This document shows, piece by piece, positions 1-51,087 of a DNA stretch of 51,087 nt (positions are counted from its first letter, which is position 1; each line of letters starts with the position of its first letter). The DNA is taken from the IMG/VR virus record IMGVR_UViG_3300032260_000006, positions 1-51,087 of that record. One strand, written 5' to 3'. The notes beneath the pieces are model-generated. The model did no database searches. It had not been told where the DNA came from and saw only the letters and a program-made list of their open reading frames with translations. A program made the position numbers and the translations under genes. The DNA comes from a virus (lineage: Duplodnaviria; Caudoviricetes).

Positions 1-1
1 T

Positions 2-826
2 AGTTCTTAATAATTGTACTTGCTTAACAATATCATCAGTAGAAAATGTTTGAAAAATCTGGCGAACCAATGAAGGTAATGCTACAGCTTTTAAACTCAT
101 CCCTAAAACCAATGTTTTATCTATTCCGTATTGTGGAAATTCTGGATTATCATTTTTCTTTAAATTAACTAAAATTTCCATATTTTGTTGTAAGGTATCA
201 TCAAAGCCTAATATTTTTAAATCATTATCTACAAATTGCAAATATTTATCAATGTCTTTACCCTTTATTGTATCACCATCAGGATTATCAATTACGCTAT
301 TAATAATAAACCTAGAATTGTTCTTAAAATTAATATTAAGAACTACACCACCATCTAAAGTATAGTCTTCTTGTATAATGGCATTAGATAATGCAACATC
401 AACCCAATCATTATCTCTATCTGTAGAACCAAATCTAGTCATCATTTCCTCTATAGTTTCATTATCTCTAGTTGATGTTGGTATAGATACTTCATTACTA
501 AATGATTCTTTTTTCACAGAACTTCTTGAAAACTTACTAAAATTACCTATTGTTTCAAGTTTTATCTTAATATCATCAGCAAATTCCATTAATATCCAAA
601 AATCTACAGTATTAAACCTTTCCATATTAAGGTCAAATAAATTAATAACAGAATCAGCTTCTTTAACTAATGATTCATATTCACCAAAAGCATCTCTATC
701 TAAATTTTCAGTTAAACCAGAATAATAATTCATTATTTCCTGAGAATCATTACTGACAAATTCAGTAAATCTCCTGAAGTAATCTTCAAGATCAAAACCT
801 GTTATATTTTTAAATTCATCGTACAT
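2..826 (-). CDS. Baseplate protein, possibly wedge/sheath-initiator (gp25-like C-terminal part); truncated at window edge
   Basis: Missing from the ORF track. ATG at 826 (MYDEFKNITGFDLEDYF...) reads open to the window start, ending ...NPEFPQYGIDK...LVRQIFQTFSTDD. It follows other baseplate genes. Confidence 0.6.
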   Translation of the reverse strand, partial: MYDEFKNITGFDLEDYFRRFTEFVSNDSQEIMNYYSGLTENLDRDAFGEYESLVKEADSVINLFDLNMERFNTVDFWILMEFADDIKIKLETIGNFSKFSRSSVKKESFSNEVSIPTSTRDNETIEEMMTRFGSTDRDNDWVDVALSNAIIQEDYTLDGGVVLNINFKNNSRFIINSVIDNPDGDTIKGKDIDKYLQFVDNDLKILGFDDTLQQNMEILVNLKKNDNPEFPQYGIDKTLVLGMSLKAVALPSLVRQIFQTFSTDDIVKQVQLLRT

Positions 827-834
827 CCTTTATC

Positions 835-1545
835 TTATGGTAAAGTTTTTACTACTTCAGATGCTAATTTATTGACAGCTTGTGCTAACAAATTTGCTGT
901 AAGAATAGCTGTTAATGATTTCTTACTTTTAATATTGTTATCAATTGGAGCAACAGCCCTTAATGTTACATTATAATTCCAAATCAAATTAGAAGAATCT
1001 CTAGATTGAGTAAATGTCTTATCAATAACCTCAACCACATAATTATCATTAAATGAAAAATTATAGAAATACAATCTAACTGGCAGTCCTCTCTGGTCTA
1101 ATACTTTTGATCCATTTAATATATTTTGAAATACTTTAGTTGTGCCATAACCTGTTTTAATAATTGGTCCTTGAAATTCACCTTTCGCCAAACCCAAGCC
1201 ACCTCTAAAACTCCTAAAATCAATAATTCTATTTCTAATTAATATTTTTAAATTTTTACCAAAATTACCACTTAAGTTAATATCTTTCGGTATAAATGAA
1301 TCTGTTTTTAAACTTGTAACACCTCTATTAACCTTCTTTATATTAGTTATTTCAGGTTCTGTAATAGAAATATTTGAAGGCATTATAGGTAAAGAAAACA
1401 GCTCCAAAGTATTATCTGATGAATCAACTAATTCAAAAGCAATAATATATGTTTCAAAATCATCTGGGAATAAAGCGTTTAATCCAGTTGATCCAAGTGT
1501 CGCTAATAATTTCTTTACCCTATCTGCACCTGAAGCTAATCCCAT
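835..1545 (-). CDS. Putative baseplate/tail-tube initiator protein
   Basis: 236 aa, with LPIMPSNISITEP, DINLSGNFG and WNYNVTLRAV segments typical of tube-initiator-like proteins. It lies next to the spike and hub genes. Confidence 0.5.
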   Translation of the reverse strand: MGLASGADRVKKLLATLGSTGLNALFPDDFETYIIAFELVDSSDNTLELFSLPIMPSNISITEPEITNIKKVNRGVTSLKTDSFIPKDINLSGNFGKNLKILIRNRIIDFRSFRGGLGLAKGEFQGPIIKTGYGTTKVFQNILNGSKVLDQRGLPVRLYFYNFSFNDNYVVEVIDKTFTQSRDSSNLIWNYNVTLRAVAPIDNNIKSKKSLTAILTANLLAQAVNKLASEVVKTLP

Positions 1546-1593
1546 ATATTAATTTTTTATAAAAATAATAAAAATTTTAAGATAATTAAAATC

Positions 1594-2469
1594 TTATTCG
1601 GTAAAAGTTTTATCAGAACTAACTTCACTTAAATCTCCTCTCTCGACAATAGTTGCTACAGCTGCTTGCCAAACTGCCCAAGTTGGGTCTGGAGCTCCTG
1701 TAGTGACATTAGCAGGTATAATGTTTGCAATTGATGTGATTAAATCAGTTAATGCTTGAATTTCTTTCGATAATTCATCAACTGTTTTAGTTCCTAACAA
1801 TAAGGGTTCTAGAGTAACATCTTCATCTTCTATATCTCCTAAATTAATTACACCTTCCTTAGAGTTAATATTAGCATCTTCAATGGTAGAGATATTTAAT
1901 CCTTTTAAAATATTCAAAATCATGCTTTGTAATTCCATTCGGAAATTACCTTGCAAATTAACCTCAATTCCACCATTGTTACTTTCATTAATTACATCAA
2001 TAAAAATTTTTCCACCAGTTTTATCATCAGCTTCAGTTTCTCCACTAACATTACCAAAGACTTTTATAAATAAATTACCTTCCTTAGCTTTACCTGAAAT
2101 TGACACCGAACCAGTTTCTGTATATTTTTCAAACCTAAATTCATGTTCAGTTAAATTAGTAGATTCATCATCTTTAAGTAATCTACCTTTAATAATTGGA
2201 ATATTATGATGATATTCAGTGTTATAAACTAATGCACTGCCTAATTGTTTAGTTTCACTGGGAAAGTCAATTACTTGTAAGGTTTCTGTAGTTATTCTCG
2301 CATTAAACACATTACTGCCATCCTCGCATTGAACAGAAATCATACCTCTTCTGTAACAATCCTGAACATACTTACCTCTATCAACATTTTCAGGTATTAT
2401 TACGTAACAAATGCCGATTGGATATCTTTTATTTTTTACACCTTGTGTTTGAACTGGATTTGGTTCCAT
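1594..2469 (-). CDS. Putative baseplate central spike (gpV-like)
   Basis: 291 aa with a beta-rich middle and a C-terminal 'INLGD...EPLLLG...LSEVSSDKTFTE' segment typical of spike proteins. It follows the hub gene. Confidence 0.55.
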   Translation of the reverse strand: MEPNPVQTQGVKNKRYPIGICYVIIPENVDRGKYVQDCYRRGMISVQCEDGSNVFNARITTETLQVIDFPSETKQLGSALVYNTEYHHNIPIIKGRLLKDDESTNLTEHEFRFEKYTETGSVSISGKAKEGNLFIKVFGNVSGETEADDKTGGKIFIDVINESNNGGIEVNLQGNFRMELQSMILNILKGLNISTIEDANINSKEGVINLGDIEDEDVTLEPLLLGTKTVDELSKEIQALTDLITSIANIIPANVTTGAPDPTWAVWQAAVATIVERGDLSEVSSDKTFTE

Positions 2470-2471
2470 AA

Positions 2472-4640
2472 TTATTCCATTTGTTGTCTTTCGTAAAAGA
2501 AGTTAAACACATCTAAATTTACACCAAAATTGCTTTGTACATTTACTTTTGGTTTATTTTTTGTTGTTCCTCCACTTATAAGTTTTTCAATCAATATATC
2601 TCTAATTACATCAGTATCAACTATATTAAAATATGTAGTTTTACCTTTTAGGTATTTTTCAACCATGCCTCTACTTAAACTAAGAGTGGTTGTTCTATCT
2701 ATTAGTGAGCTATTTATTGTAAAGTTATTTGAAACTGCATCCACGTAAAAAATTTCCTTACCGTACCTTATCCAAGTTCCACGCTTAAATCTTCTATCGC
2801 CATTTAAAGTAACAGACCCCTTTCTTGTAAAAGGTAAATAAATATGTGAATCTATCATGTACTTATAATCGTTTATAACAGCTTCTTTTGTTAAGTCTCT
2901 ATTGATATCACTATCTTTACCTGTTAATGCCTGATAGCTTATATAATTAGATATATGGCTTAATCTTCTACTACCCCATTTGTTTGCATATTCAGGAAAA
3001 TAAACAATAGGAATATAAGCCAATGAAACTGCATTATTCCCACCTATGAAATTCCCTTGTGGTTTTAACTCATACCAACTATATATATTTTGATCTTCCC
3101 ACATTAATTCTTCTGAAATTACATCTTCAGGCTCTACTGTTAATACCAAATCTGTTGATTCTTGTCGAAAAGATTCATTATTTAGTATTAAATCTTCAGC
3201 TTGATTAATGACAAAATTTTCATCAACAGCAACTCCATCAATAACCGAAAGTATTTGTGATTTTGTATAAGGTGGTTGTCTAACTATAAAGTTATAAAAA
3301 TCACCATATGTGTCGCCAAAAAATTCTACAAAGGGTTCTTGGCATAATTTCTGAAATTGTAATATTAAACTACCATCTGGTTGGCTTGATGAAGAATCTG
3401 CAATTCTACGATCTGATACATTGGAGTCAACTAATAGTTTAATTATTTGCCAAACCCCAGTATGAAAATCTTCTGTTAATTCACCACCACCTTCATTGTC
3501 TAATCTAAATACTTTAGTTCTTCTCTTTCCATATGAACTGAATAAATCAATTTCTTCATCAACTACACCTATGTTGGCTAATTGATTTATAATGAATTGT
3601 AGAGATGAAGCTATTCCTTTAAGTGAATGAGTATATAAATAATCATAAGCTCCAGACGTAAATGTTCTTTGCAGTAATTTCTCATCATCTTGCTTATTTA
3701 CAAATACATCTGTTGAATTTTCAACAAACAATAGTGGTATAAAATAACTTCCATCATCAATTATAAGCTTAATAAAATCCCTACCTACAATAGAAATGCT
3801 TACATCGTTACTAACAAAATTAGTAGATTTAGAATTAGTGTCAACTAACCCTATCATATCATAAATTTGTTCCGACAAAACAGAATTACTTAAAACAAAA
3901 TCTTTTTGACGTTCTTCTGGTTCTATATCAAGTTGTTCAAATTTTATAAATACAATATCATTATTTTGTATATATTTGTGAAAATAAAATTCATTATTTT
4001 CTCCAGTAATGTCATTTCTAATATTATTGCCACTATAAAATTCATCTCCCGAAAGATATAAATCTTCATCAGCTACACTAACAACTGGTGGTAATTCAAT
4101 ATTAAAAGACCCACCTTCTTTAGTTACAGAAATAGAACAAGACATTACATAAGGTGTTACGTTTATTATTTCATTAAATGCACCTACAAATATCCAAACA
4201 GAAAGGTTGGGGAATATAGTGGTTAAGGAATCAATACTATCATACCTAAGTCTACTTTTAGGCCTATATAATGGGTCACTCAATAATTGCAATAAAGATT
4301 TACCATAGAATGTTGGAAAGTCAGCTTGTTCTAAAAATTGATTTTTACCAGAAATTGATAATAATTCTTTATTTAAAACAGTTTTATCAACAATTAATTC
4401 AGTATTAACCTTCAATAACTCTATAGAAATATCCTTTATATTATCTTCTTTCTCTTGAGTAGTATACATTTCATATATACGATCTAAATTACTTCGCCCA
4501 GTACCCCCATCATAATTCAAAAACCCAACTTTATCATCTTTAAATGATATTGCAGGGGAATCTGGATTACTTAAAAAACCTGTTACTGTATCTATAGCAA
4601 CCTCATTATGTATATATATTTCATATTCTGTTAATGCCAT
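2472..4640 (-). CDS. Putative baseplate hub protein
   Basis: 722 aa directly after the tape measure gene. It has the hub-like segments 'SIVGRDFIK', 'QEPFVEFFGDT' and 'KGSVTLNGDRRFKRGT...FYVDAVSNNF...TTTLSLSRG'. Confidence 0.65.
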   Translation of the reverse strand: MALTEYEIYIHNEVAIDTVTGFLSNPDSPAISFKDDKVGFLNYDGGTGRSNLDRIYEMYTTQEKEDNIKDISIELLKVNTELIVDKTVLNKELLSISGKNQFLEQADFPTFYGKSLLQLLSDPLYRPKSRLRYDSIDSLTTIFPNLSVWIFVGAFNEIINVTPYVMSCSISVTKEGGSFNIELPPVVSVADEDLYLSGDEFYSGNNIRNDITGENNEFYFHKYIQNNDIVFIKFEQLDIEPEERQKDFVLSNSVLSEQIYDMIGLVDTNSKSTNFVSNDVSISIVGRDFIKLIIDDGSYFIPLLFVENSTDVFVNKQDDEKLLQRTFTSGAYDYLYTHSLKGIASSLQFIINQLANIGVVDEEIDLFSSYGKRRTKVFRLDNEGGGELTEDFHTGVWQIIKLLVDSNVSDRRIADSSSSQPDGSLILQFQKLCQEPFVEFFGDTYGDFYNFIVRQPPYTKSQILSVIDGVAVDENFVINQAEDLILNNESFRQESTDLVLTVEPEDVISEELMWEDQNIYSWYELKPQGNFIGGNNAVSLAYIPIVYFPEYANKWGSRRLSHISNYISYQALTGKDSDINRDLTKEAVINDYKYMIDSHIYLPFTRKGSVTLNGDRRFKRGTWIRYGKEIFYVDAVSNNFTINSSLIDRTTTLSLSRGMVEKYLKGKTTYFNIVDTDVIRDILIEKLISGGTTKNKPKVNVQSNFGVNLDVFNFFYERQQME

Positions 4641-6400
4641 TATTCCATTACTGATTTAATAAGTTTTGCAGCCTTTACTCCAAATGATGTAGCTCCTTTT
4701 GATACCACATTTGATTCAGTTTTCACTACAGCTTGGTATCCACCCATTATTTTAGCTAGAACATCAACCGATTCTTTTAAGTCATCCATTGATGCAGGTA
4801 ATTGTTGGTCAATAAATTTATCTATTGCATTAGTAAGTGCTTGCCCACCTGTTTCAAACATTTGGGTAAAATTAGCCGATGCTGCATCTAATGTGCCAGT
4901 TGCACCAATTGCACGACCCTTTAAATTAGTTATACCTAATTGCCCAGAATAATCACCTAAATCAAATCCATCTTCTCCAAATCCACCAGCAATTTTTCTT
5001 GCTTGTGATGTTGATAAACCAGCAAATGAACCCCTTATATTTCTAGCAAACACTTCTTTATTGGCAGAAACACTTCTTAATTGATTTAGATATCCCCCAA
5101 TACCCTTTAAGGTTGGATTTTCACGCATTTCTTCAAGATCTAACAGGCTTGCATTAGGATTAGCTGCACTTAATGCCCTAAATTGTAATGCTTCCATCTG
5201 AGGACTTGAAGGAGCTTTAAATCCCTGCATTAATGCAGGCAATACACCTCTCAAAACATCTGGATTTTTAAAACTTTCATCAAGGCTTGCTATCCCAGCA
5301 ACTAAATTAGTGGCGATTTCATTATTAGTTTCACCAGCTACTTTTAATTGTTCTTGTTGGATATTAATTAACAAAGGAAGATATTCACCTAACAGACTTG
5401 TATCTTGATCCATAGCTCCAATCGCTTGCAATCCACGTGTAAGTCTTTGGGTACCAGCTAAAGCACCAGTTCCTCCACCACGAGTAAGTTTTTCTTGCTC
5501 CAATAGCATTCCTCTATCAAGCCCTGCTCCTTTTTCTAAATAAGCTAAATCTTTAGTTGCACCATAAGAACCTGCTACGCCACCCCTTGAAATTGCAACT
5601 TGTTTATTTAATTGTAAAACTTCAGCTTTGGTTAGTCCAATAGACTGCATACCTGAACCACGACCAAAATAACTACCTTGCCCAGCCAAACCATACATTC
5701 CTCCAGCAGCTGTTTGATAAGTCTGAGCTGCACCCAATGCCCTGCTTGCTATTGTGCTTGCTGCTTGACCTATAACTGGGATAAATGCTAATGCTGATGC
5801 AATTGCAAAAAATTGATTTTGACTTCCTCCAACCATACCAGCAACACCAGCTGCTTTTTCAGCAACGCCACCTGTAAGATTATCACGTTCTTCACGTTCT
5901 TGGGACTTTACATCACCTAATTGTTGTCTTTGAAGGGTTTCTTTGAGAATTTTTAATTCATCTCCACGAGGACCTAATTCACCAACTGTTTTACTTTTGA
6001 TTAATTGTTTTTCAACACCCTTCCTATCTTCAACTATCTCCCTCTTAGATGTTTGTTTAGTAGTTTCAATTAATTCTCTTAATAAAGCAACTTGTTGGGT
6101 ATCTTCTTTCGATGCAAGATTAATTTCAGAAACTTGTCGTTTATAGGCACTTGGAGATATTCCCTCTCTTTGTTTTTTTGCTTCTAAATCTACTAATTGA
6201 CCTTGTTTAGCTACACGTGTTCTACGCTCTATAGCTTTTATTTGTTCCTCAATATAAGCTAAAGCTTCCTTTCCTGATGTGGTGTAAGCTCTAGCATCAC
6301 GAATTAAACCACGACCCAATTCTTCTGAATCTCTCTTAAGTTTCGCAATTACAGGACTTACATCATTTTCAGCAGAAAATTTTATTTTTTTATCAGCCAT
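4640..6400 (-). CDS. Tape measure protein
   Basis: 586 aa, helical and Ala/Gly-rich, with N-terminus 'KKIKFSAENDVS'. It lies between the tail chaperones and the hub. Confidence 0.7.
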   Translation of the reverse strand: MADKKIKFSAENDVSPVIAKLKRDSEELGRGLIRDARAYTTSGKEALAYIEEQIKAIERRTRVAKQGQLVDLEAKKQREGISPSAYKRQVSEINLASKEDTQQVALLRELIETTKQTSKREIVEDRKGVEKQLIKSKTVGELGPRGDELKILKETLQRQQLGDVKSQEREERDNLTGGVAEKAAGVAGMVGGSQNQFFAIASALAFIPVIGQAASTIASRALGAAQTYQTAAGGMYGLAGQGSYFGRGSGMQSIGLTKAEVLQLNKQVAISRGGVAGSYGATKDLAYLEKGAGLDRGMLLEQEKLTRGGGTGALAGTQRLTRGLQAIGAMDQDTSLLGEYLPLLINIQQEQLKVAGETNNEIATNLVAGIASLDESFKNPDVLRGVLPALMQGFKAPSSPQMEALQFRALSAANPNASLLDLEEMRENPTLKGIGGYLNQLRSVSANKEVFARNIRGSFAGLSTSQARKIAGGFGEDGFDLGDYSGQLGITNLKGRAIGATGTLDAASANFTQMFETGGQALTNAIDKFIDQQLPASMDDLKESVDVLAKIMGGYQAVVKTESNVVSKGATSFGVKAAKLIKSVME

Positions 6401-6403
6401 TTT

Positions 6404-6706
6404 TTATTTAATAGGGGAACTAAACCAATCATCAACTTCTGATTTAGAAGAAGTTAATCCACTCCACCAATTACCTGATAATGGCTTGTATGGAATTTTA
6501 TTTTTTGCTTCTTCTCTTTCCTTATCTTTATCAGCATAATATTCTTTAAACATTATCTCTTCATAATATTCATAATACTGACCAAAAAAAGTAGATTCCC
6601 TATGTGCATTTGATAAATACGAAATGTTGTATTTATTTCGCCACCACTTGTCCAAAGGGAATCTATTATTCCAAGCAATTACTGATTGCTTGATATTATT
6701 TTTCAT
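6404..6706 (-). CDS. Putative tail assembly chaperone (downstream ORF)
   Basis: About 100 aa with ATG at 6706, overlapping the end of the upstream ORF, in the standard position before the tape measure gene. Confidence 0.5.
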   Translation of the reverse strand: MKNNIKQSVIAWNNRFPLDKWWRNKYNISYLSNAHRESTFFGQYYEYYEEIMFKEYYADKDKEREEAKNKIPYKPLSGNWWSGLTSSKSEVDDWFSSPIK

Positions 6707-7097
6707 CAAGATCTACTTCATCACCGTTTATTTCTTCATCTTCAAATGGAGAATTGAATTCCTTCATCCATAATCTCCACCAAGGAGCTAAATTCTTAAT
6801 ATAAACAGACAATAATTCTCTAATATCAAGAATACTTAATTTTTCAAAATTCTTAGTAGCAACACTTTCTTCAATTTTAGGCTCAAGTACTCTAAATGTA
6901 GCTATCATTTCGATTAAACTGGCTGCATTTAATGAGTCTTGAAAATACGTGGTTGCAATATGCTTATAGGCATCATTAGACAATCTTTGTTTTTCAGCTT
7001 CAATAGCAACAAAATGTTGCACTGATACGTCTGCAATATCAAAACTGAATGAATCATTTTTGATTTTAATTATTTTAACTCTTTCTAAATCCTTCAT
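6696..7097 (-). CDS. Putative tail assembly chaperone
   Basis: 133 aa with an acidic C-terminus, immediately after the tail tube gene. Confidence 0.55.
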   Translation of the reverse strand: MKDLERVKIIKIKNDSFSFDIADVSVQHFVAIEAEKQRLSNDAYKHIATTYFQDSLNAASLIEMIATFRVLEPKIEESVATKNFEKLSILDIRELLSVYIKNLAPWWRLWMKEFNSPFEDEEINGDEVDLDEK

Positions 7098-7128
7098 TTA
7101 TTTACGATTAATTATTATTGTTATTATT

Positions 7129-7611
7129 TTAAGATGGAAAAGTGATTGGGTCTAAGAATCTTCCTGATTGACTATAAGACGAAACTTGTCCTTCACTAAT
7201 ATTAAATGTCATACTGTCTAACAAACATTTTCTTAATATAGCTATTGGTTCTTCGCCTACAGCAGTTACTAACCCAGTCGTATCATCAATTGATGTAGGA
7301 ACTTTTTTATAAATATAAATATCTATGTTTGTTTCGCCCAACAAAAGTGTATTAACAAATTGTGTTGGGCTAACAACTGAACGATTCATTAATTGCTTAA
7401 CTCCTGAACTTTCTACATCAACTAAAAATGAATCAATTGAAAATGTTCCTGAGTGCGATAGAATTGGTGTTTCTATGGCTTGTAAATTGCCCAAACCCCT
7501 AACTTCTGCACGAGCATAAGTCTCAGTTGCTCGAATATCTTTTATTTTACCTATTGTTACGCCATTTGCTTTTACTAAAGCAATTGGTCCTGTTATTACT
7601 GTTTGTGCCAT
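7129..7611 (-). CDS. Tail tube protein
   Basis: 160 aa after the sheath gene. 'ITGPIALVKANGVTIGKIKDIRATETYARAEVRGLG' is tube-like. Confidence 0.8.
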   Translation of the reverse strand: MAQTVITGPIALVKANGVTIGKIKDIRATETYARAEVRGLGNLQAIETPILSHSGTFSIDSFLVDVESSGVKQLMNRSVVSPTQFVNTLLLGETNIDIYIYKKVPTSIDDTTGLVTAVGEEPIAILRKCLLDSMTFNISEGQVSSYSQSGRFLDPITFPS

Positions 7612-7619
7612 AACCTATC

Positions 7620-9269
7620 TTAATTTACCATAAACCCAGTCATGAAAAATTTGTTAATAGGAGTATTAGGATTAAACTCATACGTCACAGATTTTGCATC
7701 CTGATTTGTTACCACCGAAATATTTCTATACGCAATAATTAAATTATCATCAGTGGCAGTTGCCACTTTATCATTTAATTGTCCAGCCACATAATCAATA
7801 ATTGTTCTGTCAGTTAATGTATTTAGATTTGGACCTTCTTCTCCACCTAACAAATCTCTACGAACATTAATGGTTAAATCAAGATTTAACTGACTAGAAA
7901 TTCTCCTTACAGAAATTTCATTAGTTGTACCATCTTCATTGATCATATTAATATTATTCTGAAGAGTGTTAACAGCTTGTAAAATAGTGTAAGAGGGTGT
8001 TAATAATTGAGTATCTAAAGAAATCATAAGAACGCCAGCTTGTAAGCCTGTTTTCTTGTCGCTATTCTCTAATTGATGTTGCACCCCGCTAATAGGTAAT
8101 GTTTTAAATGTTCCAGGTGTTTGTGGTTCAAGACCAGCAATTCTACCTAAAACTAATGCTGCTGTATATAAAGCATCCCATTCTCTAATTCTATTAGGTG
8201 TAATTGAGCTGTCAAGCTTAACGCCACCATGAACAACTACAACTCTATCACTATTAAAGTGTTGTGCTGCTGGTATTGATCCATTAGCTTGTGTAAATTT
8301 TGTATCATTTACGCCACCACCTATGAATATTTGCTTCTCCCATGAAGTATCAACATCCAACACATGACTTAATAATGTATCATTATCAATATCTTCTGCA
8401 TTATCGCCATAATTATCGCTAAGAATAAATGTATATCTTAATGTAGCAATTGCATTTAAAACTAGTGCTAGATTAGCAGAACTAAAGGTTTCTGTGCCTC
8501 CTACCGCAAGAGTATATACTGCATAAGTAATTAAGTCAGCAGCATCTATTGATCCATCACCAGCTACAGTTGCTGTTGAAATATCAAAAAATTCTTGAAA
8601 GGTAGCATCTGCTGCTGCCCAAGCATTTATTTCTGCCATGTCAGCAAGTTCAGGGCTTGTTACTACAGTTTTTGGCGGAGAAGCTGATTCTGCTATATCG
8701 CCATAAGGAAATCCATCAGCAGCTAATCCTGTAAATGTCCCTAAATAAACTGTCAATATAAATTTAGCAGGATCTTGTATTCCCGCACTTAATTTGAAAG
8801 CATATCCTTTCCTTAATTCACTGCTTGTTAATGACCCATTACCAACTAAACCTTCATCTCTGCATTTAAATGCAAGTGTGCCACCATTAGCTGCACCACC
8901 CACAGGGCTAAATGTCATTGTTGCTGCTACAGTAGTTGCTGCTCTAACATAATAAACTGTACTTGCACCATTTACTCCTGGTTGTTGTAATGGTTCAAAC
9001 AATGGTTTAGCAAGAGTATACCAATACCCTCCTTTTACCATTGTTCTAAAATCTTCAATATTATCAGTTGGAAATACAGTATCTAAACCACTGGCTAATT
9101 CACCATCAATACCTGCACCACCACCATAATTTGCACCACTTCCTGTGTCGATAATTATTACATTACCGTATGAAAGGGATATTGGTGGATTTTTAATCCC
9201 TGATTTTATTGTTGAATATACTCCTGGAAGTATAATCTTTCTTCCTTCAAAATTGACTTCAGTAGCCAT
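7620..9269 (-). CDS. Contractile tail sheath protein
   Basis: 549 aa with the 'ILPGVYSTIKSG' N-terminus, 'AALVLGRIAGL...TFKTL', 'EISVRRI' and a C-terminal 'NPNTPINKF', all sheath-family hallmarks. Confidence 0.9.
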   Translation of the reverse strand: MATEVNFEGRKIILPGVYSTIKSGIKNPPISLSYGNVIIIDTGSGANYGGGAGIDGELASGLDTVFPTDNIEDFRTMVKGGYWYTLAKPLFEPLQQPGVNGASTVYYVRAATTVAATMTFSPVGGAANGGTLAFKCRDEGLVGNGSLTSSELRKGYAFKLSAGIQDPAKFILTVYLGTFTGLAADGFPYGDIAESASPPKTVVTSPELADMAEINAWAAADATFQEFFDISTATVAGDGSIDAADLITYAVYTLAVGGTETFSSANLALVLNAIATLRYTFILSDNYGDNAEDIDNDTLLSHVLDVDTSWEKQIFIGGGVNDTKFTQANGSIPAAQHFNSDRVVVVHGGVKLDSSITPNRIREWDALYTAALVLGRIAGLEPQTPGTFKTLPISGVQHQLENSDKKTGLQAGVLMISLDTQLLTPSYTILQAVNTLQNNINMINEDGTTNEISVRRISSQLNLDLTINVRRDLLGGEEGPNLNTLTDRTIIDYVAGQLNDKVATATDDNLIIAYRNISVVTNQDAKSVTYEFNPNTPINKFFMTGFMVN

Positions 9270-9344
9270 CGTAATGTATATTTGTATTTTATAACTACCG
9301 ATTCTATTATTTACAATTTTTTATAAAATTAATAAAAAAATACC

Positions 9345-9551
9345 TTATTTAAAAATAATTTTTTTATTAATCATAATTTCTTCCCATTCTCCTTCAGTTT
9401 TCATATACTCCCTATATGTCCTTTCAAGGGTTTTAATAAGATCTTCACTACCTAATTGCTTATTAATATAAAAAAACTGTCTAACTGAATAATATTTTAA
9501 TTCTTCAGTTTTTTCTTCTTTATTTTGAATATTTTCTTTTTTCTTAGTCAT
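9345..9551 (-). CDS. Small protein preceding the sheath gene
   Basis: 68-aa ORF overlapping the upstream gene. Confidence 0.55.
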   Translation of the reverse strand: MTKKKENIQNKEEKTEELKYYSVRQFFYINKQLGSEDLIKTLERTYREYMKTEGEWEEIMINKKIIFK

Positions 9552-10212
9552 ATGCCTCTCCTGTTATTGGTGAAATACTGTTTACTAATACTACACTAGC
9601 AAATTTAGGTATATTTAATTCAAAAAACGAATCTAAATGTAAAATTCTCATGTAAGCATTGTTTTGTAATGTATCGTTTATTTTTAAATCAGATCCATAT
9701 ATTTTAAGGTTTCTAAATCCATTAACTTCAAGACTTTCAACATTATTAATTAATGCTGCCTTCAAAGTATAAAAAATCATCAGCACTTCAAATGAATTAC
9801 TTCCTGTAATAATTAATTCAAATTTTGATTCATACCCTCTTGTATAGTATTCTGTCATTGTTTGATTTGGAGCAACAGAACTTGCATCTAAAGTATTTTC
9901 TACATAGCCATCATCAAGTCCAATTCCATCTGCATAAGGTGTTTCATTAGGAATTGTTACATGAACAGTTGGTAGGCTAGCTCTTTCACGATCAAACAGT
10001 AACCTTGTATCTATTGTGCGTGGATCATCAGCTGTTCTATTGAAGATTTTTATAGCTTCAGCTAAAAACACATATTTGCCTGAAATTAAGCCATTATACA
10101 TCTTATAAAGAAATGTAGTGGATTTATCACCAGCACTTGTGTAATCAGTCTTTATTTTGTCTAAAATCGCATCTAATAATGATTTTAACAGTATGTCTGG
10201 CATTAGTATCAT
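9544..10212 (-). CDS. Putative tail terminator/completion protein
   Basis: 222 aa, positioned between the neck genes and the sheath, with 'LPTVHVTIPNE'. Confidence 0.55.
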   Translation of the reverse strand: MILMPDILLKSLLDAILDKIKTDYTSAGDKSTTFLYKMYNGLISGKYVFLAEAIKIFNRTADDPRTIDTRLLFDRERASLPTVHVTIPNETPYADGIGLDDGYVENTLDASSVAPNQTMTEYYTRGYESKFELIITGSNSFEVLMIFYTLKAALINNVESLEVNGFRNLKIYGSDLKINDTLQNNAYMRILHLDSFFELNIPKFASVVLVNSISPITGEAYD

Positions 10213-10961
10213 AATTGCTCTACGTATTTTTCCATTAAATGATCAACGACATCAGGTATATTCATAGCAGATAATGCTTTTTCAGCTAAATTATGAGCTT
10301 CTATACCTGTATGAATCCAAGAATTATCGTCACTATTGCTACTTACCCTTCTAAAACTAGCATAAGTTCCTCTTCCAGTTGAATCCTTTTTCTTTTGAAT
10401 GCCAGCATAAATACTATGTTTATGCTGATAAGCTTCAAATACTTTACTTTTAGCAATAACCTCTGATCTTATTTTTTTTACTTGAAATTCTTTAGGGAGA
10501 TTCTTAACATCTAAACCCTCTCCCTTGTCTAATTTCTTAGCTTCTTTATAGACTTCACTCGGTAAAACACCTGTAAATGCTGAACTTTCTCCTATTGCGC
10601 CAGCAGAAGCTGATCTAAATGGAATAGTTAAATACCATCCTCCACTAGCTGTAAGGTGTTTTTTGCTTGATTTCTCAAAACCTTCTTTTTGATCAAACCC
10701 ACTAATTCCTTGCTCTATAGCATTAGGAAGCCAACCATTTAATCCAACCTCATAATTAAAATCATCTATTTTATTTACATAGATAGCATTTTTATATTCA
10801 ATTTTACTTGAGCCCAATGAACTAGCTTCTTTATTCCAAACCATAGCAAATTCTGTGGCAAGTTCACTAATTATATTACTAGTAAATTGCTTTATTTCAT
10901 CTACTGGAATATTAAAACTTTCAGCAAATGCACTTGCATCTATGTTTATTGGTACTAACAT
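10209..10961 (-). CDS. Putative neck/tail completion protein (SPO1/Twort-like)
   Basis: 250 aa with 'GGWYLTIPFR' and 'YASFRRVSSNSDDNSWIHTG' motifs resembling Herelleviridae-type neck-region proteins. Confidence 0.6.
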   Translation of the reverse strand: MLVPINIDASAFAESFNIPVDEIKQFTSNIISELATEFAMVWNKEASSLGSSKIEYKNAIYVNKIDDFNYEVGLNGWLPNAIEQGISGFDQKEGFEKSSKKHLTASGGWYLTIPFRSASAGAIGESSAFTGVLPSEVYKEAKKLDKGEGLDVKNLPKEFQVKKIRSEVIAKSKVFEAYQHKHSIYAGIQKKKDSTGRGTYASFRRVSSNSDDNSWIHTGIEAHNLAEKALSAMNIPDVVDHLMEKYVEQL

Positions 10962-11218
10962 TTATTAATAATTACCTTACCTTCTTTAATTAATGCTGCA
11001 AAACCTGATGCCATCCATGAAGCATTAAAAGCTAAATCAACATCATTAGTTTTTTTATTTACTGCCATAAAAACACTTCCACTAATTACAATTGCTGTTC
11101 CAACATGAATTTTTTTATCAGTTTGAAAACTATAATCATCAGCGAATTCTATTTGTGCATTTAAACAAATAGGTATTAATAATATTATTGTAATTAGTTT
11201 TTTTATAATCCTTTCCAT
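10955..11218 (-). pseudogene. Probably truncated secreted/membrane protein (DKxxH...KE type)
   Basis: Signal-peptide-like 'KKLITIILLIPICLNA-Q', then DKKIH and two hydrophobic segments. The ORF ends 8 aa after 'KE', inside the next gene's start. Confidence 0.4.
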
Positions 11219-11426
11219 CCGTTCGGTATTGATGCGTAATTACTTAATGCTGTCTGGTTTAAAAACGTGTTGGTGCTTGTCGCATAATTCCAAACGTCTT
11301 GTATCACTCCTGTGTTTGTATAAGATGTTGAGCTTGTACTCATAAATCTACTTCCATTAATCTACTTGTACTACCAGCAAGTTGCTGATTTCGATTAAAC
11401 TGATTTGTTTTATTATTAATTGCCAT
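11203..11426 (-). pseudogene. Remnant of an internally deleted BspA-like fibre gene, in two out-of-frame fragments
   Basis: 11426-11340 gives MAINNKTNQFNRNQQLAGSTSRLMEVDL*. 11343-11203 gives MSTSSTSYTNTGVIQDVWNYATSTNTFLNQTALSNYASIPNGWKGL*, which matches the C-terminus of the upstream ORF (LTDFATIPTYWK). Confidence 0.6.
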
Positions 11427-11436
11427 AATTTATATT

Positions 11437-12771
11437 TTATTTCCAATAAGTAGGAATTGTTGCAAAATCTGTTAGTCCAATACATCCTGAATAGCAATCT
11501 GCTCCAGTAGGTGTTCCTGAATCATAATCTGGAGCTGATAGCGTATTATTCCCTTCTAACCATAAGCTTTGAGAATTACCCGTCAACCCAGATGCACCAA
11601 CAAACATATTGGTAAATGATGTAACTGCTGTATTTGATGCGAAAGAAGGTATAGTCCCATTTAATCCTGTACATAGGTAAAAGCAATTGCCGAAATTTGT
11701 CACCAAGGTATTACTAGAGAAATCAGGGATTGACCCTAATAATGACGGGTTTTGTCTAAAAGCATTAAAAAACGAAAGAACATTAGTACATCCCGAAAAT
11801 GCATTGCTATTTATACCTGTGATTCTCGTGTTTTGGAATGCACTGCTAAATGATGTTACATTAGTATTACTTCCAAATGTTGAGGATGTTATTGTCCCAA
11901 CTATTCCAGTGCAGTTTAAAAATAAGTTTTGAAAATTAGTAGCTGATACTGGAAAATTAGGAACTGAACCCACCATACTTGTACATCCTGACATACAAGA
12001 TAAAAATGATGTTACATTAGTACATCCACTAAATGCATCTGAAGCTGGCCCAAATGTTAATCCTGTGCAGTTTTGAAATGTTGATTGAAAATTAAGTGTA
12101 TTTGTATTACTTCCAAAACTAGGGATACCCCCCGTCAATGAACTGCATCCATTAAAGGCTTGCGTAACCTGTGTTATATTCGTTCTACTAGTAAATGAAG
12201 GTAACGTCCCTGTAATAGATGAACATAAATAAAATGTAAGGGTTAAAGATGTTATATTTGTATTGTCTAGTATATTATTAATATCACTTGCAAGATTAGT
12301 ACATTGTCTAAATGTTTGAGAAAATGACAAGGAATTAAAGTTATCTGCAATCATAGCTGAAACAGATGTTAAATTAGTACATCCGTAAAATCCATTAATT
12401 AAATAATCAAAATCAACAGCCCCCCAATTATCTACACTAGTTATTTTTAATTTATCTCCTCCATTAGCAAAGGAAAACCCTCCACATTTGCCAGTGATTG
12501 TAATTTGACCAGAAAAAGCAACTCCATAATCATAAGTGGCATCAGCATCGTCATAAGCAGTTACCGTTTTAAGGCCACTACCATCGCCATAATCTACCGT
12601 AAAGTTATATGTTTGCCCACTAGGTAAAGGCAAAGCTATAGTGTTCCCCATTCCAAGTGCTGTATTTATAGAAAACTTAAACGAAGTATCAACCACTTCA
12701 CCGCTTTTTTCAATCGCTCTATGTGTTAATAATAAACTCAAATTGCTACCTCCCCTACTCTTAGTTCCCAC
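11437..12771 (-). CDS. BspA/DUF285-like repeat protein with PKD-like N-terminal domain (putative adhesin or fibre)
   Basis: PKD-like 'YNFTVDYGDGS', about 12 repeats of roughly 23-25 aa (F..CT.L.G.IP.F..NT.VTSF), and a C-terminal 'IPTYWK'. Confidence 0.75.
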   Translation of the reverse strand: MGTKSRGGSNLSLLLTHRAIEKSGEVVDTSFKFSINTALGMGNTIALPLPSGQTYNFTVDYGDGSGLKTVTAYDDADATYDYGVAFSGQITITGKCGGFSFANGGDKLKITSVDNWGAVDFDYLINGFYGCTNLTSVSAMIADNFNSLSFSQTFRQCTNLASDINNILDNTNITSLTLTFYLCSSITGTLPSFTSRTNITQVTQAFNGCSSLTGGIPSFGSNTNTLNFQSTFQNCTGLTFGPASDAFSGCTNVTSFLSCMSGCTSMVGSVPNFPVSATNFQNLFLNCTGIVGTITSSTFGSNTNVTSFSSAFQNTRITGINSNAFSGCTNVLSFFNAFRQNPSLLGSIPDFSSNTLVTNFGNCFYLCTGLNGTIPSFASNTAVTSFTNMFVGASGLTGNSQSLWLEGNNTLSAPDYDSGTPTGADCYSGCIGLTDFATIPTYWK

Positions 12772-13253
12772 TTAGAATTAGTTTTGTACCTTAAAAAACT
12801 AAATGTAATTATATTATCTGTTCCTGTTTCTAATGTTAATACAGGACTTGTCCATGTTCCAATTGTTGATGCATTTGATACTAATACGTCGGCAGGGAAT
12901 GTTATTTCTCTAGTTCCCGATAAGCTTAAAACTGCATTTGCTAAATCAGCGTTTTCTTCATTATCGAAAGCCCATGTGAAATTTTCATCAATAGACAAAG
13001 TCCCTACACTTTTTCTAGGTTCATATATTCCCTGTTTTCTAGAATTTAAATCAATAATCAACACTCCTGCATTAATTACAGGTTGTGTTGATGGTCTTTC
13101 AATTACTTCTTCTTTGTCACTTATATCAAATATAGGCGTACCATCATCAGTAAAATTCAATACAGAATCTATAAAATCAATAAATTGTGCTGATGTTGGA
13201 AAATCACCTTTCTCAAAAAATGTTTTTAATATATCTCTACTTCTTTGGCTCAT
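12738..13253 (-). CDS. Putative fibre/appendage protein
   Basis: N-terminal 'LKTFFEKGDFPTSAQFIDFIDS', a motif I recall from Bacteroidota phage and prophage fibre proteins. Confidence 0.5.
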   Translation of the reverse strand: MSQRSRDILKTFFEKGDFPTSAQFIDFIDSVLNFTDDGTPIFDISDKEEVIERPSTQPVINAGVLIIDLNSRKQGIYEPRKSVGTLSIDENFTWAFDNEENADLANAVLSLSGTREITFPADVLVSNASTIGTWTSPVLTLETGTDNIITFSFLRYKTNSKWELRVGEVAI

Positions 13254-13260
13254 ATCTTTT

Positions 13261-14253
13261 TTAACTTACAATAAACATTGATCCAAGACCTGTAGTTACA
13301 GATGGAACTGCATCAGGATCATAACTATTATCAATAATATTATCTCCTGCAAAATTAAACCCCTCTAACACATAATGTGATAATCTAGCAATTGCATTAA
13401 CAGGTAATAATTGTAATTCATCTCTACCTTGGTAGTCTTTACGATAGCTATTTCTTATTACATGAGGAATATCCAATACATAATATTGTAATTTATGATA
13501 ATATCTAACAGTCAATGTTAGGTTGATTAGTTTTAACCACCTACCTGGAGCTGGGTGTGTTATATTATCTGGTATAATAACCAAATCATCATCATTCACA
13601 GCTGTACTTGTACTATCAAATTGATATAAACTATCATCTGAACCCAATAATGCTTTTTCTTTATCTTCATAACTAGTTAAAGCTTTTAAAGCAGCAACAT
13701 CTGCTGCTGGAATTGTTAATAATATTATTTTATTTCTTTCAAATCTAAAATCAACAAATAATTCTAGTTTCAATAGAGGGTCTGTTGTTGATACATATTG
13801 AAAAATATCCTCTACACTCTCAATATCATAAATTGTATAAGAAAAATAATTCCCATCAAAAGGAATAGGGTAAATAACTTCACTTTGCCTTACATTAGAA
13901 TCCTTAATAATTACCTTATCCATAAAAGAAACTTTAGTTATACTTCTTAATGTAAGATTTATAGTTCCTAATTTTTCAGCACTCCACTCTTTATATTTTG
14001 TTTCAAAATTTATAGAACTTATAATAACCCTGTCTTGAGTTTTATTAATGAATACCCAGCCTGTTGAGCTGCAATTTTCACATGTCGATAAATTATCGTT
14101 GTCTTTAGTTTTACAAGGGCATTTAATAGCTGATTCAATAGTTACATCCACGCCTTTATTATACACCATTGCATCCTGCTCCTCAATGGTAAAATTTACC
14201 ACAGGCTTGGACACTAAATTGGGTGTCGGTTGAAGTTTTACGTTTTTAGCCAT
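13261..14253 (-). CDS. Putative head-closure/neck protein
   Basis: 'CPC...CENCSSTGW' Cys cluster and position after the adaptor, as in Twort-like neck proteins. Confidence 0.6.
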   Translation of the reverse strand: MAKNVKLQPTPNLVSKPVVNFTIEEQDAMVYNKGVDVTIESAIKCPCKTKDNDNLSTCENCSSTGWVFINKTQDRVIISSINFETKYKEWSAEKLGTINLTLRSITKVSFMDKVIIKDSNVRQSEVIYPIPFDGNYFSYTIYDIESVEDIFQYVSTTDPLLKLELFVDFRFERNKIILLTIPAADVAALKALTSYEDKEKALLGSDDSLYQFDSTSTAVNDDDLVIIPDNITHPAPGRWLKLINLTLTVRYYHKLQYYVLDIPHVIRNSYRKDYQGRDELQLLPVNAIARLSHYVLEGFNFAGDNIIDNSYDPDAVPSVTTGLGSMFIVS

Positions 14254-14305
14254 TAAACTGCTTTATTTTTTAATTTACAATTGTCGAATATTTATACATA
14301 TTTTT

Positions 14306-15103
14306 TTAAATACTTGTTAAGCTTATTCCCTTATAGACTCCACGGAGCTGTTTAAGTGATTCAGCAATTTCTTTTTGATATGTGATAATTCTGGCTCCAA
14401 ATCCCGCAGAAGTGGCTGAGGCTGTGCTACTTATACTCTGACTGATGGCATCTAAGCTTATACTTTGACTCGCAATTCCTGCTCCTAAAATTATGTCACC
14501 AAGTTGGTTGAAAACGTTGATGGCAGCGGTTTTCCCGATAATTTCTAATAAATCGTAAGGTAAATTATCACAATCAAACCCTGTTATATATTCAACATGC
14601 CAATAACTACCAATCGAACTACTATTTACAAGTCCCAAATGAGGTAAGATTGAACCAGCAAACAAAGCTGCATTTATAGCATCTATGCTCGTATTACTAT
14701 TCGGTACCACAACTATTTGCCTGTTTGTACCTAATACATTCAACTTATTTGAAGTCAACCATTCTCTAGGGTATTCTAATTGTTTTAAGGTGCCAAAAAA
14801 CCCCTGAAGTTTTAATCCTTCATTTACTGTAAGTCTTGTTTTGACAAAACCATGTCCTTGAAATTCATCTCTGTAATAATCTGATTCTTCAGTTATTACT
14901 TGCTTCATGATTTTAATAGATAAAATCTTTTCAAGTTCCTGTTGTGCTCTGCGTATATAAGTCTCTAAGGTTGTGGCACTAATGCCTGTTCCTTGCTGAT
15001 TTATGATATCTACGCCATAAAAATAAAGGGCTAACAACTCTCTATCGTTAATTATTAACCCATTATTTTTTTTATTTTTTATTACAAAAGTTACAGTTGG
15101 CAT
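14306..15103 (-). CDS. Putative head-tail adaptor
   Basis: 'YIRRAQQELEKIL', 'VEYITGF', 'GIASQSISLD.ISQS...TASAT.AGFGARI' resemble Herelleviridae adaptor proteins. Confidence 0.7.
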   Translation of the reverse strand: MPTVTFVIKNKKNNGLIINDRELLALYFYGVDIINQQGTGISATTLETYIRRAQQELEKILSIKIMKQVITEESDYYRDEFQGHGFVKTRLTVNEGLKLQGFFGTLKQLEYPREWLTSNKLNVLGTNRQIVVVPNSNTSIDAINAALFAGSILPHLGLVNSSSIGSYWHVEYITGFDCDNLPYDLLEIIGKTAAINVFNQLGDIILGAGIASQSISLDAISQSISSTASATSAGFGARIITYQKEIAESLKQLRGVYKGISLTSI

Positions 15104-15107
15104 CTTA

Positions 15108-15647
15108 TTATTTTAGTTTACCCTTAACATATTCCTTAAGTTTGTCACCTTTTAATTTATCCCATTCTTTTTTAGGATATTTCACTTCTTTACAAAGAGC
15201 AATTAAATCTTCATCACTCATGCTATCTAAAGATACTTCTTCTTCAACAGTCTCTGTTTTAGGTTCTTCCTCAAAAAGCTCTTCATATTCAACAACTTTT
15301 GCTTCAGATATAGTTAATTTTTCTTCCAATTCAGTAATCTGAGCAGACAAATTAACGTTTTTAAGCTGCAAGGCCTCATTTAAAGTCTTTAGCTTAGTAT
15401 TTGCATCATGAACGTCAATATCGGCCAATTTCAGCTCTTTAATTGCATCGAAAGAAGGATCTTCTTTGTATTTTTCAATATCTGCTTCGTCTACAATTTC
15501 TAAACCAGCTTCAACAAGTTTTACAACTTGTCTTTCTGGAACTTCTACCATTCCAAAGTCATCAAATTTAACCTCTATTCCGCCAAGAATTACACCAACA
15601 CCAAATCTATTTGGTTTATTGGTACGTAATGTTACACCTATACTCAT
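15108..15647 (-). CDS. Hypothetical protein with coiled coil and C-terminal Rho-N/HeH-like helix pair
   Basis: 179 aa after the major capsid gene, ending 'LDSMSDEDLIALCKE...KLKEYVKGKL'. Confidence 0.55.
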   Translation of the reverse strand: MSIGVTLRTNKPNRFGVGVILGGIEVKFDDFGMVEVPERQVVKLVEAGLEIVDEADIEKYKEDPSFDAIKELKLADIDVHDANTKLKTLNEALQLKNVNLSAQITELEEKLTISEAKVVEYEELFEEEPKTETVEEEVSLDSMSDEDLIALCKEVKYPKKEWDKLKGDKLKEYVKGKLK

Positions 15648-15666
15648 TATTTTACAATTTTAAATT

Positions 15667-15706
15667 AAAAAAAATAAGGGTGTTAATTTTAACACCAACA
15701 CCCTTA
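15667..15706 (-). terminator. Intrinsic terminator after the major capsid gene
   Basis: TAAGGGTGTT/AACACCCTTA 10-bp stem (15675-84 and 15697-706), followed by a T run on the minus strand. Confidence 0.75.
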
Positions 15707-15723
15707 CAATATGTATTTATTTA

Positions 15724-17220
15724 TTAGGCAGTTAATTTACCAATATTTTTTATGATACCCAATTTTTGAGGTTGGTAAAGTATCTGTGTCAAATAGTAAA
15801 GTATAGCAAACCTATATGTTGGACTTGTAATTGCCAAGTCTAATTTTTTCATTTTATCAAGCTCCTTAAGAGCCATAATATCAGCATTCGCAGTTTGATA
15901 CATAAATGCATTTTCAGTATTAGGGATATCATAATTTCTATCTCTAGCTAAAGTAGCAGCAGCACCATCATAACCAGCAGCCAATTCAGCTACAGTTATT
16001 GAAAATACAGGATAAAGTGGAGTGTCTGCAAGAGCAGTTGTAGGATCTACTTCACTTCTATAAATCACATACCCAGTTGCTGGATAAGCATTATCAGTAA
16101 TAGCCCATTTCATATCAATAGACTCAGTAGCACCAATTGCTACAACACTTGCACTAAGAGCTGTCATTGGACCTTCTCCGTACTGATTAACAGCAGCAAC
16201 AGCTACAAAATAATCACCAGCAAAAGCAGTTCCAAATTTAGTTGAAGCAGTGTCAGATACAGCAGCCAATGGTGTTGCACCATCGGGTGTGATTGCAGCT
16301 GGACTTTTAGCTGTCTGAGCACCAGAAGTGGCACCAGCAGTAAGTCTTTCAACTGATCTTCTACCAAAAATAACAGGTCTTGGGGTTAAATTACCAAATT
16401 GTGTTACAAATTCAGTAACCTTTTGTCCAAATTTACCTGCTTGAACCTCAGCACCAGAAACAATACGTCTAGTATCATATTTTTGATCTACATAGTCTGT
16501 AAATACAGATGGTGGAGCAAAAATATCAGTAACTAAACCATAACCTCTGTTAACAATGTTTGAAATCAATTCATTATTGTGAGAGTCTAAAAGAACACTT
16601 CCTCTTACATCTAATGTAAATGGAGAGTTAAAATAATCAGCATTAGTTCCACCTATTAATTTTTGGTGTAATCTATAAACACCATCAAATTCTAATTCAT
16701 CAACATTTGATTTGCCAAAATGCATTTCGTTTTCAACAGATTGTAATAGTAAGGTCATTTTATTTTGAACCTCTTGAGCATAAACATCTACTTGGTTGTT
16801 AGTCTGCATGATAACATCAGTAACTTGACCAACGATACCTTTATACTTAACAAATTCTGATAAACGTCTGTATTGAGAATCAACTGATTCTGGAAGTTCA
16901 CCTTCTACAGTATTATATTTTCCTGCTGCACCATAACTAACTAATTGATTATATTCTTCATTAGTTGAAGTTGCTGCTTTTTTCTTAATAGCATTGTAAA
17001 ATGTGAAAGTGCTGTTACTATAAGTAAGATTCTTTAAAGTTGCCTCTAAACTTTCATACTTAAGAGCTGCACCGTTTGTTATTTGGCCATCAAGACTTGT
17101 ACCTGATGCCTGTCCTGCATTAATTGCCTTGATCAATTCATCAACATTAGCTGAACTGAATACTGAACCAGCATTAGCTCCTTGATTTTGATTAAATTGA
17201 TTTGTTTCGTTATATAACAT
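15724..17220 (-). CDS. Major capsid protein
   Basis: 498 aa. 'GAALKYESLEATLKNLTY', 'EEYNQLVSYG', 'EGELPE' and 'LEFDGV' resemble SPO1/Twort-type capsid proteins. It is followed by a terminator. Confidence 0.9.
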   Translation of the reverse strand: MLYNETNQFNQNQGANAGSVFSSANVDELIKAINAGQASGTSLDGQITNGAALKYESLEATLKNLTYSNSTFTFYNAIKKKAATSTNEEYNQLVSYGAAGKYNTVEGELPESVDSQYRRLSEFVKYKGIVGQVTDVIMQTNNQVDVYAQEVQNKMTLLLQSVENEMHFGKSNVDELEFDGVYRLHQKLIGGTNADYFNSPFTLDVRGSVLLDSHNNELISNIVNRGYGLVTDIFAPPSVFTDYVDQKYDTRRIVSGAEVQAGKFGQKVTEFVTQFGNLTPRPVIFGRRSVERLTAGATSGAQTAKSPAAITPDGATPLAAVSDTASTKFGTAFAGDYFVAVAAVNQYGEGPMTALSASVVAIGATESIDMKWAITDNAYPATGYVIYRSEVDPTTALADTPLYPVFSITVAELAAGYDGAAATLARDRNYDIPNTENAFMYQTANADIMALKELDKMKKLDLAITSPTYRFAILYYLTQILYQPQKLGIIKNIGKLTA

Positions 17221-17249
17221 TTTATTTATAGTTATTATATTAATCCCGA

Positions 17250-17984
17250 TTATGCTACTACTTTGATTGAAAGTTTTTCAGCTAATGCTTTTTCCAATCT
17301 AGGAGAAACTTTGCTAGAACATTCTAAACTTGCAATATCGTCTGTTAGACTTTTTGCAAATTCTTCATCGCCTTCCATGTATTTGGTTAGTCTAGATGAA
17401 ATTTCACCTTTGTGTTGAGAAATTGATAGAACATTCATTCCATCATCTGTAGTAGACTTCTCAAATCTTTGAACTTGACCAGCACCACTCATACCATTAA
17501 TGGATTTTAATCCTGGAGAATAGTTTGCTAATGCTTTCAAGATTTCTTCACTTCCTTCAAATGATTTTTTCAAATCATCATTGTCCTTTAAAAGCTTCTC
17601 ATTGTCGTCCTTGATTGATACCATAGTATCGGTAAGTGATTTAATTAAATTAGTCAAACCTTCCATCCTTTCATCAGATTTATCATTTGATTCTTTAATT
17701 TGATTTTGACTTGCAGTTAATGACTTATTAATTTCATCAAATTTTTCATCATAATCAAAAACACCATTGTTTGATTTTTCAAGGTCTTGTAATTGATTCA
17801 ACCTGTCAAGTTCAATTTGCTTTTCAGCAATTTGCTCATCAACGGATTTTTCAATTTTATCTGTAGTTTCTTCTTCTGGAGTAATATTTAAAGATTTCAT
17901 GATTTCTTCATCACTTACCTCTAATTCTTGAAGAGATTTTACAAGTTCAGCTTGGTCAGGAGATAAACCTTTTATGTTTAACAT
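17250..17984 (-). CDS. Putative scaffold protein
   Basis: Acidic coiled-coil protein between the protease and capsid genes, with more than 10 K-S/K-A motifs. Confidence 0.7.
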   Translation of the reverse strand: MLNIKGLSPDQAELVKSLQELEVSDEEIMKSLNITPEEETTDKIEKSVDEQIAEKQIELDRLNQLQDLEKSNNGVFDYDEKFDEINKSLTASQNQIKESNDKSDERMEGLTNLIKSLTDTMVSIKDDNEKLLKDNDDLKKSFEGSEEILKALANYSPGLKSINGMSGAGQVQRFEKSTTDDGMNVLSISQHKGEISSRLTKYMEGDEEFAKSLTDDIASLECSSKVSPRLEKALAEKLSIKVVA

Positions 17985-18079
17985 ACCTTATTGTATTCAA
18001 ATTATTTGCCGATTGTAAAATGTACGATTTTTATTAATTGTATAAAATTATAAAATATATTTCAATTATAAAAATTTAT

Positions 18080-20212
18080 TTAAAATAATTTATGTTGAAG
18101 TACTTCTGTTGTTTCTTTTTTAACATACTCTTTTGACATTTCCACTATCAAATCTTTTGCTTCATCAAGTACATCTTCATGTCCATAAAGACTTCCATAC
18201 TTTTTCTCAAATTTGTTATCTGAAAGACCTTCTTTTTCTTTTGTTTTTTCTTCATACTGAAGTCTTTCATTAATAAAATCTATCTTTTCAGATAAAGTGT
18301 CTTTATCTTGAAAGTCAAGTTGGAGATTATTCACTCCTCTAATTTTTCTACTTTCTTTTGGTTCGTCATGAAGCCAAATACTGTTATCTAATTCCTCTAA
18401 AAATTTATCTAATTTCTCTTTTGTTTTAGAAGGAAGTTTTTTAATGTCTATCTTTTTAGCAACATCTGACATGTTTTTCAAAACATCAGGTTTCGTTCCA
18501 TAAGTTTTAGAATCATAAATACCTACACTATCTAATTTTTTAGCTGCATTATTTAAATCCTTCATGTCGTTAACCTTCTTGGTAACTTCTTTAGGAATTT
18601 CTTTCTTTTCTACTTTCTCCTTTTTTTTACCACTACCCTTGACTTCATCAAACATTTTTTTAGCAGAAGACTCCATACTTAAATTTTCATTTGGGTTATA
18701 TTTATCAGAAAATTGTTGAGAAACATCTGGAGGAACATTTTTTACAGCACGCACCTTAGTGAAAAACTCACTCATATCTTTAGAATTGGCGGCTATATCT
18801 CTAAATTCATTTAATTTATCGTCTTTATGATATGATTCTTTCTTACCACTTTCCTTTTTGTCACTCACACCCTCTTTTTTAGATGAACTCTCATTTTTTA
18901 AATCATCCTCAATCCTTTCTTTAGCTGCTTTTAATGCTTTCTCTTTGCTTCCTCCATATAAATCAATAGCTATACTAGAAATTTTAGTTTTACCATCAAT
19001 CCCTCTATGTTCTACACGCACCCATTTAGCATTTTTATTATCTTTATATGGCATAGTGCTTTCAGTTATTCTAAAACTACCACCTTCTTTAGTGGTTTCA
19101 ACTGTTCTTTTCCCATTGTTTTCCATTTTAGTACTTACAACTTCTCTGTCTTTATCGCTCTTGCCAGCTTCCTTTTTACCCTCACCACTAAACTTACCAC
19201 CTGCACCTGCTATAACTTTGCCATCACCACCAATAAGTACCTTAGCTCCATTCATTGTTACCCAATTACTGCCAGCATGTTTTGATTGAAGATTCTTAGC
19301 TTTTGCTTTTTCCAATATATCATAACTCACCTTACCTTCAATAAAGGCTTTTCTAATTGTATTATAGTTTTTATCAGATATAGACATTTTATAATTTTCA
19401 GTTGCTTTGTCGAATAAACTTTTAGAAATTGCACCTGTCATGGTTGCATTAGCTAAATTAATTATTGCATCTTTTTTCTTTTTTTTGCCTTCTAAACTTT
19501 CTTTAATTAGAGGTTTTGCTGTTGTTGTGTCAATAGCTTTTTCAACTTTGAGATTTAAGTCTTTGTCGATTGTATATCTCATCCCAGTTTTAGGGTTGGT
19601 TATGTCAACTAAATATACAATTCCACCATTGGTTGATTGTATAGCTTTTTCAACATCATAAGAATTTATTGGTTTTGAATAATTTCCCTTAACGATGTCA
19701 GCGTATGAGTTAGAATTTTTTGGTGAAAAAGTGGCTGCAAGCCCCGTTATCAGGGCTTTTGTGATACGTTTTTGATTTTGTGGATGACGTTCAAGAGCCT
19801 TTCCTTCTATACTGAAACCTAGTTTTTTCTTGCTTCCAGAATTATGTAGCATTATCATTGTATCGTAAAGATTTCTGGCAACCTCACTATCTTTATATAA
19901 TTTAGCCTTTACAAAGAACTTATTATCAACCACTTTAGCTTCCACAGGTTCTCCAATAAGGAATCGTGGGTCGTCTTTTAATCTGTGATCATAATTTATG
20001 TTTCCCAGTTTAAGGAACCGATCAAGCACAAAACCTGCTGGTTCTAAAATTTCTGAATCAGTGTCAGTGCTAGAGTCCGAAGCAATTCCAGAAATTAACA
20101 TTTTTTCATACCTCTTATCACCAACTTTTTTAGAAGCTTTTTCTAAATCATTGCCGTCAACTTCAACAAAAAAGTTAAAGTCTGGTGTTATATCTTTACT
20201 TAAATAGTTCAT
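18080..20212 (-). CDS. Prohead protease with long C-terminal extension
   Basis: The N-terminal ~190 aa have 'ISGIASDSSTDTDSE', 'INYDH', 'IGEP' and 'LGFSIEG', typical of HK97-family/Herelleviridae proteases. About 500 further aa follow. Confidence 0.85.
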   Translation of the reverse strand: MNYLSKDITPDFNFFVEVDGNDLEKASKKVGDKRYEKMLISGIASDSSTDTDSEILEPAGFVLDRFLKLGNINYDHRLKDDPRFLIGEPVEAKVVDNKFFVKAKLYKDSEVARNLYDTMIMLHNSGSKKKLGFSIEGKALERHPQNQKRITKALITGLAATFSPKNSNSYADIVKGNYSKPINSYDVEKAIQSTNGGIVYLVDITNPKTGMRYTIDKDLNLKVEKAIDTTTAKPLIKESLEGKKKKKDAIINLANATMTGAISKSLFDKATENYKMSISDKNYNTIRKAFIEGKVSYDILEKAKAKNLQSKHAGSNWVTMNGAKVLIGGDGKVIAGAGGKFSGEGKKEAGKSDKDREVVSTKMENNGKRTVETTKEGGSFRITESTMPYKDNKNAKWVRVEHRGIDGKTKISSIAIDLYGGSKEKALKAAKERIEDDLKNESSSKKEGVSDKKESGKKESYHKDDKLNEFRDIAANSKDMSEFFTKVRAVKNVPPDVSQQFSDKYNPNENLSMESSAKKMFDEVKGSGKKKEKVEKKEIPKEVTKKVNDMKDLNNAAKKLDSVGIYDSKTYGTKPDVLKNMSDVAKKIDIKKLPSKTKEKLDKFLEELDNSIWLHDEPKESRKIRGVNNLQLDFQDKDTLSEKIDFINERLQYEEKTKEKEGLSDNKFEKKYGSLYGHEDVLDEAKDLIVEMSKEYVKKETTEVLQHKLF

Positions 20213-21089
20213 TATTTTTTGATTTACAGTTATCGAAATGCCACTGATTCATTGCATGAATACCACCTTCTTTTTTACAGTGAGGGCAGGTAGTTAATTT
20301 TTGTTTTCTACTTTTTTCAATTTCTTCTACTTCTTTTTTAGTATATTTAGGATTTTTAACACAATATTCAAAGTGATAAACTTTCATCATACTAATATTA
20401 CCAACCTTGTCGCAATGAGAGCAAGTAACTTTTTCTCTATTTTTAGCAGACTCAGACATTAATTCTAAAGTTTCTTCTGAACGCTTTCCTCCTTTACGAC
20501 TTTCACTCATTTTTTTTCTAGTCTCGTCTGAAATTTTTCTGTTTGAATTAGCTTTACTAATTCTTTCTCTAACTTCTTTAGAGTGAGTTTTGCCATAAAA
20601 ATAATTATTTTTACCCTTATTGGCTTCACTTATTTTTCTTTTTGTATTTTCTGAATGAATTAAGCCTGACGTTCCACCTCCACCATCTACTAAATTATAT
20701 CCATTATTTATAGAATCAAGATATTTTATATAAGCGATTTCTGCTTTATCTAAATTCAATTGATCCTCACAAAAACAACAAAACCTAACTTTAAAATTTT
20801 CTTTGCCATATTTCTTGATAGTTTTTTTAATATAAGTACCACTACCTAAATAATTATCATCCATGTTATCAGTAGTGTGTTGACCAACATACATTTTATC
20901 AGTTATTAAATTTCTAGTACCATAAACAATTCTATATTTACCATCTGATGCTTTTGTGAAATTACATATAGTTTTAAATTTAGGTTGAAATGAGAAAGAT
21001 CCTGACAAATTTTGTTCAAAACTAACATTCCACCTATCTCCAACAATAGGATAATTCTTTATATCTATTTTTAATGCTTCAGCAATCAT
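20196..21089 (-). CDS. Free-standing GIY-YIG (Seg-like) homing endonuclease with NUMOD3 repeats
   Basis: 'IVYGTRNLITDKMYVGQH...YLGSG...KKYGKENF', 'GYNL..GG', HSENTKRKISE-type repeats and two CxHC modules. Confidence 0.9.
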   Translation of the reverse strand: MIAEALKIDIKNYPIVGDRWNVSFEQNLSGSFSFQPKFKTICNFTKASDGKYRIVYGTRNLITDKMYVGQHTTDNMDDNYLGSGTYIKKTIKKYGKENFKVRFCCFCEDQLNLDKAEIAYIKYLDSINNGYNLVDGGGGTSGLIHSENTKRKISEANKGKNNYFYGKTHSKEVRERISKANSNRKISDETRKKMSESRKGGKRSEETLELMSESAKNREKVTCSHCDKVGNISMMKVYHFEYCVKNPKYTKKEVEEIEKSRKQKLTTCPHCKKEGGIHAMNQWHFDNCKSKNNELFK

Positions 21090-21092
21090 CCC

Positions 21093-21101
21093 ACAAATAT
21101 A
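21093..21101 (-). promoter_or_regulatory. Bacteroidota-type -7 element upstream of the homing endonuclease
   Basis: TATATTTG on the minus strand just before the ATG, but with no correctly spaced TTTG. Confidence 0.4.
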
Positions 21102-21116
21102 CTAATAATTCACCAA

Positions 21117-21248
21117 TTATTTTTTATCTTCCTTAGTTTTATTCTCTTTAGGAAATTTCTTTAAAAATTCCTCTCTTATGTTTTGAGTATCATTATCAAA
21201 TTCTTCAATAGGAAGCTCTTCTGCTTGATTCTTATTTTGCTTTGCCAT
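21117..21248 (-). CDS. Small 43-aa charged protein overlapping the end of the polyvalent gene
   Basis: MAKQNKNQAEELPIEEFDNDTQNIREEFLKKFPKENKTKEDKK*. It fills the gap and is below the ORF-track cutoff. Confidence 0.5.
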   Translation of the reverse strand: MAKQNKNQAEELPIEEFDNDTQNIREEFLKKFPKENKTKEDKK

Positions 21249-24200
21249 TTTTCTTTTCCTCCATATATTTATCTAACATAAATGATGATTTTGAATCTTT
21301 GCTTAAATCGAACTCTCCATCAAACTCAAATCCATTTTCTTTCCAAAATTCTCTACCTTCTGAAAATGACATTAGCTCTGAAACTGATTCAACTGATTTA
21401 ATTTTTTCATTTTTACTTTCAGATATCAAATTAGAAAACTCAGTCACATTATTTTTACCCATATCATAACCTAATCTTGCCCATGTATAATAACCATTAT
21501 ATTCTTCTCCTGGTTCATCTGATTTAGCTGCACGTGTTTTAATAGTTTTATACCCTTTTTCTCTGTATTTATCAACTTGACTGTTAAAAATATTAGTCCC
21601 TAAACCTTTGGCTTGGCTACTCTTTTTTAAAGAAAAAGAATTATTAGTAACAATTTTATTTTTAGGATCATAAAAACGAGACATATATTCTACATTTTCA
21701 GATTCCATTTTAACACTAATTCCTTGCCTAGTTGCACTAACCACTTGTTTTATTTCTAATCTAGATATTTTACCAATATTCTCTTTCCCTCCTAATATAT
21801 CGTATGTATTTTTTATAGTCTCATAATCAGAAATGCCTCCAACGGCTTTAGATAATGTAGCAATACTTATGTTGCTTCCTTCAAGAAAACCATTTATTAC
21901 ATCAGTGTCTTCTTTAGTAATAAAATCAACACCCCTTTCTTTTAATATTATTTCAGCAGCTTGCCTTACTTCTTCATTTGAAGCCATTAAATAACTATTC
22001 TCTATTTGCCCAGTAGATATTTTACCAAACATTTCAACAAATTGATTTTCCTCTTTAGTTTCTGGCTCTTTTTTATCTTTCTCAGTAGATTCCTTCTCTT
22101 CAGTTTTTTCACCCTCACCAGTTTCTTCTTGCACTTTCTCCTCTTTCTCCCTTCTATCTAGCTCTTTATGAGCTGCTGCACGAATTTCTGGATCTTTTGA
22201 TTCCTTACTAGCTATTTCTAATGATGATCCACTTGCTGTTTTAGCTTGTTCGTCAATAGATTGCTTCTCTCCTTTAGGTTCTTCTTTTTTGGCTGTTTTA
22301 CCATCTTTAGACTCTTCTTGTTGACCTTTGCTACCATATTTTTGACCAACTCTCTTTAATCGTCTATTAGTGGCATTGTCGCCATATGTTCCTGTTCTAC
22401 CTTTTTCAAAATCATCTTCTTCAAAAGCACCAAAGTAATCATAAATACCTAGAGATTTTAATATTTCTTTATTTTCTCTTAGAAATTGTTCAATAAGAGG
22501 TTTGATTTCCTTTTCATAAACCCCTTTATTAACATGATTTCCTCTTGTGGAATAAGTATCTTCATCGCCATATTTACTTACTTCTCCATAAGTTTCAGTT
22601 GCCACATACTGTTCTAATGCTCTAGCAAAACACTCACATGTTCTATTTTGATAATCAGACGATTGTGTTTCGTTCATGTTTTTTCTAAACGTATCTGCTA
22701 TTTTGTTAGCTGTACTACCTTCTTTATCACTTGCATAGCTATTCCCTGAATTTTTACCAATAGAATAATCCATAAAATGAGCATACTCATGACCAAAAGT
22801 AAATTGAAATTGATTATCCCCATACTGAGAACTAACACCTATCGCATTATAATATGGATGAAATAATCCAATAGCTTTTCTTGCATGCATTAATACGCCA
22901 CCCGAATGAGAAATTTTAAGTCCAAAATCTTTATTCATTTGAATATTATTCCCAAATAAATTAGATGTTACATCTAAAGCTTTTTGAATCTGATTAATTT
23001 CATCCTTATTTATCTCATCTCCATTTTGCCTTTTAACCTTAACACCATAATCATCCAATAAATCATTTTTAGCATTAGAATCACCATAAGATGTTTCAGC
23101 ACCTTTAGTATAAGCAGTTTCTAAATATTCTTGCTGTAAATCTAAATCAATGGATTTTTGTTTTTTTGCTCCAGACATTTCTCTAGAAATTTCCCATGTT
23201 TCACTCCTACTTGGAGTCGCACCTTCAGCATTAAGATTCATTCCTTGAATCATATGCATTTGATCATAAGTCATTTTGTTTTTAGTAAGAATTTTAAGCC
23301 TTTTCATTCTTGGCTTACCTTCTTCATAATGTTTTAAAGTTTGCTTTAAACGTTCCTCCATAAAATCACGTCTAGAAGGAGTTATTTTATTCAATTCTTC
23401 TTTTGTTAAAGCTAATTTCGTTTCTGCTTTTCTTCGTTCCCAACTATCTATTTGATCTTGTTTAAATTGTTCTTTTGCCTTTATTTGATAATAATTTTGT
23501 GTTGCTACATATGTGTCAAGAGACATTATGGCAAAATTACCATAACCATTTACGCCAGCAACAGAATATGAATAAGCTCCTCTACCACCCATAAAACCAT
23601 CTAGTGCAACTAAATATTTATCTTCACCTATCTTAGAAGCAGACAGGGTATAACTATTTCTACTAAATCTATCTATATCTATATTTGGTATAAAGTATGG
23701 TTTAGGGGACGTTAATATATTTTTCGCTTTAGGAATGCTTACATCAAGAGCTGGAACATCTGTATAGTCTTTTGTTTTTAAAACTTTAGAATCTTTCGTT
23801 TGATTCTTAGGAGAATTTAAAACAATATCTTCTCCATTTTTAGGTTTATAATCCACCTTACTTGTTGGCTGTTTAAATCCTTCTTTAGTAGCCTCCTCAT
23901 TCTCTTTTTTAATTTCTGGATTAACTTCTTCTGGTGATTTATTTTTCTTTAATGCTTCAGAAATTTTACGCTTTGTTTCTTCAGACATTGCTTCACGTTT
24001 CTTTTTTTGTTGTGATTTTAAATCTGCATATAAAGCCACTGCTTTTGGGTCTACTGGATCGCCATTTTCAATAGCTTTCTTGACAGCATTATAATGAGCA
24101 AACACCAATTTACTTATTAATTGCTTTTTTGTTAAATTTTCAGTTTGTTCTTTTTTAGTGTATTTTTTGCTTGTACCACCAGTAGAAACTTTTTTTTGTC

Positions 24201-26418
24201 CTTCTTTTTTATCTTTTTTCTTAGTAAAAGTATCTACCACACTCTGAATTTCTGCTTCAGAGATTCCATGCATTCCTAAATACTCTTGTAGGGAATAGTT
24301 TTGAATATTTTCTATTGGCTTGATGCCGTAAATCTTCTTTTCTGTATTTACCCTATTTGATTCATTAGCATCATTATTTATTTTTCTTAATTCTTTATCA
24401 TTTTTCTCTGGCTTTGTTTCGATAATCTTTTCATCAATACCTTTTAATTCAACACCATCTTTAGTTTTTATATCATACTTAGTTCCATCACTATCTGAAG
24501 CACCTTTTTCTATTTTACCATCAATTCCTTTTACGTTAACCTCAGTACCCTTATCTAATTCATTTTTTTGATTTTGAATAGCTTCAGCCTTTTCATCATT
24601 ACCCTTATTCTTTACATCAGAGTATATGATTCCTAAAACCTGTTCTTTGACCGAATTAGGGAACATCCAAGCTTTAAGTTTACCAAGATACCTACCAACT
24701 CCAGTAGTTTTTTTAATCTCTCTCATTAACTCTAAATTAGCATAAGTGTCTCCACCTATAGAAAATGCCTTATCTGAGTATTGAGTTATGTTTAATCCTT
24801 TAGTGCTAACAGAAATTTCTTCACCTACAGGTGTTTCGATTTCCTTCTTTTTATCACTATCAGTTTCTTCGTAAATATATTTGTAATTTCCTTTAGATCC
24901 TGTTCTTTTAATATATTTAGTAGCCTTTTCAAATATTTCTTCAGAAATTTTACCTTCATCAAAAGCTTTTTGAATAACATTAAAAGATTCAGTGGCATCT
25001 TTTGCTTTTTCAATATAATCTGGATCAATTAAAAAATCATCTTCAATCGACTTATCAATCTTATCTTTTTTTTTAAGCTGCTCTTTATAATTTACTAATT
25101 CTTCTTTTTGAGTTTCAAGTTCTTTAGCAACTTTATCATCCATTTCAGCATGTGGAGTCAATACTTTTATTAATCGTTCATGCTCTACAATCATTTCTTT
25201 TAACTGATCTGTAGTGTATTCTGATTTATTTTGTTTTAATTCTGAAAATGGTTTACGTTTTTGACTATAACTACCATCTTTTTTATATAACCATTTTTTA
25301 AATTCTTCTTCACTAACTTCTGTAATTCCACTATATTTAATTGTATGGTTAGGGTTGTAATTAGCTTTATAATTACTAAAAGCATCTTCTTTTGTTTCAA
25401 ACCCCATCATTACTTTATGTTCATCAAATCCACCTATGTTGTTTGATTGATCAATTACATAAATATTGCCTTCGTTTGGCTTATCTGAAAGGAATACATC
25501 TATATGGTCGCCATCTTTACCTAATGACCTATTAAAGTAACCATAGTCATTATTCATAGTTACACTCCAATCTTTTCCTTGTGGATTTTTTCCAGAACGA
25601 ATAGAATTCTTTTTATTTTCAATAGAGATTTGTAATCCTCTTACTTTTCTTTTTTCTTTTTTATAATTACCTGCTTTCTTTTGTGCTTCTGTTGGTTCAA
25701 TTGCTTTACTAATACCAGATTCACTCATAGCAATTGCTATTGCTTGATCTTTATCTACAACCTTTTCGCCTGAACCTGATTTAAGATCACCTGCCTTAAA
25801 TTCACTCATTACTTTAGAAACTTTTTTTTCTTGAGCTGTTTTTACTGCTTTTTCAAATAAATCTTGTGGTAATCTACCTTCTTTGTAAGCTTTTTGAATT
25901 GCATCTATCTGAATATCTCTTTCATTGCCTTCAGATTCTGTTTTAAATTTAATAAATGACTTTGAATATAACTTATCGTCTACATTACCCTTTAAAAATT
26001 CATCAGTAATGTGATTAAATGCCTTCTCTAAAGACTCTTTATGTTTGTATCGGGTGATTGCTTCAATAATCGCTGGTTTAGCCATTAAATTGCTTAATTT
26101 ACTATTTAATTTGTTGTTTGATTTACGTAATTCACCAATTTTACCAAAATAATCACTATTAATGTTAGATAATTTATCTTTTGTTGATTCTAATATCACT
26201 AAATGATCAAAACCTTTTTGTTCTTCCTTATAAATATCACAATAAATAGAAGATACTTTAACAGATTTTTCTAAATTAGAAATAATAGGAAGAAAATCTT
26301 CACCAAATTCTATAGCCTTATCTTTATTTTCTTGTATAGACTTTTCTAAACCCAATACAAGTTCAATATTTTCTTCAATATTATTGAAGCCAAGAAATTT
26401 TCTTATCTTATCTAACAT
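21232..26418 (-). CDS. Large polyvalent (internal head) protein: DUF6496-like, inorganic-pyrophosphatase-like, LPD1-like zincin and GNAT-like domains
   Basis: 'KVSKVMSEFKAGDLKSGSG...QAIAIAMSE'; 'PTEAQKKAGNYKK...ISIEN...DGDHIDVF...FDEHKVMMGF'; 'GHEYAHFMDY...ECFARALEQYV'; 'QAKGLGT...NGYYTWARLGY'. Confidence 0.8.
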   Translation of the reverse strand: MLDKIRKFLGFNNIEENIELVLGLEKSIQENKDKAIEFGEDFLPIISNLEKSVKVSSIYCDIYKEEQKGFDHLVILESTKDKLSNINSDYFGKIGELRKSNNKLNSKLSNLMAKPAIIEAITRYKHKESLEKAFNHITDEFLKGNVDDKLYSKSFIKFKTESEGNERDIQIDAIQKAYKEGRLPQDLFEKAVKTAQEKKVSKVMSEFKAGDLKSGSGEKVVDKDQAIAIAMSESGISKAIEPTEAQKKAGNYKKEKRKVRGLQISIENKKNSIRSGKNPQGKDWSVTMNNDYGYFNRSLGKDGDHIDVFLSDKPNEGNIYVIDQSNNIGGFDEHKVMMGFETKEDAFSNYKANYNPNHTIKYSGITEVSEEEFKKWLYKKDGSYSQKRKPFSELKQNKSEYTTDQLKEMIVEHERLIKVLTPHAEMDDKVAKELETQKEELVNYKEQLKKKDKIDKSIEDDFLIDPDYIEKAKDATESFNVIQKAFDEGKISEEIFEKATKYIKRTGSKGNYKYIYEETDSDKKKEIETPVGEEISVSTKGLNITQYSDKAFSIGGDTYANLELMREIKKTTGVGRYLGKLKAWMFPNSVKEQVLGIIYSDVKNKGNDEKAEAIQNQKNELDKGTEVNVKGIDGKIEKGASDSDGTKYDIKTKDGVELKGIDEKIIETKPEKNDKELRKINNDANESNRVNTEKKIYGIKPIENIQNYSLQEYLGMHGISEAEIQSVVDTFTKKKDKKEGQKKVSTGGTSKKYTKKEQTENLTKKQLISKLVFAHYNAVKKAIENGDPVDPKAVALYADLKSQQKKKREAMSEETKRKISEALKKNKSPEEVNPEIKKENEEATKEGFKQPTSKVDYKPKNGEDIVLNSPKNQTKDSKVLKTKDYTDVPALDVSIPKAKNILTSPKPYFIPNIDIDRFSRNSYTLSASKIGEDKYLVALDGFMGGRGAYSYSVAGVNGYGNFAIMSLDTYVATQNYYQIKAKEQFKQDQIDSWERRKAETKLALTKEELNKITPSRRDFMEERLKQTLKHYEEGKPRMKRLKILTKNKMTYDQMHMIQGMNLNAEGATPSRSETWEISREMSGAKKQKSIDLDLQQEYLETAYTKGAETSYGDSNAKNDLLDDYGVKVKRQNGDEINKDEINQIQKALDVTSNLFGNNIQMNKDFGLKISHSGGVLMHARKAIGLFHPYYNAIGVSSQYGDNQFQFTFGHEYAHFMDYSIGKNSGNSYASDKEGSTANKIADTFRKNMNETQSSDYQNRTCECFARALEQYVATETYGEVSKYGDEDTYSTRGNHVNKGVYEKEIKPLIEQFLRENKEILKSLGIYDYFGAFEEDDFEKGRTGTYGDNATNRRLKRVGQKYGSKGQQEESKDGKTAKKEEPKGEKQSIDEQAKTASGSSLEIASKESKDPEIRAAAHKELDRREKEEKVQEETGEGEKTEEKESTEKDKKEPETKEENQFVEMFGKISTGQIENSYLMASNEEVRQAAEIILKERGVDFITKEDTDVINGFLEGSNISIATLSKAVGGISDYETIKNTYDILGGKENIGKISRLEIKQVVSATRQGISVKMESENVEYMSRFYDPKNKIVTNNSFSLKKSSQAKGLGTNIFNSQVDKYREKGYKTIKTRAAKSDEPGEEYNGYYTWARLGYDMGKNNVTEFSNLISESKNEKIKSVESVSELMSFSEGREFWKENGFEFDGEFDLSKDSKSSFMLDKYMEEKKNGKAK

Positions 26419-26427
26419 AATTTATTT

Positions 26428-26931
26428 TTAGAATCCTAATAGAGTAATTTGATTAGTTGTTAAGGTATAATTCTTATTATCTTGAATATTTCTACGTAAA
26501 CTATCAATCTTAATCTTATCTATACAAACACGAATATATTTTTCAGCATGTTCGTTATAACTCCTCATTTTAACCTTTTCTTCTTCAGTAGGCGCAAGCA
26601 TTGCTGGTTCTTGAATGTCGTTATCAGTCTTAATATATTTTTTACCATTTCTGATTAAATCATAACTAAATTTCTTAGGAATATAATCAAGTAAATGTTT
26701 ATATTCTTTATCATAATAGCTATCAGCATCAGGATAAAAAGACATACCACTAGTCCCTTCATTCATTTTCTTTAAACATTCTGCTTTTTGAGTACTAAGA
26801 TTGGTAGAAATATTACCTAAATTTACCTTAATATCAGAACCCTTTTTAGAGTGTTTATTGAGATCATTATCTTTACTGTGTGTGTCAAATAAAGAATAAA
26901 ATCCCTTAATTAATTCTTCTTTTTTATTCAT
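26428..26931 (-). CDS. Hypothetical protein
   Basis: 167-aa ORF in the head operon. Confidence 0.6.
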   Translation of the reverse strand: MNKKEELIKGFYSLFDTHSKDNDLNKHSKKGSDIKVNLGNISTNLSTQKAECLKKMNEGTSGMSFYPDADSYYDKEYKHLLDYIPKKFSYDLIRNGKKYIKTDNDIQEPAMLAPTEEEKVKMRSYNEHAEKYIRVCIDKIKIDSLRRNIQDNKNYTLTTNQITLLGF

Positions 26932-27061
26932 GATGATTCTTCTTTTTTATTTTTTTAAACCAAAATTCAAGTTTATCTGATACCCAGCCACTAATATGAA
27001 ATAAAGTCCAAATAATTATTATAACAATTAAAATAAATAATAATACATAGAATTTTACCAT
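26924..27061 (-). CDS. Small single-TM membrane protein (45 aa)
   Basis: MVKFYVLLFILIVIIIIWTLFHISGWVSDKLEFWFKKIKKKNHHE*. Its start overlaps the upstream stop (TAATG). Confidence 0.55.
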   Translation of the reverse strand: MVKFYVLLFILIVIIIIWTLFHISGWVSDKLEFWFKKIKKKNHHE

Positions 27062-27690
27062 TATTTCTTCCTGCGAATCCATTTCTTATACCCTTTAGTG
27101 TGCTCCTTTAATAAATTATCTATATATTTTACAAACAAGTTGATATATTGCTCTTTATCTAAGCCATTTTCAGTTAATCTCTGAATCATTACTTTAGTAA
27201 ATGTAGTAATATCGGTATTAGCAAGAATAAAGTCGTAATAGCTCTTATCTAAGTATTTTTCTTTAAAATGACCATTATACACTTGTTTAATATCTTCCAT
27301 AATGGTACCAAACTCTATATCTATATAATTTTCAACACTAGTTTCTTTTGTTCTATAAGGACTAGTTGAATGATATACAGCAAATTTATTTATTTTTATT
27401 TGCAGCATATTTAAAATACTTATTGCAGAAGGATCTAACTCTAATTCAGTATTTGACGTAATCACATCAAAAGCTTTTTTACTAATAGCAGATTCTAGTC
27501 TCACTCTAAACTTATTATCATCTCTATCTTCTTTTACTATTTTCTCTACGCTATCAATTTTCTTCGTTAATGCCACAATACTTTCATCATTTCTTTTTCT
27601 GGAAAACCTCACATCACTACGTGTCTTCATATAATGAAGCAATAAAGTTCCTACAGTAATTACTAATTGTATATAAAATTCTTGAGACAT
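27061..27690 (-). CDS. Membrane-anchored protein (possible holin-like)
   Basis: N-terminal hydrophobic helix followed by a coiled coil and a soluble domain. Confidence 0.45.
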   Translation of the reverse strand: MSQEFYIQLVITVGTLLLHYMKTRSDVRFSRKRNDESIVALTKKIDSVEKIVKEDRDDNKFRVRLESAISKKAFDVITSNTELELDPSAISILNMLQIKINKFAVYHSTSPYRTKETSVENYIDIEFGTIMEDIKQVYNGHFKEKYLDKSYYDFILANTDITTFTKVMIQRLTENGLDKEQYINLFVKYIDNLLKEHTKGYKKWIRRKK

Positions 27691-27727
27691 AACTTCTTTT
27701 TTCTTTTATTAGTTAAACATTTATTTT

Positions 27728-30283
27728 TTATTGTCGTACATGCCTACCATTAAAATCACTTAAATAATTTGCAGATAATTTTGTATAATCAAAATTTCCT
27801 GCTCCTCTAGTTGGATATTGTAAAGTTATCCAAATTTCATCCCCAAAGCCATTATTTCTTGATGGTATTGCATCACTTATATCTATATCAACCCTTAAAT
27901 CCTCCCTAGTATTTGCAGAAGAAATTGTAATCACCCCAGTTGTTAAAACCAACACCTCTCCGCTTGGAGCGGGCTCAGAATTACTATAACTATCTCCTGG
28001 ATTCACAATTTTTCGTCTCACTGTAAAATTTACATCTCCTATAGTAGCAAATTTACCCTTCCATACAAAAATTAATGGACCTGATGTGTCACAATCTTCA
28101 GGCAATTCAAAACTAACACCCAATAAATCACCAGTTGTAGTAAACCTATTATTCACTAAACCTATCCCAACATTTTCATCCACATATATAGATGCATCCT
28201 GCATACTCCCCTCTATAGGCTTAACAGCATCAACAACTAACTTTTTATATGTTCTAGCATCCATATGAGATTCAAATGTACCATCACCATTTATTTCTGC
28301 TCTATTAGTATGTATCTTTATTTGTTGAATAACTGGAGCTGTATTTATACCAGCATCAACAATCCTAAATCTTATCCAATAAAAATCCTCCCCCAAACTT
28401 GGCTCATCATTAACTACCCATGAATCTCTAATATAAGGATTAAATTTAAGATGATAACTTCCTGTTTGATTAAAATAATTTTTTGCAAATTTCAAATAAG
28501 GTGTAGAGCTTTGTACGGTACATCCATTAAATTCTACCCAAGAACCATCATAATACTCTGCAATTATTCTACCAGAACCTAATACTGCTGCCGTTTCTAT
28601 ATTAACCTTAATTCCTTCAAAAGTTATAGGATATCTGTTGGCGATATAAATACAACTATCTACATCATTACCATCAAATGTAAGTGAAGAACCTGAGAAA
28701 GATTTTGCAGCAGCAGTTACATCTGTAAAAACTAACCCTGATGTTCTAGTGTAAGCATATTCAAATGTATGGCTATCTCCTCCACCTAAAACTGATTCAG
28801 CAGGATTCATTGAACTTCCTACATGGAGTTCTCCAAATAAATTTAAACCCTCATCTCCCTCTATTGTATCCAATATGTAAACATAAAATTTAGCACCTAA
28901 AACCACATTAGAGTTAGATACTTGAGAAAATCCATTCCCTGAAATAATACTATTAGGGTTTAATATATTATAATTATAACCAACACAATCACTTATAGTT
29001 GTAGCAAACAAAGATAATTCAATTCCTGTACCTACATTATCAACCCTCATTCCATTGTTTTGGCAATTAAATATCTTCAAAACATCCATTCTCACATTAG
29101 TGTTATTACCTGACAACACTAAACCATCATAAGCACCCACCACAGAACTTCCATTACCTGAAACCCTTACTCCATTTGTAAAACTAATAGCTGTAGTTAC
29201 ATTAGGGCTAAATGATAACACACCATCAAGTGTCATAATACTATTTGCTCCATCACCAGAAACTAAAGTTGTGACTGTTGATGTACCTATAACAGTCACC
29301 CTTTGTATAGATGCATTTCCAGACAATAAACTTATAGCTGTCACTATAGTTCCTTGAACGGATATATTTTTTAAAGTTAATGCTGATGCAGAATTATTGT
29401 GCTGAATACCATTAGAACAATCTAAAAACACTATATCTTCATATAATGTACCACCAATAAATGTGTTATTAATTGCCCAATTTGTTGCTCCAGAAACACC
29501 TTCTAGTGTAAACCCTTTAATATAAAAAGTATTAGATCCAACTATTAAATCTTGATTTATTCCAGATGGTTTAATTACAGTTACATCTATACCACCAACA
29601 CTTACTAGACTTACATAAGGTTTCCCCACAATTGCATCTTCAGTATATACTCCAGGAGTAACCAATACTACATATCTATTTACAGAACTATTATCTGTAA
29701 TAGAATCTAAAGCTTCTTTTATGCTGGTAAAATCTCCGCCTGCATTCGCCACAGTTATAACTGTAAGCGGATTTGACCTAACTGTTATTGCAGGAGGTAT
29801 TATATTATCTTCTGGAATATTTGCCTTAAATTCATCCTTTATCTTTAAAAAGTAAATTACACAAGCATTCTCTGTTGGTGTTCCAGACAATGTAAAATTA
29901 GCCGTATTATTTAAATTATCTATTAGAGAAGTAACTGTTATTTGACCTCCACTGGAATCAACAACTATTTCTTCAAGCGGATTTTGATTTGCATCAGCTT
30001 TGACCACAATTGCATCAACCAACCCATCCCCATAAATGTCGAAGATTGAGCTTTCTTGATAGACTGACACTTGGCCTGATGTTGCTGTTCCCACATATGA
30101 GAAAACTTGGTAGATAGTTTCATTATTTTCTAAAGTTATTATTCTTGAATCATTATCAAGATTGATTTCGTAATTTGTCTCATCTAAGCCAATAATTGCT
30201 TCAATTGCACCCTTACCTACACTAACTGGTAGTTCAGTTCGCATTATACTCTTTAAATTATCTCTTCTTGATCCAATAGACAT
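27728..30283 (-). CDS. Beta-helix (pectin-lyase-like) virion fibre/spike protein
   Basis: 'TVANAGGDFTSIKEALDSI...VLVTPGVYTE' is a pectinesterase-like start, followed by G/N/S/V-rich beta-helix repeats. Confidence 0.7.
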   Translation of the reverse strand: MSIGSRRDNLKSIMRTELPVSVGKGAIEAIIGLDETNYEINLDNDSRIITLENNETIYQVFSYVGTATSGQVSVYQESSIFDIYGDGLVDAIVVKADANQNPLEEIVVDSSGGQITVTSLIDNLNNTANFTLSGTPTENACVIYFLKIKDEFKANIPEDNIIPPAITVRSNPLTVITVANAGGDFTSIKEALDSITDNSSVNRYVVLVTPGVYTEDAIVGKPYVSLVSVGGIDVTVIKPSGINQDLIVGSNTFYIKGFTLEGVSGATNWAINNTFIGGTLYEDIVFLDCSNGIQHNNSASALTLKNISVQGTIVTAISLLSGNASIQRVTVIGTSTVTTLVSGDGANSIMTLDGVLSFSPNVTTAISFTNGVRVSGNGSSVVGAYDGLVLSGNNTNVRMDVLKIFNCQNNGMRVDNVGTGIELSLFATTISDCVGYNYNILNPNSIISGNGFSQVSNSNVVLGAKFYVYILDTIEGDEGLNLFGELHVGSSMNPAESVLGGGDSHTFEYAYTRTSGLVFTDVTAAAKSFSGSSLTFDGNDVDSCIYIANRYPITFEGIKVNIETAAVLGSGRIIAEYYDGSWVEFNGCTVQSSTPYLKFAKNYFNQTGSYHLKFNPYIRDSWVVNDEPSLGEDFYWIRFRIVDAGINTAPVIQQIKIHTNRAEINGDGTFESHMDARTYKKLVVDAVKPIEGSMQDASIYVDENVGIGLVNNRFTTTGDLLGVSFELPEDCDTSGPLIFVWKGKFATIGDVNFTVRRKIVNPGDSYSNSEPAPSGEVLVLTTGVITISSANTREDLRVDIDISDAIPSRNNGFGDEIWITLQYPTRGAGNFDYTKLSANYLSDFNGRHVRQ

Positions 30284-30309
30284 TATTTAAGACTTTTTTG
30301 ATAAGTTTT

Positions 30310-30636
30310 TTACCAAACGATTTTTATATTAGTTACTGTTGTACCTGATGCCACTATTTTTTTTAATCTATATGGTAGTGGTTTTCCCGTATAAGCAGTA
30401 ACTTCCGCAACACTTATTATATAAGTCTCACTATCTTCTTGTCCAAATAATTGAACTATAATTACACCTACATCTAATGGTACAGCAAAAAACCCTTCTG
30501 ATTGAATTTTTGGAGTATAATTATAATCAACAGTAGCATAGTCTACCCCATTATTAAAAACAAAGGGGACTGTTAACCCCTTTGTGTCTTTAATATTTAT
30601 TCCAGGATAATTTCTTTTACTTTTAGGTGATCCCAT
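30310..30636 (-). CDS. Small putative structural protein
   Basis: 108 aa with C-terminal 'LPYRLKKIVASGTTVTNI', resembling spike-base type small proteins. Confidence 0.5.
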   Translation of the reverse strand: MGSPKSKRNYPGINIKDTKGLTVPFVFNNGVDYATVDYNYTPKIQSEGFFAVPLDVGVIIVQLFGQEDSETYIISVAEVTAYTGKPLPYRLKKIVASGTTVTNIKIVW

Positions 30637-30649
30637 GATTTATAAATTT

Positions 30650-31579
30650 TTATGTTACAGTTAATGTTATTGCTACATTTATAGCAGTTTGACTCAATTG
30701 ATCTGTTACTAAAAATACCATATCTGGCGTTCCAGTTGTGGTTGGTATTCCACTAATTAAACCAGTAGAAGATAATGTTAATCCTGCCACTAACGGATCA
30801 GATGTTGCATCTAATGCATAAGTATAGGCTTCATTCCCACCTGTACTAGCTAATTGAACGCTGTAATCTCCAGAACCTGGAGTTGCTTCAGCAACACCTA
30901 TAGAACCAGCACCATCTTCAGCAGCATTATGAACTGTTGCATCTGTTACTGTACCTAAATCACTATTTGTAACAGTTAATGTACCATCACCATTATCAGT
31001 AATAGTTTCAAAACCTGTCCAATCAGATATTAATTCAATTGCAGCTTTAACTTTACCAGCAACCTGAATCGCTGTATCAGCTGTTGCTATACCTGCCAAT
31101 ATTTGATATGTTGTAGCTAAAAATAATGGTCCTGTTGGAACTGTACCAGCTGCATCTAAATCTAACCAAACAGCAAAACTTTCGCCAGCTTTATTGTTGA
31201 GAATCATATAATCCCCTTGAGCTGAATTAGCAAAAGTATCCATTGTTACTGTAGTAATTTCTGCTACACCTACTGTTCCAGCTGCTAATGAACTTGTTGT
31301 AATGCTAAGAGCTGTTGCTGTATTTAAAGCACTAGAGCTATTTGCTGAAAAATCAACTTCTGTTAATGTGAAATTATTATCTTCTGCAAATGCTATAAAT
31401 TCTTGGTAAGTGTAGGGTAAAAGATTAAAATCAATACCTATTCTTATTAAATCATCCTCAGTTGGAGTTCCTGAAACATTTCTATCATGAACGGTAAAAT
31501 TATCCATCCCTGTAATAAAATCTGTCTTGAACTCGTAATTGAAGGTATTTTGTGTATTTGAAAATATGAAATTTTTCAT
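30650..31579 (-). CDS. Ig-like (He_PIG-type) domain virion protein
   Basis: 'LSITTSSLAAGTVG' and 'YSVQLASTGG...GLTLSSTGLISGIPTTTG'. ATG 31579 is preferred over 31597 because of the leader-motif spacing. Confidence 0.7.
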   Translation of the reverse strand: MKNFIFSNTQNTFNYEFKTDFITGMDNFTVHDRNVSGTPTEDDLIRIGIDFNLLPYTYQEFIAFAEDNNFTLTEVDFSANSSSALNTATALSITTSSLAAGTVGVAEITTVTMDTFANSAQGDYMILNNKAGESFAVWLDLDAAGTVPTGPLFLATTYQILAGIATADTAIQVAGKVKAAIELISDWTGFETITDNGDGTLTVTNSDLGTVTDATVHNAAEDGAGSIGVAEATPGSGDYSVQLASTGGNEAYTYALDATSDPLVAGLTLSSTGLISGIPTTTGTPDMVFLVTDQLSQTAINVAITLTVT

Positions 31580-31626
31580 TTTGTTTAAAGTGTACATCCT
31601 TAAACCGATTGTTATTTGTACGATGT

Positions 31627-31654
31627 TTATAAACGCTATAAAATTAATAAAAAA
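31627..31654 (-). promoter_or_regulatory. Putative late promoter
   Basis: Contains 20 nt identical to 37278-37297 and lies just downstream of a terminator. Confidence 0.6.
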
Positions 31655-31677
31655 TTTTCTTATATTAAAATTTATTA

Positions 31678-31704
31678 AATAAAAAAGGGGAATTACCCCC
31701 TTTT
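31678..31704 (-). terminator. Intrinsic terminator
   Basis: AAAAGGGG/CCCCTTTT stem with a T run. Confidence 0.7.
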
Positions 31705-31707
31705 AAA

Positions 31708-31908
31708 TCATTTCCTGTATGCTTCTATTTCTTCTGGGCAACCCCATCTCCAATCACATACATCCCAAGGGTCTACCAATTCAACCATATTTAAAGGCCT
31801 TTTACCTTGGCTTACTCTTACCTTATTAGTTCTTCTATGTAATTTATTGTACCAATTATTGTACTTATTACTGTCTTTAACCCAAGGCTTTCTTTTACTT
31901 CTTGACAT
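31708..31908 (-). CDS. Small basic protein
   Basis: 66 aa, MSRSKRKPWVKD...WDVCDWRW. Confidence 0.65.
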   Translation of the reverse strand: MSRSKRKPWVKDSNKYNNWYNKLHRRTNKVRVSQGKRPLNMVELVDPWDVCDWRWGCPEEIEAYRK

Positions 31909-31955
31909 AATGTTCTAGTTTAGTTAACTAGAACACTGCAAAATATTTTATAAGA

Positions 31956-33920
31956 TTAAACTTCATAAACTTTGTCCCCTACTGTTATTTTAATTCCTTT
32001 CTTTTCTTTATTCTTATCCCTTTTAGGTGGTGTGAACATTCCTAATTCATCATCCCAAATATATCCTGCTGGAACTCTGTGAACCATACACCTACAATTA
32101 TGGACAATTACCCCCCTAGCAACAAAACTTTCATCTTCTTCAACCTCTATATCATACAGTTTTGTGTGTTTAGTTGTGAAATTTTTCTTTATAAATAAAA
32201 TATTGGTATATTCAAACCTATAATCTCCTTCATGGTTTTGTGTAATTCTTTCAATATCACCATGTAATATTCCTAATTTTGGCAATTCAGAATATCTTAA
32301 AACATGCCACCCATTAGATTTTAACAATTCATCTCTTTTATTGTCTTCATCTTTCCTGCTATCATGCCAATAGGCTCCATCAAATTCTATATCAATCTTA
32401 TATTTTGGCAAAGCAATATCCAAACTCTTGTTAAATATTTCATACTCTAATTCAACTTCTGAATAAAGAGATTTAACCATTTCATATAATTTTTTCTGCG
32501 GCTTAGAAACCCTCGTTCCAGCAGCTGCCTTCATAGCCTTTAATGCTTGCCCATTTAACATTCTTTCTTTAGTTCCTTCAATCATTTCCTTAGATTGAAG
32601 ATTTTTTAATGTATTTTCATGAACTCCATCTTCCCAATTCTGTTTAACTTTTTTACTTATTTTATCGCTAAATTCATCAAAACCTTCTTTCTTTCGTTTA
32701 TCCCATAATTTATTAGCATTAATAGCTCGGTATTTATTAGAACATTTATCACTGCAACAATTTTTACTATCACCCATATAAGATGGCAAATAATTATCAC
32801 AAATAACACATTTTTTTAATAATTTTTTAAGTTTATCTGTAGACTTTAAATCTTTTGTCATTACCCACCCCCTTTGTGTCAATAGTTTATGATCTCCTGT
32901 AAATGTCATTTTAACCACATCATCGGGCTCTTTAGTGTTATAATGATTATAATAAATAGTATAAGTCAACTTATGGCTTTCTTCTGTGTGTGGGCATGGA
33001 TAATCTTTTAAAGTTGATAAAACCTTTCTAAATCTCCCTTTATGAGTTAAAACTTGATCACCAATTTCAATTTCTTTAATCATCTTCCAGCCATTATCTG
33101 TTAAAACAGATGTTTTGCCTTCCGTAATCGAAAAAGGGTGGACTGGTTCTAATGTAGGAAGCCAATCTTTCTGTTTTTTCCCAACATTAGTTCCGTTTGC
33201 CCTTAATGTATCCAATGTGAATACTTTTGGCTTGCTTCCAATACCCCCAGTTGTATAAAATCTAATACAGAACCTACATGCCTGTGGATAAACCTCTTTA
33301 TATACTTGAGCTTCTTTACCATCTTGCTTTTCTATTTCAGCAGCACGACCTTCCTCATATACGGCAGCCATTTCAGTTGCTGCTATACGGCCTAAATCTC
33401 TACTCCAATCGCCTGTTTTATTTCCAATTTCTGAAATTACACTATTAATTGTATCACGCTCTACAATCGCTCTTTCTATACTTCCTTTTGTTGTTGCTTC
33501 AAAAAAGTCTCTATATGATTGACCTTCATTTACAATTATGTTTGTTGTATTTTGATTTACTTTTTGACCTAAATTTTTTAAATGTGAATAAGTTCTTTGT
33601 TTGGCAAAATCTAGAGAAGCTTTCTCTCTTGTATTTAATGGAACATACTGTCCACGCCTTAAATATTTAAGAAAATCATTGTATTCTAACTTTGCTGTAT
33701 TGTTATTGCCTAATGCAGCCGCTAATCTACCGAAATAGAAGTTTTGTTCGTATGGTGTGAATGGTGTCTTTAAGTCCTTTAAGTCTATCCCAAATTGCTT
33801 TAATAGCTTTATATCGTCCTTTGTTAGTATATCAGTTCCTACATTTTGACCGATAAACAAAGTATGATTAAAATTTATAATCTTTAATATTTCTTGTATT
33901 TTCTGTTGGTTGAAAATCAC
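31956..33920 (-). CDS. MuF/SPP1 gp7-like head morphogenesis protein containing an intein
   Basis: 'RIAATEM', 'ACRFC', and an HP(F)-CRC motif that is restored when the intein is removed. It lies downstream of the portal. Confidence 0.85.
   Translation of the reverse strand: MIFNQQKIQEILKIINFNHTLFIGQNVGTDILTKDDIKLLKQFGIDLKDLKTPFTPYEQNFYFGRLAAALGNNNTAKLEYNDFLKYLRRGQYVPLNTREKASLDFAKQRTYSHLKNLGQKVNQNTTNIIVNEGQSYRDFFEATTKGSIERAIVERDTINSVISEIGNKTGDWSRDLGRIAATEMAAVYEEGRAAEIEKQDGKEAQVYKEVYPQACRFCIRFYTTGGIGSKPKVFTLDTLRANGTNVGKKQKDWLPTLEPVHPFSITEGKTSVLTDNGWKMIKEIEIGDQVLTHKGRFRKVLSTLKDYPCPHTEESHKLTYTIYYNHYNTKEPDDVVKMTFTGDHKLLTQRGWVMTKDLKSTDKLKKLLKKCVICDNYLPSYMGDSKNCCSDKCSNKYRAINANKLWDKRKKEGFDEFSDKISKKVKQNWEDGVHENTLKNLQSKEMIEGTKERMLNGQALKAMKAAAGTRVSKPQKKLYEMVKSLYSEVELEYEIFNKSLDIALPKYKIDIEFDGAYWHDSRKDEDNKRDELLKSNGWHVLRYSELPKLGILHGDIERITQNHEGDYRFEYTNILFIKKNFTTKHTKLYDIEVEEDESFVARGVIVHNCRCMVHRVPAGYIWDDELGMFTPPKRDKNKEKKGIKITVGDKVYEV
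32097..33131 (-). mobile_element. Intein (345 aa) with Vsr/DUF559-like endonuclease
   Basis: Block A 'SITEGKTSVLTDNGWKMIKEIEIGDQVLTH', block B 'TGDHKLLT', and blocks F/G 'LYDIEVEEDESFVARGVIVHN|C'. Internally 'DIEFDGAYWH...RDELLKSNGWHVLR'. Confidence 0.9.
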
Positions 33921-34120
33921 TTAACTTGATTTAATAATTCAATTTGGATCATTTTGGTCATATTATTCATCATTTTAAGGTAGGAATCTGTGAATTTCTT
34001 TTCCGTAACTCCTGCTATTTTCGGGAAACGAATTGGGTCCTTTAGTCTTTTACCTTTACTTCTGATTAATCTTACTGTTTTAACCTCACCTATAGGTGGT
34101 ACTCTGTATGATTTAGCCAT
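33917..34120 (-). CDS. Hypothetical protein
   Basis: 67 aa, translationally coupled to its neighbours. Confidence 0.55.
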   Translation of the reverse strand: MAKSYRVPPIGEVKTVRLIRSKGKRLKDPIRFPKIAGVTEKKFTDSYLKMMNNMTKMIQIELLNQVK

Positions 34121-34330
34121 TTAGTTAGGATTAGTTTTAAAAAATAACTCAACAAATGCACAAATATTTTTAATCTCACCTATTTTTTCTTCTGGAATCA
34201 TAACTTGTATAGTGCTGGTTTCGCCTTTAAATGGAGCAACTTTAAAATCTGTAAAACCTTTTTCAATAAGCTTTTCCTTGAATTTCTCCACCTTATAATT
34301 ATCTGCTACTATTCCTGCTTTTTTTATCAT
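34121..34330 (-). CDS. Hypothetical protein
   Basis: Likely start MIKKAG at the ATGA overlap with the upstream stop. Confidence 0.55.
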   Translation of the reverse strand: MIKKAGIVADNYKVEKFKEKLIEKGFTDFKVAPFKGETSTIQVMIPEEKIGEIKNICAFVELFFKTNPN

Positions 34331-34812
34331 GATCCAACTTTTTGATTTGTTCCATCCCAAATAAATTCACTAACTGGCAAATGAGCTTTACATCCTACAC
34401 AATAGGTTGAACTATAAAAACTAGGTTTTCTCGCATATGTTTCAGCAATTGTAATATTCATTTCTGTCATTGTTCCACAACCACCAATATATCCACCTTT
34501 CTTTTCATGTTTATTGTATTCATCTAATTCTTCTTGAGTAACATATGTACTGCCAATAACCCTGCCACCTTCAACTAAACTTGGAATTGTAGCAACATAT
34601 ACTTTATTATTGGCTTTATAAATCTCATTCAATATATTTGGTTTATGTTCGTAATATCTACCAACATGAATATACTTAGTTCTTACTGGCCTAACAAGCC
34701 CTTTGGCAATTTCCTCATCTGATAAAACTAGGTAAGCTTCATTCTGTGATTCAGAATTGTCGTCTTTACTTTTACCCAATCTTGGGTCTTTGTTATCTGT
34801 TGTTAAACTCAT
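34327..34812 (-). CDS. Hypothetical Cys-containing protein
   Basis: 'GCGTMT...AETYARKPSFYSSTYCVGC', a probable zinc-binding module. Confidence 0.65.
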   Translation of the reverse strand: MSLTTDNKDPRLGKSKDDNSESQNEAYLVLSDEEIAKGLVRPVRTKYIHVGRYYEHKPNILNEIYKANNKVYVATIPSLVEGGRVIGSTYVTQEELDEYNKHEKKGGYIGGCGTMTEMNITIAETYARKPSFYSSTYCVGCKAHLPVSEFIWDGTNQKVGS

Positions 34813-34825
34813 TTTATTGTCATTT

Positions 34826-36493
34826 TTAGGCTATTTGAGACTCTTTTGTGAACTTATTAAGGTAATTGTTTAAGGATTTACTAAATGGATCTGTATTGCT
34901 TTTATTTTCAAATTCCTCATATGGATTGTCGAATGATTCCCCAGCATCTTCATCTACAGCTGCGTTTGCTTCTTCAGTGCCTGACTGTTCCATTTGCTTA
35001 TATGACACCATTATTTGATTAAGTAAAATATCTTTACTCATATCAAGCTCTTTATCACTATATTTTAAGAAGAAATCTTGAACTGACATACCACCATTTG
35101 TAAGAATCTTAACATCTCTTTCTAAAGATGCTTCTTCGTCATCTGGTTCTAATCCTGTGAATTTAAATTCATATTTTCCACCTGACATTGGTCCAACTAA
35201 ATACTTAGTGAATTTCCTTTGCCAAAACTTTAAAAATGGCTCTAATCCTTTTTCCTTACTATGAGCCAATCTTTCTTTTTGACCATCTTGACCAAATGTG
35301 CTATTTCCACCACCTTCAACATTAAATCCTACCTCACTTGGATCAATTCTAAATACTGTACAACTTAATACTGTTAAAAATTCACTCCATTTATGAAATT
35401 CCATGTCTCGATTTGAGAGCTGCATATTAAGCCATTCCATGTCTCCACCACTGATAGCAGCAAGTTTATGTGAATTGGAAGACCCCGAAAGTGTATTTCT
35501 CCATGCTTGTTTAAAATTTTCAAGTTGGGTGGAATCAACATTGCCTTTGAAGTTTAAAATACCTTTTGGATTACTGCCTTGTTGGAAGAAATTACCATTA
35601 TATTGGTTACTGTTCAACATCCATGTAATGACTTGAATCAATGTTTCGTTTTCGCTTAATCCATATCCATTCAACCTAACATTAGTTGTTGAATTTCTTA
35701 CTCCAAAACAAAGTTCCCAAGGATAATATTCTCTATAAATACTATTACCAAATACTTGTACGTATCTAGGCAAATATCCATTTATCATATACGCTTCAAG
35801 TTTGGCTCTTTCTTCTTCATTTTTAACATTGTGTTCTGCTAAATAGAAAGTTGTTCCATCATACACATCAAAGCCTGTTGGTCTACCTATTCTATCTACA
35901 GCAACTTCAAATACTCCTTGATCAATTGCCCAACTATCTTCATATAATTTTCTTGTAAAGCTTTCCCAGCCATCAAAATCCCAAATATTAGTATTACCGC
36001 CACGCTCTAAGAATAATACAATAGCTTCTATTTCTTTTTTCTCAGCATTAGTTAATTCTTTTGTTTCTGTATCAAATAGTCCTGGTTTCTTTTGAATTAT
36101 CCATCCTGGACTTTGAGAATTAATTGAAAAACTATTGAAATTACCAGCTTGTTCTATTCTAGTGTTAATTATAGCCTTTATTTGAGGTGTATTAGACATA
36201 TTCCTTAACAAATCATTATTAAGTCCTTGTGGCTTGTATTTATACCCTTCACCAGTATAATAGCTCTGCATAGGGTTGGTAGTAAACGACCTTAAATCAT
36301 TTTTCTTCCTTTCCTCTATACCTTTTATATGAGTTTTAGCTTCAACATAAGCTTGTGGATTATTAGAATTTAGAGCCTTTTCGATATAAAAAAGCTCTAA
36401 TTGTTCTAATTCTGTCTTTTGTCTTAACAGCTCTTGAAGATTTTTTGGTTTTGAATTATTCTGGCTTCTGTTAAATATTTTCTTCTTTGCCAT
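34826..36493 (-). CDS. Portal protein
   Basis: 'GYGLSENE', 'YNGNFFQQGSNPKGIL', 'RDMEFHKW', 'VFRIDPSEVGF' and 'SKEKGLEPFL' are HK97/Twort-type portal motifs. Confidence 0.9.
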   Translation of the reverse strand: MAKKKIFNRSQNNSKPKNLQELLRQKTELEQLELFYIEKALNSNNPQAYVEAKTHIKGIEERKKNDLRSFTTNPMQSYYTGEGYKYKPQGLNNDLLRNMSNTPQIKAIINTRIEQAGNFNSFSINSQSPGWIIQKKPGLFDTETKELTNAEKKEIEAIVLFLERGGNTNIWDFDGWESFTRKLYEDSWAIDQGVFEVAVDRIGRPTGFDVYDGTTFYLAEHNVKNEEERAKLEAYMINGYLPRYVQVFGNSIYREYYPWELCFGVRNSTTNVRLNGYGLSENETLIQVITWMLNSNQYNGNFFQQGSNPKGILNFKGNVDSTQLENFKQAWRNTLSGSSNSHKLAAISGGDMEWLNMQLSNRDMEFHKWSEFLTVLSCTVFRIDPSEVGFNVEGGGNSTFGQDGQKERLAHSKEKGLEPFLKFWQRKFTKYLVGPMSGGKYEFKFTGLEPDDEEASLERDVKILTNGGMSVQDFFLKYSDKELDMSKDILLNQIMVSYKQMEQSGTEEANAAVDEDAGESFDNPYEEFENKSNTDPFSKSLNNYLNKFTKESQIA

Positions 36494-36540
36494 TATATTC
36501 CTCTTGTATTCAATTGAATTTTACCGATTATTGAAGAATA

Positions 36541-37245
36541 TTATTTTTTACCCTTTTCTGTTTCTTCTTCTTTTTTGTCCTCATCGTCATCACCAATTTC
36601 AATCTCAATATTAGCTTTCTTCATATAATCATCAGACATATTCTTATAAGCTTTATTGAGGCATTTCTTCATCATGTCTTTGTCGCCTTTTGGATACTTC
36701 TCCACCATGCCTTTATACATGTCTTTTTTCTCCATACCACCTTTTGAAACATATTCAGATGCAGATTTCATCATGTCTTCATCGTAATCTTCATCTTTTT
36801 CTTCAGTTTCTTCCTTATCTGCTTTCTTAACAGCCTTCTTACCTTTTTCAAAAGTAATACCAACTCTACCTAACTCTTGATTAAGTGGAGTATCTAAATA
36901 AATACCTTTTTCTATTTTTTCACCAGTTTCAGACTTTTCAATAATGTCAAGCCATTTAACTTGCTTAGGTTGTACATAGATATCACTTTTAACGATTCTA
37001 TTCTCAATCATTTCATTAATAGTGTATTTGGTTAGATTTTTAAATTCAGCTGTTCCTGCCTTAATTAATTCAATTTCTTCTTCATTTAACTCATCCACTT
37101 CGCCTTTTTTAACTAATGAATTAAGATTAGCCATTAGCATTCCAATTTGCTGAGGACTAAAGATATCAAAATCTTTTACTTCATTTAACTTATCAAAATC
37201 ACTTTTTGTAATTTCGTTCTTGTTTGTAATCATTGTTGTGTACAT
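36541..37245 (-). CDS. Putative internal head protein rich in K-[S/A/G] motifs
   Basis: 234 aa and highly charged. It is the first gene after a late promoter and contains ITKS, IVKS, IEKS, IEKG, FEKG, MMKS, MYKG and LNKA. Confidence 0.55.
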   Translation of the reverse strand: MYTTMITNKNEITKSDFDKLNEVKDFDIFSPQQIGMLMANLNSLVKKGEVDELNEEEIELIKAGTAEFKNLTKYTINEMIENRIVKSDIYVQPKQVKWLDIIEKSETGEKIEKGIYLDTPLNQELGRVGITFEKGKKAVKKADKEETEEKDEDYDEDMMKSASEYVSKGGMEKKDMYKGMVEKYPKGDKDMMKKCLNKAYKNMSDDYMKKANIEIEIGDDDEDKKEEETEKGKK

Positions 37246-37277
37246 GATTATATTTATTTCATTTTAATTATACCGAA

Positions 37278-37305
37278 TTATAAACGCTATAAAATTATAA
37301 AAAAA
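37278..37305 (-). promoter_or_regulatory. Putative late promoter of the head operon
   Basis: TTTTTTTATAATTTTATAGCGTTTATAA, sharing 20 nt exactly with 31627-31646. Confidence 0.6.
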
Positions 37306-37314
37306 TTAAATAAT

Positions 37315-37353
37315 ATAAAAATAAAAGACTGCCTTTTTTAATTAGCAGTCTTT
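37315..37353 (-). terminator. Terminator separating the accessory region from the head operon
   Basis: AAAGACTGC/GCAGTCTTT stem (37324-32 and 37345-53) with a T-rich tail. Confidence 0.7.
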
Positions 37354-37609
37354 CTCGTTGATTACAATTAAACTAAAAACTATTACTTAACAACCTTTTT
37401 TAATTCTTCACGTCTTTTAATTAAAGCCTTATCGTTTTCAATTTCTTCTTTAAGTTCTTCAACTTCATCCATTCTGTTATTATGTTTTTAAATTATTCTA
37501 TAATATTCACCTTCGATTAAAATTAATTTACCCTTTAATTGAGGTTTATTAAATCTTTGTGTTATTATTTTCTTAGAACCAAAGAAATTCTTTGATTTAT
37601 TTTTCTTGG

Positions 37610-37641
37610 AAAAGTGAAACCCACCAATCATAGTGGGTTTC
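37610..37641 (-). terminator. Hairpin, possible terminator
   Basis: GAAACCCAC/GTGGGTTTC 9-bp stem with only a short T tract. Confidence 0.45.
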
Positions 37642-37668
37642 GTGTCAATCAAACTACTAAACAAAAAA

Positions 37669-37860
37669 CTAATAATTCTTTATTTTGTCTCCTAAAGTCA
37701 TTTCAGGCCTCCAGAGCTTATATCTTTGTGATTTATACCACTTATATAGATCTCCTCCAATAATTCCTGCGATCACTATAAAAATAGCCCCTAATGTAAA
37801 TAGGATGACGAATAATAATGCTCTTGATATCTTTAAGGCAATTAACTTAATTTTCCTCAT
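37669..37860 (-). CDS. Small membrane protein
   Basis: 63 aa with one long hydrophobic helix. Confidence 0.55.
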   Translation of the reverse strand: MRKIKLIALKISRALLFVILFTLGAIFIVIAGIIGGDLYKWYKSQRYKLWRPEMTLGDKIKNY

Positions 37861-37998
37861 CTTTTTCTTTTTCGTCTACTATTTTATCAATTTCTTCTTG
37901 TAGTTCTTCAATATTAATAGAAACAGATTTACCTTTAACTCTCTCTATATTAGAAATAGCTTGATTAACAATCTTTTTTGTTTCTCCAGTTAAATCTC

Positions 37999-38253
37999 TC
38001 ATTGCTTCTTTTCTTTAGGACAATTATGAACTAATTTACTACCTTGCTTTAATTTATCTACTTCAGTAGGTGTTAATTCCATTACTTTTTTACAATGTTC
38101 ACATGTAAATGTTATCTTTATTTCTTTAGTCTCAATATTAACATTTAAATCAGAATCTTTTGGAAATACAGATCCTTTTAGCTCATGAGTCTTTGTCGCT
38201 TTAGACTTATCAACTTTAATTCCCCATTTGGAAGGCTTTAATTCTTTTGCCAT
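37999..38253 (-). CDS. Hypothetical zinc-ribbon protein
   Basis: 84 aa, CEHC...HNC. Confidence 0.6.
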   Translation of the reverse strand: MAKELKPSKWGIKVDKSKATKTHELKGSVFPKDSDLNVNIETKEIKITFTCEHCKKVMELTPTEVDKLKQGSKLVHNCPKEKKQ

Positions 38254-38444
38254 TACTCAATTATTTTACCATTTATTGTTTCAACTGCCTTTTCAAACCC
38301 ATTAACAAAACTAATATAATCTGAATGATAAGTGTTACCACCACCAAATCCACTATTAACATCTTCTGCATATTCTTCTGCTAACACATCTATAATCTTT
38401 TTAGAAAAGGTTATATTATTTGTTGGCTTTTTAGTTTTTGTCAT
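38253..38444 (-). CDS. Hypothetical protein
   Basis: 63 aa, coupled to the next ORF. Confidence 0.55.
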   Translation of the reverse strand: MTKTKKPTNNITFSKKIIDVLAEEYAEDVNSGFGGGNTYHSDYISFVNGFEKAVETINGKIIE

Positions 38445-38685
38445 TTTATGTCTGTTTTTTTAAGGTGATAGCCTTAATTCACTTCTAAATTTTAAGGTTT
38501 TGCTATTTATAATTAACTAACTGTTTTAAAAACACTGGGTTAATCTTATTTACGTCTACAAAATCCCTTTTTTTGCAATAACCCAGTGTTTCCTTTACTT
38601 TTTTATAAACTTTAAAATAGCATATTGATTCCTCCTGATTAGTTAATACTCTGTAATTATCGTTTATATAATTATCTTATGACTG

Positions 38686-38716
38686 CAAATATATAAAATA
38701 TATCTGACAATACAAA
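38686..38716 (-). promoter_or_regulatory. Bacteroidota housekeeping-sigma promoter
   Basis: TTTG-N19-TATATTTG on the minus strand. Confidence 0.75.
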
Positions 38717-38728
38717 TTTTTTTAAGCT

Positions 38729-39412
38729 TTATTTTAAATTTTGTTTGGTCCACTCATAGATATCAAAATGAGTAGATATGGTTTTCTGCTTATGTAGCTT
38801 AAATAGAAGAGCTTCTACTTCTTCTTTATTCCAACTTTCTTTGATGTGTAAATATATTTTGATTTCTAATTCATCATATTCACCTGTAGCTGGCCAACAA
38901 TAAATCTCATCAGTTGGTACTCTATCTTCCCAATCTTTACCAACAACACCTTCATCATATTGAACTTTAGCTACAACACTAAGTTTTTTATTGTAAGTTT
39001 CTATAAATTCCTTTAAGAACTCATCTGATAAACTAGGAAGGTTTAAACTTTTGTCTGTAGATGCTATAACTTTAACAAAATATTCCTTTGTTTTATAAGG
39101 GTAATGTACATTGCTTAATGTGGTTAAATCATGGGTTTGGTATTCTTTATCAAAAGAATATTTTCCTATTTGACCCTTACCAATAGATTTTAATAATATC
39201 CAATCACCTTCTTTTATTTCATCATCTGATGTGATATAAAGATGTTGGGTAGTATATGATTTATTTGCTTTAAACTCTCTTATAGCTAAACCTAAATCAT
39301 TCCCTAATAATGGATTGCTTTCAAAATAATCTTTATTAGGCTTAGTTATATCACCAATCTTAATCCCAGTTTCTTCACTAGGCAACATTACTATTTTTAC
39401 TTCCTTATACAT
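38729..39412 (-). CDS. Hypothetical protein
   Basis: 227 aa with 'QHLYITSDDEIKEGDW...VIASTDKSL.LP', a pattern I recall from Bacteroidota phage proteins. Confidence 0.65.
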   Translation of the reverse strand: MYKEVKIVMLPSEETGIKIGDITKPNKDYFESNPLLGNDLGLAIREFKANKSYTTQHLYITSDDEIKEGDWILLKSIGKGQIGKYSFDKEYQTHDLTTLSNVHYPYKTKEYFVKVIASTDKSLNLPSLSDEFLKEFIETYNKKLSVVAKVQYDEGVVGKDWEDRVPTDEIYCWPATGEYDELEIKIYLHIKESWNKEEVEALLFKLHKQKTISTHFDIYEWTKQNLK

Positions 39413-39418
39413 AACTAT

Positions 39419-39910
39419 TTATTTTAAATCTTTATCGCCATGTAGTGAATTGCTTTTATATAATTCCAACAACTCCTTAAATGATATCACTGGAATAAAT
39501 ACCCCATCTTTATATCCATGAACTTCAATAAACTCTTCAGCATCAATAACTTCAATTTTTGCTTTTCTAACTAACCATAACCAAAAGGTAGTTATGGTAT
39601 CATCTAAATCTGGGGTTTTATTCCTATACTCAATTATAAGCTTTTCTAATTCCCGTTCCCTTTCTTGTAGCCTAACTTCAAACTTTTCAACATCTTTCCA
39701 TATGTCATCAATATCCTGTTGGGTTTTCTTTTGGTAATCAGGCTTACTTGGATCACACCAATCAGTACAATCATTATTACTACTTGCCCAACCTATTCCA
39801 TTCCACTGTTCAAAATGCATCTTGTCACATTTTCTTCTATGTATAAGATACCTTCCTGGTTTTGGTGGATGACTTGTTTTATCTTCCCAACTATATTTTG
39901 TCCAATTCAT
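39419..39910 (-). CDS. Hypothetical protein with DUF551-like N-terminus
   Basis: Likely start MNWTKY, with 'PPKPGRYLI...W'. Confidence 0.55.
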   Translation of the reverse strand: MNWTKYSWEDKTSHPPKPGRYLIHRRKCDKMHFEQWNGIGWASSNNDCTDWCDPSKPDYQKKTQQDIDDIWKDVEKFEVRLQERERELEKLIIEYRNKTPDLDDTITTFWLWLVRKAKIEVIDAEEFIEVHGYKDGVFIPVISFKELLELYKSNSLHGDKDLK

Positions 39911-40068
39911 AAATTCATAATAATTAATACACATGTTGTAGCTATTATTACAACCAATATACCTATAATTAATTCCTTTTTATATTCTTTATCTGTCATA
40001 GGTTCCATAATACAGTTATCAATAATGTCATTACTATTGCCCATGCTACTGTTAATAAAATTCTATCT

Positions 40069-40305
40069 CTAGTATTTTTCATCTTCATGTTTTATGATAT
40101 CATTATATAATTCCCTCAAAGCCACCACATCTATTCTATCAACCTTCAAAACACCATACTTTAATCTTGTCTTAGCTTCACAATCTGCTATCTTATCTGA
40201 AATTAATTTCTTTATCTTGCTTACTGAAATAAATTTTCGAGGTTTAGGTTCAATACCATAAGCTCTTAAAAATTCATCATCGGACATATTTGCTTCGTGA
40301 CTCAT
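40069..40305 (-). CDS. Hypothetical protein
   Basis: 78-aa ORF in a tightly packed cluster. Confidence 0.55.
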   Translation of the reverse strand: MSHEANMSDDEFLRAYGIEPKPRKFISVSKIKKLISDKIADCEAKTRLKYGVLKVDRIDVVALRELYNDIIKHEDEKY

Positions 40306-40520
40306 TATTTCTTTTTTCTGTGTGTTATCATAAATCTATCGGACTTTTTATTTAAATCAGTTGATACCGAATATTCACCACTCTCTAAATGGAATACTGT
40401 TAGGTAGCAATACTGCCTATCTCCATTAGATATCCTGCCTTCGCTAACTACTTTCTGGATTAAACATAAAGCATCAAAATCACTTATTTCGGTTCTATTA
40501 TCAATTATAAGTTTACCCAT
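40305..40520 (-). CDS. Hypothetical protein
   Basis: 71 aa, 'GRISNGDRQYCYLT'. Confidence 0.6.
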   Translation of the reverse strand: MGKLIIDNRTEISDFDALCLIQKVVSEGRISNGDRQYCYLTVFHLESGEYSVSTDLNKKSDRFMITHRKKK

Positions 40521-40525
40521 ATAAC

Positions 40526-40717
40526 TTATCCTCCAAATTCATCAACAACTGCATTGTATAAATCAGATAATATAGCTTTAATGTCTTCTACACTCATTCC
40601 TAAACTTAGAAGTGTTCCTGCTGCTTTATGATATTTTTTAGCATTAGATTCATCCCACCAACCATCTTCATTAGGAAGTTCAAAATTTACAAAATCTACT
40701 AATTCTTTATTACCCAT
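40526..40717 (-). CDS. Hypothetical protein
   Basis: 63-aa ORF in the cluster. Confidence 0.55.
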   Translation of the reverse strand: MGNKELVDFVNFELPNEDGWWDESNAKKYHKAAGTLLSLGMSVEDIKAILSDLYNAVVDEFGG

Positions 40718-40718
40718 A

Positions 40719-41036
40719 TCAATATTGTCTTATACTGTTACAAACTTTAATTGCCCTTCTTTCGTCATCTGTGTATTCCAACACATAATAGGGTTTAATG
40801 TCTAGATCATCCTTATTCATGGTCCAGAATACATTACCATGCTCCTTACCTAACAATACTACAAATTCTTCAGTATGTTTCTTCTTAGAAGCTTTAATCT
40901 GCTGTTCTACATATTCCTCCATTGCAGCTAAAATGCCATTCCTAAGTTCATCAACTTCTTTATCTGATGTCGCTGATTTATCAAATACATAAATATCTTC
41001 TATATGCTTTTTCAACACTTCTTCTGGTGTTTTCAT
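40719..41036 (-). CDS. Hypothetical protein
   Basis: 105 aa, 'MKTPEEVL...AMEEY'. Confidence 0.6.
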   Translation of the reverse strand: MKTPEEVLKKHIEDIYVFDKSATSDKEVDELRNGILAAMEEYVEQQIKASKKKHTEEFVVLLGKEHGNVFWTMNKDDLDIKPYYVLEYTDDERRAIKVCNSIRQY

Positions 41037-41440
41037 TCTGTTTCTTTTTTAAACATTTCCAATAACTGCTCTGCATTTAAAACTTCATCATCAACAACCC
41101 ATTCATCTACATCACCATTGATTATATCTGTTAGGACACGTTTACTGATATCAGTTAGTTTCAATAATTTATCAACATATCTTTCTTCTGGCGTTTTGTT
41201 TTCCTCTTTTTCAGATTTAATTACATTAACTTCACTATATTCAAATAAAAAGGAAGTTAAGTCTGATGTCAATTGAACTGTTTTTAATTCAAAATTACCT
41301 ATCTTAGACTTAACCATTAAATTACTTTCATTAGAAACATGAAAGGCTATACCACCCATGTAATTTTCAACACATGATTTATATTTATCATCTTTAAGAT
41401 GTGATTGAAATTTCTTCAACATGTCTTCTTTTTTCATCAC
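41033..41440 (-). CDS. Hypothetical protein
   Basis: About 135 aa, overlapping the next ORF by 4 nt. Confidence 0.6.
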   Translation of the reverse strand: MMKKEDMLKKFQSHLKDDKYKSCVENYMGGIAFHVSNESNLMVKSKIGNFELKTVQLTSDLTSFLFEYSEVNVIKSEKEENKTPEERYVDKLLKLTDISKRVLTDIINGDVDEWVVDDEVLNAEQLLEMFKKETE

Positions 41441-41575
41441 TTATCAAATTTACTTTTAAACTTCTGTTGCTTTTCTCTATTTTTAATATGTCCACCTGTT
41501 TCTGATAAATCATAGGGGTTAAATTCTTTTTCTTCTACTGCTTTATTTTTCATAATCCACCTAACTATTGTTAAT

Positions 41576-41935
41576 TTATTCCTTTTCAATTTGCGGCAAT
41601 CCCAAAGAAGAACGCACTTTTGCTTCTGCTAATTGAGTAATTAAATCATCGTCTTGTAATAACTCTTTAGCTTTTTTAGCAATAATCTCTTTAAAATCTA
41701 ATTCTTCAATAGCTTTACTTACACCCTCTCTAAAGGCAGCTTCTACTTCCCAATCTAAAGCATTATCAAACTCTGAAATTTTATTCTTAAAAACCCCTTT
41801 AGAGAAGTAATTTTCAAGAATACCTTCAATATCTGCTTTATTTTTACCTAATGCAAGTCTAATAGAAGAATCAAGAACTTCATTGATTCTATCTTTTAAT
41901 TGCTTACCATCTATTTCAACCTTAAATTCATTCAT
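41576..41935 (-). CDS. Hypothetical protein
   Basis: 119-aa helical ORF. Confidence 0.6.
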   Translation of the reverse strand: MNEFKVEIDGKQLKDRINEVLDSSIRLALGKNKADIEGILENYFSKGVFKNKISEFDNALDWEVEAAFREGVSKAIEELDFKEIIAKKAKELLQDDDLITQLAEAKVRSSLGLPQIEKE

Positions 41936-41942
41936 ATATTAT

Positions 41943-43052
41943 TTATTTCTTTATTCCACGTATCCTATCTTTTGCACCATCCACATAATCCTGCTTCTGC
42001 AAAAGTCTTTCTTTTAATGCCACCCTTAATTTTTCAGCTTTATCAGTTTCTTCATCTGTAGGAAGTAATTGAGCATCTTCTGCGAATTTATTCTTTAGAT
42101 CTTGATACTCTTTTTCTCTTTCTAATGCCTTTTTTTGTAAATTATCCCAATTAAGTATTATTTTACTAGGGTAATCAGGAACTTCATGCATTAATGAGTC
42201 ATTTCTTTTAATACCTGTAAATTTAGCATACCAACTATTAGTTAATTGGTAGTTTAACACCATTGGATTAATACGCATTCTAGCTGCCACCCTCGATATT
42301 AATAGATTCATGAAGTTAATATCACTATATAATTGCTCAACACTCTTAGCGGACTCAATAGTTGCTGTTATGTTGATTGTACCATCTACATTAAGGTGGA
42401 CTTGTTCCCCTTCTACTTCTTTTCTGGCTTGTTCAAGTATATTTTTCATTTCTTTGGCATAAGGTAACATGTGTTTACCAGATGCTTTATCAAATTCTGA
42501 CCTTATCCTTCTAAGCATTATATCCAAGATCTCTAGTCTACTTCTTTTCCTGGATATACCAATTGTGCCATATTCAGAATCATAATCCAGCTGGAGTCTT
42601 TCAATCTCAATTCTGTATTTCTTATAAAATCTATGAACACTGGCTATATTTAATTGAAGACCTGTTTCAGTTAATAGTTTCTTATGTATCTCATCTACTG
42701 AATAATACATAGCAAATAACTCTAATACTTCTGCCTTTCTTGCTTCTAAAACACTCTTAAACCCTTGCTCTAGGGTGCCATAAGCCTTTCTTTTAAGCCT
42801 TGCCATATGGCTTTTCAATAGACTGAACCTGTCATATCTCTGGATGATAGCAGACTTCTCTGTTTCTGGAAGCCATTTTATTTTATTAAGTACATGAGAC
42901 TTGATACCAAACAGGTCTAACCTAGTAACCTCATCACTACATTGCCACATCCTATAGTTCTCATTATTAACTATATCCACAATTTTATTGTATCTCTCTC
43001 CTGCCTCCTTATTTGTACAGCTATCAATATGTACTTTACCACTTTTTGCCAC
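41943..43052 (-). CDS. Putative terminase small subunit (DUF2280-like HTH)
   Basis: GTG start. HTH-like 'VLELFAMYYSVDEIHKKL', 'ISRKRSRLEIL' and 'ILEQARKEVEG'. A late-promoter-like motif precedes it. Confidence 0.5.
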   Translation of the reverse strand: MAKSGKVHIDSCTNKEAGERYNKIVDIVNNENYRMWQCSDEVTRLDLFGIKSHVLNKIKWLPETEKSAIIQRYDRFSLLKSHMARLKRKAYGTLEQGFKSVLEARKAEVLELFAMYYSVDEIHKKLLTETGLQLNIASVHRFYKKYRIEIERLQLDYDSEYGTIGISRKRSRLEILDIMLRRIRSEFDKASGKHMLPYAKEMKNILEQARKEVEGEQVHLNVDGTINITATIESAKSVEQLYSDINFMNLLISRVAARMRINPMVLNYQLTNSWYAKFTGIKRNDSLMHEVPDYPSKIILNWDNLQKKALEREKEYQDLKNKFAEDAQLLPTDEETDKAEKLRVALKERLLQKQDYVDGAKDRIRGIKK

Positions 43053-43165
43053 TCTATGCTATTTATGTTATTATTAAATAAAATATAAAAGTAATACAAA
43101 TACTGTCAATATACTTATTTTTTTGTTTTAATGCTTGCACTAAAGCCTGTTCAATACATCTTAAA

Positions 43166-43660
43166 TTATATTTTATGTACTGCACTTGCTTTGTTTTTCT
43201 TTTTATATTTTACCATCCATTCTTTAAAATTAACCCTAAGCCCTTTTCTATTATTAAGGCGCATAAATTCAATCCCTGCATCAAAAGCCTTTTCCATATC
43301 AAGTCGGCTAAACCTAAGTTTGTTTTCATCAATATATTTTTCAGCTAATTCTTTTGTTGAAAATGATTTACAACCATCTAATGTATCAAGTGTATCATAA
43401 TATACTTCATCTTTCTTAGCTTTCGTTGAAAATGCATGTTCAGCTCCATTCTCAACAAACCAAACCTTCTCACCTATATATATGTCTTTTCCATCTTCAG
43501 TAGTAAATAGAGGTTGTTCAATTTCCTCAAATATTTCTGGATATAATTTCGGGTCAAAACACAATTCGTTTTCTATGGCAAATTTACCATCGTTATCAAC
43601 TTCACACACTTCACCTTTCTCAAGAAAAGGACTTTTAATTTTAACTCTATATTTTTTCAT
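43166..43660 (-). CDS. Hypothetical protein
   Basis: 164 aa, 'PLFTTEDGKDIYIGE...FSTKELAEKYI'. Confidence 0.65.
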   Translation of the reverse strand: MKKYRVKIKSPFLEKGEVCEVDNDGKFAIENELCFDPKLYPEIFEEIEQPLFTTEDGKDIYIGEKVWFVENGAEHAFSTKAKKDEVYYDTLDTLDGCKSFSTKELAEKYIDENKLRFSRLDMEKAFDAGIEFMRLNNRKGLRVNFKEWMVKYKKKNKASAVHKI

Positions 43661-44141
43661 TAGTTAATTTATTACGTATGCTTTGCATTAATTCAATAAA
43701 TTTTTCTTTCCCTAATAATTTATGAACGTAATTTCTAAGCTCTTGGAATTCAAATTCATTTTGTATCTTACTTTTATCAATATTTATTTGTTTTTCTATT
43801 GTTTTTAAATTACTTAACTGGTTTTGTATTCTTACAATTTGTGTTCCTTTTATTCTACTTGCTAAGTTAGCTTTTGCCATCCAGTTAGTATCTACTTTTT
43901 TACCTTCTTTTAATTCGGATTTTGCTATTAATAACTGTTTTTCAATTGCAAATTTTTGGATTTTTATTTGCTCCTGTTCATTTAATAATCTATTTCGTTT
44001 TTTTATAATCCCATTACCTTCACTATTATAATCATCAACCCACAATTTAAAATGAATATCAATTAAGTCTTCAATTTCTTCCAAATCAAAATATTTGCGT
44101 TCAGATAATAACTCGGCTAATATTTTTATATCTCTATTCAT
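43647..44141 (-). CDS. Hypothetical coiled-coil protein
   Basis: 164-aa ORF overlapping its neighbours. Confidence 0.6.
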   Translation of the reverse strand: MNRDIKILAELLSERKYFDLEEIEDLIDIHFKLWVDDYNSEGNGIIKKRNRLLNEQEQIKIQKFAIEKQLLIAKSELKEGKKVDTNWMAKANLASRIKGTQIVRIQNQLSNLKTIEKQINIDKSKIQNEFEFQELRNYVHKLLGKEKFIELMQSIRNKLTNEKI

Positions 44142-44455
44142 TTAATTAACTTTAAGTTTAGTCCATCAATTAAAGCTTTTTCAAGTTCACTCTCATATAC
44201 ATTTCTACTTGAATGAACACTAAACATTTCTTCTTTATTTTTATATAAATAATATGAATATCCATCACTATTATATTCTGGAGTAACTATGACATCAATA
44301 TCTTTCTTTTCTCTTAAGAACTTCTGGAGCTCACACATCCATAAATAAAACCAATACTCAAAAATTTCACCTTTTTTCTCAATGAAGAAATCCATATCAA
44401 TATGGTCTGACTTAAATCCCCTTTGTTTGGCTAAACTTATTAGTTGTTCTTTCAT
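44138..44455 (-). CDS. Hypothetical protein
   Basis: 105 aa, 'ELQKFLREKK.I...YESELEKAL'. Confidence 0.6.
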   Translation of the reverse strand: MKEQLISLAKQRGFKSDHIDMDFFIEKKGEIFEYWFYLWMCELQKFLREKKDIDVIVTPEYNSDGYSYYLYKNKEEMFSVHSSRNVYESELEKALIDGLNLKLIK

Positions 44456-44690
44456 CTCTTCTTATCTTAATTGGTAAATTATTTCTGATATTTCTACTTA
44501 CACTCCACCTAACTTTGATTTCTTTTTTTCTTCTTATCTTCCTTGGATTATTCCACCCTGTTTCTAGTAATCTTTTTGATTTGAGCGAATCCTTTTCTTT
44601 TTTTGTTAGTTTTTCTTTTGTGTAACCCATTCCAATAGAAAGTTCAATTCTGTAGGGATAATCAAATGTATTATTTCTTGTTGCTATCAT
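44412..44690 (-). CDS. Hypothetical basic protein
   Basis: 92-aa ORF with an ATGA overlap. Confidence 0.45.
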   Translation of the reverse strand: MIATRNNTFDYPYRIELSIGMGYTKEKLTKKEKDSLKSKRLLETGWNNPRKIRRKKEIKVRWSVSRNIRNNLPIKIRRDERTTNKFSQTKGI

Positions 44691-44890
44691 TTATGATAAT
44701 TATCTATTAAATTCTTTAACTCTCTAAAAAAATCTATTACACCCTTCATAGAAATTATTCCACCTGTTGGTCTTACTCTATCTCTATAATGTTCACAATC
44801 AGAACATCTACAATACATTACTAAAGTGGCTGAATCTAATTTAGTACAACTAAATTCTTGATAAGGACATTTATAGTCTATTTTACTCAT
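44687..44890 (-). CDS. Hypothetical Cys-rich protein
   Basis: 67 aa. Confidence 0.55.
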   Translation of the reverse strand: MSKIDYKCPYQEFSCTKLDSATLVMYCRCSDCEHYRDRVRPTGGIISMKGVIDFFRELKNLIDNYHK

Positions 44891-44906
44891 ATTTCTTATT
44901 TTTTAT

Positions 44907-45170
44907 TTATACATAACCTGTTAATTCCCTACCGCAATCATCGCAAATACATGAATCGGAATATGTCTTTGATAACTTAAAGCTTTTAGAGCATAAGGTG
45001 CAAACACCCATTCCCTTTTCTAAATGATCTATTTCATACTGTATATGCTTATTGATCATTCCATGTAATTTGGCTATGGATTCTCTTAAATTTTCATGAG
45101 TTATAACACTTCCCACCTCACCAATAGTTGCTTCAATTGCACCACAAATGTCTAATTTTTTAAACTCCAT
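44907..45170 (-). CDS. Hypothetical zinc-finger protein
   Basis: 87 aa with two CxxC motifs. Confidence 0.55.
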   Translation of the reverse strand: MEFKKLDICGAIEATIGEVGSVITHENLRESIAKLHGMINKHIQYEIDHLEKGMGVCTLCSKSFKLSKTYSDSCICDDCGRELTGYV

Positions 45171-45445
45171 TACTTTCTTAATTTAATACACTCTAAACTA
45201 TCTTTAGTTATGTTTACTACAAACACATGTCCTTTACCATTAGAAAATACTTTATAGTGTATTTTAGAAGTATAATAGTCTACTGAAAATACTTTATATT
45301 GTAATGTGGTACCTTCAATAACTACTTCACGAAGTTGCTCTTTTTCTGTTACCTTATTGTCGTTACCAGAACAACAACTCAATACTAACAATAATGTTAA
45401 TATTGTAACTAAAAATAATGCTCTTGCTTTAAAATGTGTTTTCAT
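45170..45445 (-). CDS. Putative lipoprotein
   Basis: Basic N-terminus, hydrophobic core and lipobox-like 'VLSC'. Confidence 0.55.
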   Translation of the reverse strand: MKTHFKARALFLVTILTLLLVLSCCSGNDNKVTEKEQLREVVIEGTTLQYKVFSVDYYTSKIHYKVFSNGKGHVFVVNITKDSLECIKLRK

Positions 45446-45799
45446 TTTATTAGTTTTTTATTTACGTGTCAATGTTATTGAAATATGATAAAGTTCTCCA
45501 TCTTCTAACTTATCTTTAATTATTTTATTAGGATCAACCAAGCTAGAATAGTCATCATAATCTTCCCTTAATTCATTTTTCTTCTTACATACATCAAAAC
45601 TTAATATCATCGTTTCAGCTATTTTCATTTTATCTTTTTTTAGTTTTATCGTTATTCTTTTTTAGTTTTATATTTTTCTCACATACTTTTGGATCAATAT
45701 GTTGAATATAGTCTTTATTTTTATCAACATAAGGAGTACCTTGAATTTCTCCATCACATCCACATACATCACATGTTACTGTAAATGTTAATCTTTTCA

Positions 45800-46168
45800 T
45801 TAGTCTGCGTTAAATATTAATTCACCATCTAATTTATCGAAAAAATCTATAAGTCTACTATTCTCATTTTCGGCTTCAGCTAATTCATAAATATAGTAAA
45901 ACATTTCTTTTTGTGCTTTCTCTATACCTATTTTAGCCATATTTTCTAATCCATAATTACCTGAATCTAAAACCTCTTTTCTTGCATCTTCAAAAATATC
46001 TTTTGCATCTCTCATTGCTAATTGAGGTTTCTCTTTTTCAGGTAAGCGAGAACTGGGCACATCATTACATAATGCATTGTTATCTCCACAAATTTCACAC
46101 CCACCCATTGACTTGCTTATTGACTCAGGCCAATTATTTTTTTCTTTACATTTATTACAATAAAACAT
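45800..46168 (-). CDS. Hypothetical protein with N-terminal zinc finger
   Basis: 'MFYCNKC...WPES...GGCEICG...CND'. Confidence 0.6.
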   Translation of the reverse strand: MFYCNKCKEKNNWPESISKSMGGCEICGDNNALCNDVPSSRLPEKEKPQLAMRDAKDIFEDARKEVLDSGNYGLENMAKIGIEKAQKEMFYYIYELAEAENENSRLIDFFDKLDGELIFNAD

Positions 46169-46359
46169 ATTTTTATTTTTTTAATTACAATTCCCATTAC
46201 AAGACAACTTTCCACAATAGGAACAATATCTTCCCATTGATTTTTGGACACCTTTTGCTATTTTAACATCAATATCCCAAGTTTCTTCAAATGTTAATGT
46301 TTCAATTCTACCTTCTTTTTTGAGTTTTTCAATTACCTTTGAAATTCTGCCTTTCATAA

Positions 46360-46671
46360 TTATTTCTTTATCAATAACTCAATTAATTCTAAAGCTTCTT
46401 TTACTGTTGACACCCTTTCAGCATCTAAATCAGATATAGCTATATGAAATTGCTGTTCACACATCATTAATAATTCAATATCATCTAAACTATCAAAACC
46501 TAAATGATCATGAAAATGTGACTCTTCACTTATTGCATGAGTTGGAAGTCCTGATAAATTACTAACCATATTTATAAACTTCTCTTTATGCTTATAAACC
46601 TTTTCTATTTCTTTTTTTACTACAATCTTTTTTATTGCAGGTTTCTTTTTTGTAACTTTTTTCTTTGCCAT
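46360..46671 (-). CDS. acpP: Acyl carrier protein (AcpP-like) with basic N-terminal extension
   Basis: 'LGFDSLDDIELLMMCEQQFHIAISD.DAERVSTV' contains the DSL phosphopantetheinylation motif. Confidence 0.85.
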   Translation of the reverse strand: MAKKKVTKKKPAIKKIVVKKEIEKVYKHKEKFINMVSNLSGLPTHAISEESHFHDHLGFDSLDDIELLMMCEQQFHIAISDLDAERVSTVKEALELIELLIKK

Positions 46672-46682
46672 TGTTATTTTTT

Positions 46683-47036
46683 TTAATATTCAATATTGTT
46701 ATCCTTACAAAACTTTTCAAACTCTTTTTCTGTTCCAAAGAAATTTCTATACATCTTACCTGTTTTACTTATATGGTCTGAAATGTCAAATTCTTCCCAA
46801 CCCATATTTTTTGCCAATATTCCAACTGACTTTAAGGTTTCTAATTTTACAACTTCAGACTCAAGATTCTTTATTTGTAATTTTGTGTGTTTTATAGAAT
46901 TATCAAAAACATTTTCTGAATCATAGGTAAATAGTGGGGCTCTGCCCTTTTCTTTATACACGTCCACAATTGACTTACTTAGAAAATCCCTAATTTCTTT
47001 ATTCTCTAAACCTTCATGTATTTCAGTATCTTTCAT
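46683..47036 (-). CDS. Hypothetical protein
   Basis: 117-aa ORF. Confidence 0.6.
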   Translation of the reverse strand: MKDTEIHEGLENKEIRDFLSKSIVDVYKEKGRAPLFTYDSENVFDNSIKHTKLQIKNLESEVVKLETLKSVGILAKNMGWEEFDISDHISKTGKMYRNFFGTEKEFEKFCKDNNIEY

Positions 47037-47134
47037 GTTGTTTTTTTAAAACAATTTACTTAGTTCTTTTACTACTAATACACCTAATGTTATTAGTGCT
47101 ATTATTACTCCTGCTATTCCAAATACTGCTCCCA

Positions 47135-47362
47135 TTATTTCTCTAATTTATCAATTCGCTCAAGACAATCCTTTGTTTTAAAGAAGACTCTTTGTTTTAT
47201 TTTATCACTTAACTTATGCTCTTCAACTTCATCTGAATATTGAATCACATTTATGACTGACATTACTGATATTGGAATATTAGTGTTATAAATAGCAGCT
47301 ATTTCATTTTGCCATGCAGCTATTTTTCTATCGGATAAGTATTTTAACTTTAATTTCTTCAT
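47135..47362 (-). CDS. Hypothetical protein
   Basis: Start MKKLKL is preferred because a promoter-like TCTG-N19-TATATTCG lies in the longer TTG-started extension. Confidence 0.55.
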   Translation of the reverse strand: MKKLKLKYLSDRKIAAWQNEIAAIYNTNIPISVMSVINVIQYSDEVEEHKLSDKIKQRVFFKTKDCLERIDKLEK

Positions 47363-47570
47363 GATGTTTGATTGTTTACGAATATATAAATTATATTTTA
47401 ATTTACAGAAAAATATCTGTTTATTTTTCAAGTTTTTCTAGTAATCTATCTCTTTTTGCAAATAATTTAGTTAATGCTCTATCGGTATGATCAATATTCT
47501 TATCAAATATCTTCTTATCGACTTCTTGTAATTTTACCTTTACTTTTTTAATATTTTTCATGATATTTTT

Positions 47571-48197
47571 TTATTTGTTTTCGATTGAAATTTGCAATTC
47601 TTTTTTTAATCCTTCTATTCCTAATGAATGAACTTTGTGATCTATGTAGTTAGATATACTATGCTTTGCCTCAGTAACTGATTTTTCCATTGCTTCATTA
47701 AAACAAGTCATAACAAAGTTAGTATTGCTTGATATATGGTTTTTTAATACTTCTAGTTCATGCTTTATTTCAGATGCTTTTCTTTTACCTATATTGCCTT
47801 CAAACATATCTAATATGTTGTCAATACGTATTTTATACTTAGAATGTGTATCTTTCATACTGTTAGAAAATTGCTCTTTTTTATCTTCAATATGATCTAT
47901 TTGCTCAACCTTTTTATTCCCATATCGTTTAATTGTGCATGGAACTCCAGATGTATTCATTCCACTAGTAATTGCATCTACAAATTGATTATGAGATAAT
48001 TCTATCCTTATTAATGATTCTGTTGTATGGTACCAGTCTGAATTTAGTTTAGTTTCTTTTTCTGCATTACTTATGGTAATTGAAATACCACCACTATGGG
48101 ATAAATCAGACCCAAAAAACTGAGATTTATTACAACTAAATCTTGAAATATTTATCATTCCATAACTTTCATGATTTTTTATTTCTGTATTTTCCAT
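47571..48197 (-). CDS. Conserved-type phage hypothetical protein
   Basis: 208 aa, 'HESYGMINISR...FFGSDL...GVPCTI', downstream of a promoter. Confidence 0.7.
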   Translation of the reverse strand: MENTEIKNHESYGMINISRFSCNKSQFFGSDLSHSGGISITISNAEKETKLNSDWYHTTESLIRIELSHNQFVDAITSGMNTSGVPCTIKRYGNKKVEQIDHIEDKKEQFSNSMKDTHSKYKIRIDNILDMFEGNIGKRKASEIKHELEVLKNHISSNTNFVMTCFNEAMEKSVTEAKHSISNYIDHKVHSLGIEGLKKELQISIENK

Positions 48198-48227
48198 TTT
48201 ATTTTTTCTTAATTTTAATTAACTTTA

Positions 48228-48258
48228 CAAATATAGTTTATATATTTTTAAAAACAAA
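48228..48258 (-). promoter_or_regulatory. Bacteroidota housekeeping-sigma promoter
   Basis: TTTG-N19-TATATTTG. Confidence 0.75.
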
Positions 48259-48265
48259 AAAATAT

Positions 48266-48493
48266 TCAACTTTTTTTATTAAAATAATTTTTAAACCACT
48301 TTTCTAATTTATATTCTTTCACCCACTTCTTAGTCTCCTCTTCTATTTCTGGGTGTTCAAGAAGATCTATTTCAGCTATAACAGAATCAATTCCTGCACT
48401 TGATTTTTTATTTTTCTTTTCTTTAGAATAATTCCATAATATTAATATTACAGCTAAAATTGCTAATAAAAGAATACCCTCTTCTTTACTCAT
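48266..48493 (-). CDS. Small membrane protein
   Basis: 75 aa with an N-terminal TM helix. Confidence 0.6.
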   Translation of the reverse strand: MSKEEGILLLAILAVILILWNYSKEKKNKKSSAGIDSVIAEIDLLEHPEIEEETKKWVKEYKLEKWFKNYFNKKS

Positions 48494-48495
48494 AA

Positions 48496-48873
48496 CTAAA
48501 AATCCTCAAATTTAAAAGTTCCTTCTGTATTCCCACGATCAATTCTTAACATCTTTGACCTAAAATCGCCCTCTGAAGCTGTTATTATTAAATATTGGCC
48601 ATACACCCTTACATTTTCATGAAGTATCTCAAATTGATCTGAAAAGTCATCTTTATAAATTTGAATAAAATCAAAATCACCCTCCTCTTCATCAAAGGTG
48701 TGGCATTTTACAAAACCTAATGTTTTTTTATTATCTCTACATTGCTGTAAATGCTTTAACATTCCACCAATAGGTTGGTAAAATTCCAATATCTCTTCTA
48801 ATGATTCATACATAAGGTCATTTCTGCCCTTATTTAATGAAAGTGAAAGATTTATGTTTTTAATTATTTTCAT
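48496..48873 (-). CDS. Hypothetical protein
   Basis: Start trimmed to MKIIKN (48873) or a later Met, because the longer ORF overlaps the tRNA. Confidence 0.55.
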   Translation of the reverse strand: MKIIKNINLSLSLNKGRNDLMYESLEEILEFYQPIGGMLKHLQQCRDNKKTLGFVKCHTFDEEEGDFDFIQIYKDDFSDQFEILHENVRVYGQYLIITASEGDFRSKMLRIDRGNTEGTFKFEDF

Positions 48874-48878
48874 GATAG

Positions 48879-48951
48879 TTGTCCCGCTAAGGCTCGAACT
48901 TAGACTCTTCTGAACCAAAATCAGATGTGTTGCCAGTTACACCACAGGACA
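48879..48951 (-). tRNA. tRNA-Gln(UUG)
   Basis: Acceptor TGTCCTG/CGGGACA, D arm GTGTAACTGGCAACAC, anticodon arm TCTGA-TTTTGGT-TCAGA and T arm CTAAG-TTCGAGC-CTTAG. CCA is not encoded. Confidence 0.93.
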
Positions 48952-49013
48952 ATAAACACTCAGCTCTTAGCAAATGTAAGTTTACTGAGTGTATATATGA
49001 ATTATATTTAATG

Positions 49014-49044
49014 CAAAGATATATAAAATATATTAATAAGCAAA
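49014..49044 (-). promoter_or_regulatory. Bacteroidota housekeeping-sigma promoter driving the tRNA
   Basis: TTTG-N19-TATCTTTG. Confidence 0.75.
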
Positions 49045-49046
49045 AT

Positions 49047-49430
49047 TTATATATTTTCATTAAGTGTTTTTATATCTTTTTCAAATTGTTCTATTAATGG
49101 ATTTAAATTTTTTATATGTGTTTGATGTAATTCATTAGATATTCTATTTTCAGAATAAGAATGAATTGATTTTTCTTTTGAACGCTTTAATAATTTCAGT
49201 TCATTTTCTAGCATTTCAATTGGTGTTAATGTCATTGTTTCTAATTTATAATTCTGTTCAATTTTCTCATGTTTAGCTTTATAATATTCAAACATGTCTT
49301 TCATAATTCTTGGATCACGAGGTTTTTCATCTCTTTCAAAATTTTCAATCATCACAAGACAATGCTCTAATTGACCTATGCGTTTACAGCTATCAATCGT
49401 TGATATGATCTTAAGTATTTTTTCTAACAT
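49047..49430 (-). CDS. Hypothetical protein
   Basis: 127-aa ORF. Confidence 0.6.
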   Translation of the reverse strand: MLEKILKIISTIDSCKRIGQLEHCLVMIENFERDEKPRDPRIMKDMFEYYKAKHEKIEQNYKLETMTLTPIEMLENELKLLKRSKEKSIHSYSENRISNELHQTHIKNLNPLIEQFEKDIKTLNENI

Positions 49431-50199
49431 ACCCTGCTTCTTTTAATTTTTTAATTATAAATTCAACACCCTTCTGATAAACAACTGTTTGAAAACCAAA
49501 TTCCTTTTCTCCATTTGATTTAGTCCAAGAGCGTTCTATTGTACGAAAATACCCTCTATCAACATATTTTTGATAGGGTCGCTTACTATCCATCAAAATA
49601 TCTTGATTTCTTAAAAATTGAAAAAGTCTATTTCTACCAATACCCATATTAATAGTTGTAGCAACTAACCCCATATCAATAGTGTAATCACTTTTTGTAA
49701 CAGTATCATAAAAATCTACCTTTGGTTCTGCTTCTTCAATTAATTGATCTTGAAGTTCAGATATTTCAGTTAAAACTTTATTATTTTCACTTAAACCAAT
49801 AATCTCTTTTTCTTGATCAAGAGAAAATTGAATCCATTCCAATTTAGTTTGAGGTATTTTTAGTAATTGACCTCTTGCTTGTTTTTCAGCTTCAATAAAA
49901 TATTCTCTAACTTTATTACCCCTTTCTGTTTGTTCGGCCATTGCAACTTTCTTAGCTGTATCCAAGGTTAAAATGTAGTTTATCTGTGGTCTACCACCTG
50001 CAACACTCACATTATCAGAGTTTATGATAGATTTATCAAAAACTATCCAATCAGTATCTTCTTCAAAAAATGGATTATTAATTACTTTATTTTTAATCCA
50101 ATGTGCAAATTCTTGTTTACTTTCAAGTCCATACCATAATTCTCTGGCATCAACTAATTGTTGCCCATCTTTTTCTGTTACTTTAATTAAATTATACAT
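49411..50199 (-). CDS. Antirepressor (AntA/AntB N-terminal plus KilAC C-terminal domain)
   Basis: 'VDARELWYGLESKQEFAHWIK', 'LTLDTAKKVAM...G.KVREYFIEAEK' and 'PKVDFYD...GRNRLFQFLR...PYQKYVDRGYF...TVVYQKG'. Confidence 0.9.
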   Translation of the reverse strand: MYNLIKVTEKDGQQLVDARELWYGLESKQEFAHWIKNKVINNPFFEEDTDWIVFDKSIINSDNVSVAGGRPQINYILTLDTAKKVAMAEQTERGNKVREYFIEAEKQARGQLLKIPQTKLEWIQFSLDQEKEIIGLSENNKVLTEISELQDQLIEEAEPKVDFYDTVTKSDYTIDMGLVATTINMGIGRNRLFQFLRNQDILMDSKRPYQKYVDRGYFRTIERSWTKSNGEKEFGFQTVVYQKGVEFIIKKLKEAGYVRKNT

Positions 50200-50210
50200 A
50201 ATTTTACCGT

Positions 50211-50417
50211 TTATTTATTTACAAACTCCTTTAATTTTTCTTCAAGAGCTTCATGAATATAAATTTCATTTGCAGAACCTCCATTTCTTTCTGTTCTTAT
50301 TGCAGTAATCCCCTCCAACCCCTCTATTTTATGATCATATCTTGCATCTTCAAGCCATGCTAAAAATTCTTTAGTTGTTTTTCCAGCCTTTTTTAAAATA
50401 TCTTTTACATAAATCAT
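50211..50417 (-). CDS. Hypothetical protein (KilA-N-like)
   Basis: 68 aa, 'IRTERNGG...YIHEAL'. Confidence 0.5.
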   Translation of the reverse strand: MIYVKDILKKAGKTTKEFLAWLEDARYDHKIEGLEGITAIRTERNGGSANEIYIHEALEEKLKEFVNK

Positions 50418-50438
50418 CTTGCTTAATTGTTAATATTT

Positions 50439-50921
50439 TCACAACCGATCTTTTATCTCTTCTAACAAATTTTTAATTTTATGATCCACATCATTTAAAT
50501 CATTTATAGTTTTAACACCATATATAACATTGGCATGGCTTTTATTTACTAAATCACCTATAAACTCATAAGCCACTTTAGGATACAACTCTCTTGAAAT
50601 ATAAAAATATAAAAATCTAGCTTCTGTAACTGTTCTTGCTTGAGATGGTGATTTTAATTTATCTACACTTATATTTACAACTTCAGATGTTGCTTCTAAA
50701 ACATCTTCTAAATGATCTATATGTTTACTGTTCTCTAAAATTTTCTCCAGAGACTTTATACGTTCATTGTTTTTTAAAATATTTGCTAAGGATCTTAAAT
50801 ATTCATTATTTTCTAAAATCTCTAATGCATATAAATAGCCTTCTTTGAAAGAAATAGCCTGCTCTATAGACATTTCTTTTATTTTTGAATTAACACGTTT
50901 CTTTATTGCATCTAAGCGCAT
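50439..50921 (-). CDS. DnaA C-terminal-like HTH protein
   Basis: 'LKSPSQARTVTEARFLYFYISRE...IGDLVNKSHANVIYGVKTI' matches the DnaA domain IV pattern. Confidence 0.8.
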   Translation of the reverse strand: MRLDAIKKRVNSKIKEMSIEQAISFKEGYLYALEILENNEYLRSLANILKNNERIKSLEKILENSKHIDHLEDVLEATSEVVNISVDKLKSPSQARTVTEARFLYFYISRELYPKVAYEFIGDLVNKSHANVIYGVKTINDLNDVDHKIKNLLEEIKDRL

Positions 50922-50924
50922 ATA

Positions 50925-51086
50925 TTATGCTTGTATTATTTGAACTATAGGTAGTTGCGTTTTTGTATCACTGATAATATCAAATGCTTTTTTTACGAAT
51001 ACATGCCCTGCTTTCTTTTGTCTAATTTGTTTTTCAAGGTCTGCAAATTTTTCTTCTGAAACTCTCACCATGAGTGGTGAATATGG
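50925..51086 (-). CDS. Hypothetical protein, probably cut by the window edge
   Basis: Open frame ...PYSPLMVRVSEEKFADLEKQIRQ...IIQA*. Confidence 0.5.
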   Translation of the reverse strand, partial: PYSPLMVRVSEEKFADLEKQIRQKKAGHVFVKKAFDIISDTKTQLPIVQIIQA

Positions 51087-51087
51087 T

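Follow-up and report, generated by a model that had tools for sequence, protein, structure and literature searches.

A hairpin shared by the prohead protease and a polyvalent carrier protein as a candidate loading label in Bacteroidota-type myoviruses

The window analyzed here, the 51,087 nucleotides of the virus record IMGVR_UViG_3300032260_000006 (Duplodnaviria; Caudoviricetes), raises the question of why an 18-residue motif recurs in two proteins of the head-gene cluster, a prohead protease and a large polyvalent carrier protein (Table 1). All five copies translate exactly as the original prediction had quoted them, in frame on the minus strand, at residues 137, 174 and 482 of the carrier and at residues 253 and 286 of the protease, and direct reading confirms that G8, a hydrophobic residue at position 10 and a terminal hydrophobic-x-K-[A/S] are kept in each of them. 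The motif had been proposed to be a portable tag that loads polyproteins into the prohead, where the head protease releases their modules. Its portability, its occurrence at module boundaries and the site at its end hold, but the single tag is in fact two signals, a protease site and a hairpin, of which the site rather than the hairpin marks the modules; loading and cleavage are steps that we infer. On the sequences compared here, the balance tips modestly toward the hairpin being an optional prohead-loading label and the adjacent hydrophobic-x-K-[S/A/G] motif being the place where the head protease would free the modules.

Table 1. Head-cluster features of the window discussed in the text (positions of the whole stretch).
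Feature	Position	Strand	Remark
Capsid protein, LIKA at residues 29-32	17125..17136	-	Predicted maturation site; gene 15724-17220
Putative separate scaffold gene, 244 aa	17250..17984	-	11 sites vs 1.5 expected
Scaffold N-terminal helix pair, site-bracketed	17892-17945	-	In register with the tag
Prohead (head maturation) protease, ORF of 710 aa	18080..20212	-	Domain aa about 4-175 plus C-terminal extension; phrog_1028, E 1e-35
Protease-fused cargo, 408 aa	18083..19306	-	Led by WVTMNGAKVL motif (19187-19264)
Hairpin 5, strong	19304..19357	-	Start of added tag-site-cargo cassette
Hairpin 4, weak	19403..19456	-	Ancestral protease C-terminal hairpin
Protease segment aa 223-243	19484..19546	-	Resembles site and N-arm of capsid protein; by eye, unscored
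Polyvalent carrier protein, 1728 aa	21232..26418	-	22 hydrophobic-x-K-[SAG] sites
Site FEKG and GxYxDxxxNRRLxRVG leader	22327..22410	-	FEKG 22399-22410; no hairpin
Basic KYIKR..GNYKYIY leader	24871..24918	-	Would be the new N-terminus after cutting
Hairpin 3, strong	24922..24975	-	
InPase module, aa 244-377	25288..25689	-	No hairpin before it
Site ISKA	25702-25713	-	Ahead of InPase
DUF6496 module, aa 193-234	25717..25842	-	
Hairpin 2, strong	25846..25899	-	Site motif at both ends; DUF6496 next
Hairpin 1, weak, ancestral	25957..26010	-	Precedes NUDIX in relatives
Carrier N-terminal region, aa 1-132	26023..26418	-	Homology with NUDIX carriers of the clade (N-terminus) extends through hairpin 1
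Protein of 234 aa upstream of portal	36541..37245	-	13 sites vs 1.4 expected; GxYxD-type leader

Three of the five copies, the strong ones, lie far above chance. Each ranks first in a leave-one-out comparison among the 14,751 18-mers that the minus-strand ORFs of the window contain, and a profile built from homologs only gives them 27.9-32.2 bits, against a maximum of 16.1 in 200 shuffles. The weak copies rank 2 (hairpin 4) and 13 (hairpin 1); they are not significant by themselves because of their low placing by the homolog-only profile, at 9.9 bits and outside the top 15, respectively, and they are backed by the presence of the motif at the corresponding position in orthologs. The motif is predicted to form an amphipathic helix-turn-helix, with helices at 2-12 and 18-26 of the model (pLDDT 89).

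Among relatives, the motif belongs to a clade of Bacteroidota-type myoviruses with a Herelleviridae-like head, in which the genes carrying it lie almost only between portal and capsid. The profile finds 89 matches of at least 13 bits in 80 viral loci, near-copies counted, as against 1.1 expected, and on the gene maps the hairpin occupies protease tails, carriers upstream of the protease or a scaffold N-terminus. In 15 whole records, 19 of the 21 matches at E<1e-5 fall in the head cluster, many of these 19 being training sequences, and the other two fall among neck genes, in small genes that carry the tag; among metagenome-locus matches unlike the training copies, 19 of 20 are in a protease, carrier or scaffold (the first seed set had included 6 of these 20). 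The profile check suggested with the original prediction places the motif at boundaries between modules and within genes of the head cluster; it is portable, and what follows it as cargo changes from one relative to another. The DAC16 and MA9V-3 genomes have no hairpin at 11 bits or above; in three genes of cultured DAC16, [LI]NLS[SG]F stands ahead of the site and leader, as if the slot were filled differently by lineage. A single-protein locus search gave no match, and no description of the motif was found in the open-licence papers searched.

The shape by itself is not confined to this clade. Of 44 matches in 1.84 billion proteins, 18 come from unrelated proteins, SHOCT-like repeats, tape measures and GLUG among them, and similar matches occur in GH3 glucosidases, a ParB protein and a helicase, as well as at 10 positions within a set of 113 unrelated polyvalent proteins. 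Three sources within the head were considered and rejected. The scaffold C-terminal helix was dropped as the original of the tag, since scaffold C-termini, in the cases in which they gave the best match, scored no more than about 2 bits. The scaffold N-terminal helix pair fits the register, but its Gly is off by one and the signal lies mostly in the site columns: tags scoring above the 99th background percentile fall from 15 of 31 to 2 of 31 when these columns are removed, and the likeness is retained as an analogy only. The capsid N-terminus agrees with the first eight tag positions, which follow the pattern of the capsid maturation site (hydrophobic-x-K-A-hydrophobic-x-x-G); none of the 31 tags exceeds background without the site columns.

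The protease itself belongs to the HK97/T4 gp21/assemblin fold by its family match, its predicted fold and its His and Ser residues. The top fold matches of its model are gp21 and assemblins (best T4 gp21, E 2.4e-3), and His76 and Ser134, the predicted catalytic residues, are invariant among 11 aligned homologs. In relatives without cargo, the protease ends shortly past the equivalent of hairpin 4, and many hairpin-ended proteases have no cargo and often no site. A tag-like tail (p<=0.012) is present in 17 of 29 dereplicated unfused proteases and in none of three long ones; the other 12 of the 29 lack a hairpin by the same test. At 12 bits or more the hairpin is found in 10 of 12 protease-cargo fusions versus 2 of 42 protease-scaffold fusions, classes that are hand-made and partly circular. 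On a quick tree with a weak backbone, two unfused, tagged lineages sit among fused proteases, and the cargo fusions are scattered (10 changes for 11 rows). The 408-residue cargo of the window contains no further site, and the protease gene has no significant site excess (10 versus 5.9 expected, p=0.07). Searches of Pfam, PHROGs and Atlas assign no family to the tag region or the cargo, and the WVTM leader has no tblastn match in annotated phages.

The carrier, by contrast with the single cargo of the protease, combines several predicted modules. Its N-terminal helical region, which matches that of NUDIX carriers (hhalign 97.5%, E 8e-12), is followed by hairpins 1 and 2, DUF6496, InPase, a helical module and hairpin 3, and then by the KYIKR-led module, an HExxH (LPD1-like) region, the GxYxD-led module and a C-terminus for which a GNAT-like fold is a lead only. 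With InPase (E 1e-46), DUF6496 and a weak LPD1 match (E 0.007, with HEYAH at residue 1210), and with ART-PolyVal added in orthologs, its predicted domain repertoire is that of a polyvalent protein, and so is its location among late head genes, between portal/MuF-like genes and the protease. In unrelated phages, DUF6496 is a stand-alone gene adjoining portal or head genes. The order of a degenerate copy before a strong one, which had been pointed out earlier, is seen in both proteins but reflects history: in the carrier a NUDIX domain has been lost, and in the protease a cassette was added to the ancestral tail. Behind hairpin 5, the WVTMNG motif starts 14 residues past the tag and not directly after it; these residues are themselves a conserved part of the WVTMNG module.

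Cleavage of the modules is likely performed by the head protease at hydrophobic-x-K-[S/A/G], as the crowding of this motif in particular proteins and its place ahead of module starts suggest, in agreement with the character first ascribed to the end of the tag. The capsid proteins of A511/Twort-type phages are cleaved at a K-S site, and the scissile bond here is presumably also the one after Lys. The phage K peptide is tryptic and therefore uninformative on K-S cleavage (PMC5258805), and nothing on such cleavage of A511/Twort-type capsids was found in PMC12282133 or PMC10054541. In the window, sites are in excess in the putative scaffold, whose assignment follows from its position and from the resemblance that it bears to fused homologs in their C-terminal part, in the 234-residue protein, which has no hairpin and is a probable degradable core protein, and in the carrier (11.2 expected); the other 44 of 47 ORFs show no excess at p<0.01. 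Orthologs lack about half of the carrier sites, and these probably arose by chance. The capsid site is conserved as hydrophobic-x-K-A-hydrophobic-x-A-G, and all 30 listed capsid starts have it within residues 20-33.

It is the site that accompanies the modules most faithfully. Across seven types of leader, 122 of 123 module starts have a site ahead of them at a module-specific distance (windows chosen after a first survey, with a background there of 18% within 12 residues), whereas the hairpin precedes 57 and is missing at 66. The earlier statement that the tag marks modules therefore applies to the site, with the hairpin present at many of the boundaries; ahead of the GxYxDxxxNRRLxRVG leader, for example, it is found in 16 of 32 homologous starts. 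Starts of InPase are preceded by a site in 5 of 6 cases within the clade, as against 5 of 55 where the polyvalent protein is unrelated. Directly behind the hairpin, a site is found in 74 of 81 hairpins followed by more protein, in 9 of 18 terminal ones and in 6 of 28 unrelated look-alikes (internal versus terminal, Fisher p=1.6e-4, kinship uncorrected). Nearly every site is followed by a basic leader.

Because the hairpin ends the head protease and is copied ahead of swappable, site-led modules, it is likely to be a capsid-loading label. Through the hairpin, the carrier and protease would attach to the core formed by the scaffold or else to the inner shell; the protease would then cut after Lys in the scaffold, the capsid N-terminus, its own tail and the carrier. 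Where a hairpin has a site on either side, it would be excised as a 14-residue peptide, and the modules, each now starting with a short basic leader, would exit the head with the DNA. Loading alone does not explain the internal repeats, because a polyprotein needs just one label. More tentatively, and short of an even chance in our estimate, the clade may have co-opted the C-terminal hairpin of its protease as a portable, repeatable label inside a polyprotein, which together with Lys sites and basic leaders would form a three-part load-cut-eject code for injected effectors, shuffled as cassettes in widespread Bacteroidota myoviruses, including gut phages.

The hairpin copies might instead bind each other and bundle the protease with the carriers, in which case packaging would be indirect and the sites would still be cut by the protease. 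Such self-association, which we consider unlikely though credible, agrees with the amphipathic two-helix model, with tandem or multiple copies per chain (P0181, P0188, P0191, P0205, P0218) and with weak matches to SHOCT (PF09851), which in the accessible text of its description (PMC3581485) is likewise a short two-helix motif with Gly in the turn. One of 31 tags matches SHOCT (E 0.0045), below the Pfam gathering cut-off of 27 bits, and two tandem-tag proteins reach 21-22 bits (E about 2e-4); the window's own copies give no match at E<=10. The two amphipathic helices and the conserved Gly (88 of 99 dereplicated tags) are shared, but the conserved Glu of SHOCT is not: at tag position 14, aligned to it through the SHOCT-positive matches, Glu occurs in at most 5 of 99 tags, being outside the six commonest residues, and an acid stands one place earlier in 77 of 99. 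The tag is also mostly internal, ends in a protease site, and has its end no more than 50 residues from the C-terminus in 21 of 99 cases versus about 89% of SHOCT proteins. The tag is thus SHOCT-like in shape without being a member of the family, and of the resemblance first suggested, the two helices and Gly remain. SHOCT oligomerization itself was unsupported by its describers' own first experiments, according to the part of that paper available, and self-association alone fails to explain why the hairpin is rare in scaffold-fused proteases.

It is distinctly unlikely that the hairpin serves the cut, by docking on the protease or presenting the flanking sites, with loading left to the carrier N-terminal helices or the basic leaders that stand behind the sites. 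The agreement of the first eight tag positions with the capsid maturation site and the frequency of K-[ASG] in internal tags (positions 3-4 in 57 of 81, 17-18 in 46 of 81) agree with such a role, and the carrier N-terminus is conserved clade-wide. Most sites, however, have no hairpin, terminal hairpins often have no site and nothing to release, and minimal tag genes, which consist of a short N-terminus, hairpin, site, leader and cargo (P0197, with an ADP-ribosyltransferase as cargo, P0207, P0208 and G004:74714), do without the long carrier N-terminus. Hitch-hiking, in which recombination within hairpin-and-site DNA shuffles modules and spreads copies that have no function outside the protease tail, could account for the 36-40 of 54 bases shared among the strong copies, for the scattered protease fusions and for hairpin 3, in whose place five aligned orthologs have just a site ahead of the module; yet it is highly unlikely in view of the retention of G8 and of hydrophobic 10, the latter in nearly all copies, the persistence of hairpins 1 and 2 around NUDIX in distant lineages and the full hairpin kept by stand-alone tag genes. 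Autoproteolysis by the carrier's own HExxH metallopeptidase, as proposed for such polyvalent domains in the accessible text of Iyer et al. (2017; PMC5512222), with the lysine motifs incidental, is scarcely credible despite HEYAH and the weak LPD1 match, because the scaffold is full of the site that also marks the capsid protein, and because none of 22 scanned locus carriers matches a peptidase family (E<=0.001) and yet their modules start at sites.

The choice of cargo by a phage head has been worked out in T4 and in little else, and the splitting of polyvalent proteins into working domains is an open proposal. Both become testable here, since the cut map predicts exact new N-termini, at A191, A239, A499 and G1340 of the carrier, A303 of the protease and A32 of the capsid protein, and the hairpin is a 54-base part that can be fused or deleted. 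If the loading-label reading is true, a protease tail has been turned into a general packaging label, and the site-plus-leader rule would detect injected effectors by sequence in a large group of uncultured phages, among them ADP-ribosyltransferases, kinases, NUDIX, GNAT, InPase and ferritin-like proteins.

Several known systems share parts of this arrangement. Duda, Oh and Hendrix reportedly found in 2013 that the C-terminal region of the HK97 protease gp4 directs encapsidation; it resembles the protease of the window in that the tail probably signals loading where the protease is made as a polypeptide of its own. The gp4 tail is not known to have been copied in nature onto genes for cargo. 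In the giant phages SPN3US and PhiKZ, the protease gp245 (A-X-E) also cuts long multi-site propeptides, for which a targeting role has been suggested, and trims its own C-terminal propeptide; unlike the case proposed here, the cuts are in terminal propeptides and most head proteins stay uncut, and a shared hairpin or module-by-module cutting is not described in the accessible part of that work (PMC10052503). The polyvalent proteins of Iyer et al. (2017), predicted to be packaged and injected, are like the carrier multidomain late-gene products with InPase, GNAT, ART-PolyVal, Kinase-PolyVal and zincin-like domains, but the available text of PMC5512222 describes neither a loading tag nor head-protease sites at the joints, and the unrelated InPase proteins differ in rarely having a site before InPase.

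A further functional likeness may be to the capsid targeting sequences (CTS) of T4, which the accessible text of PMC9026906 describes as cleavable propeptides with core affinity. The CTS of IPI-IPIII, with gp21, and the hairpin have in common a short label on varied cargo and its removal, predicted for the hairpin, by the prohead protease at a three-residue motif, L/I-X-E in T4 and hydrophobic-x-K here; the T4 protease also shreds the scaffold, as the one here would. The T4 CTS is a 10-19-residue N-terminal propeptide of single small proteins that is cut after Glu (PMC9026906, in the part available), whereas 9 of 99 tags, and none of the five in the window, start within the first 80 residues, and the site that recurs is hydrophobic-x-K-[SAG] and not L/I-X-E. 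Unlike the CTS, the hairpin is a helix-turn-helix that is mostly internal, is repeated in polyproteins, is often bracketed by two sites and ends the protease. In the best reading, by analogy, the hairpin would work like a T4 CTS without being one.

Within its entire 51-kb record the virus encodes a contractile tail and a head module, the latter comprising the portal, a MuF-like gene, a 1728-aa protein (the carrier), a NUMOD3 homing endonuclease, the prohead protease, a 244-aa scaffold and the capsid protein. By capsid protein the closest named records are Bacteroides phages DAC16-23/SJC03 and Chryseobacterium phage MA9V-3 (~35% identity), followed by Herelleviridae-type phages, and we infer a host among the Bacteroidota. 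The best fold match of the protease model is T4 gp21 at E 2.4e-3, weaker than the tool's bar of 1e-3. The intein of the MuF-like gene carries a DUF559/very-short-patch-type endonuclease, and among relatives, forms of 300-317 aa lack the insertion and 655-aa forms also occur; the NUMOD3 gene is missing from close relatives (loci L001, L103-L105). The 167-aa gene immediately upstream of the carrier (phrog_26378, weak) is conserved there in several relatives.

Window coordinates of the head-module features discussed
Feature	Position	Remark
234-aa protein	36541-37245	upstream of portal; 13 predicted sites vs 1.4 expected; GxYxD-type leader
Portal	34826-36493	
MuF-like head gene with intein	31956-33920	label from position and resemblance
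167-aa gene	26428-26931	
Carrier	21232-26418	minus strand
Hairpin 1	25957-26010	weak copy
Hairpin 2	25846-25899	strong copy
Hairpin 3	24922-24975	strong copy
Hairpin-like stretch, carrier residues 779-796	about 24031-24084	
NUMOD3 homing endonuclease	20196-21089	inserted between carrier and protease; overlaps protease start
Capsid-like protease segment	19484-19546	
Hairpin 4	19403-19456	weak copy
Hairpin 5	19304-19357	strong copy
Predicted maturation site of the capsid protein	17125-17136	

The five 18-residue hairpins of the original prediction are present as described, all in frame on the minus strand. When each was left out and ranked among 14,751 18-mers drawn from the 66 ORFs on the minus strand of the window, all three strong copies came first and the weak copies second and 13th. 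A homolog-only profile scored the strong copies at 28-32 bits, whereas shuffled sequence reached at most 16. By themselves, then, the weak copies lack significance; they are confirmed by their matching position in orthologs.

The motif hydrophobic-x-K-[S/A/G] is very probably a site at which the head protease cuts. We take Lys-[Ser/Ala] to be the bond cut, as in A511-type capsid processing, for which no published source was found in the accessible literature. The site occurs 11 times in the scaffold (1.5 expected) and 22 times in the carrier (11.2 expected), about half of the latter not being kept in five orthologs and probably due to chance. The 234-aa protein, also rich in sites, resembles a degradable core protein such as T4 gp67/gp68, and none of the remaining 44 of 47 window ORFs, protease included, has an excess at p<0.01. 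Among the capsid starts listed, the site is conserved near residue 20-33 in 30 distinct ones, and one further row has no match. Cargo modules start with one of seven short leaders, and at a leader-specific distance ahead of 123 dereplicated module starts the site is found in 122 and the hairpin in 57, with distance windows fixed after a first look (72/85 site, 33/85 hairpin; six false pattern matches; background 18%). The site also precedes InPase in 5/6 clade starts against 5/55 unrelated ones. From the counts at module starts it follows that the joints are marked by the site and that the hairpin is optional; the single tag originally proposed resolves into two signals. A protease segment resembles the predicted maturation site and the N-arm of the capsid protein, most clearly in homolog P0010, and may serve for autocleavage or as a further docking element.

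Scanning 80 viral loci with a profile yielded 89 hairpin matches of at least 13 bits against 1.1 expected (near-copies counted), and the matches listed in the gene maps fall in protease tails, in carriers upstream of the protease and at one scaffold N-terminus. Because these loci span just 10 kb on each side, 15 whole records were also searched, giving 30 matches at E<=1. Of 21 at E<1e-5, many of them training sequences, 19 lie in the head cluster and two in small genes amid neck genes, one of which encodes hairpin, leader and cargo. Six of the nine weaker matches likewise fall within the head cluster; a seventh belongs to a stand-alone homolog of the carrier middle module, and the other two are in a ParB protein and a helicase. 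In metagenome loci, 19 of 20 matches unlike any copy in training set A2 lie in protease, carrier or scaffold, six of the 20 having already been in the first seed set. Against 1.84 billion proteins the profile found 44 matches, by our own classification 26 from the clade (the window's own included) and 18 unrelated, for example SHOCT-like repeats and tape measures; it also matches a GH3 glucosidase and, across 113 unrelated polyvalent proteins, 10 places. The shape of the hairpin is thus generic, and its specificity resides in its placing and ends; the predicted placing at boundaries in head-module genes is supported by most of the strong matches. Within the carrier middle module lies a second hairpin-like stretch (residues 779-796), whose homolog in the stand-alone version of that module (G004:2907-5462), distant from the head cluster, scores 16.6 bits as a tag. 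In four gut-type loci (L026, L028, L043, L057) the scaffold N-terminus has the tag's first half right after its helix pair.

With DUF6496, InPase and a weak LPD1/HExxH match in one chain, the carrier fits the polyvalent type as defined in the accessible part of Iyer et al. (PMC5512222). Carriers usually consist of a helical N-terminus, hairpin, NUDIX, hairpin and cargo, and minimal genes of hairpin, site, leader and cargo exist. Since the N-terminus of the window carrier aligns with that of NUDIX carriers through hairpin 1 (97.5%), the adjacent hairpins 1 and 2 reflect loss of NUDIX, whereas hairpin 3 was inserted and five orthologs lack it. Unrelated phages have DUF6496 as a stand-alone gene adjoining head genes, so the predicted cut would free something like a natural protein. 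In gut-type carriers (L025, L028, L044, L046, L050, L051, L071) the hairpin is followed by NUDIX together with DUF5856 or ferritin-like cargo, which suggests a packaged iron-binding module. Four genes of cultured DAC16 (loci L184/L081; MT074137.1: 24382, 26055, 30193, 108450) have a GxYxD..NR..RVG leader near the N-terminus; three, distant from the head cluster, start with [LI]NLS[SG]F in the hairpin slot, a motif that may replace the hairpin in loading. Both DAC16 and MA9V-3 possess sites and leaders, with no hairpin of at least 11 bits in their genomes.

In the loci, unfused proteases are mostly 257-294 aa long and end soon past the position of hairpin 4; 17 of 29 dereplicated tails are tag-like at p<=0.012 and 12 are not. 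Among 54 longer homologs, at least 12 bits are reached in 10/12 cargo fusions versus 2/42 scaffold fusions. The site lies just behind the hairpin in 74/81 cases when more protein follows, 9/18 terminal cases and 6/28 unrelated look-alikes. In a quick tree built from 86 protease domains, whose backbone is weakly supported, two unfused tagged lineages fall among fused ones and the cargo fusions are scattered. In the AlphaFold model the tag forms two helices around a Gly turn (pLDDT 89), and it takes the same form inside the protease at low confidence. That the hairpin is a prohead-loading label fits most facts and is somewhat favored: the label would be carried by the protease where protease and scaffold are separate chains, be copied onto cargo, and acquire a downstream site where cargo awaits release. 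The likeness of the tag to the scaffold N-terminus comes mostly from the site columns.

Self-association of the hairpin is an unlikely explanation; the likeness to SHOCT, raised originally, extends to shape and fails in cut-off, conserved Glu and C-terminal position, and the oligomerisation role of SHOCT is unsupported by its describers in the accessible part of their paper (PMC3581485). Somewhat less likely still is a docking aid for the cut. A hitch-hiker is improbable, and carrier autoproteolysis by the weakly matched HExxH domain is most improbable of all.

As a putative loading label, the hairpin has a parallel in the HK97 protease tail, which reportedly serves in this way. The originally proposed analogy with the T4 capsid targeting sequence, as far as the accessible part of its description goes (PMC9026906), applies to putative loading of cargo but not to position or P1 features. 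Judged from the accessible literature, and although the supplementary domain lists of Iyer et al. (PMC5512222) might mention these short motifs, what appears to be new here is the putative label's origin in a protease tail, its repeated internal use and its separation from the cut site.
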